A stretch of DNA of 46,687 nt from positions 1 through 46,687 of the forward strand of contig JBEKDT010000023.1 in the NCBI GenBank assembly GCA_050014195.1, read 5' to 3'. The notes beneath the pieces were generated by a model, which saw only the letters and a program-made list of their open reading frames with translations, searched no databases and had not been told where the DNA came from. Shown one piece after another: positions 1 to 46,687 of the stretch. Made by a program: the position numbers and the translations under genes. The stretch is from Desulfomonilia bacterium. Its GTDB lineage: Bacteria > Desulfobacterota > Desulfomonilia > UBA1062. Each line of letters begins with the position of its first letter. Positions within the stretch are counted from its first letter, which is position 1.

Positions 1-1050
1 CTCGACCTGCATGACTACGGTGTCATTGGGGTGTACGCGGCGGTACTCGGCCACAAGCCCCAGGGTCCGGTCCAACAGTTCCTTGGAATAGAGCTTGCCC
101 ACAAGTCCTTCCCGTACCTTCTTTGAGATCTCGAAGACATACTGCATATGTTTATTCTTGGGATCATTGGGAACAATGATGATCCCTGACTTCTTCAGGA
201 GCTCTAAGCATTTGGCATCTTCTTCCCTCGTGACCCTGATGAGCTTGTCATGTTCCTTCTTGGCAATATCCATCATGATCTTCTGGCTTGCAGGCGATAT
301 CTTGTCCCACACGCTCTTGCTGATAATCGTAGCACCCAGAAGGTTGCCCGTGGGGTAACCCGACATGTACTTGAACCGCGAATACCACTGGAAGGCCACG
401 GCACCATAGGGGGTCGAGGTCGCGCAGTCGATCATGTTCGTGGAGAGCGATGTAGCAACATCCGCTATAGACAGGGACACGGGCGATATGCCCAGCGCGG
501 CAAACATGGCCTGTCCGATGGGTTCTCCCTCCATGGTCCACCACTTCTGCTTTCGCGCTATTTCTATCGAGAGGAGTGGCTCTTTCGAGAAGGTGTAGTA
601 AAACCCCAGGTCCATCCACCCGAGAACCTTGAAACCCTTCTCTTCAAAAAGCTTTTCCATAGTGGGCTGCAGCTTTGTTCTGACATAGCCTATCTCTTCA
701 TAGTTCCTGAAAATATAGGGGACCTCCGTAATCCTTACCTCGGGTACGATAAGCCCCAGACCGGGCCCCATGAAGCCTCCGCCATGGAGCTGTCCGAGCC
801 TGATCTTCCTGAGCATGTCTTTTTCATCCCCCTGAACACCGCCCCAATAGGTCTTGAAGGCCACTTCATTATTAGTCTTTTCCTTGATCTGTTTTCCGAT
901 CTCATCAAAGACATTGGCAATATTGCTGCCTTTGGGCGCAATCGACGCTATCTTGATGACGACCTTGGGTTCATCGGCTGCAGCGAGACAGCCTGCCGTC
1001 GATATCAAGAAGACCATGACCCAGGCAAGAACTACTCCAAACTGTTTCAT
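1..1050 (-). CDS. dctP: TRAP transporter substrate-binding protein DctP (TatP-type), 3' end runs off window
   Basis: Not in ORF track because it has no stop in the window. Manual translation from ATG 1050 (SD AAGGGGG): signal peptide MKQFGVVLAWVMVFLISTAGCLAA, then IKIASIAPKGS...YWGGVQGDEKDMLRKIRLGQLHGG, typical of DctP; 350 open codons to base 1. Confidence 0.9.
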   Translation of the reverse strand, partial: MKQFGVVLAWVMVFLISTAGCLAAADEPKVVIKIASIAPKGSNIANVFDEIGKQIKEKTNNEVAFKTYWGGVQGDEKDMLRKIRLGQLHGGGFMGPGLGLIVPEVRITEVPYIFRNYEEIGYVRTKLQPTMEKLFEEKGFKVLGWMDLGFYYTFSKEPLLSIEIARKQKWWTMEGEPIGQAMFAALGISPVSLSIADVATSLSTNMIDCATSTPYGAVAFQWYSRFKYMSGYPTGNLLGATIISKSVWDKISPASQKIMMDIAKKEHDKLIRVTREEDAKCLELLKKSGIIIVPNDPKNKHMQYVFEISKKVREGLVGKLYSKELLDRTLGLVAEYRRVHPNDTVVMQVE

Positions 1051-1080
1051 CTTTAATGCCCCCTTTGCCCATACTTATTG

Positions 1081-1953
1081 CTAGAAATACATATCAACAT
1101 TATCCAGGAGGACCTTTGCCTTCCTCTTGGCCAGCTCATTGGCAAAGGCCATGTCCGGATATTTATCAGCAGGCGTCTGGATGATCTTTTCAAGGGTCTT
1201 GACGAACAGGTCGCGGTCCTGGACCTGATAGGCATAGAACTTTGCATACAAGTAATACATGAGCAGCATCTTCCCCTGCGAGATTTCAAATGCCTTATCA
1301 AAGTGCTGTTTGGCCTTTAACGTGTTGTCGCCAAGCATCCTCGGCAGTGAGGCATAGTACGCCCCGAGCGCGGCATGGGTGCTCCCATAGTAGAATGTTT
1401 CGTCGATCTCGACTACCCGATCCAGCATGTCTATAACCTTGGGCAGATCCATCATAGCCTGCGGATCATCGGGATTCAGCCCGATCCAGGCAAGCCAGCT
1501 GTTGGCGGTCCAGAATAGTGCGGGCACATCACCGGCGCCGAAACTATAGAGCATCTGTTTGAAGGCGGGCTCGGGCCCATCAAGGGTCTTTGAGAATTGA
1601 GAATATCCTTTCAGTACCCGAAGGCCATAATCCCTTGCCTTCAGGTAGAGGAGGCCGGCCCGCTTCTTGTCCGTATCTTCCACAAAGGCATTTGCATATC
1701 CGAAGTAGGCCTCAGCCCCCCTTAAGATAAGCTTATCATCCGGGGCTGCCACAATGAAACCGTCCAGCTGGACGAGACTTGCGGGCATAGCATCCCGCAA
1801 CAAATCCACATCCGTATTCCGGTTTACCGCGGTCCTCATATCGTCCAAGATGGGATCCATAGATCTTACCGTTAAGACCTTCATGCTGCAGCCGGTAAGA
1901 AACAGTGCAAGTATAACTACCATTCTTGATCCGGACATTATCCTTGAAGCCAT
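1081..1953 (-). CDS. TRAP transporter TatT component (TPR-like lipoprotein)
   Basis: Lipobox LTGC; motifs ALFWTANSW, IDETFYYGSTH, AKQHFDKAFEIS, LANELAKRKAK-like C-terminus; directly upstream of dctP. Start chosen at ATG 1953 (SD GAGGGAGG). Confidence 0.85.
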   Translation of the reverse strand: MASRIMSGSRMVVILALFLTGCSMKVLTVRSMDPILDDMRTAVNRNTDVDLLRDAMPASLVQLDGFIVAAPDDKLILRGAEAYFGYANAFVEDTDKKRAGLLYLKARDYGLRVLKGYSQFSKTLDGPEPAFKQMLYSFGAGDVPALFWTANSWLAWIGLNPDDPQAMMDLPKVIDMLDRVVEIDETFYYGSTHAALGAYYASLPRMLGDNTLKAKQHFDKAFEISQGKMLLMYYLYAKFYAYQVQDRDLFVKTLEKIIQTPADKYPDMAFANELAKRKAKVLLDNVDMYF

Positions 1954-2011
1954 GAACCCTCCCCTCATGAAACAAACATTCATATGTTTAAGCATTGAAT
2001 GAGTATCAAAT

Positions 2012-2049
2012 GAAACAAGGTGCAGGCCTTAGCAGGACCTGCACCAAAA
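2012..2049 (-). terminator. Intrinsic terminator after serC
   Basis: Stem GGTGCAGG/CCTGCACC followed by TTGTTT on the minus strand, just past the serC stop. Confidence 0.6.
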
Positions 2050-2057
2050 GAGTTCTT

Positions 2058-3140
2058 TTACGCCTTGCTCTTCTCAAATTCCTTCATGAAGTCCGCGAGT
2101 TTCTGCGCACCTTCAAGGGGCAGGGCATTGTACATGGATACCCTTATGCCGCCTACGGCCCTGTGGCCCTTCAGGCCGATGAACCCCTTCTTCGAAGCCT
2201 GTGCAAGGAACTCGGTCTCAAGCTCCTCGTTGGGAAGCCTGAACGGGATATTCATCTTGGAACGCGACCCCTTCTCCACATTGCCTTTATAGAAGGTGCC
2301 CTTGTCGATGACGTCGTAGATCAGCCCAGCCTTTTTATTATTGATCTTTTCGATCTCCGTTACTCCGCCCATGCCCTCAAGCCACTTCAAGACTTCATGC
2401 ACCACGAAGATGGCGGTGACGGGGCAGGTGTTGTAGCAGGAGTTGTTTTCCACATGCGGCTTGTAGTTCAGCATGGAAGGCGTGTTCTCGGGCGCCTTGC
2501 CGACGAGGTCTTCCCGGATGATGACGCAGGTGACGCCTGCAGGGCCCATATTCTTCTGAGCGCCTGCATAGATGAGCCCGAATTTCGACACATCGACCTT
2601 CCTGGAGAGGATGTCGGAAGACATATCGGCCACGAGCGGCACATCACCCGTATTGGGGAATGTCTGCCACTGGGTGCCGTAGATGGTGTTGTTGGAGGTG
2701 ACGTGGCAGTAGGCCGCATCCTTGGTGAGCTTGATCTCGTCTGCGTTGGGCAGCCTTGTGTAGCTTATGTCCTTGGTGGATGCGGCGATGTTCACCTTGC
2801 CGAGGAGCTTGGCCTCCTTGATGGCCCGGGTGGCGAAATACCCCGTGTCTATGTAATCGGCAACCTTGCCGGCAGAAAGCAGGTTGATGGGGATCATGGC
2901 AAACTGCAGGCTCGCGCCTCCTTGCAGGAAGAGGATCTTGTAGTTGTCCGGGATCTGCATGGCCTTCTTGAGAAGATCCACCGTCTCGATGAGCAGTGCA
3001 TCGAACTGTTTCGATCGGTGAGATACTTCCATAATGGACATGCCTGTTCCGGCAAAATTCAAGACCGCCTTGCTCGTGCTTTCGAGTACGGGTTCCGGCA
3101 GAACCGAAGGCCCTGGGTTGAATATGAATACATTCCTCAT
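2058..3140 (-). CDS. serC: Phosphoserine aminotransferase
   Basis: FNPGPSVLP, EVSHRS, GGASLQF, DMSSD, YAGAQKNMGPAG (PLP lysine), GHRAVGGIRVSMYNA. Confidence 0.97.
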   Translation of the reverse strand: MRNVFIFNPGPSVLPEPVLESTSKAVLNFAGTGMSIMEVSHRSKQFDALLIETVDLLKKAMQIPDNYKILFLQGGASLQFAMIPINLLSAGKVADYIDTGYFATRAIKEAKLLGKVNIAASTKDISYTRLPNADEIKLTKDAAYCHVTSNNTIYGTQWQTFPNTGDVPLVADMSSDILSRKVDVSKFGLIYAGAQKNMGPAGVTCVIIREDLVGKAPENTPSMLNYKPHVENNSCYNTCPVTAIFVVHEVLKWLEGMGGVTEIEKINNKKAGLIYDVIDKGTFYKGNVEKGSRSKMNIPFRLPNEELETEFLAQASKKGFIGLKGHRAVGGIRVSMYNALPLEGAQKLADFMKEFEKSKA

Positions 3141-3399
3141 ACCGGAAAATCCTCCTTACCGTGATTAATAGAACATTGTATATACCAGCGAGTGGCACTC
3201 TTCGTAAAGGCATTTGTTCTATGCTGAGGAGGCCCTTTAGGCGTTTTACCTACGTACCTTAGAGCCTTTTGCGCACATGACATTCGGCCCTGTGCCGATT
3301 TTTTTCATAACTTGACCGTCCGTATAGATATAAGAGGAAACTTTAGAGAGGATACCCATGAACCATATACAAATTAAGAAGGATTCCCCTGGGCGCTCA

Positions 3400-3445
3400 T
3401 TGACAGCTATTCTGATCCAAGGTATATAAATGAATGCCCATTCAT
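3400..3445 (+). promoter_or_regulatory. Sigma70 promoter plus palindromic operator candidate for the acyl-CoA dehydrogenase
   Basis: TTGACA(3400)-17 nt-TATATA(3423), followed directly by ATGAAT-gccc-ATTCAT (3430-3445). Confidence 0.55.
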
Positions 3446-3527
3446 CTTGAAGAAAACTGCCGTCACGAGTACTGACGAGAATGGAAGGAAGCCTTAAAAG
3501 CGAGATACACACATGAGGAGGAGCCAT

Positions 3528-4676
3528 ATGGAATTTTCACTGAGTGAAGAACACAAGATGGTACAGGACATGGCAAGGAGATTCTCCGATCAGGAGCTGA
3601 AGCCCATAGCAGCCCAGATCGACCAAACCCACAAACACAATGACGCAGTGCTTAAGAAGATGGCGGAGAACGGGTTTATGGGCGTGGCCATCCCGAGTGA
3701 GTACGGCGGAGCAGGCATGGACTACATGGCCTACGCACTCATCCTCACCGAGATATCCAGGGGATGTGCCAGCACCGGCGTTATCATGTCGGTGAATAAT
3801 TCCCTCTACGGCTTCCCTGTTTACACCTTCGGTACCGAGGAGCAGCGCAAGAAGTTCAACACCCCTGTCGCCTCAGGGGCGGCACACGGGTGTTACGGGC
3901 TCACCGAGGCCAACGCCGGGAGCGACCCGGCGGGTATGAAGACGAGCGCCGTGCCGGACGGCAACCATTGGATCATCAACGGCGAGAAGAAATTCATCAC
4001 CAACGGCAACATCGCCAAGTATGCCGTCATCGCTGCAGTTACGGACAAGACCAAGGGATATAAGGGCATCACCCAGTTCGTCATCGACCTCGAGGCGACC
4101 GAGGGTTTCTCCGTAGGCAAGGTGGAGGATAAGCTGGGCATCAGAGGCTCCGGCACTTCAGAGCTCGTATTCCAGGACGCCCGCATCCCCAAGGATGCCA
4201 TACTGGGCGATCCGGGGTCAGGTTTCCGGCAGATGCTCACCACGCTCGATTCGGGCCGTATCGGCATTGCATCCCAGGCCTTGGGCATCGCCAAGTGCTG
4301 CCTTGAAGAATCAATCAAATACTCCAAGGAGCGCGTGCAGTTCGGCAAGCCCATCTCCGAGTTCCAGGCCATCCAGTTCAAGATGGCCGACATGGCGACC
4401 CGCATTGATGCCGCCGAGCTGCTGATCCTGCGGGCTGCATACCTCGAGAGCAACCATATGCACTTCGAGAAGGAGGCGGCCATGGCCAAGATGTACGCCT
4501 CCGACGTTGCCATGTGGGCGACGGTCGAGGGGGTACAGATCCTCGGCGGATACGGCTATGTGTCCGAGTACCCCATGGAGCGCCTCATGCGCGATGCCAA
4601 GATCACCCAGATCTACGAAGGCACCAATGAGATCATGCGGGTGGTTGTCGCCAGGAACATCCTAGGCAAGAGGTAG
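3528..4676 (+). CDS. Acyl-CoA dehydrogenase (butyryl-CoA/short-chain type)
   Basis: LTEANAGSD, NGEKKFITN, KLGIRGS, RVQFGKPI, ILGGYGY, IYEGTNEI; SD GAGGAGG before ATG 3528. Confidence 0.95.
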   Translation: MEFSLSEEHKMVQDMARRFSDQELKPIAAQIDQTHKHNDAVLKKMAENGFMGVAIPSEYGGAGMDYMAYALILTEISRGCASTGVIMSVNNSLYGFPVYTFGTEEQRKKFNTPVASGAAHGCYGLTEANAGSDPAGMKTSAVPDGNHWIINGEKKFITNGNIAKYAVIAAVTDKTKGYKGITQFVIDLEATEGFSVGKVEDKLGIRGSGTSELVFQDARIPKDAILGDPGSGFRQMLTTLDSGRIGIASQALGIAKCCLEESIKYSKERVQFGKPISEFQAIQFKMADMATRIDAAELLILRAAYLESNHMHFEKEAAMAKMYASDVAMWATVEGVQILGGYGYVSEYPMERLMRDAKITQIYEGTNEIMRVVVARNILGKR

Positions 4677-4684
4677 AAATAACA

Positions 4685-4713
4685 AAGGGGGGCATGCACG
4701 TCATGCCCCCCTT
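4685..4713 (+). terminator. Hairpin terminator
   Basis: AAGGGGGGCATG-cacgt-CATGCCCCCCTT directly after the ACAD stop. Confidence 0.65.
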
Positions 4714-4726
4714 CTGCTGATCTCCA

Positions 4727-4862
4727 TCGCGGCTAAAGCCGCTCCTACAACATGCAAAATATTATCGAGATGTAGGAGCGCCTTCAGGCGCGACCCATTT
4801 TGGATGTCGCGGCTAAAGCCGCTCCTACAGAATGAAGGGCGGGCACAAGGCCCGCCCCTACA
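4727..4862. repeat. Cluster of four GTAG-family REP palindromes
   Basis: Units at 4727-4749 (-), 4771-4793 (+), 4805-4829 (-), 4836-4862 (-). Variants GTAGGAGCGGCTTTAGCCGCGA, GTAGGAGCGCCTTCAGGCGCGA and GTAGGGGCGGGCCTTGTGCCCGCCC. Confidence 0.85.
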
Positions 4863-4916
4863 AACCTTTTCTATTTCTCTGTTCACCGATCCCTGTCCGC
4901 CGGGATACCTGTTTCA

Positions 4917-4944
4917 GATCACTGTTCACTGGTCACTGATCATT
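4917..4944. repeat. Heptamer tandem repeat (G[A/T/G]TCACT, 4 units)
   Basis: gatcact gttcact ggtcact gatcatt, immediately past the polA stop. Confidence 0.5.
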
Positions 4945-4945
4945 C

Positions 4946-7612
4946 CTAGTGCGCCTCCTCCCAGCTTTTGCCGACGCCGATGTCAACATGCACCGGTACC
5001 AGCAGGGGGTAGGCATGTTGCATCTCGTGCCTGACCATGGCCTTAAGTGCTTCCAATTCATCATCCGCCGCCTCGAATACCAGCTCGTCGTGCACCTGGA
5101 GTATCATCCTGCTCTTCATATCCTTCATATGCTCATGGATCTTCACCATGGCGAGCTTGATGAAATCCGCCGCACTGCCCTGGATGGGGGTGTTGATGGC
5201 GATCCTCCTCGCACCCTCCCGCACGTTGAAGTTATCCGATTTGATCTCGGGGATGCTCCTGCGCCTGCCCATGATGGTCGTTACGAAGCCGTCCTTCTCG
5301 GCAGAGCGGGCAATGCCCTCCATGTACTCCTTCACGCCCGGGTACTTGGCGAGGTAGTTTTCGATGTAGCGTTTCGCCACATCGCGCTTGATACCGAGTT
5401 GCCCTGAGAGCTTGTGGGGGCCCATGCCGTAGATGATGCCGAAGTTGATGGTCTTTGCCTGCCTGCGATGGTTCTCGGTGACCTCATCAAAGGGGAGGCC
5501 GAAGACCTCGGCGGCAGTGCGGGTGTGTATGTCAAAACCCTGTTCAAAGGACTCGATGAGGGTCTTGTCCTTGGTAATATGTGCGAGGATTCTCAGCTCG
5601 ATCTGAGAATAGTCGGCACTCAAGATCGTAAACCCTTTGGGCGCTATGAAGGCGGAGCGTATGCGCCTGCCCATATCGGAGCGTATGGGGATATTCTGGA
5701 GATTGGGCTCGGAAGACGAGATCCTGCCCGTTGCCGTAACGGCCTGGTTGAACCGCGTATGGACTCGCCCGGTCTTGGAGTCGATCATGGCGGGCAGGCT
5801 GTCCACATAGGTGTTCTTGAGCTTGGTAAACATGCGCCAGTTCAGGATTATGGCCGGCAGCTCGTGCCTGACTGCAAGCTCTTCGAGTACGGCGCTGTCC
5901 GTTGAAAAGCCTGTCTTGGTCTTCTTCACCATGGGGAACTTGAGATCTACAAAGAGTATCTCGCCGAGCTGCTTGGGCGAATTGATATTGAAGGTCCTGC
6001 CTGCAAAGGTGTAGATACGCTCCTCCATACCCTTCATCTGTACCTCGATCTCCTTGGAGATCTCGCGGAGCAGGTCCGGATCAACAAGAACACCTATGGC
6101 CTCCATGGCGGCCAGCACGTCCAGCAGCGGAGTTTCGATCTCATAGAAAAGCCTGTCCACGCCGAGGTCGGTCATGCGTCCTGAGAGGACATCCTTGAGC
6201 GACACGAGGCATTGAGCGTGGCTTGCAAGATGCTGCGCTATCTCGTCGGGTTCGAGATCATAGAGTTTCCTGGCATTCCTGCCGGAACCCATAAGATCTT
6301 TGGTGCGGTGAATGTCTCTATCAAGGTAGGACCCGGCAAGGTCTTCCAGGGTGGTTTCGCCTGTGGCGGCGTCACAGCAGTAGGCTGAAAGCATGGTATC
6401 GAAAATCTCAGTTCCAACGTCAAGGCCCCTGAGTCTGGCCTCAACAAGGGCCTCCTTGGCATTGTGCATGGCAAGTCTCACATGGCGATTCTTCAACGGA
6501 TCGAGACAGGCATCCCTCTCCATGCAGACATAGGCGGTATCGCCCTGGGCCAGTGCCGAACAGGCCCCTTCCATCACGTACATCCCTGCTTCACCTGATA
6601 GAGCAGGATTGCAGATATGTTCGATCCTGCCCTCAAAGGCCGGTCTTGGCTTTGGTGTGTCTCCCTCAAGCTCGGCCTTAAGGGCCCTGAATTCGAGCTC
6701 CTTGAAGAGGCGGGAGAGGTTCTCTGCATCGATGCCCTTCATGCGGATGTTGCTATAGTCGATGTCAATGCCTGCATCCCGGTCGAGCCGTGCGAGATCG
6801 AGGCTTAAGAGGGCCTTGTCCGTATGGTTCAGTATGGCCTCCCTGGCCTTCTTGCTCTCGATCGTTGCAGCATGCTCGATTATCTCCTGGACATGCCCCA
6901 TCTTAGAGATGAGCTCCAACGCACCCTTCTCACCTATGCCGGGCACGCCGGGGATATTGTCCGAGCTGTCACCCATGATGGCCAGAAGGTCGGCCATATA
7001 TTCCGGGTAAACCCCGTACTTTTCTTTCACGGCCTGACGGTCATAGAGCTTCTCCTTGAGGGTGTCCCATACCGATACATCATCATCCACGAGCTGCATG
7101 AGATCCTTGTCACCGGAAATGATAATGACCTGTGAGTCCTTCTTGAACCTCCGTGCAGCCTCTGCAATGATATCGTCCGCCTCCTGCCCCTCTTTTCTCA
7201 ACATCGGGATGCCGAAGGCCTCGACGATCTTTAAGATATACGGTATCTGGACCTGGAGGGCCTCGGGCATGACCTGCCGCGTGGCCTTGTATGCGTCATA
7301 CTTGCGGTGCCGCTCCGTGGGGCCCCTGGAGTCGAGCACAAAGCACAGGTATTCGGGTTTTTTATCCTTGATGAGCTTCATGAGCATCCTGGCAAGTATG
7401 TAGATGGCGTTCGTAGGCATGCCCTTGGAGGTGGAGAGGTTCCGCATGGCATAGAATGCCCGGTAGATGTACGAGCTGCCGTCAATGAGGAAGACCTCTT
7501 TCCTGTCTATCTTTTCTTGTTTATCCGTCATCTGAATTCCCGCCAGTTTACCCCTCACCCTGACCCACAATTCGGCAGGATAGCCGAATTGTGGGTCAGG
7601 GTGAGGGGTCAT
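4946..7612 (-). CDS. polA: DNA polymerase I (start at 7612 or 7531)
   Basis: 5'-3' exonuclease [36 protein letters not shown]; polymerase motifs [41 protein letters not shown]. Confidence 0.97.
7550..7609. repeat. Perfect inverted repeat, 27-bp arms, 6-nt loop
   Basis: ACCCCTCACCCTGACCCACAATTCGGC-aggata-GCCGAATTGTGGGTCAGGGTGAGGGGT. Confidence 0.95.
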
Positions 7613-8079
7613 TTCTTAAATACAAGCCCCCTGTCCTGGCCACCCTTCCAGGCATGATAATCCATAATGATCTTTGCATGGTCGAAGGCGAGCTCAGGAA
7701 GGTGTTCAAGGTCAAAGACCCGGGCGCTCGATGCATCATCGCCCCCTTTCATCCGACCATGCCCCTGGGCGACAAATACCGTAGTGATGGTGTGCTGCCG
7801 CGGGTCTCGTGCAGGGTCGGAGTATACGGAAAACATCTTGAGACCGGTCAGCTCAAGGTTCGTCTCCTCCTTGGCCTCCCTGTAGGCCGCCGCTTCAACG
7901 GTCTCGCCATAGTCGACAAACCCACCGGGCAAGGCCCATCCCGGCGGAGGGTTTTTCCTGAGAATAAGCACGATCCCTTCCTCAAGCTCGATGATCACAT
8001 CCACTGTAGGCACCGGATTGTGGTGGGTCTTTATGGCATGTCCGCAGTTCGGGCAGAGGACACCCTGAAAGGCTCCCAT
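7609..8079 (-). CDS. NUDIX hydrolase (ADP-ribose pyrophosphatase-like)
   Basis: Nudix box [28 protein letters not shown]; RDPRQH; LAFDH. Confidence 0.92.
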
Positions 8080-8724
8080 CTAAAGATCCTTCAGGGCAAT
8101 GGTCAGGGTCAGGCCGTTCGTATCATCTATGAGGACATCGGCAGCAGGCATGAGGTCCCGGCAAGCCGATTCGATCTCCCGGCGCACTGCATCGTCGAGA
8201 TTCAGCTCGGGGCAGGAAATATGTATGATGCCGTTGTCGAGAGAGATCTTTAAGGTGCGGCCCTTCTGCGTGTAGGCCATAATCGCATTGATGGTGCCGG
8301 ATACTGCTCCGGAGAGTGCATTGTAATCCACCTTGGCATAATAGGAGCGCGGACCAAGCTGGATCTCCCGCTTGGTTTCATGCTTGAACCGCATATCGGC
8401 CATGAGGAAGTTCGTCTCCATCTCCAGGTATTCACGGAGCTCCACGGAGGTGTATCCCTCATTGACCATCTGGATCTTGTAACCGATACCCTTGAGAATG
8501 GCGTCGATCTTTTCAGCCCCTTCGAGGATCGACGAAATATCCTTGTCATTCTTCTCCTTGATCCTGACAAACTCATCGGTAGAGAAGTCCTTCAGTGTCT
8601 CAAATCGCTCGTTTCTCGACTGGAGGAGCTGAGCCCTGCCCATGACCCACATCAAAGGTGTATTGAGGTTATGGACAACCCCTCCCAGCAGCGATCCCAT
8701 GTGGGCAAGAACTTTATCCTTCAT
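8080..8724 (-). CDS. Sensorless His-kinase-like protein (HisKA H-box, degenerate ATPase domain)
   Basis: GSLLGGVVHNLNTPLMWVMGRAQLL resembles an H-box; no TM or sensor region; no clear G1/F/G2 boxes. ATG 8724 overlaps the aminopeptidase stop (ATGA). Confidence 0.6.
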   Translation of the reverse strand: MKDKVLAHMGSLLGGVVHNLNTPLMWVMGRAQLLQSRNERFETLKDFSTDEFVRIKEKNDKDISSILEGAEKIDAILKGIGYKIQMVNEGYTSVELREYLEMETNFLMADMRFKHETKREIQLGPRSYYAKVDYNALSGAVSGTINAIMAYTQKGRTLKISLDNGIIHISCPELNLDDAVRREIESACRDLMPAADVLIDDTNGLTLTIALKDL

Positions 8725-10082
8725 GACTCCTCCATGAAAGCCCGGTAGGCCAAGTAGGTGGAGTAGCAATCCACTTTGGAAGCAAGCTCGAAGGGTGCAT
8801 GCATGGAAAGTAGCGGCGGACCTGCATCGACGATATCCATACCGTACTCGGCGAGAAATTTCGCCACTGTCCCGCCGCCGCCCTCATCCACCTTGCCGAG
8901 CTCGCCGGTCTGCCAGGGGACATGTTTCCGGTTCAGGACAGACCTGAGCCAGCCGATATACTCCGCATGGGCCTCGCTGGAGCCCACCTTTCCCCGTGCC
9001 CCGGTGAACTTGGTGATGCAGACGCCGTAGCCCATGCGTGCTGCATTTGTCTTCTCGTGCACCTCAGGATAGTCCGGGTCCAGCGCACCGTTGGCATCGC
9101 CGGAGAGGGCCCTGCTCCTGAACAGGACACGTGACGGGTTGATGTCCTGTTTGAGCTTATCACCGAGCGCCCAGAGGACCTCTTCGAGAAACATGCTCTT
9201 GGCGCCCGTGTTGCCGTCACTGCCGATCTCTTCCTTGTCGACCAGCAGCACAATGGTGGTAAAGGCCACCTTCCGGGCATCAAACACAGCTGCAAAGGCT
9301 GCCCATGAGCAGACACGGTCATCCTGGCCGTAGGCACCGATCATCGAGGCATCAAAACCCACCTCGCGGGCTGGCCCTGCAGGGACCACCTCAAGGTCGG
9401 CCGAGACAAAGTCCTGTTCCACAATGCCGTACTTCTTATGCAGCAGCGTCAGGATCTGCCGCTTGACCTTATCTTCCTTGGCCCTCAGATCAGGCCGGGA
9501 GCCGCAGATGATGTTGAGCTTTTCGCCCACAAAGGCGTCCTCCAGCTTCTTGCCGTACTGGGCCTTGCCGGCCAGGTGGGGCAGCAGGTCCTCGATGGTG
9601 AGGCACGGCTCTTTCTCATCCTCGCCGATGACGATCTTCACCAGCTTCCCATCCTCCTTTGCCACTACGCCGTGGAGGGAGAGCGGACGGGCAAGCCACT
9701 GGTATTTCTTGATCCCGCCGTAGTAGTGGGTCTTGAGCATGGCGAGCTCGGTATCCTCGTAGAGCGGGTTGGCTTTCAGGTCGATCCTGGAGCTGTCGAG
9801 GTGCGCCACCACGATCCTGATGCCATCGGACAGCGGCCGCATGCCGGTGCGGCACAGGGCCATGGCCTTGCCGCGATTGTCCATGACGGTAAGGCCCTTG
9901 TCGCGGGATGCCTTGTCCTTGATATAGCCGACAGCCTCGCGCTCGGTCTTCACCTCGGAGAGGAACCGGATATATTCACGGCAGTACGTCTCGACCCTCC
10001 CCTCTTTCCCCTGGAGGATCTCCCATCCTGACTTAGGTTTGTTGGCCAGTACATTCTTCTGTGTCTGCTTTTTCCTGGGCAT
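8721..10082 (-). CDS. M18 family aminopeptidase
   Basis: KTERE, AHLDSSRIDLK, HYYGGIKKYQW, YGQDDRVC, DKEEIGS, GGGGTVA, LSMHAPFE. Confidence 0.93.
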   Translation of the reverse strand: MPRKKQTQKNVLANKPKSGWEILQGKEGRVETYCREYIRFLSEVKTEREAVGYIKDKASRDKGLTVMDNRGKAMALCRTGMRPLSDGIRIVVAHLDSSRIDLKANPLYEDTELAMLKTHYYGGIKKYQWLARPLSLHGVVAKEDGKLVKIVIGEDEKEPCLTIEDLLPHLAGKAQYGKKLEDAFVGEKLNIICGSRPDLRAKEDKVKRQILTLLHKKYGIVEQDFVSADLEVVPAGPAREVGFDASMIGAYGQDDRVCSWAAFAAVFDARKVAFTTIVLLVDKEEIGSDGNTGAKSMFLEEVLWALGDKLKQDINPSRVLFRSRALSGDANGALDPDYPEVHEKTNAARMGYGVCITKFTGARGKVGSSEAHAEYIGWLRSVLNRKHVPWQTGELGKVDEGGGGTVAKFLAEYGMDIVDAGPPLLSMHAPFELASKVDCYSTYLAYRAFMEES

Positions 10083-10120
10083 CTTCTACCTTGCCTGCTG
10101 CATGAATTTTTTTAGGGGCC

Positions 10121-11134
10121 TTATTGGAATCTCCCCGGTATGATATGGCTGCAATATTCGCACGCTTGGCCCTTCATGGCGATTCGTTCAATAAAGTACC
10201 CCTTGCGTGCAATGATCAACTTCTTGCAGTTGGGACAGTAGGTATTCTCTCCAACGTGTCCCATGACATTCCCACTATACACGAAATTAAGCCCCTCACT
10301 CAATCCGATTTCCCGCGCCCGCTCGATGGTCTTTATTGGTGTGGGTGGTGCGGAGTCGTATTTGTAACGTGGATAGTACCTGCTGATGTGCCAGGGGATG
10401 TCAGGGTTTATGGAGCTGATGAAAGAGGCGATGTCGCGCATCTCTTCATCCGAGTCGTTTTCGCCCGGGATGAGAAGCGTGGTGATCTCTATCCATATAC
10501 CGTTGTCATGGTAGGTCTGGATGGCATCCAGAACCGGGGCGAGCCTGGCCGAACACAGCTTCCTGTAGAAGTTCTCGGTGAAGGCCTTGAGGTCGATGTT
10601 GGCGGCATGGATGGTACCCTTGAGATCGCTCGCTATTACCTCGGGGGTTGTATAGCCGTTGGTGATCATATTGTTGAAGAGCCCCCGGTCCTTTGCCAGA
10701 ACCGCCGTATCGAGTGCATACTCAAGGTAGATCGTGGGCTCGGTGTAGGTATACGATATGCTCTTACATCCGCTTCGCAAGGCAGCCGAGACAACAGCTT
10801 CAGGCAAGAGCTCATCTCCTGTGATGCGGCCTGAATCCTGGGGATACTGCGAGATATCGCTGTTCTGACAGAAGGCGCACTTGAAGTTGCACCCCACCGT
10901 GGCAATGGAAAAAGAAGAAGAGCCCGGCAGAAAATGGAACAGGGGTTTTTTTTCTATGGGGTCTACGTTGGCCGAGATGCTCCTTCCCCATACGAGGCTG
11001 TAGAGCACCCCGCCCTCGTTCTTCCTGACCCCGCAGACACCCGTCTTTGAATCGGCGATGAGACACCGGTGGGCGCACAGAAAGCACCGCACCTTGTTCT
11101 CATCCGCCTTAACCCAGAAACGGGCCTGCTTCAT
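10121..11134 (-). CDS. amrS: AmmeMemoRadiSam system radical SAM enzyme
   Basis: CFLCAHRC, VDPIEKKPLFHF, GCNFKCAFCQN (CxxxCxxC), YTYTEP, ANIDLK, C-terminal CPNC/CEYC. Start 11134 overlaps the ilvD stop. Confidence 0.9.
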   Translation of the reverse strand: MKQARFWVKADENKVRCFLCAHRCLIADSKTGVCGVRKNEGGVLYSLVWGRSISANVDPIEKKPLFHFLPGSSSFSIATVGCNFKCAFCQNSDISQYPQDSGRITGDELLPEAVVSAALRSGCKSISYTYTEPTIYLEYALDTAVLAKDRGLFNNMITNGYTTPEVIASDLKGTIHAANIDLKAFTENFYRKLCSARLAPVLDAIQTYHDNGIWIEITTLLIPGENDSDEEMRDIASFISSINPDIPWHISRYYPRYKYDSAPPTPIKTIERAREIGLSEGLNFVYSGNVMGHVGENTYCPNCKKLIIARKGYFIERIAMKGQACEYCSHIIPGRFQ

Positions 11135-12792
11135 CAGTCCTCGTACCTCGCGCCCTTGTCCGCTGACAGGCTCATCCGTGCGTAGCGCTTGAGCACGCCT
11201 GTGAGCTCCTTCCTGGGCGGAGCCCATGCCTTTTTCCTCTTCGCAAGCTCGGCTGCATCCACCAGAAGGTCGAGCCTGCGCCCCGGGATATCTATATTGA
11301 TAATATCACCTTCTTTTACCAATGCAATGGGTCCGCCCTGGGCCGCCTCAGGGGAGCAATGGCCGATGGCCGCTCCACGGGTGCCGCCGGAGAACCTTCC
11401 GTCGGTGATGAGCGCCACATCCTTATCGAGTCCCATGCCCGCGATGGCGGATGTGGGGGTGAGCATCTCGCGCATGCCGGGACCTCCCTTGGGGCCTTCG
11501 TATCTGATGACCACGATATCGCCTTTCTTGATGCCGCCTGCAAGGATCACCTTGGCTGCCTTTTCTTCCGAGTCAAACACCCGGGCCTTGCCCTTTCGCT
11601 TCATCATCTCTGGTGAAACGCCCGACTGCTTCACGACCGCACCATCCGGCGCCAGCGTGCCCTTGAGGATGGCGATCCCGCCTTCTTTGTGGTAGGCCTT
11701 GGCAATAGGCCGGATGACATCGTCATCCAGTATGCGCGCTGCCTTCAGATTATTGCCCAGGGTCTTGCCCGTTGCCGTCATCACCTTGGTATTCAACACC
11801 TTTAACTCGGCAATGCGCTTCATGACCGCCTGGATGCCTCCTGCGCGGTACAGGTCCTCGATGTGATGGGGCCCTGCGGGTGAGAGGGAGCACAGGTGGG
11901 GCACCTTTGCGCTCATGGCATTGAAATCGTCCAGGTTCAGCTTGATGCCCGCTTCATACGCGACGGCAGGCACATGGAGAACGGTGTTGGTGGAGCAGCC
12001 CAGTGCCATGTCCACGGCAATGGCGTTCTTGAAGGCGGCAGGGGTTGCGATTGCACGGGGCTTTATCCCTTTTCCCAGCAGCTCCATGACCTTCATGCCC
12101 GCATGCTTTGCAAGCCTGATGCGTTCGGAGAACACCGCAGGGATGGTGCCGTTGCCGGGCAGTCCTAGGCCCAATGCCTCTGTCAGGCAGTTCATGGAGT
12201 TGGCCGTGTACATGCCCGAGCATGACCCGGCACCGGGGCAGGCGCACCCTTCGAGCTCTGCAAGCTCTGATACGGTCATGGTGCCTGCCTTGACCCTGCC
12301 GACTCCTTCGAATACGCTGATAAGGTCAACAGGTTTGCCGTGGAGCGTCCCGGCCAGCATGGGGCCGCCGGAGACCACGATAGCAGGGATATTGAGCCGC
12401 AATGCCGCCATGAGCATGCCCGGCACGACCTTGTCGCAGTTTGGGATGAACACCAGGGCATCAAAGGCATGGGCAAACGCCACGAGCTCTATGGAGTCGG
12501 CGATGATCTCCCGGGAAGGCAGCGAATACTTCATGCCTGCATGGTTCATGGCGATGCCGTCACAGATGCCGATGACCGAAAACTCCATGGGTGTTCCGCC
12601 TGCCATGCGCACACCTGCCTTCACTGCATCGGCGATCTGGCGCAGGTGTATGTGTCCGGGGATGATCTCGTTTGCGGAGTTTACTATGCCCACAAAGGGA
12701 CGTGCTATCTCCTCGTCGGTCAGGCCGCATGCCTTGAGCAGTGATCTGTGGGGTGCCTTTTCAATAGATTTCTTTGTCTGGTCGCTTCGCAT
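11134..12792 (-). CDS. ilvD: Dihydroxy-acid dehydratase
   Basis: [55 protein letters not shown]. Confidence 0.97.
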
Positions 12793-12890
12793 GGAATGTC
12801 CTCTCATTATCAGAGCATCAAGAATTAAAGTATTACACTAATGGGTCTGGTTTTCAAGAAGCGATAAGCTTTCAGCTCTTAAAACGAAGA

Positions 12891-12946
12891 AACAACAAGG
12901 GTGCAGATTCACGTCTTACTTGGTATGAGCCTGCACCCTTGTTGTT
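12891..12946 (-). terminator. Long hairpin terminator
   Basis: AACAACAAGGGTGCAG...CTGCACCCTTGTTGTT, 16-bp arms, T-rich tail on the minus strand. Confidence 0.7.
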
Positions 12947-12953
12947 AATATGG

Positions 12954-13001
12954 TTAAGCGTGGCGTCTCTTGATGTTTCCCATCTGTTCATGCTTTTTCA
13001 T
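12954..13001 (-). CDS. Putative 15-aa peptide MKKHEQMGNIKRRHA
   Basis: Strong SD AAGGAGGT 7 nt before the ATG; lies between the 91-aa gene and the terminator. Confidence 0.35.
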   Translation of the reverse strand: MKKHEQMGNIKRRHA

Positions 13002-13076
13002 GGCCGTTACCTCCTTCTTTTGTCCTCCCGGTTTCCTGTTCCCTCCGGGAGGATCTGAGGCTTCTTTATAATATCC

Positions 13077-13352
13077 TCAGCTCACGAGGGTCTTCACTGC
13101 TTCAATAACCGGGGCGGTGAACAGGACCACAAGCACTGCATACAGCGCAAAAGATCCCACTGCCTCGCTCAGGTACATCCTCGGATAACGGTGCTTCAGA
13201 GAAATAATGGTCAACCCACCCATGATCAGGCAGCCGAGGTGGAAGTAGGGGAAGCTGTTGCCGCCTGACGTTGCAGCAGCTGCAAATGCAAACGTACCAG
13301 TGATCATCACCACGAACATCGCTACGATTATTGTCTGTATTGTCCTTTTCAT
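13077..13352 (-). CDS. Small membrane protein, 91 aa, function unknown
   Basis: SD AGGAGG; signal-like N-terminus ending AFA, plus two further hydrophobic helices. Confidence 0.75.
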   Translation of the reverse strand: MKRTIQTIIVAMFVVMITGTFAFAAAATSGGNSFPYFHLGCLIMGGLTIISLKHRYPRMYLSEAVGSFALYAVLVVLFTAPVIEAVKTLVS

Positions 13353-13393
13353 TGTCAGCCCCTCCTGTTTGTTTTCTTTCTACATATCTATAA

Positions 13394-13410
13394 GGCAACC
13401 ACCGTGCCAA
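13394..13410 (-). promoter_or_regulatory. Sigma54 (-24/-12) promoter
   Basis: Minus strand TTGGCACGGTGGTTGC matches TGGCACG-N4-TTGC, about 40 nt upstream of the 91-aa gene. Confidence 0.8.
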
Positions 13411-13596
13411 CTGTTAAGATCAGGGTAAATTATTTATAAGGTATTAATAACAGGATGCTTAATAGATATGCATCATGGGTGTGATACGAAACAGACCTTT
13501 AAAAGGCATGTTCAATGAAATAGAATGTTCAGCATGACTTTAAAGAAACGTTTAATGAAATCTTGCATGCAGGATATCATTATTATAGAGTAGATA

Positions 13597-13656
13597 TGTA
13601 GGAGCGCCTTCAGGCGCGACCCATTTTTGGATGTCGCGGCTAAAGCCGCTCCTACA
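13597..13656. repeat. REP doublet (REPIN-like)
   Basis: TGTAGGAGCGCCTTCAGGCGCGA-cccatttttggatg-TCGCGGCTAAAGCCGCTCCTACA; differs from 4771-4829 by one T in the spacer. Confidence 0.9.
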
Positions 13657-13793
13657 AGTTCCGATACCCCTCGAGTGTAAAAACCTGGTTAATCGTCACC
13701 CCCACCGAGCCCACAAGTCAGCAGGTCAGCCGAAGAGGAAAACGGACTTTATAGAGACACTATGGTGTCCTAAACCATGATACGCTACCCTAC

Positions 13794-16508
13794 CTAAGGA
13801 TTTGGGCCTTCGGTTACCTGGATCAGGTCATCGAGACGGAGCCATCTGGCAAAGGCCTCTCTGACCTCTCCGCTGGTAAGTTTTACATAGTGCCGGGCTG
13901 CCAGGGTCGGCTCATCAAGAGGCAGGTCCAGTTCGGTTCGGTGAATAAACCCTGAGGCAATGCTGTCCACACTTGATTCGGACAACGGTATCTCCCGTAT
14001 GAGTAATGCCTTGGCCTGTTGCAGCTCTTCCGGACTCACCGGGGTACTGCGCATTTCTTTTAGATTGTGCTCCACCATGGCGCGCGCTTTCTTCACATTC
14101 TGCGGGTCGCACGCATATTCAACGCTGTAAAGCGCCCGGGTCTGATTCACATCGAATGATGAAGATACGTGGTACACGAGTCCGGCATTTTCCCTCAGGT
14201 CTCTGAACAGCCGTGTGGCATAGAAGCCGCCGCCCAGGACATGGTTGCCCAGCTGCAAGGCATAATAATCCGGGTTTGCCCTGGTAAGCCCAAGGGTTTC
14301 TGCCAGGGTCACCATGTCCTGTACGCGGCTTGCATTCGGCACATACGTGTTGGATGGTCCGTTGGCCGGTACGGGATTAAGGAGTGTTTCAGGCCTTGGT
14401 TCCTCCGGGGCCTTCCATTGACCGAAGTACTTCTCGATAACCATCTTGGCCCTCTCGGGCGTAATCTTACCGATGACCACCATGGTGGCAAGGTCGGGGC
14501 GGAAGACCTTTCGGTAATACCCCTTCACGTCCTGGATGCTGACCGATGAGATCGTAGACGGTGTGGCCTGGCGCAGCGTCGGGTCGTTTTCGGGGAAAAG
14601 GGCCTTGTTGATGGCATGCCCTGCAAAATAGCCGGGACTCTTCAGGAGTCCGGCCACCCTATCGGCCTCCTGCCGGCGGACTGTCTCAAAGTCATTCTCG
14701 GGCAGGGCCGGATGAAGCTCATTTTCGGCCAGGAGCTGCACACCGCGGTCGACCTTTTCGGCCAGGACCTGAAGGCTGAAATCCGTCCCTGCGGACTCAT
14801 AAGCGCCTATGTCATCGATTGCCTTCAGGAATGCCACACGGTCAAGCGATGTCGTACCGAACGAGAAGAGCTTGTCGAGCATATCATCTACACCCTCTTT
14901 GCCTGCAGGAACTTCAAGATCGGGATTGTTCCTGACATGGCCGTATATGCTGATAGTATTGCTTACGGATTCGCCCTGCACGATGAGCTTGATTCCATTG
15001 GGCAGAACACTCACCACGGGATTCAGGGTGGAGGTGGGAATAGAGAGCCTCTTCAACGATTCTTTAGCCCAATCGGGAAGCTTGACGGGTGTGGCCTGCC
15101 TGGGCGTGAAAGACTCCGGTCCGCCAAAGCCCTTGGAAAGGACTGGCTGGCCGGAAGGTGTAGGTGTGAGGATTGCCGTTATGGAATGATCCAGGTCGAT
15201 GTATGTGCGCGCGAGGCGATTGACATCTTCCACGGATACTTTCCTGATGGCGTTCACATCATCCTCAGGAGACCCCCTGCCCTCAACGGCCAGTGCCCTC
15301 GACCAGGCAAAAGCCAGCCCGGAGACCGAATTCTTTTCCAGCTCCGCATCCGCCTCTTTATGCCTTTTGGCAGCCTCCACCATGTCGGCGGGTACCCCGT
15401 GGCTCTTCACTGAGGACAAGACCTTTTGCAGATCGTCCATCAGCGCCTTTGAGTCTTTCCCCTGGGGAAATGTAGCTATCGCATAGCTGAGACCGGCCTT
15501 GGGTAAGGCCTCCATCTGAAAATCCATATCCAGCGCCTTCCCTTCGGGCACCAGCGCATACAGGAGGCTACGCTGACTGTCCAGCACATCGGCCAGCACC
15601 AGGGCTGCAGCATAATCCGGGCTGTCGTAGCCCGGCATGCGGAATGCGGTTACGACCATCCCGTAGGGTCTGTCGGTATAGAGATTGATGGTCTTTGGTG
15701 TCACGGGTTCCAGATGAATTTCAGGCCTTGCAGGAAGTTTTCTGAAAGGGATATCGCCGAAGTGACGCTTGACCTCAGCCAGGGCGTCTGCAGGCTGCAC
15801 ATTGCCGACAATGACCAGGAGGGCGTTATTGGGTGCATACCAGGTATCATGGAACTTCTTGAGCATGGCGCCCGTAGTCTTGTCAAAGGATGAGCGGGTG
15901 CCCAGCGCATCGTGCTCATAGGGTGTGCCTTTGAACATGGCCTCAAGGAGCCGGGAGTAGAAAATATATTCGGGAACGGACAGGTCCTGGGCCACCTCCT
16001 GTTCTATGGCTCCCCTCTCCTGACCCCACAGTTCTTCGCTGTCAAGGACACTACGCATGCGTATGGCCTCGATGTGCAGGGCCAGACCCAAGTCTTCTGC
16101 GGGAACGGTGAAAAAGTATTGGGTTACATTCTGCCGGGTATTTGCGTTGAACATGCCGCCCATGGCAGACGTTATGTTTGCCAGTTGACCTGCGGATAGC
16201 CCCTTGCTGCCGCGGAACATCATATGTTCCTGGGCATGCGCCATACCCGGGAAACCTTCGGGAGACTCATCTGAGCCGACCATATAGTTGAGGACTATCG
16301 TCACCACCGGGGCTAACGGGTTATGCACAACGACCACGCGTAGCCCATTATCCAGGGTGGCGCGCATCACCCCTTCTTCCGGCCCGATTGAACTATCATC
16401 AGCCCGAACAAGCGGTACTAAAACCAACAATGCCAGGAGTGTTAGAAACCCGAATGCATCAACAACCCGTAAGAAGTATCCGGACCAATGCCGTCTGCGG
16501 CACGACAT
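13794..16508 (-). CDS. Secreted M16 (pitrilysin/PqqL-like) zinc peptidase, two-subunit fusion; start uncertain
   Basis: HxxEH motif AHAQEHMMFRGS, NANT, second half with GGGFYATRLFRDLRENAGLVY; hydrophobic signal peptide. Confidence 0.88.
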   Translation of the reverse strand: MSCRRRHWSGYFLRVVDAFGFLTLLALLVLVPLVRADDSSIGPEEGVMRATLDNGLRVVVVHNPLAPVVTIVLNYMVGSDESPEGFPGMAHAQEHMMFRGSKGLSAGQLANITSAMGGMFNANTRQNVTQYFFTVPAEDLGLALHIEAIRMRSVLDSEELWGQERGAIEQEVAQDLSVPEYIFYSRLLEAMFKGTPYEHDALGTRSSFDKTTGAMLKKFHDTWYAPNNALLVIVGNVQPADALAEVKRHFGDIPFRKLPARPEIHLEPVTPKTINLYTDRPYGMVVTAFRMPGYDSPDYAAALVLADVLDSQRSLLYALVPEGKALDMDFQMEALPKAGLSYAIATFPQGKDSKALMDDLQKVLSSVKSHGVPADMVEAAKRHKEADAELEKNSVSGLAFAWSRALAVEGRGSPEDDVNAIRKVSVEDVNRLARTYIDLDHSITAILTPTPSGQPVLSKGFGGPESFTPRQATPVKLPDWAKESLKRLSIPTSTLNPVVSVLPNGIKLIVQGESVSNTISIYGHVRNNPDLEVPAGKEGVDDMLDKLFSFGTTSLDRVAFLKAIDDIGAYESAGTDFSLQVLAEKVDRGVQLLAENELHPALPENDFETVRRQEADRVAGLLKSPGYFAGHAINKALFPENDPTLRQATPSTISSVSIQDVKGYYRKVFRPDLATMVVIGKITPERAKMVIEKYFGQWKAPEEPRPETLLNPVPANGPSNTYVPNASRVQDMVTLAETLGLTRANPDYYALQLGNHVLGGGFYATRLFRDLRENAGLVYHVSSSFDVNQTRALYSVEYACDPQNVKKARAMVEHNLKEMRSTPVSPEELQQAKALLIREIPLSESSVDSIASGFIHRTELDLPLDEPTLAARHYVKLTSGEVREAFARWLRLDDLIQVTEGPNP

Positions 16509-16869
16509 CCGGCGGTTATCAATGCCTCCCCGGGTTAAACCGTTGCTGGAATAATTGTGAATGTGCATATTTTTCCCCATCCGGCACTTGTATGTGACTG
16601 ATGTCCACACATGCAAGCGAAATGATCTTTACGGCCTTTGCAGCCCCCTCCTCATAGTTAGTCCGGGGGCCTTAAGAATCAAGAGCAGGATATGCCTTCC
16701 TCAAGTGAGACATGAATGAGGGCATGAAACAGGAATTATGTCTGTAAATCGAAGTAAATGGTTGAGCAAACATTACCTGAATCACATTCCAACGATAATA
16801 GTCCCTTGAATATTTAACTCCGGATCCTATTTGTATTTTATTATCCATCAAATATAATGGAGGGTTGAA

Positions 16870-17970
16870 ATGACTGGAAATGCTCTCTTGAAGCCTGTAA
16901 AGATCGGGCACTACGATTTTCCGAACCGTGTATTCATGGCCCCCATGACACGCAGCCGTGCAGACAACATCGAGAACGCGCCGACATCGCTCCATGCTCA
17001 GTACTATTCCCAGCGCGCCTCAGCAGGCCTCATCATTACCGAAGGGTCACAAGTCTCCAGACAGGGTGCCGGTTACATCAACACGCCGGGCATTTACAGC
17101 CCTGCCCAGATCGAGGGTTGGAAGCTCGTTACAAAGGCGGTACATGACAAAGGCGGGCACATATTTATCCAGATCTGGCATGTCGGCCGCATATCGCATC
17201 CTGATTTTCATGACGGTGAGCTTCCGGTAGCGCCATCCGCCATAAACCCCCACGACCGCTCTTACACACCCCAGGGGTTTAAGGAAACGGTAACACCCCG
17301 CGCACTCACCATAGACGAGATACACGGCATTACCCAGGATTTCAAGAAAGCCGCAGAAAATGCCATCACAGCCGGCTTCGACGGCATCGAGATCCATTCA
17401 GCCAATGGGTATTTGTTCCATCAGTTCTTCACCAACTGCTCCAATACACGCACCGACCAATACGGCGGCAGCCATGAAAACAAGGCACGATTTTTCTTCG
17501 AAACACTGGATGCCGTGGTCAAGGCAATAGGCCCGGAAAAGGTAGGGATACGGCTGAATCCCTCGGCACATGGCTTTTTCGGCATCACCATTGACAAAGA
17601 TACCATCCCCACCTTTGAATACATTGTTGAGCGGTTGAATGATTACAAGAGACTCGCCTATGCCCATCTCGTCGAACCCATGCTCCCGGTGGATGACGTC
17701 CCATTTGCCGTTAAGGAAATCGCAAAACATTTCCGGCCGCGCTACAAGGGGATACTCATCATCAACTGCGGCTTCAACCCTGAGAGCGGCAACCATGTTA
17801 TTGAAGAGGGTTTGGCGGATGCCGTATCTTTTGGTAAGTACTTTATATCGAACCCTGACCTGGTGGAGCGTATCCGCCTGGGCGCCCTTCTGGCAGAGCC
17901 TGACCTGCATACATACTATACCCCCGGGCCAAAGGGTTATACCGACTATCCGACCCTTGTCCTAAGCTGA
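16870..17970 (+). CDS. Old yellow enzyme family alkene reductase (NemA-like)
   Basis: MAPMTRSRA, YYSQRASAGLIITEG, QIWHVGR, EIHSANGYL, RTDQYGGS, KGYTDYP. Confidence 0.95.
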   Translation: MTGNALLKPVKIGHYDFPNRVFMAPMTRSRADNIENAPTSLHAQYYSQRASAGLIITEGSQVSRQGAGYINTPGIYSPAQIEGWKLVTKAVHDKGGHIFIQIWHVGRISHPDFHDGELPVAPSAINPHDRSYTPQGFKETVTPRALTIDEIHGITQDFKKAAENAITAGFDGIEIHSANGYLFHQFFTNCSNTRTDQYGGSHENKARFFFETLDAVVKAIGPEKVGIRLNPSAHGFFGITIDKDTIPTFEYIVERLNDYKRLAYAHLVEPMLPVDDVPFAVKEIAKHFRPRYKGILIINCGFNPESGNHVIEEGLADAVSFGKYFISNPDLVERIRLGALLAEPDLHTYYTPGPKGYTDYPTLVLS

Positions 17971-18003
17971 GAAGAGGTCTTTTGAGTTTCGTCGCATATT
18001 TAA

Positions 18004-18246
18004 GGTTCATCACCGTAAAGCATACTTGGATTTTTGAGGAGCACACAGAGGGATATCTAACCACGAAGAGCACGAAGGACACGAAGAAAAGAATTCTCTT
18101 GAAATCTCTGACCGGGGGAAAGGAATCCAAGAATGTTCGTTCTGCATTTCTTATATTTTTTTCGTGCTCTTCGTGTCCTTCGTGGTGAGAACAATGGACT
18201 AGAAAAAGAATGCAAACCATAAAAGTATGCTTCATAGCGAAGAACC
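18004..18246. mobile_element. MITE copy 1 (probably ISL3-derived), no gene cargo
   Basis: 24-bp imperfect TIRs GGTTCATCACCGTAAAGCATACTT / AAGTATGCTTCATAGCGAAGAACC; direct repeat ATATTTAA at 17996-18003 and 18247-18254; inner inverted CACGAAG arrays at 18060-18085 and 18161-18186; arms near-identical to 31996-32544. Confidence 0.85.
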
Positions 18247-18361
18247 ATATTTAATATATCATGTGAGGGTGGAATCATGGCAATAATCAAGAAAATGAAC
18301 CTCCTTTTCCCTGTGTTCGCCTTTCTTGAAGTGTCTTGGCCAAGGTGGTATAGCCTTTTTT

Positions 18362-18760
18362 ATGCGATTCACCATCAGCTTTGCCACCCATGGACGGGAA
18401 GAGCTTGTAGACATTACCGAGAGGGTCCGTACCATTGTCGGTGCGCATGGCAAGGGACATGAGCTGTGCGCGCTGTATGCACGCGGGGCAACGGCTGCCA
18501 TTATGATCCAGGAGAACTGGGACCCAAATATAAGGATAGACGTAGTGACCTGTCTGAAGACCCTTGTCCCCCGGGGGAACTGGTTGCATGACCTGGAAGA
18601 CGGCAACGGTGACGCCCACATAAAGGCAGGCATCATCGGACCATCCGAGGTCATCCCCGTCGAAGACGGCAAACTCCTGCTGAGCACCTGGCAGAATATA
18701 TTCTTCTGTGAGTTTGACGGGCCGCGGCAGAGCAGGGATGTGATCGTCACGCTTGTGTAA
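18362..18760 (+). CDS. yjbQ: YjbQ family protein (UPF0047)
   Basis: ATAAIMIQEN, HD..DGNGDAHIKA, LSTWQNIFFCEFDGPR. Confidence 0.9.
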   Translation: MRFTISFATHGREELVDITERVRTIVGAHGKGHELCALYARGATAAIMIQENWDPNIRIDVVTCLKTLVPRGNWLHDLEDGNGDAHIKAGIIGPSEVIPVEDGKLLLSTWQNIFFCEFDGPRQSRDVIVTLV

Positions 18761-18872
18761 GGAATGAATTCATGGCAAAAAATACTAAAGTCTCCTGGTT
18801 TGTGAATTATGGAAACAAAAGAGATACATATTCTTTCAATAGTATTATGTGGCGCATGACCAAGAAGGGCTT

Positions 18873-19721
18873 ATGATCTCATACGAGAAACCCATAACAG
18901 ACCTCATCAGGATCAGACGGTCATGGAGGAGCTACCGGGAAGAGCCTGTCAATAAGGATAATAAGGAGAAGATTCGCACATTCATTTCCGGACTCGACAA
19001 CCCACCCTTCGGATCACCGGTAAGGTTTGTCTTTACCGATGCGAGGGGGCAGGGTCTTGGCAGGGTAAGAGGCACCTATGGGGTTGTTACCGGTGCATCC
19101 AGCTTTCTTGTAGGTGCCCTCAAACACTCGGGTAAAGCCTTCGAGGACTATGGCTACCTCTTCGAGGCACTCATCCTCTCCATCACCTCCCTGGGTCTCG
19201 GCACCTGCTGGATGGGCGGGACCTTTAACCGAACAATTTTCTCGGATATGGCGCAACTTAACGAAGATGAGATCATCCCTACGATCAGCCCTGTGGGTAT
19301 CATCGCCCAGAGACGTAATCTTATCGATACCATGTTCGTTCTCACCGCCGGATCGCGCGCGCGCAAGGCCTGGTCTTCTCTCTTCTTTAAAGATGCATTC
19401 AATTCTCCCCTTGGTGAAGATACTGCCGGACCTTTTGCGTTGCCATTGGAGATGGTCCGGCTTGGCCCATCCTCCTCCAACCGGCAACCGTGGCGGATTG
19501 TCATGAATGAACAAGGGTTCCATTTCTACCTTACAAGGACATTCGGATATAGGGTATTGTTTGGGAGTGTGGACCTCCAACGTATCGATATGGGCATCGC
19601 CATGTTCCATTTTGAGCGCACCGCCATTGACCTGGGCCTTCAAGGCTCATGGCATATTCAGGACCCCGGCCTCTCTCCCTTACCGTCTATGACTGAATAT
19701 GTGGTAAGCTGGGTTGCATGA
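18873..19721 (+). CDS. Nitroreductase family protein
   Basis: RRSWRSY, GTYGVV, GLGTCWMGG, RLGPSSSNRQPW, DMGIAMFHF. Confidence 0.88.
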   Translation: MISYEKPITDLIRIRRSWRSYREEPVNKDNKEKIRTFISGLDNPPFGSPVRFVFTDARGQGLGRVRGTYGVVTGASSFLVGALKHSGKAFEDYGYLFEALILSITSLGLGTCWMGGTFNRTIFSDMAQLNEDEIIPTISPVGIIAQRRNLIDTMFVLTAGSRARKAWSSLFFKDAFNSPLGEDTAGPFALPLEMVRLGPSSSNRQPWRIVMNEQGFHFYLTRTFGYRVLFGSVDLQRIDMGIAMFHFERTAIDLGLQGSWHIQDPGLSPLPSMTEYVVSWVA

Positions 19722-20494
19722 AGGACATCTCTCATTTCTCCAAGCGCCATGATAAGAGATATATCCCTCCGAAGGGCTCAGGAAATTCGGAAATTATCTA
19801 CGGCAAGAATGCCGTTCTGGAGTCTATAAATGCAGGCACGAGGAAGTTCTATGAAATCCTTGTGCTTCCTCAGCATTATGATGAGATCGTAGAGTCATCG
19901 GCAAATGTTCCCATACGGGTCCTCCAGAAGCCCGACCTGGACAAGATTACTGCCACAAATCATCACCAGGGTATTGCCGCTAAGGTCTCGACTTACCGAT
20001 ATGCCGAACTAAAGGATCTATTTCCTCTTCCATGCGTAGTCCTCCTGGATAATGTGGAGGACCCTCAAAACCTGGGTTCCATCATACGGAGCTCTCATGC
20101 ATTGGCAGGTGCCGGCATCGTCATACCGGAACACAGGTCAGCCCCGGTGACTCCTGCCGTGGTGAAGGCGTCATCGGGTGCAACAGAGCATGTAAGAATT
20201 ACCCATGTGAAGAACCTCAGGGCCGCAGCACAGGAACTGAAGAAGAACGGATTCTGGATCGTCGGACTGGAGGCCCATGCACAGGAGGATATCAGCAGAA
20301 CTCCCACGTTTGATAAGCTCGCCCTTGTGCTCGGAGGTGAGGACAGCGGTATCAGACCGGTCATGACCTCAGAACTGGACCTTACTGTGCGCATCCCCAT
20401 GAGAGGCGGATTCAACTCTTTGAACGTCTCCCAGGCTGCGACCATTGCGCTATATGAGCTGGTGGCAAGGGTTAAAAGAGATAACGATCGTTAA
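19718..20494 (+). CDS. rlmB: 23S rRNA (G2251-2'-O)-methyltransferase, SPOUT/TrmH family
   Basis: IYGKNAV, HQGIAA, LDNVEDPQNLGSIIRS, KASSGA, IPMRGGFNSLNVS. Confidence 0.92.
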   Translation: MKDISHFSKRHDKRYIPPKGSGNSEIIYGKNAVLESINAGTRKFYEILVLPQHYDEIVESSANVPIRVLQKPDLDKITATNHHQGIAAKVSTYRYAELKDLFPLPCVVLLDNVEDPQNLGSIIRSSHALAGAGIVIPEHRSAPVTPAVVKASSGATEHVRITHVKNLRAAAQELKKNGFWIVGLEAHAQEDISRTPTFDKLALVLGGEDSGIRPVMTSELDLTVRIPMRGGFNSLNVSQAATIALYELVARVKRDNDR

Positions 20495-20507
20495 GGGGAA
20501 AACATTC

Positions 20508-20936
20508 ATGTCAGATACCTCCATAAACCTTGAACAGCTGAAGAAATACTTTTCAAAAGACGCCTTTGCAGAGCTCTGCGGTATCGAGATCTGTGATGCA
20601 GGGCCTGGATATGCGAAGACCAGGCTTTTGGTAGACAAGAGACATCTCAACGGCATCAATGTGGCCCATGGAGGTATCGTGTTCACCCTGGCCGATATGG
20701 CATTTGCAGCCGCGGCACACACGAGAGGCATGTCTGCAGTGGCAATAAACACCACCATCTCCTTTATAAAGGCCGGCAAGACCTCTGCACTCTATGCAGA
20801 GGCCCGGGAGGTATCCAGAAACAGGAGGCTCGCCACCTATACGGTGAAGGTGACAGATGGTTCGGGTGAGGTTATTGCACTCTTCCAAGGAACGGCATAC
20901 ATAAGGGCAGAGTCGATTCACAAAGACATCGCCTGA
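20508..20936 (+). CDS. PaaI family hotdog thioesterase
   Basis: DAFAELCGI, HLNGINVAHGGIVFTLADMAFA. Confidence 0.9.
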   Translation: MSDTSINLEQLKKYFSKDAFAELCGIEICDAGPGYAKTRLLVDKRHLNGINVAHGGIVFTLADMAFAAAAHTRGMSAVAINTTISFIKAGKTSALYAEAREVSRNRRLATYTVKVTDGSGEVIALFQGTAYIRAESIHKDIA

Positions 20937-20960
20937 TTCTCATTTTACCCTGGGACATCA

Positions 20961-20998
20961 TAGAAGATCCGTCAGCTTTGTAGCTGACGGATCTTCTA
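20961..20998. terminator. Bidirectional hairpin between convergent operons
   Basis: TAGAAGATCCGTCAGCT-ttgt-AGCTGACGGATCTTCTA, perfect 17-bp arms. Confidence 0.75.
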
Positions 20999-21047
20999 AA
21001 ATTTTTATGGTATGGTAATGAAGAGAGAATTTCCTTCTCAATTCTTA

Positions 21048-21284
21048 CTATCCGGCAGGGAAGAGATTCTTAAGCTCCTTACGAATCGTCTTTAAGACAT
21101 CCTGCTTCTCCCGGTTACTCTTCTCGATCTTCTCGATTCTCTGGACAAGCTCCTCCACCTTCTCATCGAGCGTATGTAATCGGGAGATAATTTTTTCGAG
21201 TTCCGCTACAATATCAATATCGGAAGAGATGCCTTCCATCAGCCCCAGCAGGTCTTTGACCTTCTTGGATGTATCAGGATCCAT
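21048..21284 (-). CDS. Small coiled-coil protein, 78 aa
   Basis: ATG 21284 with SD GAGGTG, overlapping the end of the upstream gene; heptad pattern LHTLDEKVEELVQRIEKIEK. Confidence 0.65.
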   Translation of the reverse strand: MDPDTSKKVKDLLGLMEGISSDIDIVAELEKIISRLHTLDEKVEELVQRIEKIEKSNREKQDVLKTIRKELKNLFPAG

Positions 21285-22041
21285 ACACCTCACGCTTGGC
21301 CTTGAGATGGATATGCGACAGGGATGAATACACCCTGTCGAGTGCAGTCTTGAGTTCGGCGATCTCATCTTCCAGCGGTTTTCTCTTTTGGTATTCTTCA
21401 TCGAGCTTGGTTTCCAGCTCATGAATCCTTGCCGTGCTGATACTCAGGTCCTTCTCGAGGATGGAAACCTTGACATCAAGCTTTGCCTTATTCTGGATGT
21501 CCTTAGAGAAGCGTACGAGCTTCTCCTCAAGGGTCTTGCTTCTTATAATTTCCGTATCGAAACCGATTGCCTTCTCATCGAGCATGCCCACTACATGTTG
21601 GATATAGTGGTCTGCATCTTCGAGCTGCTCGTTCAGGAACAGGATTTCGCGCTCCAGGAGCTTGTGCTCCCTTGCCGCCTTTTCAAGCTCGGCAAGATTC
21701 ACCTTGAGATTCGAGTTCTCCCGCCCAATCTCTTCGATGACCCGGTCGTGCTCCTTGAGCTTCCGGGCTACGTCCTTCTTCTCAAAAAGGATCTGGGAAA
21801 CCTCAGTATTCAGGTCCTCGATGGTCTCCACAGCCTTGGCAATGGCGGCATGGGCACCATCCTTTGCTATGATGGGGGATATGACCGATTCTCTAACCGC
21901 CGCCGGAGCCGGTGTGGCCTGCTCTTTAATCTCTTCCTGCGGTTTTATAAGTACGGGGTCGACATTCCAGGGCCTGTTGGGCCTGCGCTTCTGCATCTTG
22001 GGCATCCGCTCAGCAACACTTTTATCAAAACCGTCTTTCAT
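21274..22041 (-). CDS. PomX-like coiled-coil protein (putative ParA activator)
   Basis: SD GAGGAG; basic N-terminal peptide MKDGFDKSVAERMPKMQKRR, a Pro/Ala linker, then a long coiled coil; directly downstream of the PomZ-like gene. Confidence 0.65.
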   Translation of the reverse strand: MKDGFDKSVAERMPKMQKRRPNRPWNVDPVLIKPQEEIKEQATPAPAAVRESVISPIIAKDGAHAAIAKAVETIEDLNTEVSQILFEKKDVARKLKEHDRVIEEIGRENSNLKVNLAELEKAAREHKLLEREILFLNEQLEDADHYIQHVVGMLDEKAIGFDTEIIRSKTLEEKLVRFSKDIQNKAKLDVKVSILEKDLSISTARIHELETKLDEEYQKRKPLEDEIAELKTALDRVYSSLSHIHLKAKREVYGS

Positions 22042-22133
22042 AGATAACAACTCCTCATTTCAACAGATAGGCATCATGAAAGATCCAATACCTTTTAGGT
22101 TGAATCCGAGCACTACGTTAACCACAAAACCGA

Positions 22134-23093
22134 CTAAAAGACAATCGGGAGATTAGGAAAAACCTCCCGAATAAAATCATTAAGATCTGTTGAGCCCCGG
22201 TTTTTGGGCGCATACTGTGTAATTGGCACCCCTACGCTCGCCGCTTCGGCGATTTTTATATCCTGGCGGATAAGAGTCTTCATAAGATAGCCGTTGTAAT
22301 GCGTCTCCAGAGCCTCCTTTGCCCGCTGACAGATATTGTGTGATGCATTATAGTTGTTCAGAAAGATGTAGATATTATCAAAGATAAACTCAAAATCTTC
22401 CTCAATGGTCGAGAGCGTCTCGAAGAGGATCTTAAGCCCATGGTAGGACAGAAAGTCCGCTAATACCGGGACAAAAAGATCGTTGCAGGCAAGGATGCCG
22501 TTGAGGTTCAGCAGGCCGATGGAGGGAGAGGCATCCATGACGATCACGTCATAGTCATCCTGGATTGCAATAATGCTCTTTTTCAGGCGCTGCTCACGGG
22601 CATTCATGGAGGTAAGCGCCAATTCTACGGGAGAGAGATCAAGGTTTGCAGGAATGAGCTTCAGGTTTTTCATATTCGTATCCAGAATGATGTCTTGGAT
22701 ATGAGTCTTTTCGATGAGAACATTATAGAGGGTATTCTCAAATGAATCGTGATCTATCCCGAGGCACTGGGTGAGATGACCTTGGGGATCGAGGTCCATG
22801 AGAAGCACCTGCATGCCGAGCTGGGCCAGCCTGAAGGCATAGAATGACGATACACTCGTCTTCCCGGTTCCGCCCTTGAAGTTGAGGAAGATCTGCCTCC
22901 TCTTTGATGTAACCAGTGGGGGCTTGCCAAGGATCTTGAGATACATGGGAATGTCGTGGGGATAATAGGTGCGCACCCCGTCTATGATCTGGGGTTTGGG
23001 AAGCTTTCCATCCGTCTCCATCTTCAGCAGGGTTGATTTTGTAATCCCAAGCAATGTTGCAAATTCTTTGGCTGTGTATACGGGTTGTTCCAT
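22134..23093 (-). CDS. pomZ: ParA/MinD ATPase with N-terminal HTH, PomZ-like
   Basis: Deviant Walker A NFKGGTGKTS, DLDPQG; segments RRQIFLNFKGG and NDLFVPVLADFLSYHGLKILFET match Myxococcus PomZ as I recall it. The ParA family call is secure; orthology is from memory. Confidence 0.8.
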   Translation of the reverse strand: MEQPVYTAKEFATLLGITKSTLLKMETDGKLPKPQIIDGVRTYYPHDIPMYLKILGKPPLVTSKRRQIFLNFKGGTGKTSVSSFYAFRLAQLGMQVLLMDLDPQGHLTQCLGIDHDSFENTLYNVLIEKTHIQDIILDTNMKNLKLIPANLDLSPVELALTSMNAREQRLKKSIIAIQDDYDVIVMDASPSIGLLNLNGILACNDLFVPVLADFLSYHGLKILFETLSTIEEDFEFIFDNIYIFLNNYNASHNICQRAKEALETHYNGYLMKTLIRQDIKIAEAASVGVPITQYAPKNRGSTDLNDFIREVFPNLPIVF

Positions 23094-23750
23094 TTATGAC
23101 CGCTCCATCATAATCTCCCACCACCCCTGCCATTTGGCGATAATCCATTCGAATTCCTCGGGTGAAGCACTAAGAGGCTCTCCAAAATCCTCACCTGTGA
23201 TCCTTTTAAGGGTCTGCACAGCCTGCATTCTCACTTCATGAGATGGATCTTCCAGGGCCTTGATTACCTGTTCCACATCATCCGGCGATCCCCAAATAGC
23301 CATGAGCCTCAGACAGTCTTTCCTCACTGATTCATCAGGGTCTTGGGTACAGAGCCTTGCCACCGAGCCAAGGGAGCTTTTGTCATTCAACCAGAAGAGA
23401 TAGCTGATAACCCTCCTGCGAACATAAGCGTCGGAGTCTTCAAGCCACTTGATACCATCTTCGGGTCGAAATGCTCCCTTACGGAACAGATAGCGTATGG
23501 CCCTGGCCCTCACCCGTGGATCTTCATCCCGGGTAGCTGCCCTGAAGATATCCGAGAAATCGGCGTCGGCGTCAAAGAGGATGTCATACACGACACCGGC
23601 TGTCGGTTTGTCCGCATCTTTCAGAACAGATGAAAAGACCTGAGCAGGGTCAGGGGTTTCTTTGAGGATAGCCTTTGCAGCCATCTTCTTGATTTCAGGT
23701 TCTGCATCATGCAGGTCTCGCAGAATCTGGTTCAATACAACGCCCTTCAA
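23094..23750 (-). CDS. HEAT-repeat protein (candidate minimal PomY)
   Basis: TTG start with SD GGAGG; repeats DEDPRVRARAI, DSDAYVRRRVI, DPDESVRKDCL, DPSHEVRMQAV; C-terminal LKRITGEDFG...WQGWW; its stop abuts the ParA ATG. Confidence 0.8.
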   Translation of the reverse strand: MKGVVLNQILRDLHDAEPEIKKMAAKAILKETPDPAQVFSSVLKDADKPTAGVVYDILFDADADFSDIFRAATRDEDPRVRARAIRYLFRKGAFRPEDGIKWLEDSDAYVRRRVISYLFWLNDKSSLGSVARLCTQDPDESVRKDCLRLMAIWGSPDDVEQVIKALEDPSHEVRMQAVQTLKRITGEDFGEPLSASPEEFEWIIAKWQGWWEIMMERS

Positions 23751-23859
23751 CGAAACCTCCTCTCCCTACGTATGAATATAAATGGGAAGGGCACAATCAG
23801 TCAAGCTTATCAAAGAAAAGGATTTTAACTCCTTGTGCCTCCATGATAGCTTATCCTCC

Positions 23860-26001
23860 ATGGGAGCTCTTATAGCCGATGTGGTCATTCTTTCAAACAT
23901 CCCAAAGGTGCTCTCTTATTCAATACCTAACGATGTGTCTCCAAAGGTGGGATTGAGGGTCGCAGCGCCTGTCAGGAAATCGACAAGGGTCGGCGTCATT
24001 ATCGGCATCAGGGAAAGCTCGGAGTCTGATGAGGGGCTTAAGGATCTCGCATGCGCCCTTGATGAGATCCCCTTTATAGCACCCGAGCTGATCGAGCTCA
24101 TCTCTTGGACATCAAAGTACTACCATGCAGGCATCGGCCCCTGCATGGCCCTTGCCTTTCCCCCATACCTCAGGCAGTGTCGCACGATTATACTTGATGA
24201 AGATCCGGTCATATTCAGGACCGACAGGGAAAATGACCGACTCGGCCCTCATCAGAAATCAATACTCGATGCCATTCCCAATACGGGCATCCGGATGAGC
24301 ACCCTCAAAGACCTCTTACCGGGGATCACCCAGAAGATAAAGGCTTTGGCCAAGCGCGGTTTTATAGAGCTCAAAGAAGTACCATGCAGCTCCGCCCCTT
24401 CCTGTTCTGCGACACCGGAATATACCCCGGACCAGCACAAGGCAATCAGTGAGATCACGCAAGCCATCAAGGCCGGGAGATTTCACGCCTATGTCCTCCA
24501 TGGGATTACGGGATCAGGCAAGACAGAGGTGTACCTTGCGACTGCAATGGAAGCCATCAAGCTTGGGAAGTCCGTGCTCTACCTCGTCCCTGAAATAGCC
24601 CTGACCCCGCAGACCATTGACATGGTTAAAAGCAGGATACCCCTTAAGGTGGCCGTGTTCCATTCGGGCCTCTCTCCAAAGGATCGTGCCAGGGAATTCA
24701 TGAAGGTGGCACGTGAAGGCGTGAAATTCGTCCTGGGCACCCGCTCCGCTATCTTTTCACCATTAAGGGAGATCGGCCTTATCGTGGTGGACGAGGAACA
24801 TGACAGTAGCTACAAGCAGGAAGACGGCGTTCCCTACAACGCCCGGGACCTGAGCCTCTTGCGGGCAAAGAATAACTCTGCAGTGGTGATCCTGGGCTCC
24901 GCCACCCCGAGTATGGAGACCTATGATAGGACAAGGTTGCCCCATTCGAGTCTCATCACCATGACAAGCCGGATCGGCCCTGCAAAGTTGCCGGAAGTTG
25001 AGATCGTGGACATGAGGGGGATACAAGGGCCGCTGTCGGACAGACTCATCAGGGAGATGATCGATACCATTTCCAAGGGCGAGCAAGTGCTTCTCTTCAT
25101 CAACCGGCGGGGTTTCTCGGCCGCCCTTGTGTGCCCGGGGTGCGGCAAGGTCCTTAAGTGCAGCCGCTGCGACAGGAGCCTCACCTACCATAAGGCTAAG
25201 GGAAAGGCCTTATGCCACTGGTGCGGCTTTACCATGAATCTGCCCGAGATCTGTCCCTCCTGCGGTTGCCTTGACATGAAACCCATCGGCATGGGAACGG
25301 AACAGGTCATCCAGGCAGTTCAGAAGGTCTCCCCGGGCAAGCGTGTCCTTCAGATAGATTCCGATGAAATGACAACGGTAAAGAAATTGACAGCAGCACT
25401 GGATGCCATCAGGGCTGGAAGCGTTGACATCATCGTAGGCACCCAGATGATCGCCAAGGGTCATGACTTTCCCCTTCTCACCCTTGTGGGGGTGGTGTAC
25501 GCCGAGCAGCTTCTGTATATGCCCGACTTCAGGAGCGGCGAGCGGACCTTCCAGCAGATCGTCCAGGTGGCCGGACGCGCGGGAAGGCGCAAGTCAGACA
25601 CCAAGGTGATCATCCAGACATATGTCCCGGATCATCCTCTTATACAGTCGATTTGTGGGTATGACTATCAAGCAATGATGGAAATTGAAAGAGGCATAAG
25701 AAAGGCTACCTCCTTCCCACCCTACTCGCATATGGCCCGGTGCGTGGTCAGTTCAAAAAAAGACAAGACCGCACGGGAATTTTCCTTTCAGCTTGCATTA
25801 TCGGTTAATATCCCCGGGGTAGAGGCCCTCGGTCCTGCACCGGCGCCCATTGCGCTCCTGCGAGACCATTTCCGGTGGCATTTCATCCTTCGGTCAAAGA
25901 ATAGAGGTGCTCTTCATAAGGCCATTGATATTATAGAGCGGATGCACCAACCGCAAGAAACAGACCTCAAGATCGACGTTGATCCTTATTCGATGATGTA
26001 G
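23860..26001 (+). CDS. priA: Primosomal protein N'
   Basis: HGITGSGKTEVY, VPEIALTPQ, DEEHD, LGSATPS, four CxxC pairs, GTQMIAKGHDFP, QVAGRAGR, IDVDP. Confidence 0.96.
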   Translation: MGALIADVVILSNIPKVLSYSIPNDVSPKVGLRVAAPVRKSTRVGVIIGIRESSESDEGLKDLACALDEIPFIAPELIELISWTSKYYHAGIGPCMALAFPPYLRQCRTIILDEDPVIFRTDRENDRLGPHQKSILDAIPNTGIRMSTLKDLLPGITQKIKALAKRGFIELKEVPCSSAPSCSATPEYTPDQHKAISEITQAIKAGRFHAYVLHGITGSGKTEVYLATAMEAIKLGKSVLYLVPEIALTPQTIDMVKSRIPLKVAVFHSGLSPKDRAREFMKVAREGVKFVLGTRSAIFSPLREIGLIVVDEEHDSSYKQEDGVPYNARDLSLLRAKNNSAVVILGSATPSMETYDRTRLPHSSLITMTSRIGPAKLPEVEIVDMRGIQGPLSDRLIREMIDTISKGEQVLLFINRRGFSAALVCPGCGKVLKCSRCDRSLTYHKAKGKALCHWCGFTMNLPEICPSCGCLDMKPIGMGTEQVIQAVQKVSPGKRVLQIDSDEMTTVKKLTAALDAIRAGSVDIIVGTQMIAKGHDFPLLTLVGVVYAEQLLYMPDFRSGERTFQQIVQVAGRAGRRKSDTKVIIQTYVPDHPLIQSICGYDYQAMMEIERGIRKATSFPPYSHMARCVVSSKKDKTAREFSFQLALSVNIPGVEALGPAPAPIALLRDHFRWHFILRSKNRGALHKAIDIIERMHQPQETDLKIDVDPYSMM

Positions 26002-26013
26002 GGCCCTAAGTCT

Positions 26014-26124
26014 TTAAGGTTTCCTGTAGGAGAGCTTTCTGACTAGCTTCGCCCTGTCCTTGAGCTTTATTTTGAGATAGCATGGGCTCAAGATGAGGCT
26101 TTTTATGATCTCTCTCTTTGTCAT
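26014..26124 (-). CDS. Small basic protein, 36 aa (MTKREIIKSLILSPCYLKIKLKDRAKLVRKLSYRKP)
   Basis: SD AAGGAG 7 nt before ATG 26124; amphipathic basic helix pattern. Confidence 0.5.
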   Translation of the reverse strand: MTKREIIKSLILSPCYLKIKLKDRAKLVRKLSYRKP

Positions 26125-26203
26125 CCCTGATCTCCTTCTCATCATCCATGATGGGTTATAGATATATATCGGCAGATCTTGAGCCTTTCTGGAGTGGAGA
26201 TTT

Positions 26204-26398
26204 TTTATTGCCATAAGGCACTATGTTGCCGCACTGCTCCTGGAAGATAATAGGGTGAACCTGGGAGACATACAGGCCTTCCTGCGACACAGACGGAAGA
26301 CCACCACAGAGCTATATCTGAAATCGCTGAGAGCACAGCACAGCATGATTGCCACAATCCTGGATGAGAAGGGTTTGGTGCTGAATCAGAATACCTAG
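26204..26398 (+). pseudogene. C-terminal fragment of a tyrosine recombinase/integrase
   Basis: Manual translation FIAIRHYVAALLLEDNRVNLGDIQAFLRHRRKTTTELYLKSL...stop contains the box II pattern (H)xxRH...LxH...TT.xY; no N-terminal part or start codon. Confidence 0.8.
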
Positions 26399-26563
26399 GA
26401 ATACTAATCAAGACTTGATCATGCAGCTTCAGTTCATGAAATCGAATAAGATCTGATACTACCTGATAATGGGGAGATATTTAATCCTTATATACTGCCC
26501 TGAGTCGGTATAGTAATGATATCAGCGATAGGGTGACTTAGAATCCTTCGGAGGAGGTAGCCT

Positions 26564-28297
26564 GTGACTATTATCCTGCTAATTTTGACTGTCGTCTTGC
26601 TGGTCGCTGTTGTGGCTCTCCTGGCCATGCTTTTAAGGAAAGCGTCGCAATCCAATGTCTCCGGTCTTGCATCTCGCCTTGATGCCTTTGAAAAGGCACA
26701 GGAGCGTACTGAGCGGGCAGTCAGAGAGGAAGTGGCCCAGAGCAGAGATGAACTAGGCAAAGCAGCAAGAGAGCAGCGGCAGGAACTCACAGAGGCCTTC
26801 AAGACCTTCGGAGATTCCGTTGTACAAAGAATGATGGACGTTGCCAGCGTGCAGAAGGGGCAACTCGATGCTTTCTCCGGTCAGCTTGGCTCCTTCGCTA
26901 AAGCCAGTGGTGAGAGGCTTGATGGTGTTCGTGCCGAATCCGCAACAGGAGGGAAGCAACTTCGGGAAGAAGTTGTGACGATGCTCAAGAGCATTTCGGA
27001 GACGATGGCCGAGACGATGAAAGATTTGGCCGCTGCCGAGAAAGTTCAGCTTGAAGCGTTCTCAAGCCAGATCGCCTCATTGACAAAGACTAGCAGTGAA
27101 AAACTTGATGGCATCCGAACAGAATCAGCAACTGGAGCCAAACAATTAAGGGAAGAGGTCATAGCAGCACTTAAGGGGATCACAGTGGCCACTACCAAGA
27201 CAATGGGTGAGTTGGCCAATGTTCAAAAGGCCCAGCTTGAAGCCATGTCATCTGCAATTGAAAAGCTCTCAGGCTCAAATGAAAAGAAACTGGAGGATGT
27301 CAGACTCACAGTTGAAGCCAAGCTCCAAAGCATGCAGATCGATAATGCCAAACAGCTTGAACAAATGCGACAGACCGTAGATGAGAAACTCCAGGGGACG
27401 CTGGAAAAGCGCCTAGGCGAGTCCTTCAAACAAGTCAGCGAACGTCTGGAGCAGGTGCACAAGGGGCTTGGGGAGATGCAAACTCTTGCCACAGGCGTTG
27501 GTGACCTTAAGAAGGTACTCACGAATGTAAAGACACGTGGGACGTGGGGTGAAGTACAGCTTGGGGCGCTGTTGGAGCAGGTGCTCAATCCAGATCAGTT
27601 CGCTATCAACGTTGCTACGAAGGATGGTGGGGAGCGAGTCGAATTTGCAATCAAATTGCCGGGACAAGGTGCAGCTAAAGATGAGACCATCTGGCTCCCA
27701 ATTGATGCTAAGTTCCCAGTTGAAGACTATCAGCGTTTGATCGAGGCCCAAGAGAAAGCCGATGCCGAAGGGGCGGAGGTGGCAGGAAAACAGCTAGAGA
27801 ATCGTGTCAAGGCCTGTGCTGGAGAGATCTGCGAAAAATATTTAAATCCCCCAAAGACTACAGACTTCGGCATCTTATTCTTGCCCATAGAAGGTCTCTT
27901 TGCCGAAGTCATCCGCAGAACGGGTTTGACCGAAGTCATCCAACGGGAGTGCCGTGTGGTTATTGCTGGCCCTACAACACTGTGGTCGATTTTGAACAGT
28001 CTCCAAATGGGCTTCCGTACGCTGGCCATCCAGAAGCGTTCCAGCGAGGTCTGGAATCTCCTTGCGGCTGTGAAGACCGAATGGACGAAGTATGGTGATG
28101 TTCTGGACGCAGTTCAGAAGAAGCTGCATCAGGCATCAGACACAATCGAAAAAGCCAAGCAGAGATCAAGAGTCGTGGGGAGAAAACTCAAGGATGTACA
28201 AGAGCTTCCAGTAGATGAGGCTGCCGCCTTGCTTCCCCCAATTGTACTGAACGGTGATGCAGAGACTGGCGAGGGTGATAGCTTGGAAGTAGATTAG
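26564..28297 (+). CDS. rmuC: DNA recombination protein RmuC with expanded coiled coil
   Basis: N-terminal TM; TVDEKLQGTLEKRLGESFKQVSERLEQVHKGLGEM, KTRGTWGE, LPIDAKFP, LFLPIEGL, GPTTL, LQMGF; GTG start with SD GGAGG. Confidence 0.92.
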   Translation: MTIILLILTVVLLVAVVALLAMLLRKASQSNVSGLASRLDAFEKAQERTERAVREEVAQSRDELGKAAREQRQELTEAFKTFGDSVVQRMMDVASVQKGQLDAFSGQLGSFAKASGERLDGVRAESATGGKQLREEVVTMLKSISETMAETMKDLAAAEKVQLEAFSSQIASLTKTSSEKLDGIRTESATGAKQLREEVIAALKGITVATTKTMGELANVQKAQLEAMSSAIEKLSGSNEKKLEDVRLTVEAKLQSMQIDNAKQLEQMRQTVDEKLQGTLEKRLGESFKQVSERLEQVHKGLGEMQTLATGVGDLKKVLTNVKTRGTWGEVQLGALLEQVLNPDQFAINVATKDGGERVEFAIKLPGQGAAKDETIWLPIDAKFPVEDYQRLIEAQEKADAEGAEVAGKQLENRVKACAGEICEKYLNPPKTTDFGILFLPIEGLFAEVIRRTGLTEVIQRECRVVIAGPTTLWSILNSLQMGFRTLAIQKRSSEVWNLLAAVKTEWTKYGDVLDAVQKKLHQASDTIEKAKQRSRVVGRKLKDVQELPVDEAAALLPPIVLNGDAETGEGDSLEVD

Positions 28298-28764
28298 CAC
28301 TGTCTGAACTCAAATCCCTCAACACTTGACTAGCGCAGATAGCAAGGTAATTCAGCTAACCTCATGCGGCGTGACTGATTCTGGCTGTTTAAAATACACT
28401 CCTGTGTAAAAGACAAGGTTTAATCGCATACCAATGGTTGAGTCGATATGATTGGGACTTATAACTCAAAAAAAGATGATTTTGAAAACAGATCTATGCA
28501 AATGACCTCTTTTTTCTGAAGACCCGGGTCATGGCACAGTATATACAGTTTCTCTAAGCTTATAAAACCGATGATTCTTTTGCGTAATCTATGGTTGACG
28601 ACCCGATATAGAAGGGCTTGTTTATTTAAGAAATCAAAGCTAACTCGAAAACCGTCGAACAAAAACTAAGCATGTTTAAATTATAACTCAGTTGGTGTAT
28701 TTATTGTTATATAGAAAAAAAGTCAGTATATTATTAATTAGCTGTGCAAATAAGGGGTTCGAGT

Positions 28765-29091
28765 ATGCCACACGGAAACATAAGGGGCCTTTCACAATTT
28801 TACGCTGACGGTCTTGAACGCATGGAAATTTGGATAAACAAACGCAATGCCGCCCCACTTCCATATCGAGACAATACTCGTATACCCATCATATTAAAGA
28901 TCGGCAACAAGCAGTATAAAGCAGGCCTCAGGAGTACTCCAAAACTGCCTTTTGTTTGGATTTCACCAGATCTTAGAGACGATCATGGTATTAAGATAAG
29001 CATTGCTCGTGTGATTAATGATAACGGTTTTGCAAAGAACCAGCGAATTTATCTTGAGGTTGACGGTTCTGTTGTAAGCATCCTTCGTTAG
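28765..29091 (+). CDS. Hypothetical protein (108 aa)
   Basis: Intact ORF in an AT-rich segment; beta-rich pattern; no recognised motif. Confidence 0.6.
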   Translation: MPHGNIRGLSQFYADGLERMEIWINKRNAAPLPYRDNTRIPIILKIGNKQYKAGLRSTPKLPFVWISPDLRDDHGIKISIARVINDNGFAKNQRIYLEVDGSVVSILR

Positions 29092-29154
29092 GCTTAATTT
29101 ATAGTAGCTCGATCTATAACAAGCTTTCCAGAACATTGGGGTGTGGAGGGATAT

Positions 29155-29763
29155 ATGACTTTTGTACCAGTTACAAATCAAAAAGAAATTACTTTTGCAT
29201 TTGAGACTATCTTGGATAACTGGAAAAAGACAGCGATCAGTTACAAAAAGTATATTGGATTTAAAGGAATACAGGAATCCCCAGAATTCAAAGTTCAAAA
29301 GATGATCTATTATCGTCCCCAAGAAAAAATATGGACTTATTGGGAACAAAATTTTCGTGAACAGAATAAACCACAACAACATTGCATTCTTGCTGGAATA
29401 TCTATTGATGAATCACAACTTTATATTCATTCCCAGTTTGTCTTTGCTGCCTCTGGGTATGACCGTAGACTAGGTGGGGTCTTCCTGCAAGACAATGATG
29501 GACATCAATATCTAGGCCATACAGGAAAAATCGGTGGAGGTGTTAAGGGTGTCAGTCGCAAACCATTCTTGGAGTATTGTAATCTTATTGGAGTTAAAAC
29601 AGGTTATACAGATGATGCGGTTTGTTTAGTTAATATCAAATGGCCTGATGGAGAATACACTGAAGGGTTCTATATAGCTAGAATCATATCTGACCAATTA
29701 CCCCAGAGGGTATATGAATTTACAAAACTTAGGCTTGATTTCAGACAACAAGCTATAAAATAA
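29155..29763 (+). CDS. Hypothetical protein (about 200 aa)
   Basis: Intact AT-rich ORF, SD GGAGG before ATG 29155; Gly-rich YLGHTGKIGGGVKGVSR. Confidence 0.65.
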   Translation: MTFVPVTNQKEITFAFETILDNWKKTAISYKKYIGFKGIQESPEFKVQKMIYYRPQEKIWTYWEQNFREQNKPQQHCILAGISIDESQLYIHSQFVFAASGYDRRLGGVFLQDNDGHQYLGHTGKIGGGVKGVSRKPFLEYCNLIGVKTGYTDDAVCLVNIKWPDGEYTEGFYIARIISDQLPQRVYEFTKLRLDFRQQAIK

Positions 29764-29972
29764 TACTGTATAAAAAAGGACATCTGATTTTTAGGAGAGT
29801 TGCGAGCTATGACGCTATAGATTTGTAAGGCAGTTCTAGAAGCCGTTGATTATAACTCATAACCATCGCATTGCTTATAGTGTATATTCCTTCGATAAAT
29901 CAGTGGTTAACATTGTAGGCACTCAACTGTTGATCTCTTAAAAAATCTATTATGTAAGGTAAGATGCAATGC

Positions 29973-30644
29973 TTAAATAAGTGTTGTAAGCTTATCTCTT
30001 AGTTGTAACAAATCTTTAAGAGCCTCAACCATCTCAATGAGTTTTTCTTTGCTCAGCGTATTGATGTCAACTTCATGGTCGATGACAGTTGTCTGCGTAA
30101 AGTCCAGCCCATAGTAATGCGCCTCGCCCTTTTTCCAGCCATAGAGAATCGGCTCATGCTTCCAGTTATAATCATTGCGAGATAGCACCGGGCAATTCTT
30201 CACCCATATAAGCGTCTGGCTGACATAGAACTTAGCCAGCTCCATGCCCAGCCGGAACTCTTTCGTATTGGAGTCAGCATGCGCCACATAGATGCAGCCG
30301 CAGTCCTTTATGTTCGTAGCCATAACCTGGAAGGCCTTAACGAGAAAGTCCTCAAGATCCTGGCCCCGCAGATCATTACCCTCAATGGCCCGATGCTCGA
30401 TACCGGCCCTTTCTTTATTCAGGTAATCGTTCTTCTCGGTATAACTCACGCCGTAAGGCGGGTCTGTCCAGATGCAATCGGCCTTATTACCAGCCATGAG
30501 AACCGCCATGTCGTCCATCTTGGTACTATCACCGCACATAAGTCTATGCTTGCCCAGGAGCCACACCATGCCCTTCACGGTGATAGGGGTTTCGGGGATC
30601 TCCGGTTCGTGTTTGTCGTCAACAATTTCTTTTTTTATAAACAT
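29973..30644 (-). pseudogene. Truncated phage-type N6-A/N4-C DNA methyltransferase
   Basis: WLLGKHRLMCGDST, motif IV WTDPPYGV, IWVKN, HEPILYGWK. Ends before HPTxKP and the SAM-binding FxGxG motif; the usual N-terminal ParB-like domain is absent. Confidence 0.8.
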
Positions 30645-30764
30645 ACCAGCACGTCAAGAAGTCGATTCCTGAAATAAGTGGCCCCAGCAGTACAAATTAT
30701 GAGTCAAAAAGACGAATATATCGGTATTATGAAGGCTGGGATATTACCTGTAGATCGAGGAATG

Positions 30765-30857
30765 TGGCGGAGAGAGAGGGATTCGAACCCTCGGTAGAGC
30801 TTTTGACCCTACATTCGCTTAGCAGGCGAACGCCTTCGTCCACTCGGCCATCTCTCC
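30765..30857 (-). tRNA. tRNA-Ser(GCT)
   Basis: GGAGAGATGGCCGAGTGG...TTCGC-CT-GCT-AA-GCGAA, long variable arm, GGTTCGAATCC, encoded CCA; 93 nt. Confidence 0.98.
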
Positions 30858-30910
30858 ACTGTACGGTGCATCCTTCAATAAACCACCTTCGTTCACACCG
30901 CGGTCGCAAC

Positions 30911-30941
30911 ATTCTAACAACACTTGGCAGGTAAGAGTCAA
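30911..30941 (-). promoter_or_regulatory. Putative sigma70 promoter for tRNA-Ser
   Basis: TTGACT...TGtTAGAAT (extended -10; the 19-nt spacer is long). Confidence 0.4.
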
Positions 30942-31125
30942 GTCCTGTGATGGTTTGATTATTAATACTTCGATAATAGAGTGGTGTGGGATAAAGCAAT
31001 TAAGCGGCCGGGTTGTCAAGCAAATGGGCTGTTTCTTGATAATCTTTGTTTATCACCTAAAAGCTTGACAGCTCGATTGCTTTGCTTCTTGCAATCCCGA
31101 TTTTTGTAACTTAGAACGGAAAACT

Positions 31126-31953
31126 ATGAATCATAAAACTGAAGAACGGATCTTATCGAGACGGAAAGATGACTTCTTTTCTATGGGCCTCTTATCCGCA
31201 CTCGTACTCTATATCATTCTCGCATCCGGATGCGCTTCATGGCAGGGTAAAGCGGAAAAGGAGATCCCCTGTAAGGTTGCGCCGGAAGGCATTGCGGGTC
31301 TGTATGGTGCCAAGCTCTCCGCATCAGACACCCCGGATAGAATGATCCGCTTGAAGCTCTCCCCCGACTTTCGCTCGGAATTACTCACCGATAACCTGGA
31401 TGAGAAACCGGCCATTATCGAAACCGGACAATGGGAATGCAAGGATGGCTTAAAGGTGACGGTTACACTTACCGGGAGGAAGGACCTTGCCTATGAGAAG
31501 CCTCACGTCTTCATCTTTACTTTTGATGCGGATATCCTCACTGCCGTTACGTACGACCGCGGTATCTGGGGAGATGAGGTTCCGCACCTGGCCCGGAATC
31601 CGGCTGCCGCCGGTACAGTCTGGCGGCTTGTGCAGATCCAGTATGCAAACAACACGGCTGTGGTCCCTGAAGACCCATTGAAATACGTCCTCATCCTGTC
31701 TCAGGACGGTACGGTGACGGTGCATGCGGACTGCAACCGGGGTATGGGGAGATATCTCTTGGCCGGCGCATCGCTTGCTATGCGCAAACTTGCTTATACC
31801 CATATGATCTGCCTGGAGAACTCTTTGTTCGACCAATACACCAAGGCCCTTGAGTCTGCTGAATCATGCATGGTTAAAGACGGCAATCTCTTCATCATGC
31901 TTCATAAGGACAGTGGTGTCATGAAGTTCGAGCCGGCAGATTTGGGTCAGTGA
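31126..31953 (+). CDS. Lipoprotein with NlpE-N-like and META (HslJ) domains
   Basis: Lipobox LASGC; GLYGAKL...IIETGQW (NlpE-N-like); GTVWRLV...ADCNRGMGRY...THMIC (META). Start may be 31183. Confidence 0.75.
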   Translation: MNHKTEERILSRRKDDFFSMGLLSALVLYIILASGCASWQGKAEKEIPCKVAPEGIAGLYGAKLSASDTPDRMIRLKLSPDFRSELLTDNLDEKPAIIETGQWECKDGLKVTVTLTGRKDLAYEKPHVFIFTFDADILTAVTYDRGIWGDEVPHLARNPAAAGTVWRLVQIQYANNTAVVPEDPLKYVLILSQDGTVTVHADCNRGMGRYLLAGASLAMRKLAYTHMICLENSLFDQYTKALESAESCMVKDGNLFIMLHKDSGVMKFEPADLGQ

Positions 31954-31995
31954 AAATCACTTAACTAAAAAAAGCCGCTCCAACAATCCTTTTAT

Positions 31996-32544
31996 GGTTC
32001 ATCACAGTAAAGCATACTCGGATCATTGAGGAGCACACAGAGGGATATCTCACCACGAAGAGTACGAAGGACACGAAGGATGAAATTTTTTTGAACTCTC
32101 GACCCGGGTCATTGGCTGTGCCATTGAGGTAAATCGTATTCTTGGCCCTCTCGTTGTTGGAATCGACATACGAGCAATGCCTGGCACATGAGCTCCATCG
32201 GGCTGGGATAGCTTTCAAACTGCAACATCCATTGCCTGTGGAGTACAAGGGAACAAGACTGGACTGCGGCTAAAAGAGTTGATGTGCTGGTAAATGACGA
32301 GCTGATCTTAGAACTGAAGAGTGTCGAGGAGGTCAAGGGCATCCACGAAGCCCAGTTGCTTACGTATATGAAGTTGGCAGGTGTTAAGACAGGCCTGCTG
32401 ATCAACTTCAATGTGAAGGTGCTTCGGACGGGCGTTAAGCGTTTTGTCCTATGATCTACTTCGTGCTCTTCGTGTCCTTCGTGGTGAGAACAATGGGCTG
32501 GGAGAAGATGCAAACCATAAAAGTATGCTTCACAGAGAAGAACC
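31996..32544. mobile_element. MITE copy 2 carrying a GxxExxY pseudogene
   Basis: TIRs GGTTCATCACAGTAAAGCATACT / AGTATGCTTCACAGAGAAGAACC; flanks cCTTTTAT (31988-31995) and aCTTTTAT (32545-32552); inner inverted arrays at 32052-32077 and 32460-32485. Confidence 0.85.
32080..32454 (+). pseudogene. GxxExxY protein (PD-(D/E)XK nuclease family), three frameshifts
   Basis: Reconstructed [120 protein letters not shown]-stop. Confidence 0.92.
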
Positions 32545-32599
32545 ACTTTTATATAATATCTTTCCTTGAACGCATCTTGCGCGTCTGGAGGCTTAACGG

Positions 32600-33367
32600 C
32601 TACTTCCCGTTCAGGAGCCCCTGTATCGTATCATGAGCAGTCATTGCCGGGTCTTGAGCATTCATGATCTTGCCCATCAGATAACTGCCTACAATAACCC
32701 CATCGGCAAAGGTAAGCAGTTCATTTACCTGGGCTGCACTCGACACCCCGAACCCGACACAGACCGGCAGATCGGTCATCTCCTTGATGGCCAGTACCTG
32801 GGAGCACACATCTGAAGGCATGTCATTCCTCATGCCCGTTACCCCCTTGATGGATACTGCATACACAAAACCGCTGCACTGTGAAATAACCTCCTTCATC
32901 CTTTCAGGGACAGTGGTAGGCGCTACCATGCGGATGAGGTCGATCCCGATCTCTCTGCAGTCGGCGTAGATCGTATCCGCATCACGGGGCAGGTCCGGGA
33001 TGATGGTACCCTTCACGCCGTTGTCCTTAAGACTTATAAGTGTCTGCCTGAGCCCATTGCGCATCAAAGGATTGATGTAGGACATGACGATGAGCGGTAT
33101 GTCCAGCATAGTGCTCCACCCCTTGAGGCAATCCTGAAGCTCGCCCATTTTAAAGCCCGCCTGCAAAGCCATGAAAGAGGCCTTCTGCAGCACAGGCCCG
33201 TCCGCCATCGGGTCGGAGAAGGGTATGCCGATTTCTATGGCGGCAGCACCTGCATCCTGAAGGGCCAGGAGGATCTTGCCCGTAGTATCCAGGTTCGGCA
33301 GGCCTGCCGTGATATAAGGAATAATCGCCTTTTTATGATCTCTTATCGATTGGGCTATCATGGTCAA
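32600..33367 (-). CDS. trpA: Tryptophan synthase alpha chain
   Basis: [40 protein letters not shown]. Confidence 0.96.
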
Positions 33368-34512
33368 CTCCCTATCACCGTGTGGATGTCCTTGTCTCCC
33401 CTGCCTGAGAGGTTCACCAGGACCTTCCTGCCTTCATGGTCCTTAGCGTACTCGGCGAGATACCCGATGGCATGGGCGCTCTCCAAAGCAGGGGCGATCC
33501 CCTCCAGCCTGTTCAACAGCTTGAAGGCTTCAAGAGTCTGCTCATCATTGACCAGGGCATAGCGAGCCTTTTTCGTGGCTGCAAGAAAGCTGTGCTCAGG
33601 CCCTACGCCCGGGTAATCAAGCCCGGCTGCGATGGAATGGGTTTCCATGACCTGGCCGTCCTTGTCCTGAAGCAGGAAAGACCGCGTGCCGTGGAGCACG
33701 CCGGGTGTCCCGAAGTTGATGCTGGCGCCGTGGTGCCCGTTGCCCTGTCCGTAGGCCTCCACCCCGATCAATTCCACCTTGCCCTCATCGAGAAAGGCAC
33801 TGAATATCCCGATCGCATTGCTGCCGCCGCCCACGCACGCCACTACGGCATCAGGCAGTGATCCGCTTAGTGAAATGATCTGCTGCCTTGCCTCACGGCC
33901 GATGATTTCCTGGAATGCCCGCACCAGACTCGGGTAGGGGTGCGGCCCGATCACGGACCCGATGAGGTAGTAGGTAGTATCGACATTTGTAATCCAGTCC
34001 CTGATGGCCTCGCTGGTGGCATCCTTCAAGGTGGCGCTGCCGCCTTCCACCGGGACCACCTCGGCCCCTAAAAGCCTCATGCGCTCCACATTCACCTGCT
34101 GCCTGGCCATGTCGGTGATGCCCATATATACGTGGCATTCCATACCGAAGAGCGCACACACCGTGGCTGTTGCCACGCCATGCTGGCCCGCCCCGGTCTC
34201 GGCGATGATGCGGTTCTTTCCCATCCGCCTGGCGAGCAGTATCTGGCCGATGGCATTGTTGATCTTGTGGGAACCCGTATGGTTCAGGTCTTCCCGTTTG
34301 AGCCATACATCGAGCCCGAGATGCTCCGAGAGCCTTTTCGCATGGGTGAGCGGGGTGGGCCTGCCTACATAGTGCACCATGTAGGAGTTGAACTCATCCC
34401 AGAAGGCTGTCTCATCAAAGGCCTTTCCCATGGCGGCATCGAGTTCCTCAAGTGCGCTCAGCAACGTCTCCGGGACATACTGACCTCCGAATTCTCCGAA
34501 GTATCCTTTCAT
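33364..34512 (-). CDS. trpB: Tryptophan synthase beta chain
   Basis: [58 protein letters not shown]. Confidence 0.97.
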
Positions 34513-35069
34513 GACTTGGCCTCCCTGATGAATTGTGCCGTTTTGAACGGGTCCTTGATGCCGGGCTGAAGTTCCACCCCGGATGAAACATCCACACCTG
34601 CAGGCCGTGCGAGCTTGACCGCCTCGCGGACATTGTCCGGATTGAGCCCGCCTGCAAGAATGTAAGGGAAATCCCGCTCCTCCCACACCCCCCGGGAGCC
34701 CCGGCCCCTGCTTGCATCGATGAGGATACGACAGGGAAATACCGGCAGCGTGCCGGGCCTGTAATCATCCATGGCATAGATGATGTCATAGACCGGGACC
34801 AGGCGTTCGTGATCCCTCGATGGCGCGGCATGAAGCTGAATCGTGTCGATCCCGAGGTCTTCACAGCTCTCAAGGATCTCATCCACACTTTCATCCATGA
34901 ATACCGCCACCTTTTCCACAACAGTTATTTCTCGAATCCACTGCGATAGGGTATCACGCCTAACGTTGCGTGGACTCTTCGTGAATATGAACCCCAGGGC
35001 ATCCGCACCCAGCCGTGCCGCCATCATGGCATCCTCACGCCTGGTTATGCCGCAGATCTTGACCCACAT
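34509..35069 (-). CDS. trpF: Phosphoribosylanthranilate isomerase
   Basis: [30 protein letters not shown]. Confidence 0.95.
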
Positions 35070-35793
35070 GGAAGATCTCCTCCCGTAATGCCTCATTGGC
35101 TAATGCCCTGCCGATGAGGGCTGCATCGTAACCCACCCTCTTCAATTCCATCAGCCTTCTGCCCGACGTGATCCCGCTCTCAGCCACCTTAATGACACCG
35201 TCGGGTATATGCACCGCCAGTTCCTCATGCCTCATAGGATCTACCTGCAGGGTTTTCAAATCCCGGGAATTAACCCCGATGATATCTGCACCCAGATTTA
35301 AGGCCTTTTCCAGACCGGAGAGACCATGGACTTCCACGAGACAGTCCATACTAAAGTCTTTGCCGCAGGCATACAATACCTTAAGCTCTTCTATACTCAA
35401 CATCTCGGTGATGAGCAGGAAGGCATCCGCACCCAAGGCCCGACCAGCCATTATCTGGCGCTCATCCACGATGAAGTCCTTCATCATAATGGGCAGAGAG
35501 CAGCCTGAGCGGATGGCGCTGATGTACTCGAGTGAGCCTGCAAAATATTCGGGCTCGGTCAGACATGAAATGGCCCGTGCACCGAGCCTCTCATACTCTT
35601 TTGCAATGGTTGCCGGATCATCGCTAACCCCGAGCATACCATCCTTGGGGGTGGCATACTTTACCTCGGCTATGACGGCCATATCTTTAAGTGCGGTCTT
35701 AAAAGGCCTCACGGGGAAGGGATATCCTGCAGGTGGTGCAAGCCCTTTTGCACGCCTGTGCGAGAGCCTGTACATCTTTTCCAGAAAATCCAT
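35035..35793 (-). CDS. trpC: Indole-3-glycerol phosphate synthase
   Basis: IAEVK, SCLTEPEYF, KDFI, LVEVH, GVNSRDL, AESGI. Confidence 0.94.
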   Translation of the reverse strand: MDFLEKMYRLSHRRAKGLAPPAGYPFPVRPFKTALKDMAVIAEVKYATPKDGMLGVSDDPATIAKEYERLGARAISCLTEPEYFAGSLEYISAIRSGCSLPIMMKDFIVDERQIMAGRALGADAFLLITEMLSIEELKVLYACGKDFSMDCLVEVHGLSGLEKALNLGADIIGVNSRDLKTLQVDPMRHEELAVHIPDGVIKVAESGITSGRRLMELKRVGYDAALIGRALANEALREEIFHVGQDLRHNQA

Positions 35794-35795
35794 AT

Positions 35796-36788
35796 CTATG
35801 CCCTGGCCCTCTCAAGGGCGGAAAGTGCCTGCCCGCTGCTGATCACCTTTCTCGCAAGGGCCATACCGTCCTTGATGCCGACGGCGCCATTCAGCGCCAT
35901 AAAGGCCGCGGCCGCGTTCATGAGCAGGCTGTTCAGACAGGCGCCCTCAAGCCTGCCTTCAAAGAGATCCCGGATCTTCCGGGCGGATTCCTGGGGAGAC
36001 GATACCTTTAATTCTTCAGTAGACATGGGGGCAAGCCCTGCAGCCTCGGGTGTGATCTCACCCTTGACGATCCGTCCATCGGCCAGCCTGGCATACCGTG
36101 TAGGCCCGGATATGGATACTTCATCGAGCCCGCTGTGCACTACCATGGCGCCCTTGAGTCCCATATTCCTGAGGGCCTCGATTATGGGGTCAATAAGCGA
36201 CGATGCATATACCCCGATAACCTGATTGGTCGCACCGGCAGGGTTTGCCAGCGGCCCCAGCGTATTGAAGATAGTGCGGATGCCGAGCTGCTTCCTGGCA
36301 GGCATGGCATGCTTCATGGAGGGGTGGTATGCCGGGGCGAACAAAAAGCAGAACCCATTGGCATCAAGGGCCTTTAAGGCCTCTTCCGGGCCCAGATTAA
36401 TTGGTACGCCCAAGGCCTCCAGGCAGTCGGCACTCCCCGAGGACGAGCTCACGGACCGGTTGCCATGCTTGGCCACCTTGTAACCGGCCCCGGCGATGAT
36501 GAAGGCTACCGCCGTAGAGATATTGAATGTAGAGGCCCCGTCTCCGCCTGTTCCGCACGTATCTACAACCGTGTCATACCCGGTTTTCACCTCCAGCGCC
36601 CTTTTCCGCATGACTCGCGCCGCCGTCTCTATCTCTTCGGGGGTCTCCCCTTTGATCCTCAGGGCGGTCAGGAACCCTCCTATCTGCACGTCATTGATCT
36701 GACCGGACATGATCCGGTCGAAGGCCTGCTCCATCTCTGCGGCGCTCAAGTGTTGTCCGGCAATCAATTTTTCAATTATACCCTTCAT
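35796..36788 (-). CDS. trpD: Anthranilate phosphoribosyltransferase
   Basis: DTCGTGGDG, FNIST, KHGNRSVSS, GSAD, RTIFNTLGPLANP. Confidence 0.96.
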   Translation of the reverse strand: MKGIIEKLIAGQHLSAAEMEQAFDRIMSGQINDVQIGGFLTALRIKGETPEEIETAARVMRKRALEVKTGYDTVVDTCGTGGDGASTFNISTAVAFIIAGAGYKVAKHGNRSVSSSSGSADCLEALGVPINLGPEEALKALDANGFCFLFAPAYHPSMKHAMPARKQLGIRTIFNTLGPLANPAGATNQVIGVYASSLIDPIIEALRNMGLKGAMVVHSGLDEVSISGPTRYARLADGRIVKGEITPEAAGLAPMSTEELKVSSPQESARKIRDLFEGRLEGACLNSLLMNAAAAFMALNGAVGIKDGMALARKVISSGQALSALERARA

Positions 36789-37366
36789 GACTGTCTCCTT
36801 GTCCGGGAAATGAAATGGTCAAGAATCTGCGTTCCAAAGTCGGTCGCAATGGATTCGGGGTGGAACTGAACACCAAAGATGGGCATCTTTTCATGACAGA
36901 TGGCCATGATCTCGCCGTCGTCATAGGCCCTGGCGCTTATCCGAAACCCCTGAGGCAGGCTTGACTCGTCCACTGCCAGCGAGTGATACCTGACAGCCGA
37001 AAAATTATCCGGGATCCCCTCAAACAACCCCGAGCCGTCATGGGAGATTTGAGAGAGCTTTCCATGCATAACCTTCTTGGCATTGACGATCCTGCCTCCG
37101 AAGGCCTGTGCAATGCACTGATGGCCGAGGCAGACACCAAGGATGGGAATAGTCCCGGCAAGGTTCTTGATCAGGTCCAGAGATATCCCCGCATCGTCAG
37201 GGGTGCCGGGCCCCGGCGAGATAATGATCGAGGAAGGATTAAGCCTTCTTACGCCATCAACGTCGATGGCATTGTTCCGCCTGACCACCACCTCGCAGCC
37301 TCTTGCGGCAACAGCCTGAACAAGGTTGTAGGTGAACGAATCAAAGTTATCGATCATGAGTATCAT
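36785..37366 (-). CDS. trpG: Anthranilate synthase component II
   Basis: IDNFDSFTYN, SPGPG, GVCLGHQ, RYHSL, QFHPES. Confidence 0.95.
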   Translation of the reverse strand: MILMIDNFDSFTYNLVQAVAARGCEVVVRRNNAIDVDGVRRLNPSSIIISPGPGTPDDAGISLDLIKNLAGTIPILGVCLGHQCIAQAFGGRIVNAKKVMHGKLSQISHDGSGLFEGIPDNFSAVRYHSLAVDESSLPQGFRISARAYDDGEIMAICHEKMPIFGVQFHPESIATDFGTQILDHFISRTRRQS

Positions 37367-38754
37367 GCTATACCCCCCAAGGCCTTCTGCAGGGCCTTCA
37401 ACTTGTTGTCGATTTCTTTGAGCTCCCGCTCCGGGACGGAATCCCACACTATGCCTGCGCCTGCCTGCACGTATGTCTTGTCTCCCCGGATGAAGATGGT
37501 TCGTATTGCGATGCCGGTATCCATGTTGCCGTTATATGAAATGTACCCCACAGCACCGGCATAGGGGCCCCGGCACCTGCCTTCCAGCTCGTCGATGATC
37601 TCCATGGCCCTCACCTTGGGGGCGCCCGAGACGGTTCCTGCGGGGAAGCATGCCTTGAGCACATCTACGGCATCCACATGTTTGAGCCTTGTGCCCTCAA
37701 CACACGAGACGATATGCATTACATGGGAATAGAGGCGCACCTTTTCCCGCTGCATTACCTTGACCGTGCCGGGGGTGCAGACCCTGCCTATGTCGTTACG
37801 GGCCAGATCCAGAAGCATGAGGTGTTCGGCGCGCTCCTTCTCGTCGTTTAACAGGTCCTGCATGAGATAGTCGTCTTCCGCTTCGCTTTTGCCCCTTGGC
37901 CTGGTACCGGCTATGGGGACCGTGGTGATAGTCTCGCCTTGGAGCCTCACCATTTCTTCAGGAGACGAACCGATGAGGGTCACATCTGCGATCCTGATAT
38001 AGAAGAGATAGGGAGAGGGATTGATGCGCCTGAGCCTGCGATAGATGTCGAACGAATCGCCATCGAGATCGAGCCTCAACCTCCGGGAAAGGACCACCTG
38101 CATGATATCGCCCTTGTGCAGGTAATCTTTAGCCTTAAGTACGGCATCAATAAACTCGCTATCCTTGAGGGAGACCTCCTGAACGCCGCGGATGCGCGGC
38201 ATCTCAGGCCTTTCATTGATACTGCCGGAATAGAGCTTGTCCTCAATCTCGGAGAAACCTTGACGGGCAAGCGAAACGGCCTCCTCGTCGGTGATCCCCG
38301 GCTGAGGGATGGCATGGAGGAGCTTGAGATCCTGTTTCAGGTGGTCAAAAACCAGGAGTGTCCTTACGCTGCCCAACAGTGCGTCAGGGAAACCCGACGG
38401 CTGATGTGGTCGAGGGAGCACCTCCACCCCTCTTACCATGTCATAGCCGATATAGCCCACATACCCGCCGATGAAGGGTGGAAGGCCGTTATGTTCAAAG
38501 GAAAGCGGGTGAGAAATCCTGGGAACCTTGGACCAGGGGTCTTTCTCTCCCTCCTGGACCACCACAACCCCGTCTTCATCGAAACGGCCGGCAAAGCTGT
38601 AGGCTACAGGAACCGATTCCAGCAGAAAGCCCTGGTCATCTCCCACCAGGGCCTTGTAGGCACCCACCGGGGTAACTGTGTCGCAGGCCATGCTCTGAAT
38701 CACCACGACCCCCTGGTCAGTAACGTCTCTGATAATCTTCAATTGATCCGGCAT
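37363..38754 (-). CDS. trpE: Anthranilate synthase component I
   Basis: LLES, QVVLS, NPSPY, PIAGTRPRG, EHLMLLDLARND, PAGTVSGAPK, QAGAGIV. Confidence 0.95.
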   Translation of the reverse strand: MPDQLKIIRDVTDQGVVVIQSMACDTVTPVGAYKALVGDDQGFLLESVPVAYSFAGRFDEDGVVVVQEGEKDPWSKVPRISHPLSFEHNGLPPFIGGYVGYIGYDMVRGVEVLPRPHQPSGFPDALLGSVRTLLVFDHLKQDLKLLHAIPQPGITDEEAVSLARQGFSEIEDKLYSGSINERPEMPRIRGVQEVSLKDSEFIDAVLKAKDYLHKGDIMQVVLSRRLRLDLDGDSFDIYRRLRRINPSPYLFYIRIADVTLIGSSPEEMVRLQGETITTVPIAGTRPRGKSEAEDDYLMQDLLNDEKERAEHLMLLDLARNDIGRVCTPGTVKVMQREKVRLYSHVMHIVSCVEGTRLKHVDAVDVLKACFPAGTVSGAPKVRAMEIIDELEGRCRGPYAGAVGYISYNGNMDTGIAIRTIFIRGDKTYVQAGAGIVWDSVPERELKEIDNKLKALQKALGGIA

Positions 38755-38771
38755 ATTTTTCTCCAACACAC

Positions 38772-38811
38772 AAAAAAAGCGGCAAGCTTTCATGGGAAGC
38801 TTGCCGCTTTT
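38772..38811 (-). terminator. trp attenuator terminator
   Basis: AAAAGCGGCAAGCTT-cccatga-AAGCTTGCCGCTTTTTTT, 17 nt upstream of the trpE ATG. Confidence 0.9.
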
Positions 38812-38834
38812 ACATGTGGCTTAAACCTTTAGCC

Positions 38835-38918
38835 CTAAGGCAAACCTCCCCGCACACCATTAACCATGGCGCGCCACCACCACCTGATTGTTTTTTGCAC
38901 AGGCATTATTCTCTTCAT
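38835..38918 (-). CDS. trpL: trp leader peptide MKRIMPVQKTIRWWWRAMVNGVRGGLP
   Basis: Three tandem TGG codons; antiterminator segment GGGAGGTTTGCC (38839-38850) can pair with terminator 5' arm GGCAAGCTTCCC (38794-38805). Confidence 0.88.
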   Translation of the reverse strand: MKRIMPVQKTIRWWWRAMVNGVRGGLP

Positions 38919-38920
38919 GG

Positions 38921-38953
38921 TGTTTCTATACATAGAAACATTTCGGCTGTCAA
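38921..38953 (-). promoter_or_regulatory. trp sigma70 promoter with overlapping palindrome
   Basis: TTGACA-17 nt-TATAGA; TGTTTCTAT-ac-ATAGAAACA (38921-38940) covers the -10. Confidence 0.7.
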
Positions 38954-39086
38954 CCCTTTTTCTTTAATACAAAAAAATAAAGGTACACCCATGTGTATCG
39001 ACTTGATTTTTTCTCCACTGAACGATATCATAATCAGTGTTTGCAACAACCTTTACCACCATCACCTTCACGCACAAGGGGGCACT

Positions 39087-40097
39087 ATGAACGACAATAT
39101 CATCTCCTTAGACCGTCACATCATGGAGGAGCAGCGTAAGTTCGGCGGCAAGGGCGATTTCAGCTCCATCCTGAGCCAGATCATCTTTGCCGCCAAGGTC
39201 GTGGCGGCACAGGTTGCCCATGCGGGGCTCGTGGAGGACATCCTCGGGAGGACCGGCAAGACGAACATCCAGGGAGAAGAGGTGCAGAAACTCGATGTCT
39301 ATGCCAATAAGGTCTTTATCAACGCCCTGAACTACATCGGCAAGGTCTGCGTCATGGCCTCCGAGGAAGAGCAGGGCATGATCAAAATACCCGATGATTA
39401 CCCCAAGGGCGGGTATGTGGTGATGTTCGACCCCCTGGACGGATCCACCAACATCGATGTAAATGTATCCATCGGCACCATTTTCGGTATTTATAGGCGG
39501 GTCACCGACCACGGCGATGGAACCTTGGACGACTGCCTCCAGCCGGGTCACAAGCTCTACGGGGCAGGCTACATCATCTACAGCTCCAGCACCATACTGG
39601 TTTATTCCACAGGCAACGGGGTGAACGGTTTCAGCCTTGATCCGAGTGTGGGCGAGTTCATCCTGTCGCACCCCGACATAAAGATGCCGAAGCGCGGCAA
39701 GATCTACAGCACCAATGAGGGTAACTGTCCCTATTGGAAGCAGGGGACCAAGGAATACATCGATTACCTGAAATCCGAGAACAACACCTTGAAGAAGCCT
39801 TATTCGTCTCGTTATATCGGCTCACTCGTGGCCGACTTCCACAGAAACCTTTTAAAAGGCGGCATCTTCCTCTACCCGGAAGACATCAAAGACCCCAAGA
39901 AACCCACGGGCAAGCTCAGGCTCCTTTACGAAGCCAACCCTCTGGCCTTCATCGCCGAACAGGCGGGCGGGTATGCATCAACAGGATATGAGCCGATTCT
40001 CGGGATCAAGCCTACGGGCTTGCACCAGAGAGTGCCGCTCATCATCGGCTCCAAGGACGATGTTTTGGAGTACGAGCAGTTTGCAAAGAAGAATTAA
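39087..40097 (+). CDS. fbp: Fructose-1,6-bisphosphatase class 1
   Basis: NIQGEEVQKLD, ASEE, FDPLDGSTN, RYIGSLVADFHR, GKLRLLYEANP. Confidence 0.96.
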   Translation: MNDNIISLDRHIMEEQRKFGGKGDFSSILSQIIFAAKVVAAQVAHAGLVEDILGRTGKTNIQGEEVQKLDVYANKVFINALNYIGKVCVMASEEEQGMIKIPDDYPKGGYVVMFDPLDGSTNIDVNVSIGTIFGIYRRVTDHGDGTLDDCLQPGHKLYGAGYIIYSSSTILVYSTGNGVNGFSLDPSVGEFILSHPDIKMPKRGKIYSTNEGNCPYWKQGTKEYIDYLKSENNTLKKPYSSRYIGSLVADFHRNLLKGGIFLYPEDIKDPKKPTGKLRLLYEANPLAFIAEQAGGYASTGYEPILGIKPTGLHQRVPLIIGSKDDVLEYEQFAKKN

Positions 40098-40131
40098 GTG
40101 CAGGCAATAAAACAAAATGAGGAGGCAAACC

Positions 40132-41403
40132 ATGGCGAGCAAGAAGGACTTCAACAAGGCCCTTGAGATAGGCCGTCCACCCAACATCGTTAAGCTTTTC
40201 CCCAACTCAAAAGCGCTCATTGTAAGCGGCAAGGTTATCGACCGGGCCATGATCAAGAAGGGCAAGGCCATGACCATCGCAGCCAACGGCCGCAACAGCA
40301 TTATTATCCGGGGTGTGTTGCAGGCGGCCCAGCGCGCCGATGCAGCCGTCATCCTCGAGATCGCCAAGTCCGAGGCCAACTACTGCCCCATCAGCATGTG
40401 GAATCTTGCACGATTTGCGGATACCATCTGCAATGAGCTCGGCATCACCGTTCCCGTTGCCATCCATGCAGACCATTTCGGCTTGAAGAAGCAGCCCGAG
40501 GTGGGCAAGGCCAAGGCGGATATCCCGTCCATGTTCGACGCAGGCATCACCTCCATTGCCATCGACGCATCCCACATGGTGGACGATGAGAACCTGCTCA
40601 CCAACCTCGAACTGAACTCGTTTATCCCATCGTGGGCCGGCTATGAGACCGAGGTTGGCGAGATCAAGGGCAAGGAAGGCCTTTCCACCCCTGAGGAAGC
40701 CCTCTTCCTTATCCAGGGCCTGAACGCCAATGGTATCTTCCCGGACTGGATCGCGCTCAACAACGGCACCACCCACGGCATCGAAGCCACGGACTCGGGG
40801 ATCGATGTGGAACTAACCAAACGCATCCATGCGGAGCTTGCAAAATACGGCATCTCAGGCGCCCAGCACGGCACATCCGGCAACAGCTATGAGCGGTTGA
40901 AAAGGATCGCCACAGAGACGCGTACCACCAAGGCCAATGTGGCCACTGCCCTGCAGATGATTTCCTGGGGCGTCAAGGTCAATGAGTTCGGAAACGCCTT
41001 CCTGGATGATCAGAAAAACTTCATCAAGCTTAAAGATGAGGGGGTAACCGATGATCTGTGGGCCGAGATGGTGGCCTATGCCCAGGGTAAATCGCTTAAG
41101 GCCGGCGACTACAAGAACCTGAACCTGCCATTCGAGAACAAGCTTCTGGCCCAGCCCAAAATGGTCCGTGAGCGCATGGCCAAGGGCGTGGAGGACTTTG
41201 TCTATGACCTGCTCGTAAAGTGGTTCAATGCCGAAGGCACGGCACCGCTTGCGATAGAGGCAATCATCGAGAAGGGCTCCTACGATCTCGGGCCCAAGGG
41301 GAACCACATCGAAGATCCCAAGGAGTGGACAAAAGAAAAGATCATGGCCCGCGGGCAGGCACTGCACAAGAAAGGGGCAGGGACCGGAAATTACGACGAC
41401 TGA
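40132..41403 (+). CDS. fba: Class II fructose-bisphosphate aldolase
   Basis: AIHADH, IDASH, ETEVG, NGTTHG, AQHGTSG, KANVAT; follows fbp. Confidence 0.9.
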   Translation: MASKKDFNKALEIGRPPNIVKLFPNSKALIVSGKVIDRAMIKKGKAMTIAANGRNSIIIRGVLQAAQRADAAVILEIAKSEANYCPISMWNLARFADTICNELGITVPVAIHADHFGLKKQPEVGKAKADIPSMFDAGITSIAIDASHMVDDENLLTNLELNSFIPSWAGYETEVGEIKGKEGLSTPEEALFLIQGLNANGIFPDWIALNNGTTHGIEATDSGIDVELTKRIHAELAKYGISGAQHGTSGNSYERLKRIATETRTTKANVATALQMISWGVKVNEFGNAFLDDQKNFIKLKDEGVTDDLWAEMVAYAQGKSLKAGDYKNLNLPFENKLLAQPKMVRERMAKGVEDFVYDLLVKWFNAEGTAPLAIEAIIEKGSYDLGPKGNHIEDPKEWTKEKIMARGQALHKKGAGTGNYDD

Positions 41404-41484
41404 TAGGGCATTATGGCCCTTGACTGGCAGGAAATTGTATGGCATGAGGGCACTGCTCTCATTCGAAAATCCAGGAAGGTAATA

Positions 41485-41679
41485 ATGGCACGAGTCACCG
41501 TAGAAGATTGTCTTGAAAAAGTAGCGGATCGCTTTTCCCTGGCTGTTGCCGCATCGAAGCGCACAAAGCAGCTCATGAAGGGCTCTGTCCCCTTGAGCAG
41601 GCGCAAGGACAACAAATTTGTGGTCACTGCGCTGCGCGAGCTGGCCGAAGGGAAGATCACGCTGCACGAACGTTCATGA
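41485..41679 (+). CDS. rpoZ: RNA polymerase omega subunit
   Basis: [14 protein letters not shown]...[22 protein letters not shown]. Confidence 0.95.
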
Positions 41680-42773
41680 CAAAAAGGGATTACTACGAGA
41701 TCCTTGGAGTACCGAAGTTAGCGTCCCCGGACGAGATTAAAAAGGCCTACCGCCAGCTTGCACTGAAATTCCATCCGGACCGCAACCCCGGAGACCATCA
41801 AGCCGAATCGCGCTTCAAGGAGGCGGCCGAGGCCTATGAGGTGCTCCACGAACCGGAGAAGAGGCATCTTTACGACCAATACGGTCATGAAGGACTCTCG
41901 CGCACCAATTTCCACGAGTTTACCAACTTCGACGACATCTTCAGCAGTTTCTCCGACATCTTCGGCGATATGTTCGGCTTCCCGGGCAGTAGGAGGGGAG
42001 GCCGCAGGCGTCCCACCAAGGGTGCCGATCTCAGGTATGACACCACCATCACCCTGGAGCAGGCGGCAAAAGGCACTGAGATCGAGCTGGATATCCCCAA
42101 GACGGAGACCTGCAAAGAATGCAAGGGAACAGGCGCCGAAGCAGGGACATCGCCCGAAAGATGTTCGACCTGCGGCGGCAAGGGCCAGGTCTATAGGACC
42201 CAGGGCTTCTTCACCATCAGCACCACCTGCCCAAGCTGCAGAGGGGCAGGCCAGGTAATCAAGAAGCCCTGCAAGGTCTGCAAGGGCTCAGGTCATATAA
42301 GCAGGAGGAAGCACCTCAAGGTCAAGATCCCTGCCGGTGTCGACACCGGGGCCACCATGCGGGTCCCCAGTGAAGGAGAGGCAGGCGACCTCGGAGGGCC
42401 GCCGGGCGATCTGTATGTCTTCATCAACCTCAAACAGCACGATACCTTTGTCAGGCAAGGCGACGACCTGTACATCGAGATGCCCATCAGCTTTGTGCAG
42501 GCAACGCTGGGCACTACTGCCAAGGTACCTACACTGGACGGCGAGACGGATCTCACGATCAAACCCGGCACACAGCCGGACGAGATCTATACCATCAAGG
42601 ACAAGGGGATAAAGCACCTCAGACACAGCGGCTATGGCTCGCTCCACATCGGCATCAAGGTGGAGATCCCCAAGAAGCTCTCCAAGGCACAGGAAGATCT
42701 CCTGCGCAAGTTCGCCGAGATCACCAATGATGATGTGAAAGATCCGAAGAAGAAGCTGTTCGGAAGGTTTTAA
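41676..42773 (+). CDS. dnaJ: Chaperone DnaJ
   Basis: J domain with HPD, G/F region, four CxxCxGxG zinc repeats, [13 protein letters not shown]. Confidence 0.97.
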
Positions 42774-42815
42774 AAAAAGCAGGCAAAAGTTGCTCGCCAT
42801 TAGGTTCTAGTTCTT

Positions 42816-42948
42816 TGTAGGAGCGGATTTAGCCGCGACAACCCAGGTTGGGTATAAAGCCCCCGCTACACAATATTTTCTCATGTCGCGCCTGAAGGCG
42901 CTCCTACAGTGAATGTGCATAGGAGCGGCCTTAGCCGCGACATGAGAA
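42816..42948. repeat. GTAG REP cluster between convergent genes
   Basis: Units at 42816-42840 (+), degenerate about 42848-42870 (-), 42884-42908 (-), 42920-42942 (+); the last two extend into TTCTCA/TGAGAA inverted flanks. Confidence 0.85.
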
Positions 42949-42974
42949 TCAGATTGCGTAATTTCGAACTGAAT

Positions 42975-44204
42975 TTACTCGTATCGCAGGGCATCGATGG
43001 GGTTTAAAAGCGATGCCTTGTAGGCCGGGTAGAATCCGAAAAATATCCCGATAAACCCGGAAAATCCGAAGGCCAGGAGCACCGCCAGGGGAGAGACGAC
43101 CGTAGGCCAATCTGCAAATTTCGAGATGGTGGCTGCAACGATGGTGCCCACGATTATCCCGACAATGCCGCCGATGAGGGAAAGGGTCACGGCCTCGATG
43201 ATGAACTGGAAGCGGATGTCTTTTGCCTTGGCCCCCACGGCCATGCGTATGCCGATCTCTCTGGTGCGTTCCGTCACGGAGACGAGCATGATGTTCATGA
43301 TGCCGATACCGCCGACCACGAGCGAGACAGAGGCGATGGCACCCAGGAGCAAGGTCATGACGGTGGTGAACTGCTGTGCCATCTGGAGCATCTGGGTGAG
43401 GTTCCGTACCGTGAAATCCACATCCCTGCTCGGCCCGATGTGATGACGCTGCATCAGGAGATCATTCACTTCCGTCTCGGCGACCGGCAGCTCATCGGTG
43501 CTCTTCGCCTTCACCATAATGGTACGGACCATCCCGGGGAAGGCGGTGCCGATGATCTTCTTCTGGGCGGTGGTGATGGGGATGTATACGACATCGTCCT
43601 GGTCCTGCCCCCCGAGCGACTGACCCTTCTCTTCCAGGACCCCGATAACGGTGAAGGGGACATTCTTGACCCGGATGATCTTGCCCACCGGGTCCTCGTT
43701 CTCAAATAGATTTTCTATGATGGTCTGGCCGATAAGGCAGACCTTGGTGGCATTGCGTATGTCCTGATCCGAGAAGTTTCTTCCCTCAACGATGGCACAG
43801 TCACGGACGGTAAGAATGCTCGATGTGGTCCCGGTGATGGATGTAGCCCAGTTCTGGTTCCCGAAGATCACCTGGCCGGAGCCGTTCAGGATCGGTGCCA
43901 CGGTCTGAACTGCTGAGCATTCCGCCTCAATCGCCTCAGCATCCGACATAGTGAGCGTCGACTGCGAGCCTGACCCCATGCGCAATCCGCCCTGGGTGGT
44001 GCTGCCGGGGACGACGATGATGAGGTTGCTCCCCACGCTGGCAACCTGTTGTGCGATCTTCCTGCTCGCGCCGGTGCCCACGGCAAGCATGGCGATGACG
44101 GCCGCCACGCCGATGATGATACCCAGCATGGTAAGCGACGAACGCATCTTGTTCACCCAGAGCGCACGAAGCGATATCTTGACCGTAGCAGGTATACTGA
44201 TCAT
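42975..44204 (-). CDS. MacB-like ABC transporter permease
   Basis: NKMRSSLTMLGIIIGV, VGGIGIMNIMLVSVTERTREIGIRMAVGA, PIDALRYE. Confidence 0.94.
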   Translation of the reverse strand: MISIPATVKISLRALWVNKMRSSLTMLGIIIGVAAVIAMLAVGTGASRKIAQQVASVGSNLIIVVPGSTTQGGLRMGSGSQSTLTMSDAEAIEAECSAVQTVAPILNGSGQVIFGNQNWATSITGTTSSILTVRDCAIVEGRNFSDQDIRNATKVCLIGQTIIENLFENEDPVGKIIRVKNVPFTVIGVLEEKGQSLGGQDQDDVVYIPITTAQKKIIGTAFPGMVRTIMVKAKSTDELPVAETEVNDLLMQRHHIGPSRDVDFTVRNLTQMLQMAQQFTTVMTLLLGAIASVSLVVGGIGIMNIMLVSVTERTREIGIRMAVGAKAKDIRFQFIIEAVTLSLIGGIVGIIVGTIVAATISKFADWPTVVSPLAVLLAFGFSGFIGIFFGFYPAYKASLLNPIDALRYE

Positions 44205-44890
44205 ACGCTTTTCACCTCATCGCTTATCACCTTCCCGTCCAAAAAATGGATACGCCGCTTGCTGTATGCCGCGATATCCGCTTCATGTGTGACCAGTATG
44301 ATGGTGATGCCCGATTCACGGTTGAGCTTGACAAAGAGGTTCATGATCTCCATGGAGGTCTTGGTGTCGAGATTGCCGGTGGGCTCGTCGGCAAAGATAA
44401 GGGGGGCCTCATTGACAAGGGCCCGGGCAATGGCCACCCGCTGCTGCTGCCCACCTGAGAGCTGGTTCGGGTGGTGGTGCTCCCTGCCATCTAGCCCCAT
44501 GGACTTCATGGCCGCAAGGGCTCGCTTCCTTCTTTGCGCAGCATGAATACCATTATAAAGCATGGGGAGTTCCACGTTCTCCAGGGCATTCGCCCTGGGA
44601 AGGAGGTTGAACCCCTGAAAGACGAAGCCGATCTTCCGGCTCCTGATGTCTGCCAGTGCATCGGGGCTTAAGTGCCCGATATCCATTCCATCTAGTCGGT
44701 ACATCCCGCTGGTCGGCTTATCCAGGCAGCCGACAACGTTCATGAAGGTGGATTTTCCGGAGCCCGACGGGCCCATGATGGCGACGAACTCTCCCTGCTC
44801 AATGCTTAAGGTAACTCCATCCAAGGCATGGACAGGGCTCTCACCCACATCATAAATCTTATAGAGGTTATCCGTTTCAATCAGCGCCAT
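44201..44890 (-). CDS. ABC transporter ATP-binding protein (MacB/LolD-like)
   Basis: GPSGSGKST, LSGGQQQRVAIARAL, ADEPTGNLD, VTHE. Confidence 0.95.
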   Translation of the reverse strand: MALIETDNLYKIYDVGESPVHALDGVTLSIEQGEFVAIMGPSGSGKSTFMNVVGCLDKPTSGMYRLDGMDIGHLSPDALADIRSRKIGFVFQGFNLLPRANALENVELPMLYNGIHAAQRRKRALAAMKSMGLDGREHHHPNQLSGGQQQRVAIARALVNEAPLIFADEPTGNLDTKTSMEIMNLFVKLNRESGITIILVTHEADIAAYSKRRIHFLDGKVISDEVKSV

Positions 44891-46077
44891 CAGCGGAAGA
44901 ACCTCGGTGTCGCGCTTGCCTGTTGCGGCTTTTCGTTCTGCCCGAGGGCTGCGACAATGACCTCCTGGCCTTCCTTCAAAGGCCCGGAGACGATCTCGGT
45001 GGAAGAACCGTCGCTGATACCCACAACCACTTTGACACGTTTCGGTGTGTCATTCTCAAGGACCCAGACCGCAGGCCCTTTATTCCCTGCGGCAGGCTTC
45101 TTCTGGGGGGTTACCGATCCGTTTCCCTGTTTCTCCGGATGGAATCGCAGGGCGCTGTTGGGCACCACGAGCACACCGCTCCTGCGGGCCGTGATGATCG
45201 AGACATTGGCGGTCATGCCGGGCTTGAGTTTCAGATCACTATTGTTTACCTGCACGACCACGTCATAGGTGACGACATTCTGTACCATCACTGCCGCATT
45301 CCGGACCTGTGCAACCTTCCCGGTAAAATTCGTGTCGGGGTAGGCATCCACGGTGAACCGGGCCTCTTGCTCGACTTTAACGTTGCCCACATCGGCCTCA
45401 TCCACGCTCGTATCGATCTGCATCTTGGTAAGGTCATTGGCAATGGTGAAAAGTGTGGGTGTCTGGAAGCTTGCCGCCACGGTCTGACCGACATCGATGT
45501 TCCGCGAGATGACCGTGCCGTTTACCGGCGAAAGGATCTTCGTGTAGCGAAAGTTTGTTTCCGCCTGATTCAGGGCCGCCCTGTTCTGGAGAACCGAAGC
45601 CCTTGCAGCATCAACCTGTGCCTTGGAAGTCTGTACATTGGTTTCCGAGGTGTCCAGATCGCTCTGGGCTATGAAATTTTTTGCTATGAGCTGCTTGTTA
45701 CGCTCATATGTCCGCCGTGCATCCACAAGAGAGGCTTCACTTTTCCCGAGATTGGCCTCGGCATTGAGGAGGTTCGCCTGTGCCTGGTCTACCTGGGCCT
45801 GGAATGTGGCCGGGTCGATCTGGGCCAGGAGCTGGCCCTTCCTTACGGGTGAATTGTAGTCCACATACAGGGCACTGATCGTCCCTGATACCTGGGTCCC
45901 CACGAGTACGGTCGTTACCGCATTGACCGTGCCCGTGGCCGTCACAGACGCCTCCAGGTCCGTTCGGTGAACCGCAGTTGTCTTATACTGCGGAGCCTTG
46001 TCCCCTTTCTTCATCATATACCATGCGCCGGCGGCGACGATGATCACGAGCAGTCCAAGTATGAGAATCCTTCTCAT
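44890..46077 (-). CDS. MacA-like periplasmic adaptor
   Basis: N-terminal TM, VGTQVSGTI, SPVNGTV, GQTVAASFQTPTLF, LKPGMTA. Confidence 0.93.
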   Translation of the reverse strand: MRRILILGLLVIIVAAGAWYMMKKGDKAPQYKTTAVHRTDLEASVTATGTVNAVTTVLVGTQVSGTISALYVDYNSPVRKGQLLAQIDPATFQAQVDQAQANLLNAEANLGKSEASLVDARRTYERNKQLIAKNFIAQSDLDTSETNVQTSKAQVDAARASVLQNRAALNQAETNFRYTKILSPVNGTVISRNIDVGQTVAASFQTPTLFTIANDLTKMQIDTSVDEADVGNVKVEQEARFTVDAYPDTNFTGKVAQVRNAAVMVQNVVTYDVVVQVNNSDLKLKPGMTANVSIITARRSGVLVVPNSALRFHPEKQGNGSVTPQKKPAAGNKGPAVWVLENDTPKRVKVVVGISDGSSTEIVSGPLKEGQEVIVAALGQNEKPQQASATPRFFR

Positions 46078-46687
46078 TGCTTTACTCCCATGGCCTTTTC
46101 CAGGCTTGCGACGGCAAGGTGGAAGTCACTCAGGGCGTTTATATAGGAGGTCTTGGCGTTGATATCCGTCACCAGCGCATCCGTCACCTCAATCGTGTTC
46201 CCCACCCCTGCCGCATAACGCCCCTGCGCAAGCTCCCGATTCTCCTTCGCCTGCTTCACCGTGACCTCCGCCAGCACGATCCCCTCTTTTGCCAGCGTGA
46301 AGTTGGAATAGGCCTGCTCGATATCAAACCGGATCCCCTGCCGGATGAATTCCTCATTCGCCCTTGCCACCTCCAGGTTGGCCCTGGCCTCCTCCACCTG
46401 TGACTTGGTCAGAAACCCGCTGAACAGCGGAAAGTTCAGCGTGGCCCCTACCGTCCACTCCTTGTCCAGAGGATAGTTAAGCCCGCCCCATCCATACGCC
46501 GCATTGCCGGACAGCACCGGGTAGTACCCCGTCTGCGCCAGGTCTATCGACCGCCCCGCCGCCTCACGCTTCGCCTTGGCAGAGGCAAGGTCGGGACGCG
46601 CTTCATATCCCCGCTTCAACGCAGTCTCAAGGTCGATGGGGTAGTCCTGGTAGCCCGCAGTATCCTTAACCTCATAGCCTGGCGCTT
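46074..46687 (-). CDS. TolC family outer membrane factor (5' part outside window)
   Basis: RPDL, GYYPVL, LNFPLFSG, GRYAAGVGNTIEV, LEKAMG; frame open to the window edge. Confidence 0.9.
   Translation of the reverse strand, partial: APGYEVKDTAGYQDYPIDLETALKRGYEARPDLASAKAKREAAGRSIDLAQTGYYPVLSGNAAYGWGGLNYPLDKEWTVGATLNFPLFSGFLTKSQVEEARANLEVARANEEFIRQGIRFDIEQAYSNFTLAKEGIVLAEVTVKQAKENRELAQGRYAAGVGNTIEVTDALVTDINAKTSYINALSDFHLAVASLEKAMGVKQ

Follow-up and report, generated by a model that had tools for sequence, protein, structure and literature searches.

An operon of four genes on the minus strand

The DNA analysed here, referred to as the window, is a stretch of 46,687 nucleotides from the genome assembly of a Desulfomonilia bacterium (GCA_050014195.1, contig JBEKDT010000023.1). 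It contains a compact operon, whose genes and flanking features are as follows:

23094..23750, minus strand: HEAT-repeat protein in the pomY position, 218 aa, with six HEAT repeats and a C-terminal Trp-rich helix
22134..23093, minus strand: PomZ-family ParA/MinD ATPase, 319 aa, with an HTH region followed by a deviant Walker A motif
21274..22041, minus strand: PomX-like protein, 255 aa, its N-terminal peptide joined by a disordered linker to a long coiled coil
21048..21284, minus strand: small coiled-coil protein, 78 aa; start codon chosen from the sequence and from conservation in relatives
20961..20998, no strand: perfect 17-bp hairpin (inverted repeat I1, 100% complementary), a likely bidirectional terminator
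23775..23804, minus strand: sigma-70-like promoter match, 10/12 consensus positions, 5′ of the HEAT gene

An ORF check placed all four genes on the minus strand with the coordinates of an earlier note on this DNA, verifying the tight operon of HEAT, HTH-ParA, coiled-coil and small coiled-coil genes that it had described. The ATPase ORF begins at the very next base after the stop codon of the HEAT gene. For the PomX-like gene, the longest ORF spans 22050..21274, and conservation marks the ATG at 22041 as the start of a 255-aa product. If translation began at its first ATG, the small ORF (21422..21048) would overlap the PomX-like gene by 149 nt; a start further inside, at the ATG at 21284 with GAGG in front of it, cuts the overlap with the PomX-like stop to 11 nt and yields the 78-aa form that is kept in relatives. 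The small coiled-coil gene of the earlier note is present, at a length of 78 aa rather than 124. The hairpin sits between the operon end and a convergent thioesterase-like gene, and the sigma-70-like match lies in the divergent region common to the HEAT gene and priA; the latter is a consensus match only, as the region holds four such sites against a shuffle mean of 3.7.

The operon is set among chromosomal housekeeping genes (priA, rmuC, an rRNA/tRNA methyltransferase-like gene and the thioesterase-like gene), and no candidate cargo gene was found within or adjoining it. The claim that the operon contains no parB was borne out: the three ParB genes of the genome are all on other contigs, each adjoining another ParA paralogue. 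Scanning of positions 20800–24200 revealed no centromere-like or iteron-like repeat arrays, only short two-copy chance matches.

The ATPase belongs to the PomZ family

The 319-aa protein combines an N-terminal region resembling the HTH of MerR and type Ia ParA proteins (approximately residues 1–60; MerR/HTH_17 sub-threshold on residues 5–46) with a deviant Walker A motif, KGGTGKT, at residues 73–79, and matches Pfam AAA_31 with an E value of 6.4e-45. Pairwise alignment with Myxococcus xanthus PomZ, also 319 aa, gave 45% identity over the full length (E 7e-103), and the stretches previously claimed to be common to the two proteins are present in this alignment letter for letter. The two are reciprocal best matches by a wide score difference, both on the M. 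xanthus side (290.9 bits, runner-up 126.9) and in the ATPase's own genome (290.4 bits, runner-up 132.7). Among 1.84 billion representatives, the best match was P0121, 46% identical to the ATPase and nearest to Atlas clusters that are auto-named PomZ and are commonest in Myxococcota.

In a tree that took in eight ParA/MinD paralogues from the same genome and left out L005, the ATPase fell with PomZ in a 38-row clade (SH-aLRT 94) nested in a 42-row clade (95), where it is sister to the clade of the characterised PomZ and lies outside it. As the two clades are sisters, the tree gives no preference to the earlier note's idea of a possibly ancestral system. Seven of the eight paralogues fell outside a 50-row clade containing PomZ, and the genome's own Soj-type ParAs branched apart from the ATPase. 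A 34%-identical ATPase (L030, genome G179) was placed inside the 50-row clade and outside the group formed by PomZ and the operon. Among solved structures, the closest cores are those of Soj/ParA, and the alignment with type Ia ParA (3ez9) starts at profile position 5. The scores against plasmid families were far below their cut-offs (NCBIfam RepA TIGR03453, 115.6 bits against 348.45, with a match spanning residues 6–217; SopA family, 61.9 bits against 725). The reciprocal best matches, the tree and the low RepA score thus agree with the earlier expectation that the ATPase groups with PomZ rather than with Soj or plasmid ParA.

The catalytic motifs are intact, and K73, K78 and K280 are kept, the last being the counterpart of the DNA-binding K268 of PomZ. 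We also compared the residues that form the partner pockets in the AF3 models, not a solved complex, presented in the preprint bioRxiv 2025.12.01.691545. In the NPEP pocket, 6 of 13 residues are identical, 5 are conservative and 2 are changed; in the alpha5 pocket, 6 of 8 are identical and 2 conservative. Two changes replace acidic by neutral residues (E256G and E275V). The ParA paralogues of the same genome deviate at most of the pocket and DNA-binding sites. Together, these comparisons indicate that the 319-aa protein is a PomZ-family ParA/MinD ATPase.

The downstream protein has the build of PomX

The protein encoded 3′ of the ATPase starts with the motif MK.GF[DE]..V....PK (residues 1–15), the core of which is invariant across 13 proteins, and carries a second motif, PWNVDP, at residues 24–29. 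The N-terminal motif occurs once, at the N terminus of the gene 3′ of the ATPase, in 13/13 Desulfobacterota loci and in 72/80 PomZ loci, and a search of 8.43 million six-frame residues of the same genome returned two real matches. The start of PomX as given in the earlier note agrees with the peptide printed in PMC7993993 and with the translated M. xanthus locus L059. According to that paper, K13 and R15 are the two essential basic residues of the activating peptide of M. xanthus PomX. The PomX-like protein has Met at position 13 and Lys at position 15, with a basic residue at position 12, so that only R15 of the pair has a basic counterpart.

Profile alignment by hhalign matched the coiled coil to that of PomX with 89.8% probability (E 1.8e-6, score 51.6); reversed controls scored 32.6 and 29.7, and none of 20 block shuffles reached 51.6 (maximum 28.8). 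Pairwise BLAST against PomX produced coiled-coil noise only, and an HMM of the coiled-coil family, run against three Myxococcota genomes, did not recover pomX (best E 0.036, at another gene). The proposal that the downstream protein is PomX-like is accordingly upheld by the N-terminal motif and by the hhalign score above its controls, and not by the HMM search. The predicted structure consists of a helix at residues 5–11, a stretch with pLDDT below 50 at residues 16–61 and a long helix at residues 62–253; neither domain profiles nor the structure model revealed a DNA-binding domain. By its sequence and modelled structure, the 255-aa protein has the build of PomX, in which a short conserved peptide at the N terminus leads through a disordered linker to a long coiled coil.

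We also modelled residues 1–45 of this protein in complex with an ATPase dimer, ATP and Mg. The runs scored 0.46, 0.49 and 0.00 (median 0.46) and the best of three controls 0.00; the runs agreed on at least 0% of contacts, and partner pLDDT was at least 27. In the calibration of this score, 58 of 80 solved complexes passed the mark, as did 2 of 110 mismatches; values of 0.60 or less comprised 7 of the 80 solved complexes and both passing mismatches. These counts hold only roughly for runs with custom alignments and ligands. The model was graded as weak support, and we do not count it as evidence.

The HEAT protein and the small coiled-coil protein

The HEAT protein matches Pfam HEAT_2 (E 6.5e-23) and was modelled by AlphaFold2 with a pLDDT of 92.3 as 12 repeat helices (residues 3–185) followed by a helix at residues 197–217. 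Of 12 related loci, 11 have its gene directly 5′ of the ATPase gene, and the remaining one has no flanking sequence. In hhalign, residues 3–195 aligned end to end with the HEAT region of PomY (98.7%). When the HEAT-family profile was run against Myxococcota genomes, PomY came third in two and was weak in the third, other HEAT proteins scoring higher, and a fold search with the model returned only generic HEAT and alphaRep/PP2A-A matches. Because PomY was not the best match in this search, we do not call the homology specific; the likeness to PomY lies in gene position and a generic HEAT match only. Alignments, hhalign and the structure model revealed no counterpart of the PomY coiled coil, alpha5 or globular domain (gD). 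In M. xanthus, the N-terminal coiled coil, alpha5 and the globular domain serve condensate formation, FtsZ recruitment and ATPase activation, as described in PMC10307791 and bioRxiv 2025.12.01.691545. The earlier suggestion of a PomY-like upstream partner thus stands for the gene position and the HEAT domain, whose match is generic, and fails for the other PomY domains.

At the corresponding position, the genus itself has homologues of the 78-aa protein at 86% identity, and a second genus of the family has them at 36% identity over 75 aa (E 1e-10); more distantly related operons yielded none. A split PomY, in which the 78-aa protein would be the missing PomY coiled coil, was rejected at the sequence level, hhalign giving 0.9% against 0.6% for the reversed control.

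Distribution and host background

The host is not a myxobacterium, in line with what had been supposed from the sequence: it belongs to Desulfomonilia, a class of Thermodesulfobacteriota, and a 97%-identical protein is assigned to a Desulfomonilia bacterium. A second genome of the genus carries the operon at the same location, and the core of HEAT, ATPase and coiled-coil genes is kept in four families of the host phylum, with ATPase identities of 58–92%. The preprint bioRxiv 2025.12.01.691545 describes PomXYZ as conserved in Myxobacteria, and a literature search, beyond which supplementary distribution tables lay, found no report of Pom outside Myxococcota. The sequence comparisons suggest that a clear relative of the Pom system extends beyond myxobacteria, into Desulfomonilia; the idea of a Pom-like system outside the described range thus holds for the carrier and for related forms in three further families of its phylum.

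The host genome, scored as 100% complete, encodes FtsZ. A check for missing Min genes found neither MinC nor MinD in it, the best MinD score being below the cut-off (110.9 against 212.9 bits). Across the phylum, MinD was above the cut-off in 23 of 301 sampled genomes. Because MinD is so rare there, its absence from operon carriers says little, and we set Min absence aside as discriminating evidence for Pom. Most of the phylum has neither Min nor this operon.

Proposed function

We consider it fairly probable that the operon encodes a compact Pom-type positioning system. ATP-bound ATPase dimers would coat the nucleoid, and the PomX-like coiled-coil protein would self-assemble into a cluster; binding of its N-terminal peptides to the ATPase dimer would set off ATP hydrolysis. 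In this way the cluster would be tethered to the nucleoid and moved across it towards mid-nucleoid. The HEAT protein would ride on the scaffold as a cargo adaptor, joined in this family by the 78-aa coiled-coil protein. Since FtsZ is encoded in the genome and MinC and MinD are not, the target is most likely the FtsZ ring, as it is in Myxococcus; this is the least certain step of the scheme, and we infer the division-site function.

In a tentative reading that we find rather doubtful, the operon would encode a minimal Pom machine that works without the PomY condensate coiled coil or alpha5 activator. In such a machine, the PWNVDP motif or the Trp-rich C-terminal HEAT helix could fill the kept alpha5 pocket, and one scaffold protein would deliver both activating contacts. 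E256G and E275V in the pocket, together with K13M in the peptide, would represent a co-evolved interface, and the fuller HTH of the ATPase would go back to a type Ia-like ParA and represent the ancestral condition of the whole PomZ family.

The same machinery, a PomZ-family ATPase with a peptide-bearing, nucleoid-riding scaffold, might instead place a non-divisome cargo, for which the HEAT and small coiled-coil proteins would be the adaptors. The missing PomY parts are those tied to FtsZ recruitment and condensates, and accessory genes vary by family, from the 78-aa coiled coil here to a ribbon-helix-helix protein and a 110-aa peptide protein in family f13 of the same phylum. Many different cargos are placed by ParA/MinD systems, as PMC11407121 sets out, and the operon is not required as a Min replacement, because most of the phylum lacks both. 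However, no candidate cargo gene lies in or next to the operon, and the only members of the ATPase clade that have been characterised serve to place FtsZ; we judge another cargo unlikely, although less so than the readings that follow.

It is improbable that the operon serves DNA partition in the manner of type Ia systems or is an autoregulated par module, in which case the HTH-ParA would recognise a particular DNA sequence and ParB would be replaced by the coiled-coil protein. The HTH-like N terminus of the ATPase does align with RepA and P7/P1 ParA from their HTH onward, and f13 operons start with a ribbon-helix-helix gene, a fold found in some centromere-binding proteins. Against this, the ATPase scores 115.6 bits with RepA (cut-off 348) and 291 bits with PomZ, its locus is chromosomal, amid housekeeping genes, at a place kept in the second genome of the genus, the scanned region (20800–24200) has no centromere-like repeat array, three ParA–ParB pairs already exist in the genome and a DNA-binding domain was not detected in the coiled-coil protein. 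That unrelated neighbours resemble Pom by chance is disfavoured and highly improbable: HEAT repeats and coiled coils are common and prone to spurious matches, but the genes abut or overlap, their order persists across four families at 58–92% ATPase identity, and the N-terminal motif recurs at the same gene position (13/13 and 72/80 loci).

A compact Pom-type system would widen the range of Pom from myxobacteria to anaerobic, sulfate-reducer-type Desulfomonilia and offer a simpler version for study. It would amount to a natural deletion experiment, in which the HEAT protein is without the PomY parts for phase separation, FtsZ recruitment and ATPase activation and the ATPase has kept the pockets for them; core parts of Pom would become directly testable with small, soluble proteins. 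For a phylum with no MinD in 278 of 301 sampled genomes, the operon also provides a candidate system for placing the division site.

Comparison with known systems

The closest characterised system is PomXYZ of M. xanthus (MXAN_0636/0634/0635), where the gene order pomY-pomZ-pomX on one strand, as given in the earlier note, was seen at locus L059 and is shared by the operon. Common to both are a 319-aa ATPase (45% identical, reciprocal best match) with the modelled partner pockets and DNA-binding Lys kept, a partner with the peptide MK.[GA]F[DE]..V....P[KR] followed by a disordered linker and a coiled coil, and the lack of a Min system. In contrast to the 682-aa PomY, the 218-aa HEAT protein is without the N-terminal coiled coil, the IDR with alpha5 and the globular domain, and the PomX-like protein, 255 aa against 404 aa for PomX, differs in its shorter linker and in the Met that replaces the essential K13. 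In pairwise alignment, the N terminus of the ATPase is 12 residues longer than that of PomZ, with a fuller HTH-like region; the 78-aa coiled-coil gene is extra, and the host belongs to Desulfomonilia.

PomZ-clade loci of other Myxococcota, Gemmatimonadota and unclassified MAGs (L031–L110) likewise have a PomZ-like ATPase gene followed by a peptide-motif gene. They are preceded by a gene for a coiled-coil and HEAT protein that keeps the PomY N-terminal coiled coil, unlike the Desulfomonilia operon, and their ATPases make up the PomZ clade proper, the sister of the clade with the operon's ATPase. The f13 operons (L113–L117) share an ATPase 58–60% identical to that described here, with a HEAT gene 5′ and a coiled-coil gene bearing the same N-terminal motif 3′. 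They differ in having five genes (RHH-HEAT-ATPase-110aa-271aa), with a ribbon-helix-helix gene added at the operon start, a conserved N-terminal DRFRLxYLKS peptide in the HEAT protein and a second, 110-aa protein with a peptide-plus-PWDV module in an operon that has no 78-aa gene.

Type Ia plasmid ParA proteins (P1/P7 ParA, SopA and RepA of repABC) resemble the ATPase in carrying an HTH-like N terminus before a deviant Walker A ATPase; the operon differs in that its ATPase is far below the family cut-offs, with a core nearer Soj-type structures, and in having neither ParB nor centromere repeats. The PomX-like protein shares with the ParB N terminus, MinE and McdB activators the principle, as outlined in PMC7993993, of a short N-terminal peptide with basic residues on an interaction domain; it has no sequence relation to them, and its peptide is backed by a long coiled coil.

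Operon layout

The interval 21048-23750 carries four co-directional genes, all on the minus strand, as an earlier note had claimed, and is followed by a hairpin:

HEAT-repeat protein gene, first in the operon, minus strand: 218 aa; Pfam HEAT_2, E 6.5e-23
ParA/MinD ATPase gene, second, minus strand, starting at the base after the HEAT stop codon: 319 aa; AAA_31, E 6.4e-45
Coiled-coil protein gene, third, minus strand, 92 nt after the ATPase gene, ATG at 22041: 255 aa
Small coiled-coil gene, fourth, minus strand, ATG at 21284: 78 aa
20961-20998, perfect 17-bp hairpin between the operon end and the convergent gene

ATPase residues 5-46 gave sub-threshold MerR/HTH matches in Pfam, and the conserved start of the coiled-coil gene, ATG 22041, lies three codons inside its longest ORF. 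The fourth ORF, previously listed at 124 aa, is present but better read as 78 aa from ATG 21284, which GAGG precedes; this form is kept in relatives and overlaps the stop of the third gene by 11 nt. A promoter-like site upstream of the HEAT gene matched no better than expected by chance, and no centromere-like repeats were found flanking the operon.

Elsewhere in the host genome, C17:17301-17403 is, on another contig, a 103-nt inverted copy (94% identical) of window positions 21017-21119, covering the final 23 codons of the gene for the 78-aa protein and adjoining downstream sequence. At C9:177429-182008 and C2:252551-253872 a HEAT_2 protein adjoins a MinD-like ATPase, the ATPase match in the latter containing a TGA.

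The ATPase groups with PomZ

Plasmid RepA was the best NCBIfam model for the ATPase, yet it scored 115.6 bits against a cut-off of 348. Among 1.84 billion representative proteins the best match was P0121 (46% identity), whose nearest Atlas clusters are auto-named 'Cell division protein PomZ' and are commonest in Myxococcota. Using P0121 to retrieve loci from named genomes yielded that of Myxococcus xanthus AM003 (L059) and 79 more. In L059 the genes lie on a single strand in the order pomY, pomZ, pomX:

863-3037, pomY, same strand as pomZ and pomX
3078-4037, pomZ, 319 aa
4043-5257, pomX, 404 aa; N-terminus exactly matching the 22-residue peptide printed in PMC7993993

The window ATPase aligned with M. 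xanthus PomZ over its full length (45% identity, E 7e-103), and the alignment contains the stretches listed in the earlier note as common to both. Reciprocal searches returned the two as mutual best matches: the ATPase found pomZ in M. xanthus at 290.9 bits (next gene, 126.9), and pomZ found the ATPase in the window's genome at 290.4 bits (runner-up, 132.7).

An ATPase tree of 99 rows (IQ-TREE quick mode, LG+G4, SH-aLRT support only) was built from the query's best matches, with named type Ia ParAs left out, as were representatives below 240 aa or above 620 aa in length, three-quarters of the representatives from P0165 on, L100 (a wrong-frame ORF) and the own-genome paralogue L005 (no Walker A ORF picked). 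In this sample the operon ATPase grouped with PomZ. The window ATPase, seven ATPases of related operons and five unnamed representatives formed the sister of a PomZ clade comprising Myxococcota, Gemmatimonadota and metagenome-assembled genomes (MAGs); the joint clade of 38 rows had an SH-aLRT of 94, and the enclosing 42-row clade 95. Of the eight ParA/MinD paralogues that the tree included from the window's own genome, seven fell outside a 50-row clade containing PomZ. L030, from genome G179 (ATPase 34% identical), fell inside it and outside the PomZ/operon group.

PomZ residue sets contacting the PomX peptide and the PomY alpha5 helix in published AF3 models (bioRxiv 2025.12.01.691545) were carried onto the window ATPase through the ATPase alignment. 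At the peptide pocket 6 of 13 residues are identical, 5 conservative and 2 changed (E256G, E275V), and at the alpha5 pocket 6 of 8 are identical and 2 conservative. Lys268, listed there for DNA binding, and both Walker A lysines are conserved, and three ParA paralogues from the same genome differ at most of the mapped positions.

The HTH-like N-terminal region is complete in the Desulfobacterota ATPases and the deeper relatives P0127, P0129 and P0130, and part of it (12 residues by pairwise alignment; columns 26-100 of the ATPase alignment) is missing from Myxococcaceae/Archangiaceae PomZ, which gives the N-terminus of PomZ the look of a reduced HTH. In P0125, P0128 and P0133, all within the window's ATPase clade, a long Lys-rich coiled-coil extension (414-584 aa) is fused to the N-terminal side of the ATPase, so that scaffold and ATPase seem to be combined in a single protein.

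Host genome and distribution

A 97%-identical ATPase copy carries the NCBI name 'Desulfomonilia bacterium', and relatives sharing 60-76% identity bear the name Thermodesulfobacteriota, the phylum to which the class Desulfomonilia belongs; the host is therefore not a myxobacterium, in line with the impression given in the earlier note. Its 4.2-Mb genome (29 contigs, completeness score 100%) encodes one FtsZ and three ParA-ParB pairs, all outside the window. The suggested check for minCDE found no MinC, and no MinD above cut-off, in this genome. The absence fits a division role without discriminating power, since across the phylum MinD exceeds its cut-off in just 23 of the 301 genomes sampled, none of them an operon carrier.

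ATPase matches at E <= 1e-50 occurred in 15 of these 301 genomes, the window's own counted.

Carriers by family
f1 (the window's own): 3/3
f13: 8/9
f5: 1/1
f9: 1/1
f2: 1/6 (a 34%-identical protein outside the PomZ/operon group in the tree)

Of 12 related loci, 11 have the HEAT gene directly before the ATPase gene; the flank is missing from the other one. The 78-aa gene was found only in f1. The f13 operon (L113-L117, also L020-L027) has five genes, beginning with a ribbon-helix-helix gene of about 79 aa; its HEAT protein bears a conserved N-terminal DRFRLxYLKS peptide, and the ATPase gene is followed by one for a 110-aa protein, in which the peptide-plus-PWDV module occurs a second time together with a short coiled coil, and by a last gene for a 271-aa coiled-coil protein.

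Gemmatimonadota, which according to PMC11271474 (2024) seem to be without PomZ, include MAGs with PomZ-clade ATPases (L037, L038, L039, L042, L046, L055, L105 and others), most with a next gene that has a PomX-type peptide start and with a coiled-coil and HEAT gene upstream. PomZ-clade pomZ/pomX loci also occur in a 'Comamonas sp.' record (L060), whose copy is Myxococcus-like, and a 'Fredinandcohnia sp.' MAG (L035), and P0014, a partial ATPase copy 99% identical to the window's, is labelled Methanotrichaceae archaeon; these three labels probably reflect mislabelled or mis-binned contigs.

Partner proteins

Pairwise BLAST of the coiled-coil protein against PomX gave only coiled-coil noise, and a search of three Myxococcota genomes with an HMM built from 13 members of its family failed to recover pomX. 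Profile-profile comparison of these 13 members with 15 PomX-position proteins revealed the proposed similarity: 89.8% probability, E 1.8e-6 and a score of 51.6 across 161 co-linear coiled-coil columns, against 32.6 and 29.7 for reversed controls and none of 20 block shuffles above 28.8. The PomX-like start also held: an N-terminal pattern, [GAS]F[DE]..[VIL][APS]...P[KRT], composed after inspecting the sequences, is present in 13/13 Desulfobacterota and 72/80 PomZ loci, once per locus and invariably opening the gene that follows the ATPase. A six-frame translation of the window's genome (8.43 million residues) held two real matches to it, one being the PomX-like gene. AlphaFold2 modelled a short helix (residues 5-11), a low-confidence stretch (16-61) and a single helix (62-253, pLDDT >90), the arrangement described for PomX in PMC10307791. 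PomX position 13 is an essential Lys (PMC7993993), whereas the window protein has Met at position 13 and Lys at 15; the pocket changes E256G/E275V may accompany this substitution.

The predicted structure of the HEAT protein consists of six HEAT repeats plus a Trp-rich C-terminal helix (pLDDT 92.3). Residues 3-195 matched PomY's HEAT domain end to end when compared with an alignment of 13 PomY members (98.7%, E 2.7e-16); a fold search returned generic HEAT proteins, and the HEAT profile ranked PomY third among proteins in two of three Myxococcota genomes and low in the third. The PomY N-terminal coiled coil, kept in all aligned PomZ-clade lineages, is missing, as are alpha5 and the globular domain. 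The protein thus resembles PomY only by position and in one domain.

Comparison with the Pom system

Judged from sequence, we regard the operon as a real, conserved and compact relative of PomXYZ outside myxobacteria, the only group in which the main texts of the literature searched place that system. By homology, it would form a cluster that rides on the nucleoid, powered by ATP hydrolysis under peptide stimulation, and its target would most likely be the division site. The suggestion of a compact Pom system beyond its described range thus stands for the operon, with uneven likeness among its parts: sequence relationships make assignment of the ATPase to the PomZ family firm, that of the coiled-coil partner as PomX-like is well supported, and the HEAT protein is only partly PomY-like.

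Follow-up and report, generated by a model that had tools for sequence, protein, structure and literature searches.

A GxxExxY nuclease gene that sits between two inverted arrays of a short word, nested in a putative MITE, raises the question of what multiplies the arrays: the nuclease itself, in the manner of RAYT proteins and REP sequences, or the element that surrounds it. The gene lies in a Desulfomonilia bacterium (genome G000; 4.2 Mb in 29 contigs), in a 46,687-nt stretch of DNA (the window) that comprises all of contig C23. A sequence-only reading of the window had proposed that nuclease and inverted arrays form an undescribed selfish or repeat-propagating unit, here captured by a second mobile layer.

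The locus is built of an outer and an inner set of inverted repeats. The outer set includes: (i) an 8-bp target-site duplication (TSD), CCTTTTAT at 31988-31995 and ACTTTTAT at 32545-32552, for which the empty site of sister genome G004 has a single ACGTTTAT, and (ii) imperfect 23-bp terminal inverted repeats (TIRs) at 31996-32018 (+) and 32522-32544 (-). The TIRs bound a gene-bearing element of 549 bp (31996-32544) that occupies an intergenic site with a META-domain gene on one side and trpA on the other, and the interval first singled out (31988-32552) is exactly this element plus its two duplications. The inner set is separated from the element ends by outer arms of 58 and 61 nt. It consists of a left array at 32054-32078 (+), with three words at 9-nt spacing (CACGAAG at 32054-32060, TACGAAG at 32063-32069 and CACGAAG at 32072-32078), and a right array at 32459-32483 (-), with three CTTCGTG words (32459-32465, 32468-32474 and 32477-32483) in inverted orientation. 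The GxxExxY (PF13366) PD-(D/E)XK nuclease pseudogene between them (32080-32454, +) runs from an ATG at 32080-32082 to a TGA at 32452-32454. The proposed framing by inverted 9-mer arrays is, thus, confirmed as 3+3 words at 9-nt spacing. The abutment is as tight as proposed, but the distances differ: the ATG follows the last word after 1 nt, not 2, and the TGA precedes the first right word by 4 nt, not 5. The left array does supply an SD sequence, but the AAGG next to the ATG is not the usable one; that role falls to the GAAGGA of the second word (32066-32071), placed 8 nt ahead of the start codon.

Arrays of this kind are rare by chance and occur twice in the window. The double-word pattern ACGAAGNNNACGAAG (at most one mismatch) is found eight times versus 0.15 expected, a count reached by none of 100 shuffles, and all eight matches are confined to 18063-18183 and 32055-32482. 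The former stretch belongs to a gene-less second copy of the same MITE (18004-18246, +, 243 bp), with arrays at 18062-18086 and 18160-18184, a loop of 73 nt and a perfect TSD (ATATTTAA at 17996-18003 and 18247-18254). At the gene-bearing locus (32054-32483), the inverted array arms span 31 nt and are 84% complementary, and 32048-32078 is paired with 32459-32489 in both the MFE and the centroid structure predicted. In both window copies, the arrays and TIRs are predicted to pair as RNA (z -3.1 and -4.8). No Rfam family matches 31900-32650 at E up to 1.

The framed gene retains the nuclease core that had been recognized in it. TIGR04256 (cut-off 35) is matched by the two longer open pieces with 62.7 and 38.2 bits, and PF13366 (cut-off 22), the sole Pfam match, with 61.8 and 38.2 bits. 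The motifs D...ELK, AQLLTY and GLLINF all lie in frame 1, where the catalytic stretch reads VDVLV...ELILELK...AQLLTY; across 84 relatives, the columns of the catalytic D...E-x-K and Q-x-x-x-Y are either invariant or conserved to at least 90%. No single frame of about 120 codons remains, and the reading order is frame 1 (MKFF), 2, 3 and again 1. Compared to the closest intact relatives, which have the same CACGAAG words (L009 of G024 and L011 of G023; 124 aa, 63-76% identical), all three breaks are +1 insertions, located in a T-run (32086-32092), near 32148-32153 and in an A-run (32272-32275), the last of which creates a TAA at 32271-32273. The three frameshifts of the earlier reading, thus, hold, and they recur in independently assembled Logan contigs from four peat-metagenome runs, which span 32031-32444 without interruption and differ by one substitution at most; this argues that the frameshifts are not errors of this particular assembly, with the reservation that one run may be the source sample. 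Among 24 runs listed, no holder of this stretch is recorded as RNA. Judged by its reading frames, the gene at 32080-32454 is a pseudogene of the GxxExxY family. Genome-wide, G000 has six TIGR04256 matches, all broken or partial and all within or beside arrays.

An intact homolog is modeled with high confidence (pLDDT 97.3) as a minimal PD-(D/E)XK domain, the fold that the sequence-only reading had named for the family, and is nearest the Cas4, RecB and lambda-exonuclease types and generic restriction-like folds. The best matches are Cas4 SSO0001 (4ic1; Foldseek E 1e-3, TMq 0.52; VIA Z 7.7, within the Z range of 6-8 that marks generic PD-(D/E)XK resemblance, e.g., 3ijm 7.9, BpuSI 7.7, NucS 6.9 and Hjc 6.2) and Cas4 4r5q. 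The alignment keeps D66, E76, K78, Q90 and Y94 (K78 and Y94 at least 90% conserved). By contrast with the Cas4, RecB and lambda-exonuclease types, the GxxExxY protein is only about 122 aa long and is devoid of Fe-S cluster cysteines and partner domains. A sequence search of the PDB with a 10-sequence profile returns no match at E up to 1.

The outer layer behaves as a MITE. BLAST finds 63 stretches in 41 loci of G000 (about 41 copies), and 23 elements are complete with both ends, the TSD being perfect (8/8) in 11 and 7/8 in three, with AT-rich targets. Sister species provide empty sites for both window copies. G003 (flanks 97% identical) and G004 are without 18004-18246 and read CGCATATTTAATATATC, with a single ATATTTAA in place of ATATTTAA-243-bp element-ATATTTAA; G004 is also without 31996-32544 and has its one ACGTTTAT where the window has both CCTTTTAT and ACTTTTAT. 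The nesting of the gene in a MITE is, thus, borne out by TIRs, 8-bp TSDs and empty sites. Copies form a size series: two carry the gene (549 and 539 bp), those of 312-331 bp have internal deletions that keep both gene ends, those of 225-245 bp have a loop of 70-74 nt, and those of 305-317 bp have an additional module of about 62 nt in one array. The 5' half of the loop of the short form resembles the 5' end of the gene (5 of 300 shuffles as good), whereas its 3' half is not gene-like (70 of 300), a pattern that is no more than suggestive of an origin from the gene. In four of 20 gene-less copies, the core (arrays plus loop) is flipped relative to the arms, as expected from recombination between inverted arrays. 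Overall, the element shares with MITEs its TIRs, 8-bp TSDs, AT-rich targets, size (225-550 bp), abundance (about 41 loci), insertion polymorphism between sister species and internal-deletion series. It differs in that its interior is a foreign nuclease cassette with inverted arrays of its own, not a deleted transposase gene, and in that no cognate IS with the same ends is found in G000 or 51 other genomes of the family.

The source of transposase for this MITE appears to lie elsewhere. TIR pairs more than 600 nt apart are absent from G000 and the 51 other family genomes, and transposases of the ISL3 (PF01610), IS6 (PF13610) and IS256 (PF00872) types are absent from G000. An IS1595-type transposase (PF12762, one locus) and DDE_Tnp_1 (PF01609, two strong loci) were considered as drivers and rejected, as their ends are unlike the MITE TIRs. 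Draft assemblies often lose IS copies. The TIR pattern is present in 13 of 52 genomes of the family, with bursts in G000 (52 termini) and G059 (25 termini).

Two further features of the MITE copies are noted. The module of about 62 nt has the same CACC-ACGAAG-AGC stretch at either end and follows the core into the flipped orientation; it is carried by the G000 copies at C2:261319-261635, C11:146163-146470, C15:51641-51945, C21:37963-38278, C6:157838-158196 and C16:68985-69499, and by the flipped copies at C5:168153-168468 and C25:16167-16472. Possibly, the module arose as a nested insertion or represents an arm from another lineage of cassettes. In G024, two loci (L165 on C20 and L167 on C49) match the G000 MITE in right arm and TIR and retain about 40 nt of the 3' end of the gene; thus, the MITE-cassette composite is shared between two genera of the family.

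The gene-bearing copies record the order of events. The +1 A that makes the TAA at 32271-32273 is common to the copies on C23 and C4, while the other two frameshifts are private to C23, and the two copies have separate target duplications. The nuclease was, thus, already broken before at least one of the two transpositions. All 113 exact double-words of G000 reside in MITE-related copies: 107 were assigned by BLAST clustering and six were inspected by hand and lie within a long element or immediately next to one, or in a reversed and diverged copy on C17. The arrays in this lineage, therefore, multiply as passengers of the MITE and not via the nuclease. Double-words are also found without a detectable GxxExxY gene in G002 (14), G003 (10) and G004 (8). 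Such independence of arrays from the gene, which the sequence-only reading had taken to speak against a nuclease-array unit, is real, but is explained here by the MITE. The nearest other MITE copy is just 89-93% identical to those of the window, compared to a flank divergence of 3-6% from the genomes with empty sites; thus, either the source copies are missing from the assembly or precise excision occurred in the sister genomes.

Outside the MITE, the frame of inverted words around GxxExxY genes is widespread. Inverted tandem words lie hard against the ORF at 15 of 16 GxxExxY loci in relatives (by eye; best inverted scores 24-57), the word being CACGAAG, CCGCAGAT, CACAGAG, CACAGATT, ACGAATG, CACCAAG or CGCAAAG according to lineage. 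In a broader set of 79 loci, which are those with both flanks among the best 80 of 588 relatives and represent more than 12 phyla plus two archaeal MAGs, the inverted match of the flanks surpasses the 99th percentile of mononucleotide shuffles in 61; shuffles served as the flank control because loci share words, which renders a mismatched-locus control uninformative. The relatives include cultured isolates, e.g., Stieleria tagensis TO1_6 and Rhodopila globiformis DSM 161. The proposal that such genes are generally flanked in this way is, thus, upheld. The cassette arms are built of CRCNRAG words with periods of 8-10 nt. At the 30 clean loci for which a strict word pattern detects an array on either flank, the number of words is exactly 3+3 in 15 and equal on both sides in 23, and AC precedes the outermost word on both sides in 23. 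No TSD signal is detectable in these 30 native cassettes, as sought by direct repeats at offsets 0-8 and lengths 3-9. The lack of both arms and TSD in native cassettes supports the division of the locus into two layers.

Native cassettes are found at gene junctions, most often in the sense of their neighbors. In G024, 3 nt separate the cassette from the stop of the preceding gene and 8 nt from the ATG of the following one, with all three on one strand. By a crude calling of neighbors from longest open frames, the upstream gene is co-oriented at 60 of 77 loci and the downstream gene at 55 of 74 (both at 41 loci, both opposed at five), and the cassette gene lies a median of 79 nt from the upstream stop. 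The orthologous cassettes of G024 and G059 differ by a dS of 0.83 with a dN/dS of 0.155 and have upstream arrays identical at 27 of 27 positions. As indicated by this substitution ratio, intact cassettes are kept under purifying selection. Internal stops are present in three of 80 loci and are read as a sign that decay is common. At least nine genomes of the family have, in place of the cassette of G024 and G059, a spacer of just 41-59 nt that is too diverged for the junction to be read.

Individual cassettes depart from the common plan. Locus L010 (G039:C192) has its right arm, downstream of the GxxExxY gene, amplified to about four tandem copies of a unit of about 45 nt. Tandem cassettes occur at L014 (G028:C146) and L013/L019 (G008:C22); at L014, a 3' GxxExxY remnant and its right array directly precede the left array of the next cassette. 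In the CCGCAGAT lineage (L008, L018, L022 and L016; G026 and G034), the start codon lies inside the word CGCAGATG and the frame continues into the right array; thus, the arrays are partly translated, as AADPRDEQ... and ...FSNLR. The second GxxExxY gene of G059 (L187, C132:210-545) has AATCCGTG words upstream and downstream that are direct rather than inverted. G023 has an intact CACGAAG-type cassette together with gene-less array pairs in two other, longer repeat families (L159-L164), the arms of which are unrelated to the G000 MITE.

The frame is not peculiar to the nuclease, as unrelated four-helix-bundle genes (TIGR02436) of the same relatives are framed likewise by inverted flanks at 13 of 17 loci, mostly with 7-8-nt periods and quite different words. 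TIGR02436 is the family of ORFs found in 23S rRNA intervening sequences (S23p). This common architecture, together with the sense orientation of the cassettes within operons, points to the ORF-bearing rRNA intervening sequence as the closest known relative, not to REP/RAYT. The intervening sequence of Coxiella burnetii is 428 nt in length and has a four-helix-bundle ORF flanked by terminal repeats; these pair into a 28-bp stem that RNase III cuts (PMC4990558). With a spacing of 9 nt, three words would give a stem of nearly the same length. Intervening sequences with ORFs (e.g., those of Coxiella helix 45, with S23p, and of Leptospira) and the present locus also share a size of about 430-550 nt with one small ORF filling the space between the repeats, terminal inverted repeats that enclose the ORF in a stem of about 28 bp (here predicted), a sense orientation in a transcribed region, and a sporadic, horizontally spread and decay-prone ORF (PMC4990558). 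The likeness extends to the relatives of G000, where the four-helix-bundle family of the intervening sequences has the array frame. The differences are that the element here lies outside rRNA (helix 25 or 45), between the META-domain gene and trpA, that its cargo is a PD-(D/E)XK nuclease, that its arms are tandem word arrays and that it is nested in a MITE. Cutting by RNase III is a feature of the intervening sequences and is proposed here by analogy only. In G021, 24 four-helix-bundle matches on many contigs cover, in nearly all cases, only the first 50 or so positions of the family; this set has the appearance of a burst of derivatives with truncated genes, comparable to the MITE series.

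What the words do in intact cassettes can be approached from their pattern of conservation. Complementarity between the arms is 94% in the words (783/833) and 55% in the spacers (112/205), and the sense strand has no excess of G.U pairs (49 versus 55 A.C in 40 usable loci). Together with the persistence of the word across phyla, these properties argue against a mere helix. On a quick tree of 49 proteins, the word type changes 20 times, as compared to 25.5 times on average, and never fewer than 21, in 300 shuffles. The anticipated cophylogeny of repeat and protein is, thus, detectable as a signal, but the tracking is weak: words switch often among one-letter variants, while the six copies within a cassette stay alike. 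The words contain SD-like GGAG, GAGG or AAGG, and part of their conservation may reflect ribosome binding. The frequent switches and the SD-like content speak against a tight specificity of the protein for its word. Between an RNA stem and a nuclease binding site the tests, thus, point both ways, and both may apply.

These data bear on the analogy to RAYT/REP, in which the GxxExxY nuclease would bind its own CRCNRAG arrays and selfishly spread the array pair, whether or not the gene goes along. The outline is similar, in that REP/REPIN sequences and RAYT likewise combine a single gene and a flanking inverted short repeat that also occurs gene-less in the genome, and G023 has gene-less array pairs alongside an intact gene. 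Binding by the protein would account for a word conserved in more than 12 phyla where four-helix-bundle cassettes use other words, for the fixed number of sites (3+3 in 15 of 30 loci) with their terminal AC, for an upstream array that is unchanged at a dS of 0.83, for words that pair so much better than spacers and without G.U bias, and for a word type that follows the protein tree better than 300 of 300 shuffles. However, that cophylogeny is weak (20 changes on 49 tips), the gene-less pairs of G023 are also embedded in longer repeat families, and G002, G003 and G004 have arrays and no detectable gene. RAYTs are, moreover, HUH Y1 (IS200/IS605 TnpA-like) transposases and REPs are single palindromes of 20-40 nt, not three-word arrays, whereas the GxxExxY protein is of the PD-(D/E)XK fold and its gene-less copies are TIR/TSD-bounded; we know of no strand-transfer activity in a lone PD-(D/E)XK nuclease. 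Propagation of this kind is, on the whole, unlikely, although it is one of two live models for the cassette class, and as a mechanism in G000 the analogy is not supported: all 113 double-words, and with them every array, are in TIR/TSD-bounded MITE copies, and the composite moved after its gene was broken. Of the undescribed unit first proposed, what stands is a real and recurrent association of nuclease and inverted arrays; its selfish propagation is not supported in G000.

Two other readings place nuclease and MITE in a different relation. If an intact GxxExxY protein were to cut in a staggered manner at the TIRs and so produce the 8-bp duplication, the MITE would be the transposon of the nuclease itself, in keeping with the absence from the assembly of another transposase with matching ends and with the presence of arrays in every MITE copy, no arms-only copy being seen. 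This is very improbable given that the 30 native cassettes elsewhere have neither arms nor TSD, that both gene-bearing copies share an inactivating frameshift yet have separate TSDs, that neither of the two GxxExxY genes of G059, a genome with 25 termini, lies within TIRs, and that TIRs occur in just 13 of the 52 genomes. Conversely, the arrays might be an incidental palindrome that serves the MITE as a hairpin or terminator and is unrelated to the gene, as might be thought from the many gene-less copies and a hairpin that folds well (z -4.8). This notion is scarcely credible: the same words frame intact GxxExxY genes without MITE arms in G023, G024, G059 and many phyla, and the MITE copies of intermediate size keep both gene ends.

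The locus is, instead, likely a two-layer fossil, a MITE that carries a dead word-array cassette of the class that resembles rRNA intervening sequences. The outer layer would be a non-autonomous transposon, moved in trans by a transposase absent from the assembly, and its insertions at the two window sites would postdate the divergence from the sister species. Its inner cargo is a GxxExxY gene of about 124 codons, with three inverted CACGAAG words hard against either end. This cassette was probably captured once, already carried a frameshift when the composite last moved, and probably then shrank by internal deletions, in the size order 549/539 bp, 312-331 bp and 225-245 bp. Living cassettes of the class would be expressed by read-through, with the two arrays pairing in the transcript to form a stem of about 27 bp. 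Such a stem would hide the SD sequence and start codon and would offer a processing site of the RNase III type, as in the ORF-bearing intervening sequences of 23S rRNA. The conserved word may double as the binding site of the nuclease.

To our knowledge, the GxxExxY (PF13366) and four-helix-bundle S23p proteins are large multicopy families with no known function, and the mobility of ORF-bearing rRNA intervening sequences has been an open question since the 1990s. The two families are now seen to share one frame, an ORF abutted by inverted short-word arrays, placed in sense at operon junctions with no target duplication. The intact framed members are under purifying selection, and the three-word arrays provide concrete substrates for biochemistry. 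Capture by the MITE acts as a natural dissection, in which the arrays persist and multiply without a working nuclease; thus, array copy number alone is not evidence of nuclease-driven propagation. A bolder view, offered tentatively and with more doubt than conviction, is that GxxExxY genes with 3+3 CRCNRAG arrays are an undescribed, pan-bacterial and archaeal class of nuclease-driven cassettes. The protein would read its own words, in DNA or transcript, insert at gene junctions without target duplication and limit its own expression, and the four-helix-bundle cassettes and rRNA intervening sequences would be sister branches. If true, this would give the rRNA intervening sequences a mechanism of mobility.

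The analysis adds the MITE layer together with its empty sites and the frameshift common to both gene-bearing copies. Among the main texts of openly available papers, no description of word arrays framing GxxExxY genes was found. The heptamer repeats of Beggiatoaceae were considered as a possible instance and set aside, since they are direct repeats upstream of start codons, not inverted arrays that frame an ORF (PMC4679880).

The window has one further feature of note, upstream of the gene-bearing element. A tRNA-Ser(GCT) gene (30765-30857, -) adjoins a short gene for an N6/N4 DNA methylase (PF01555; 29973-30644, -), and the pair may mark the edge of an element integrated at the tRNA.
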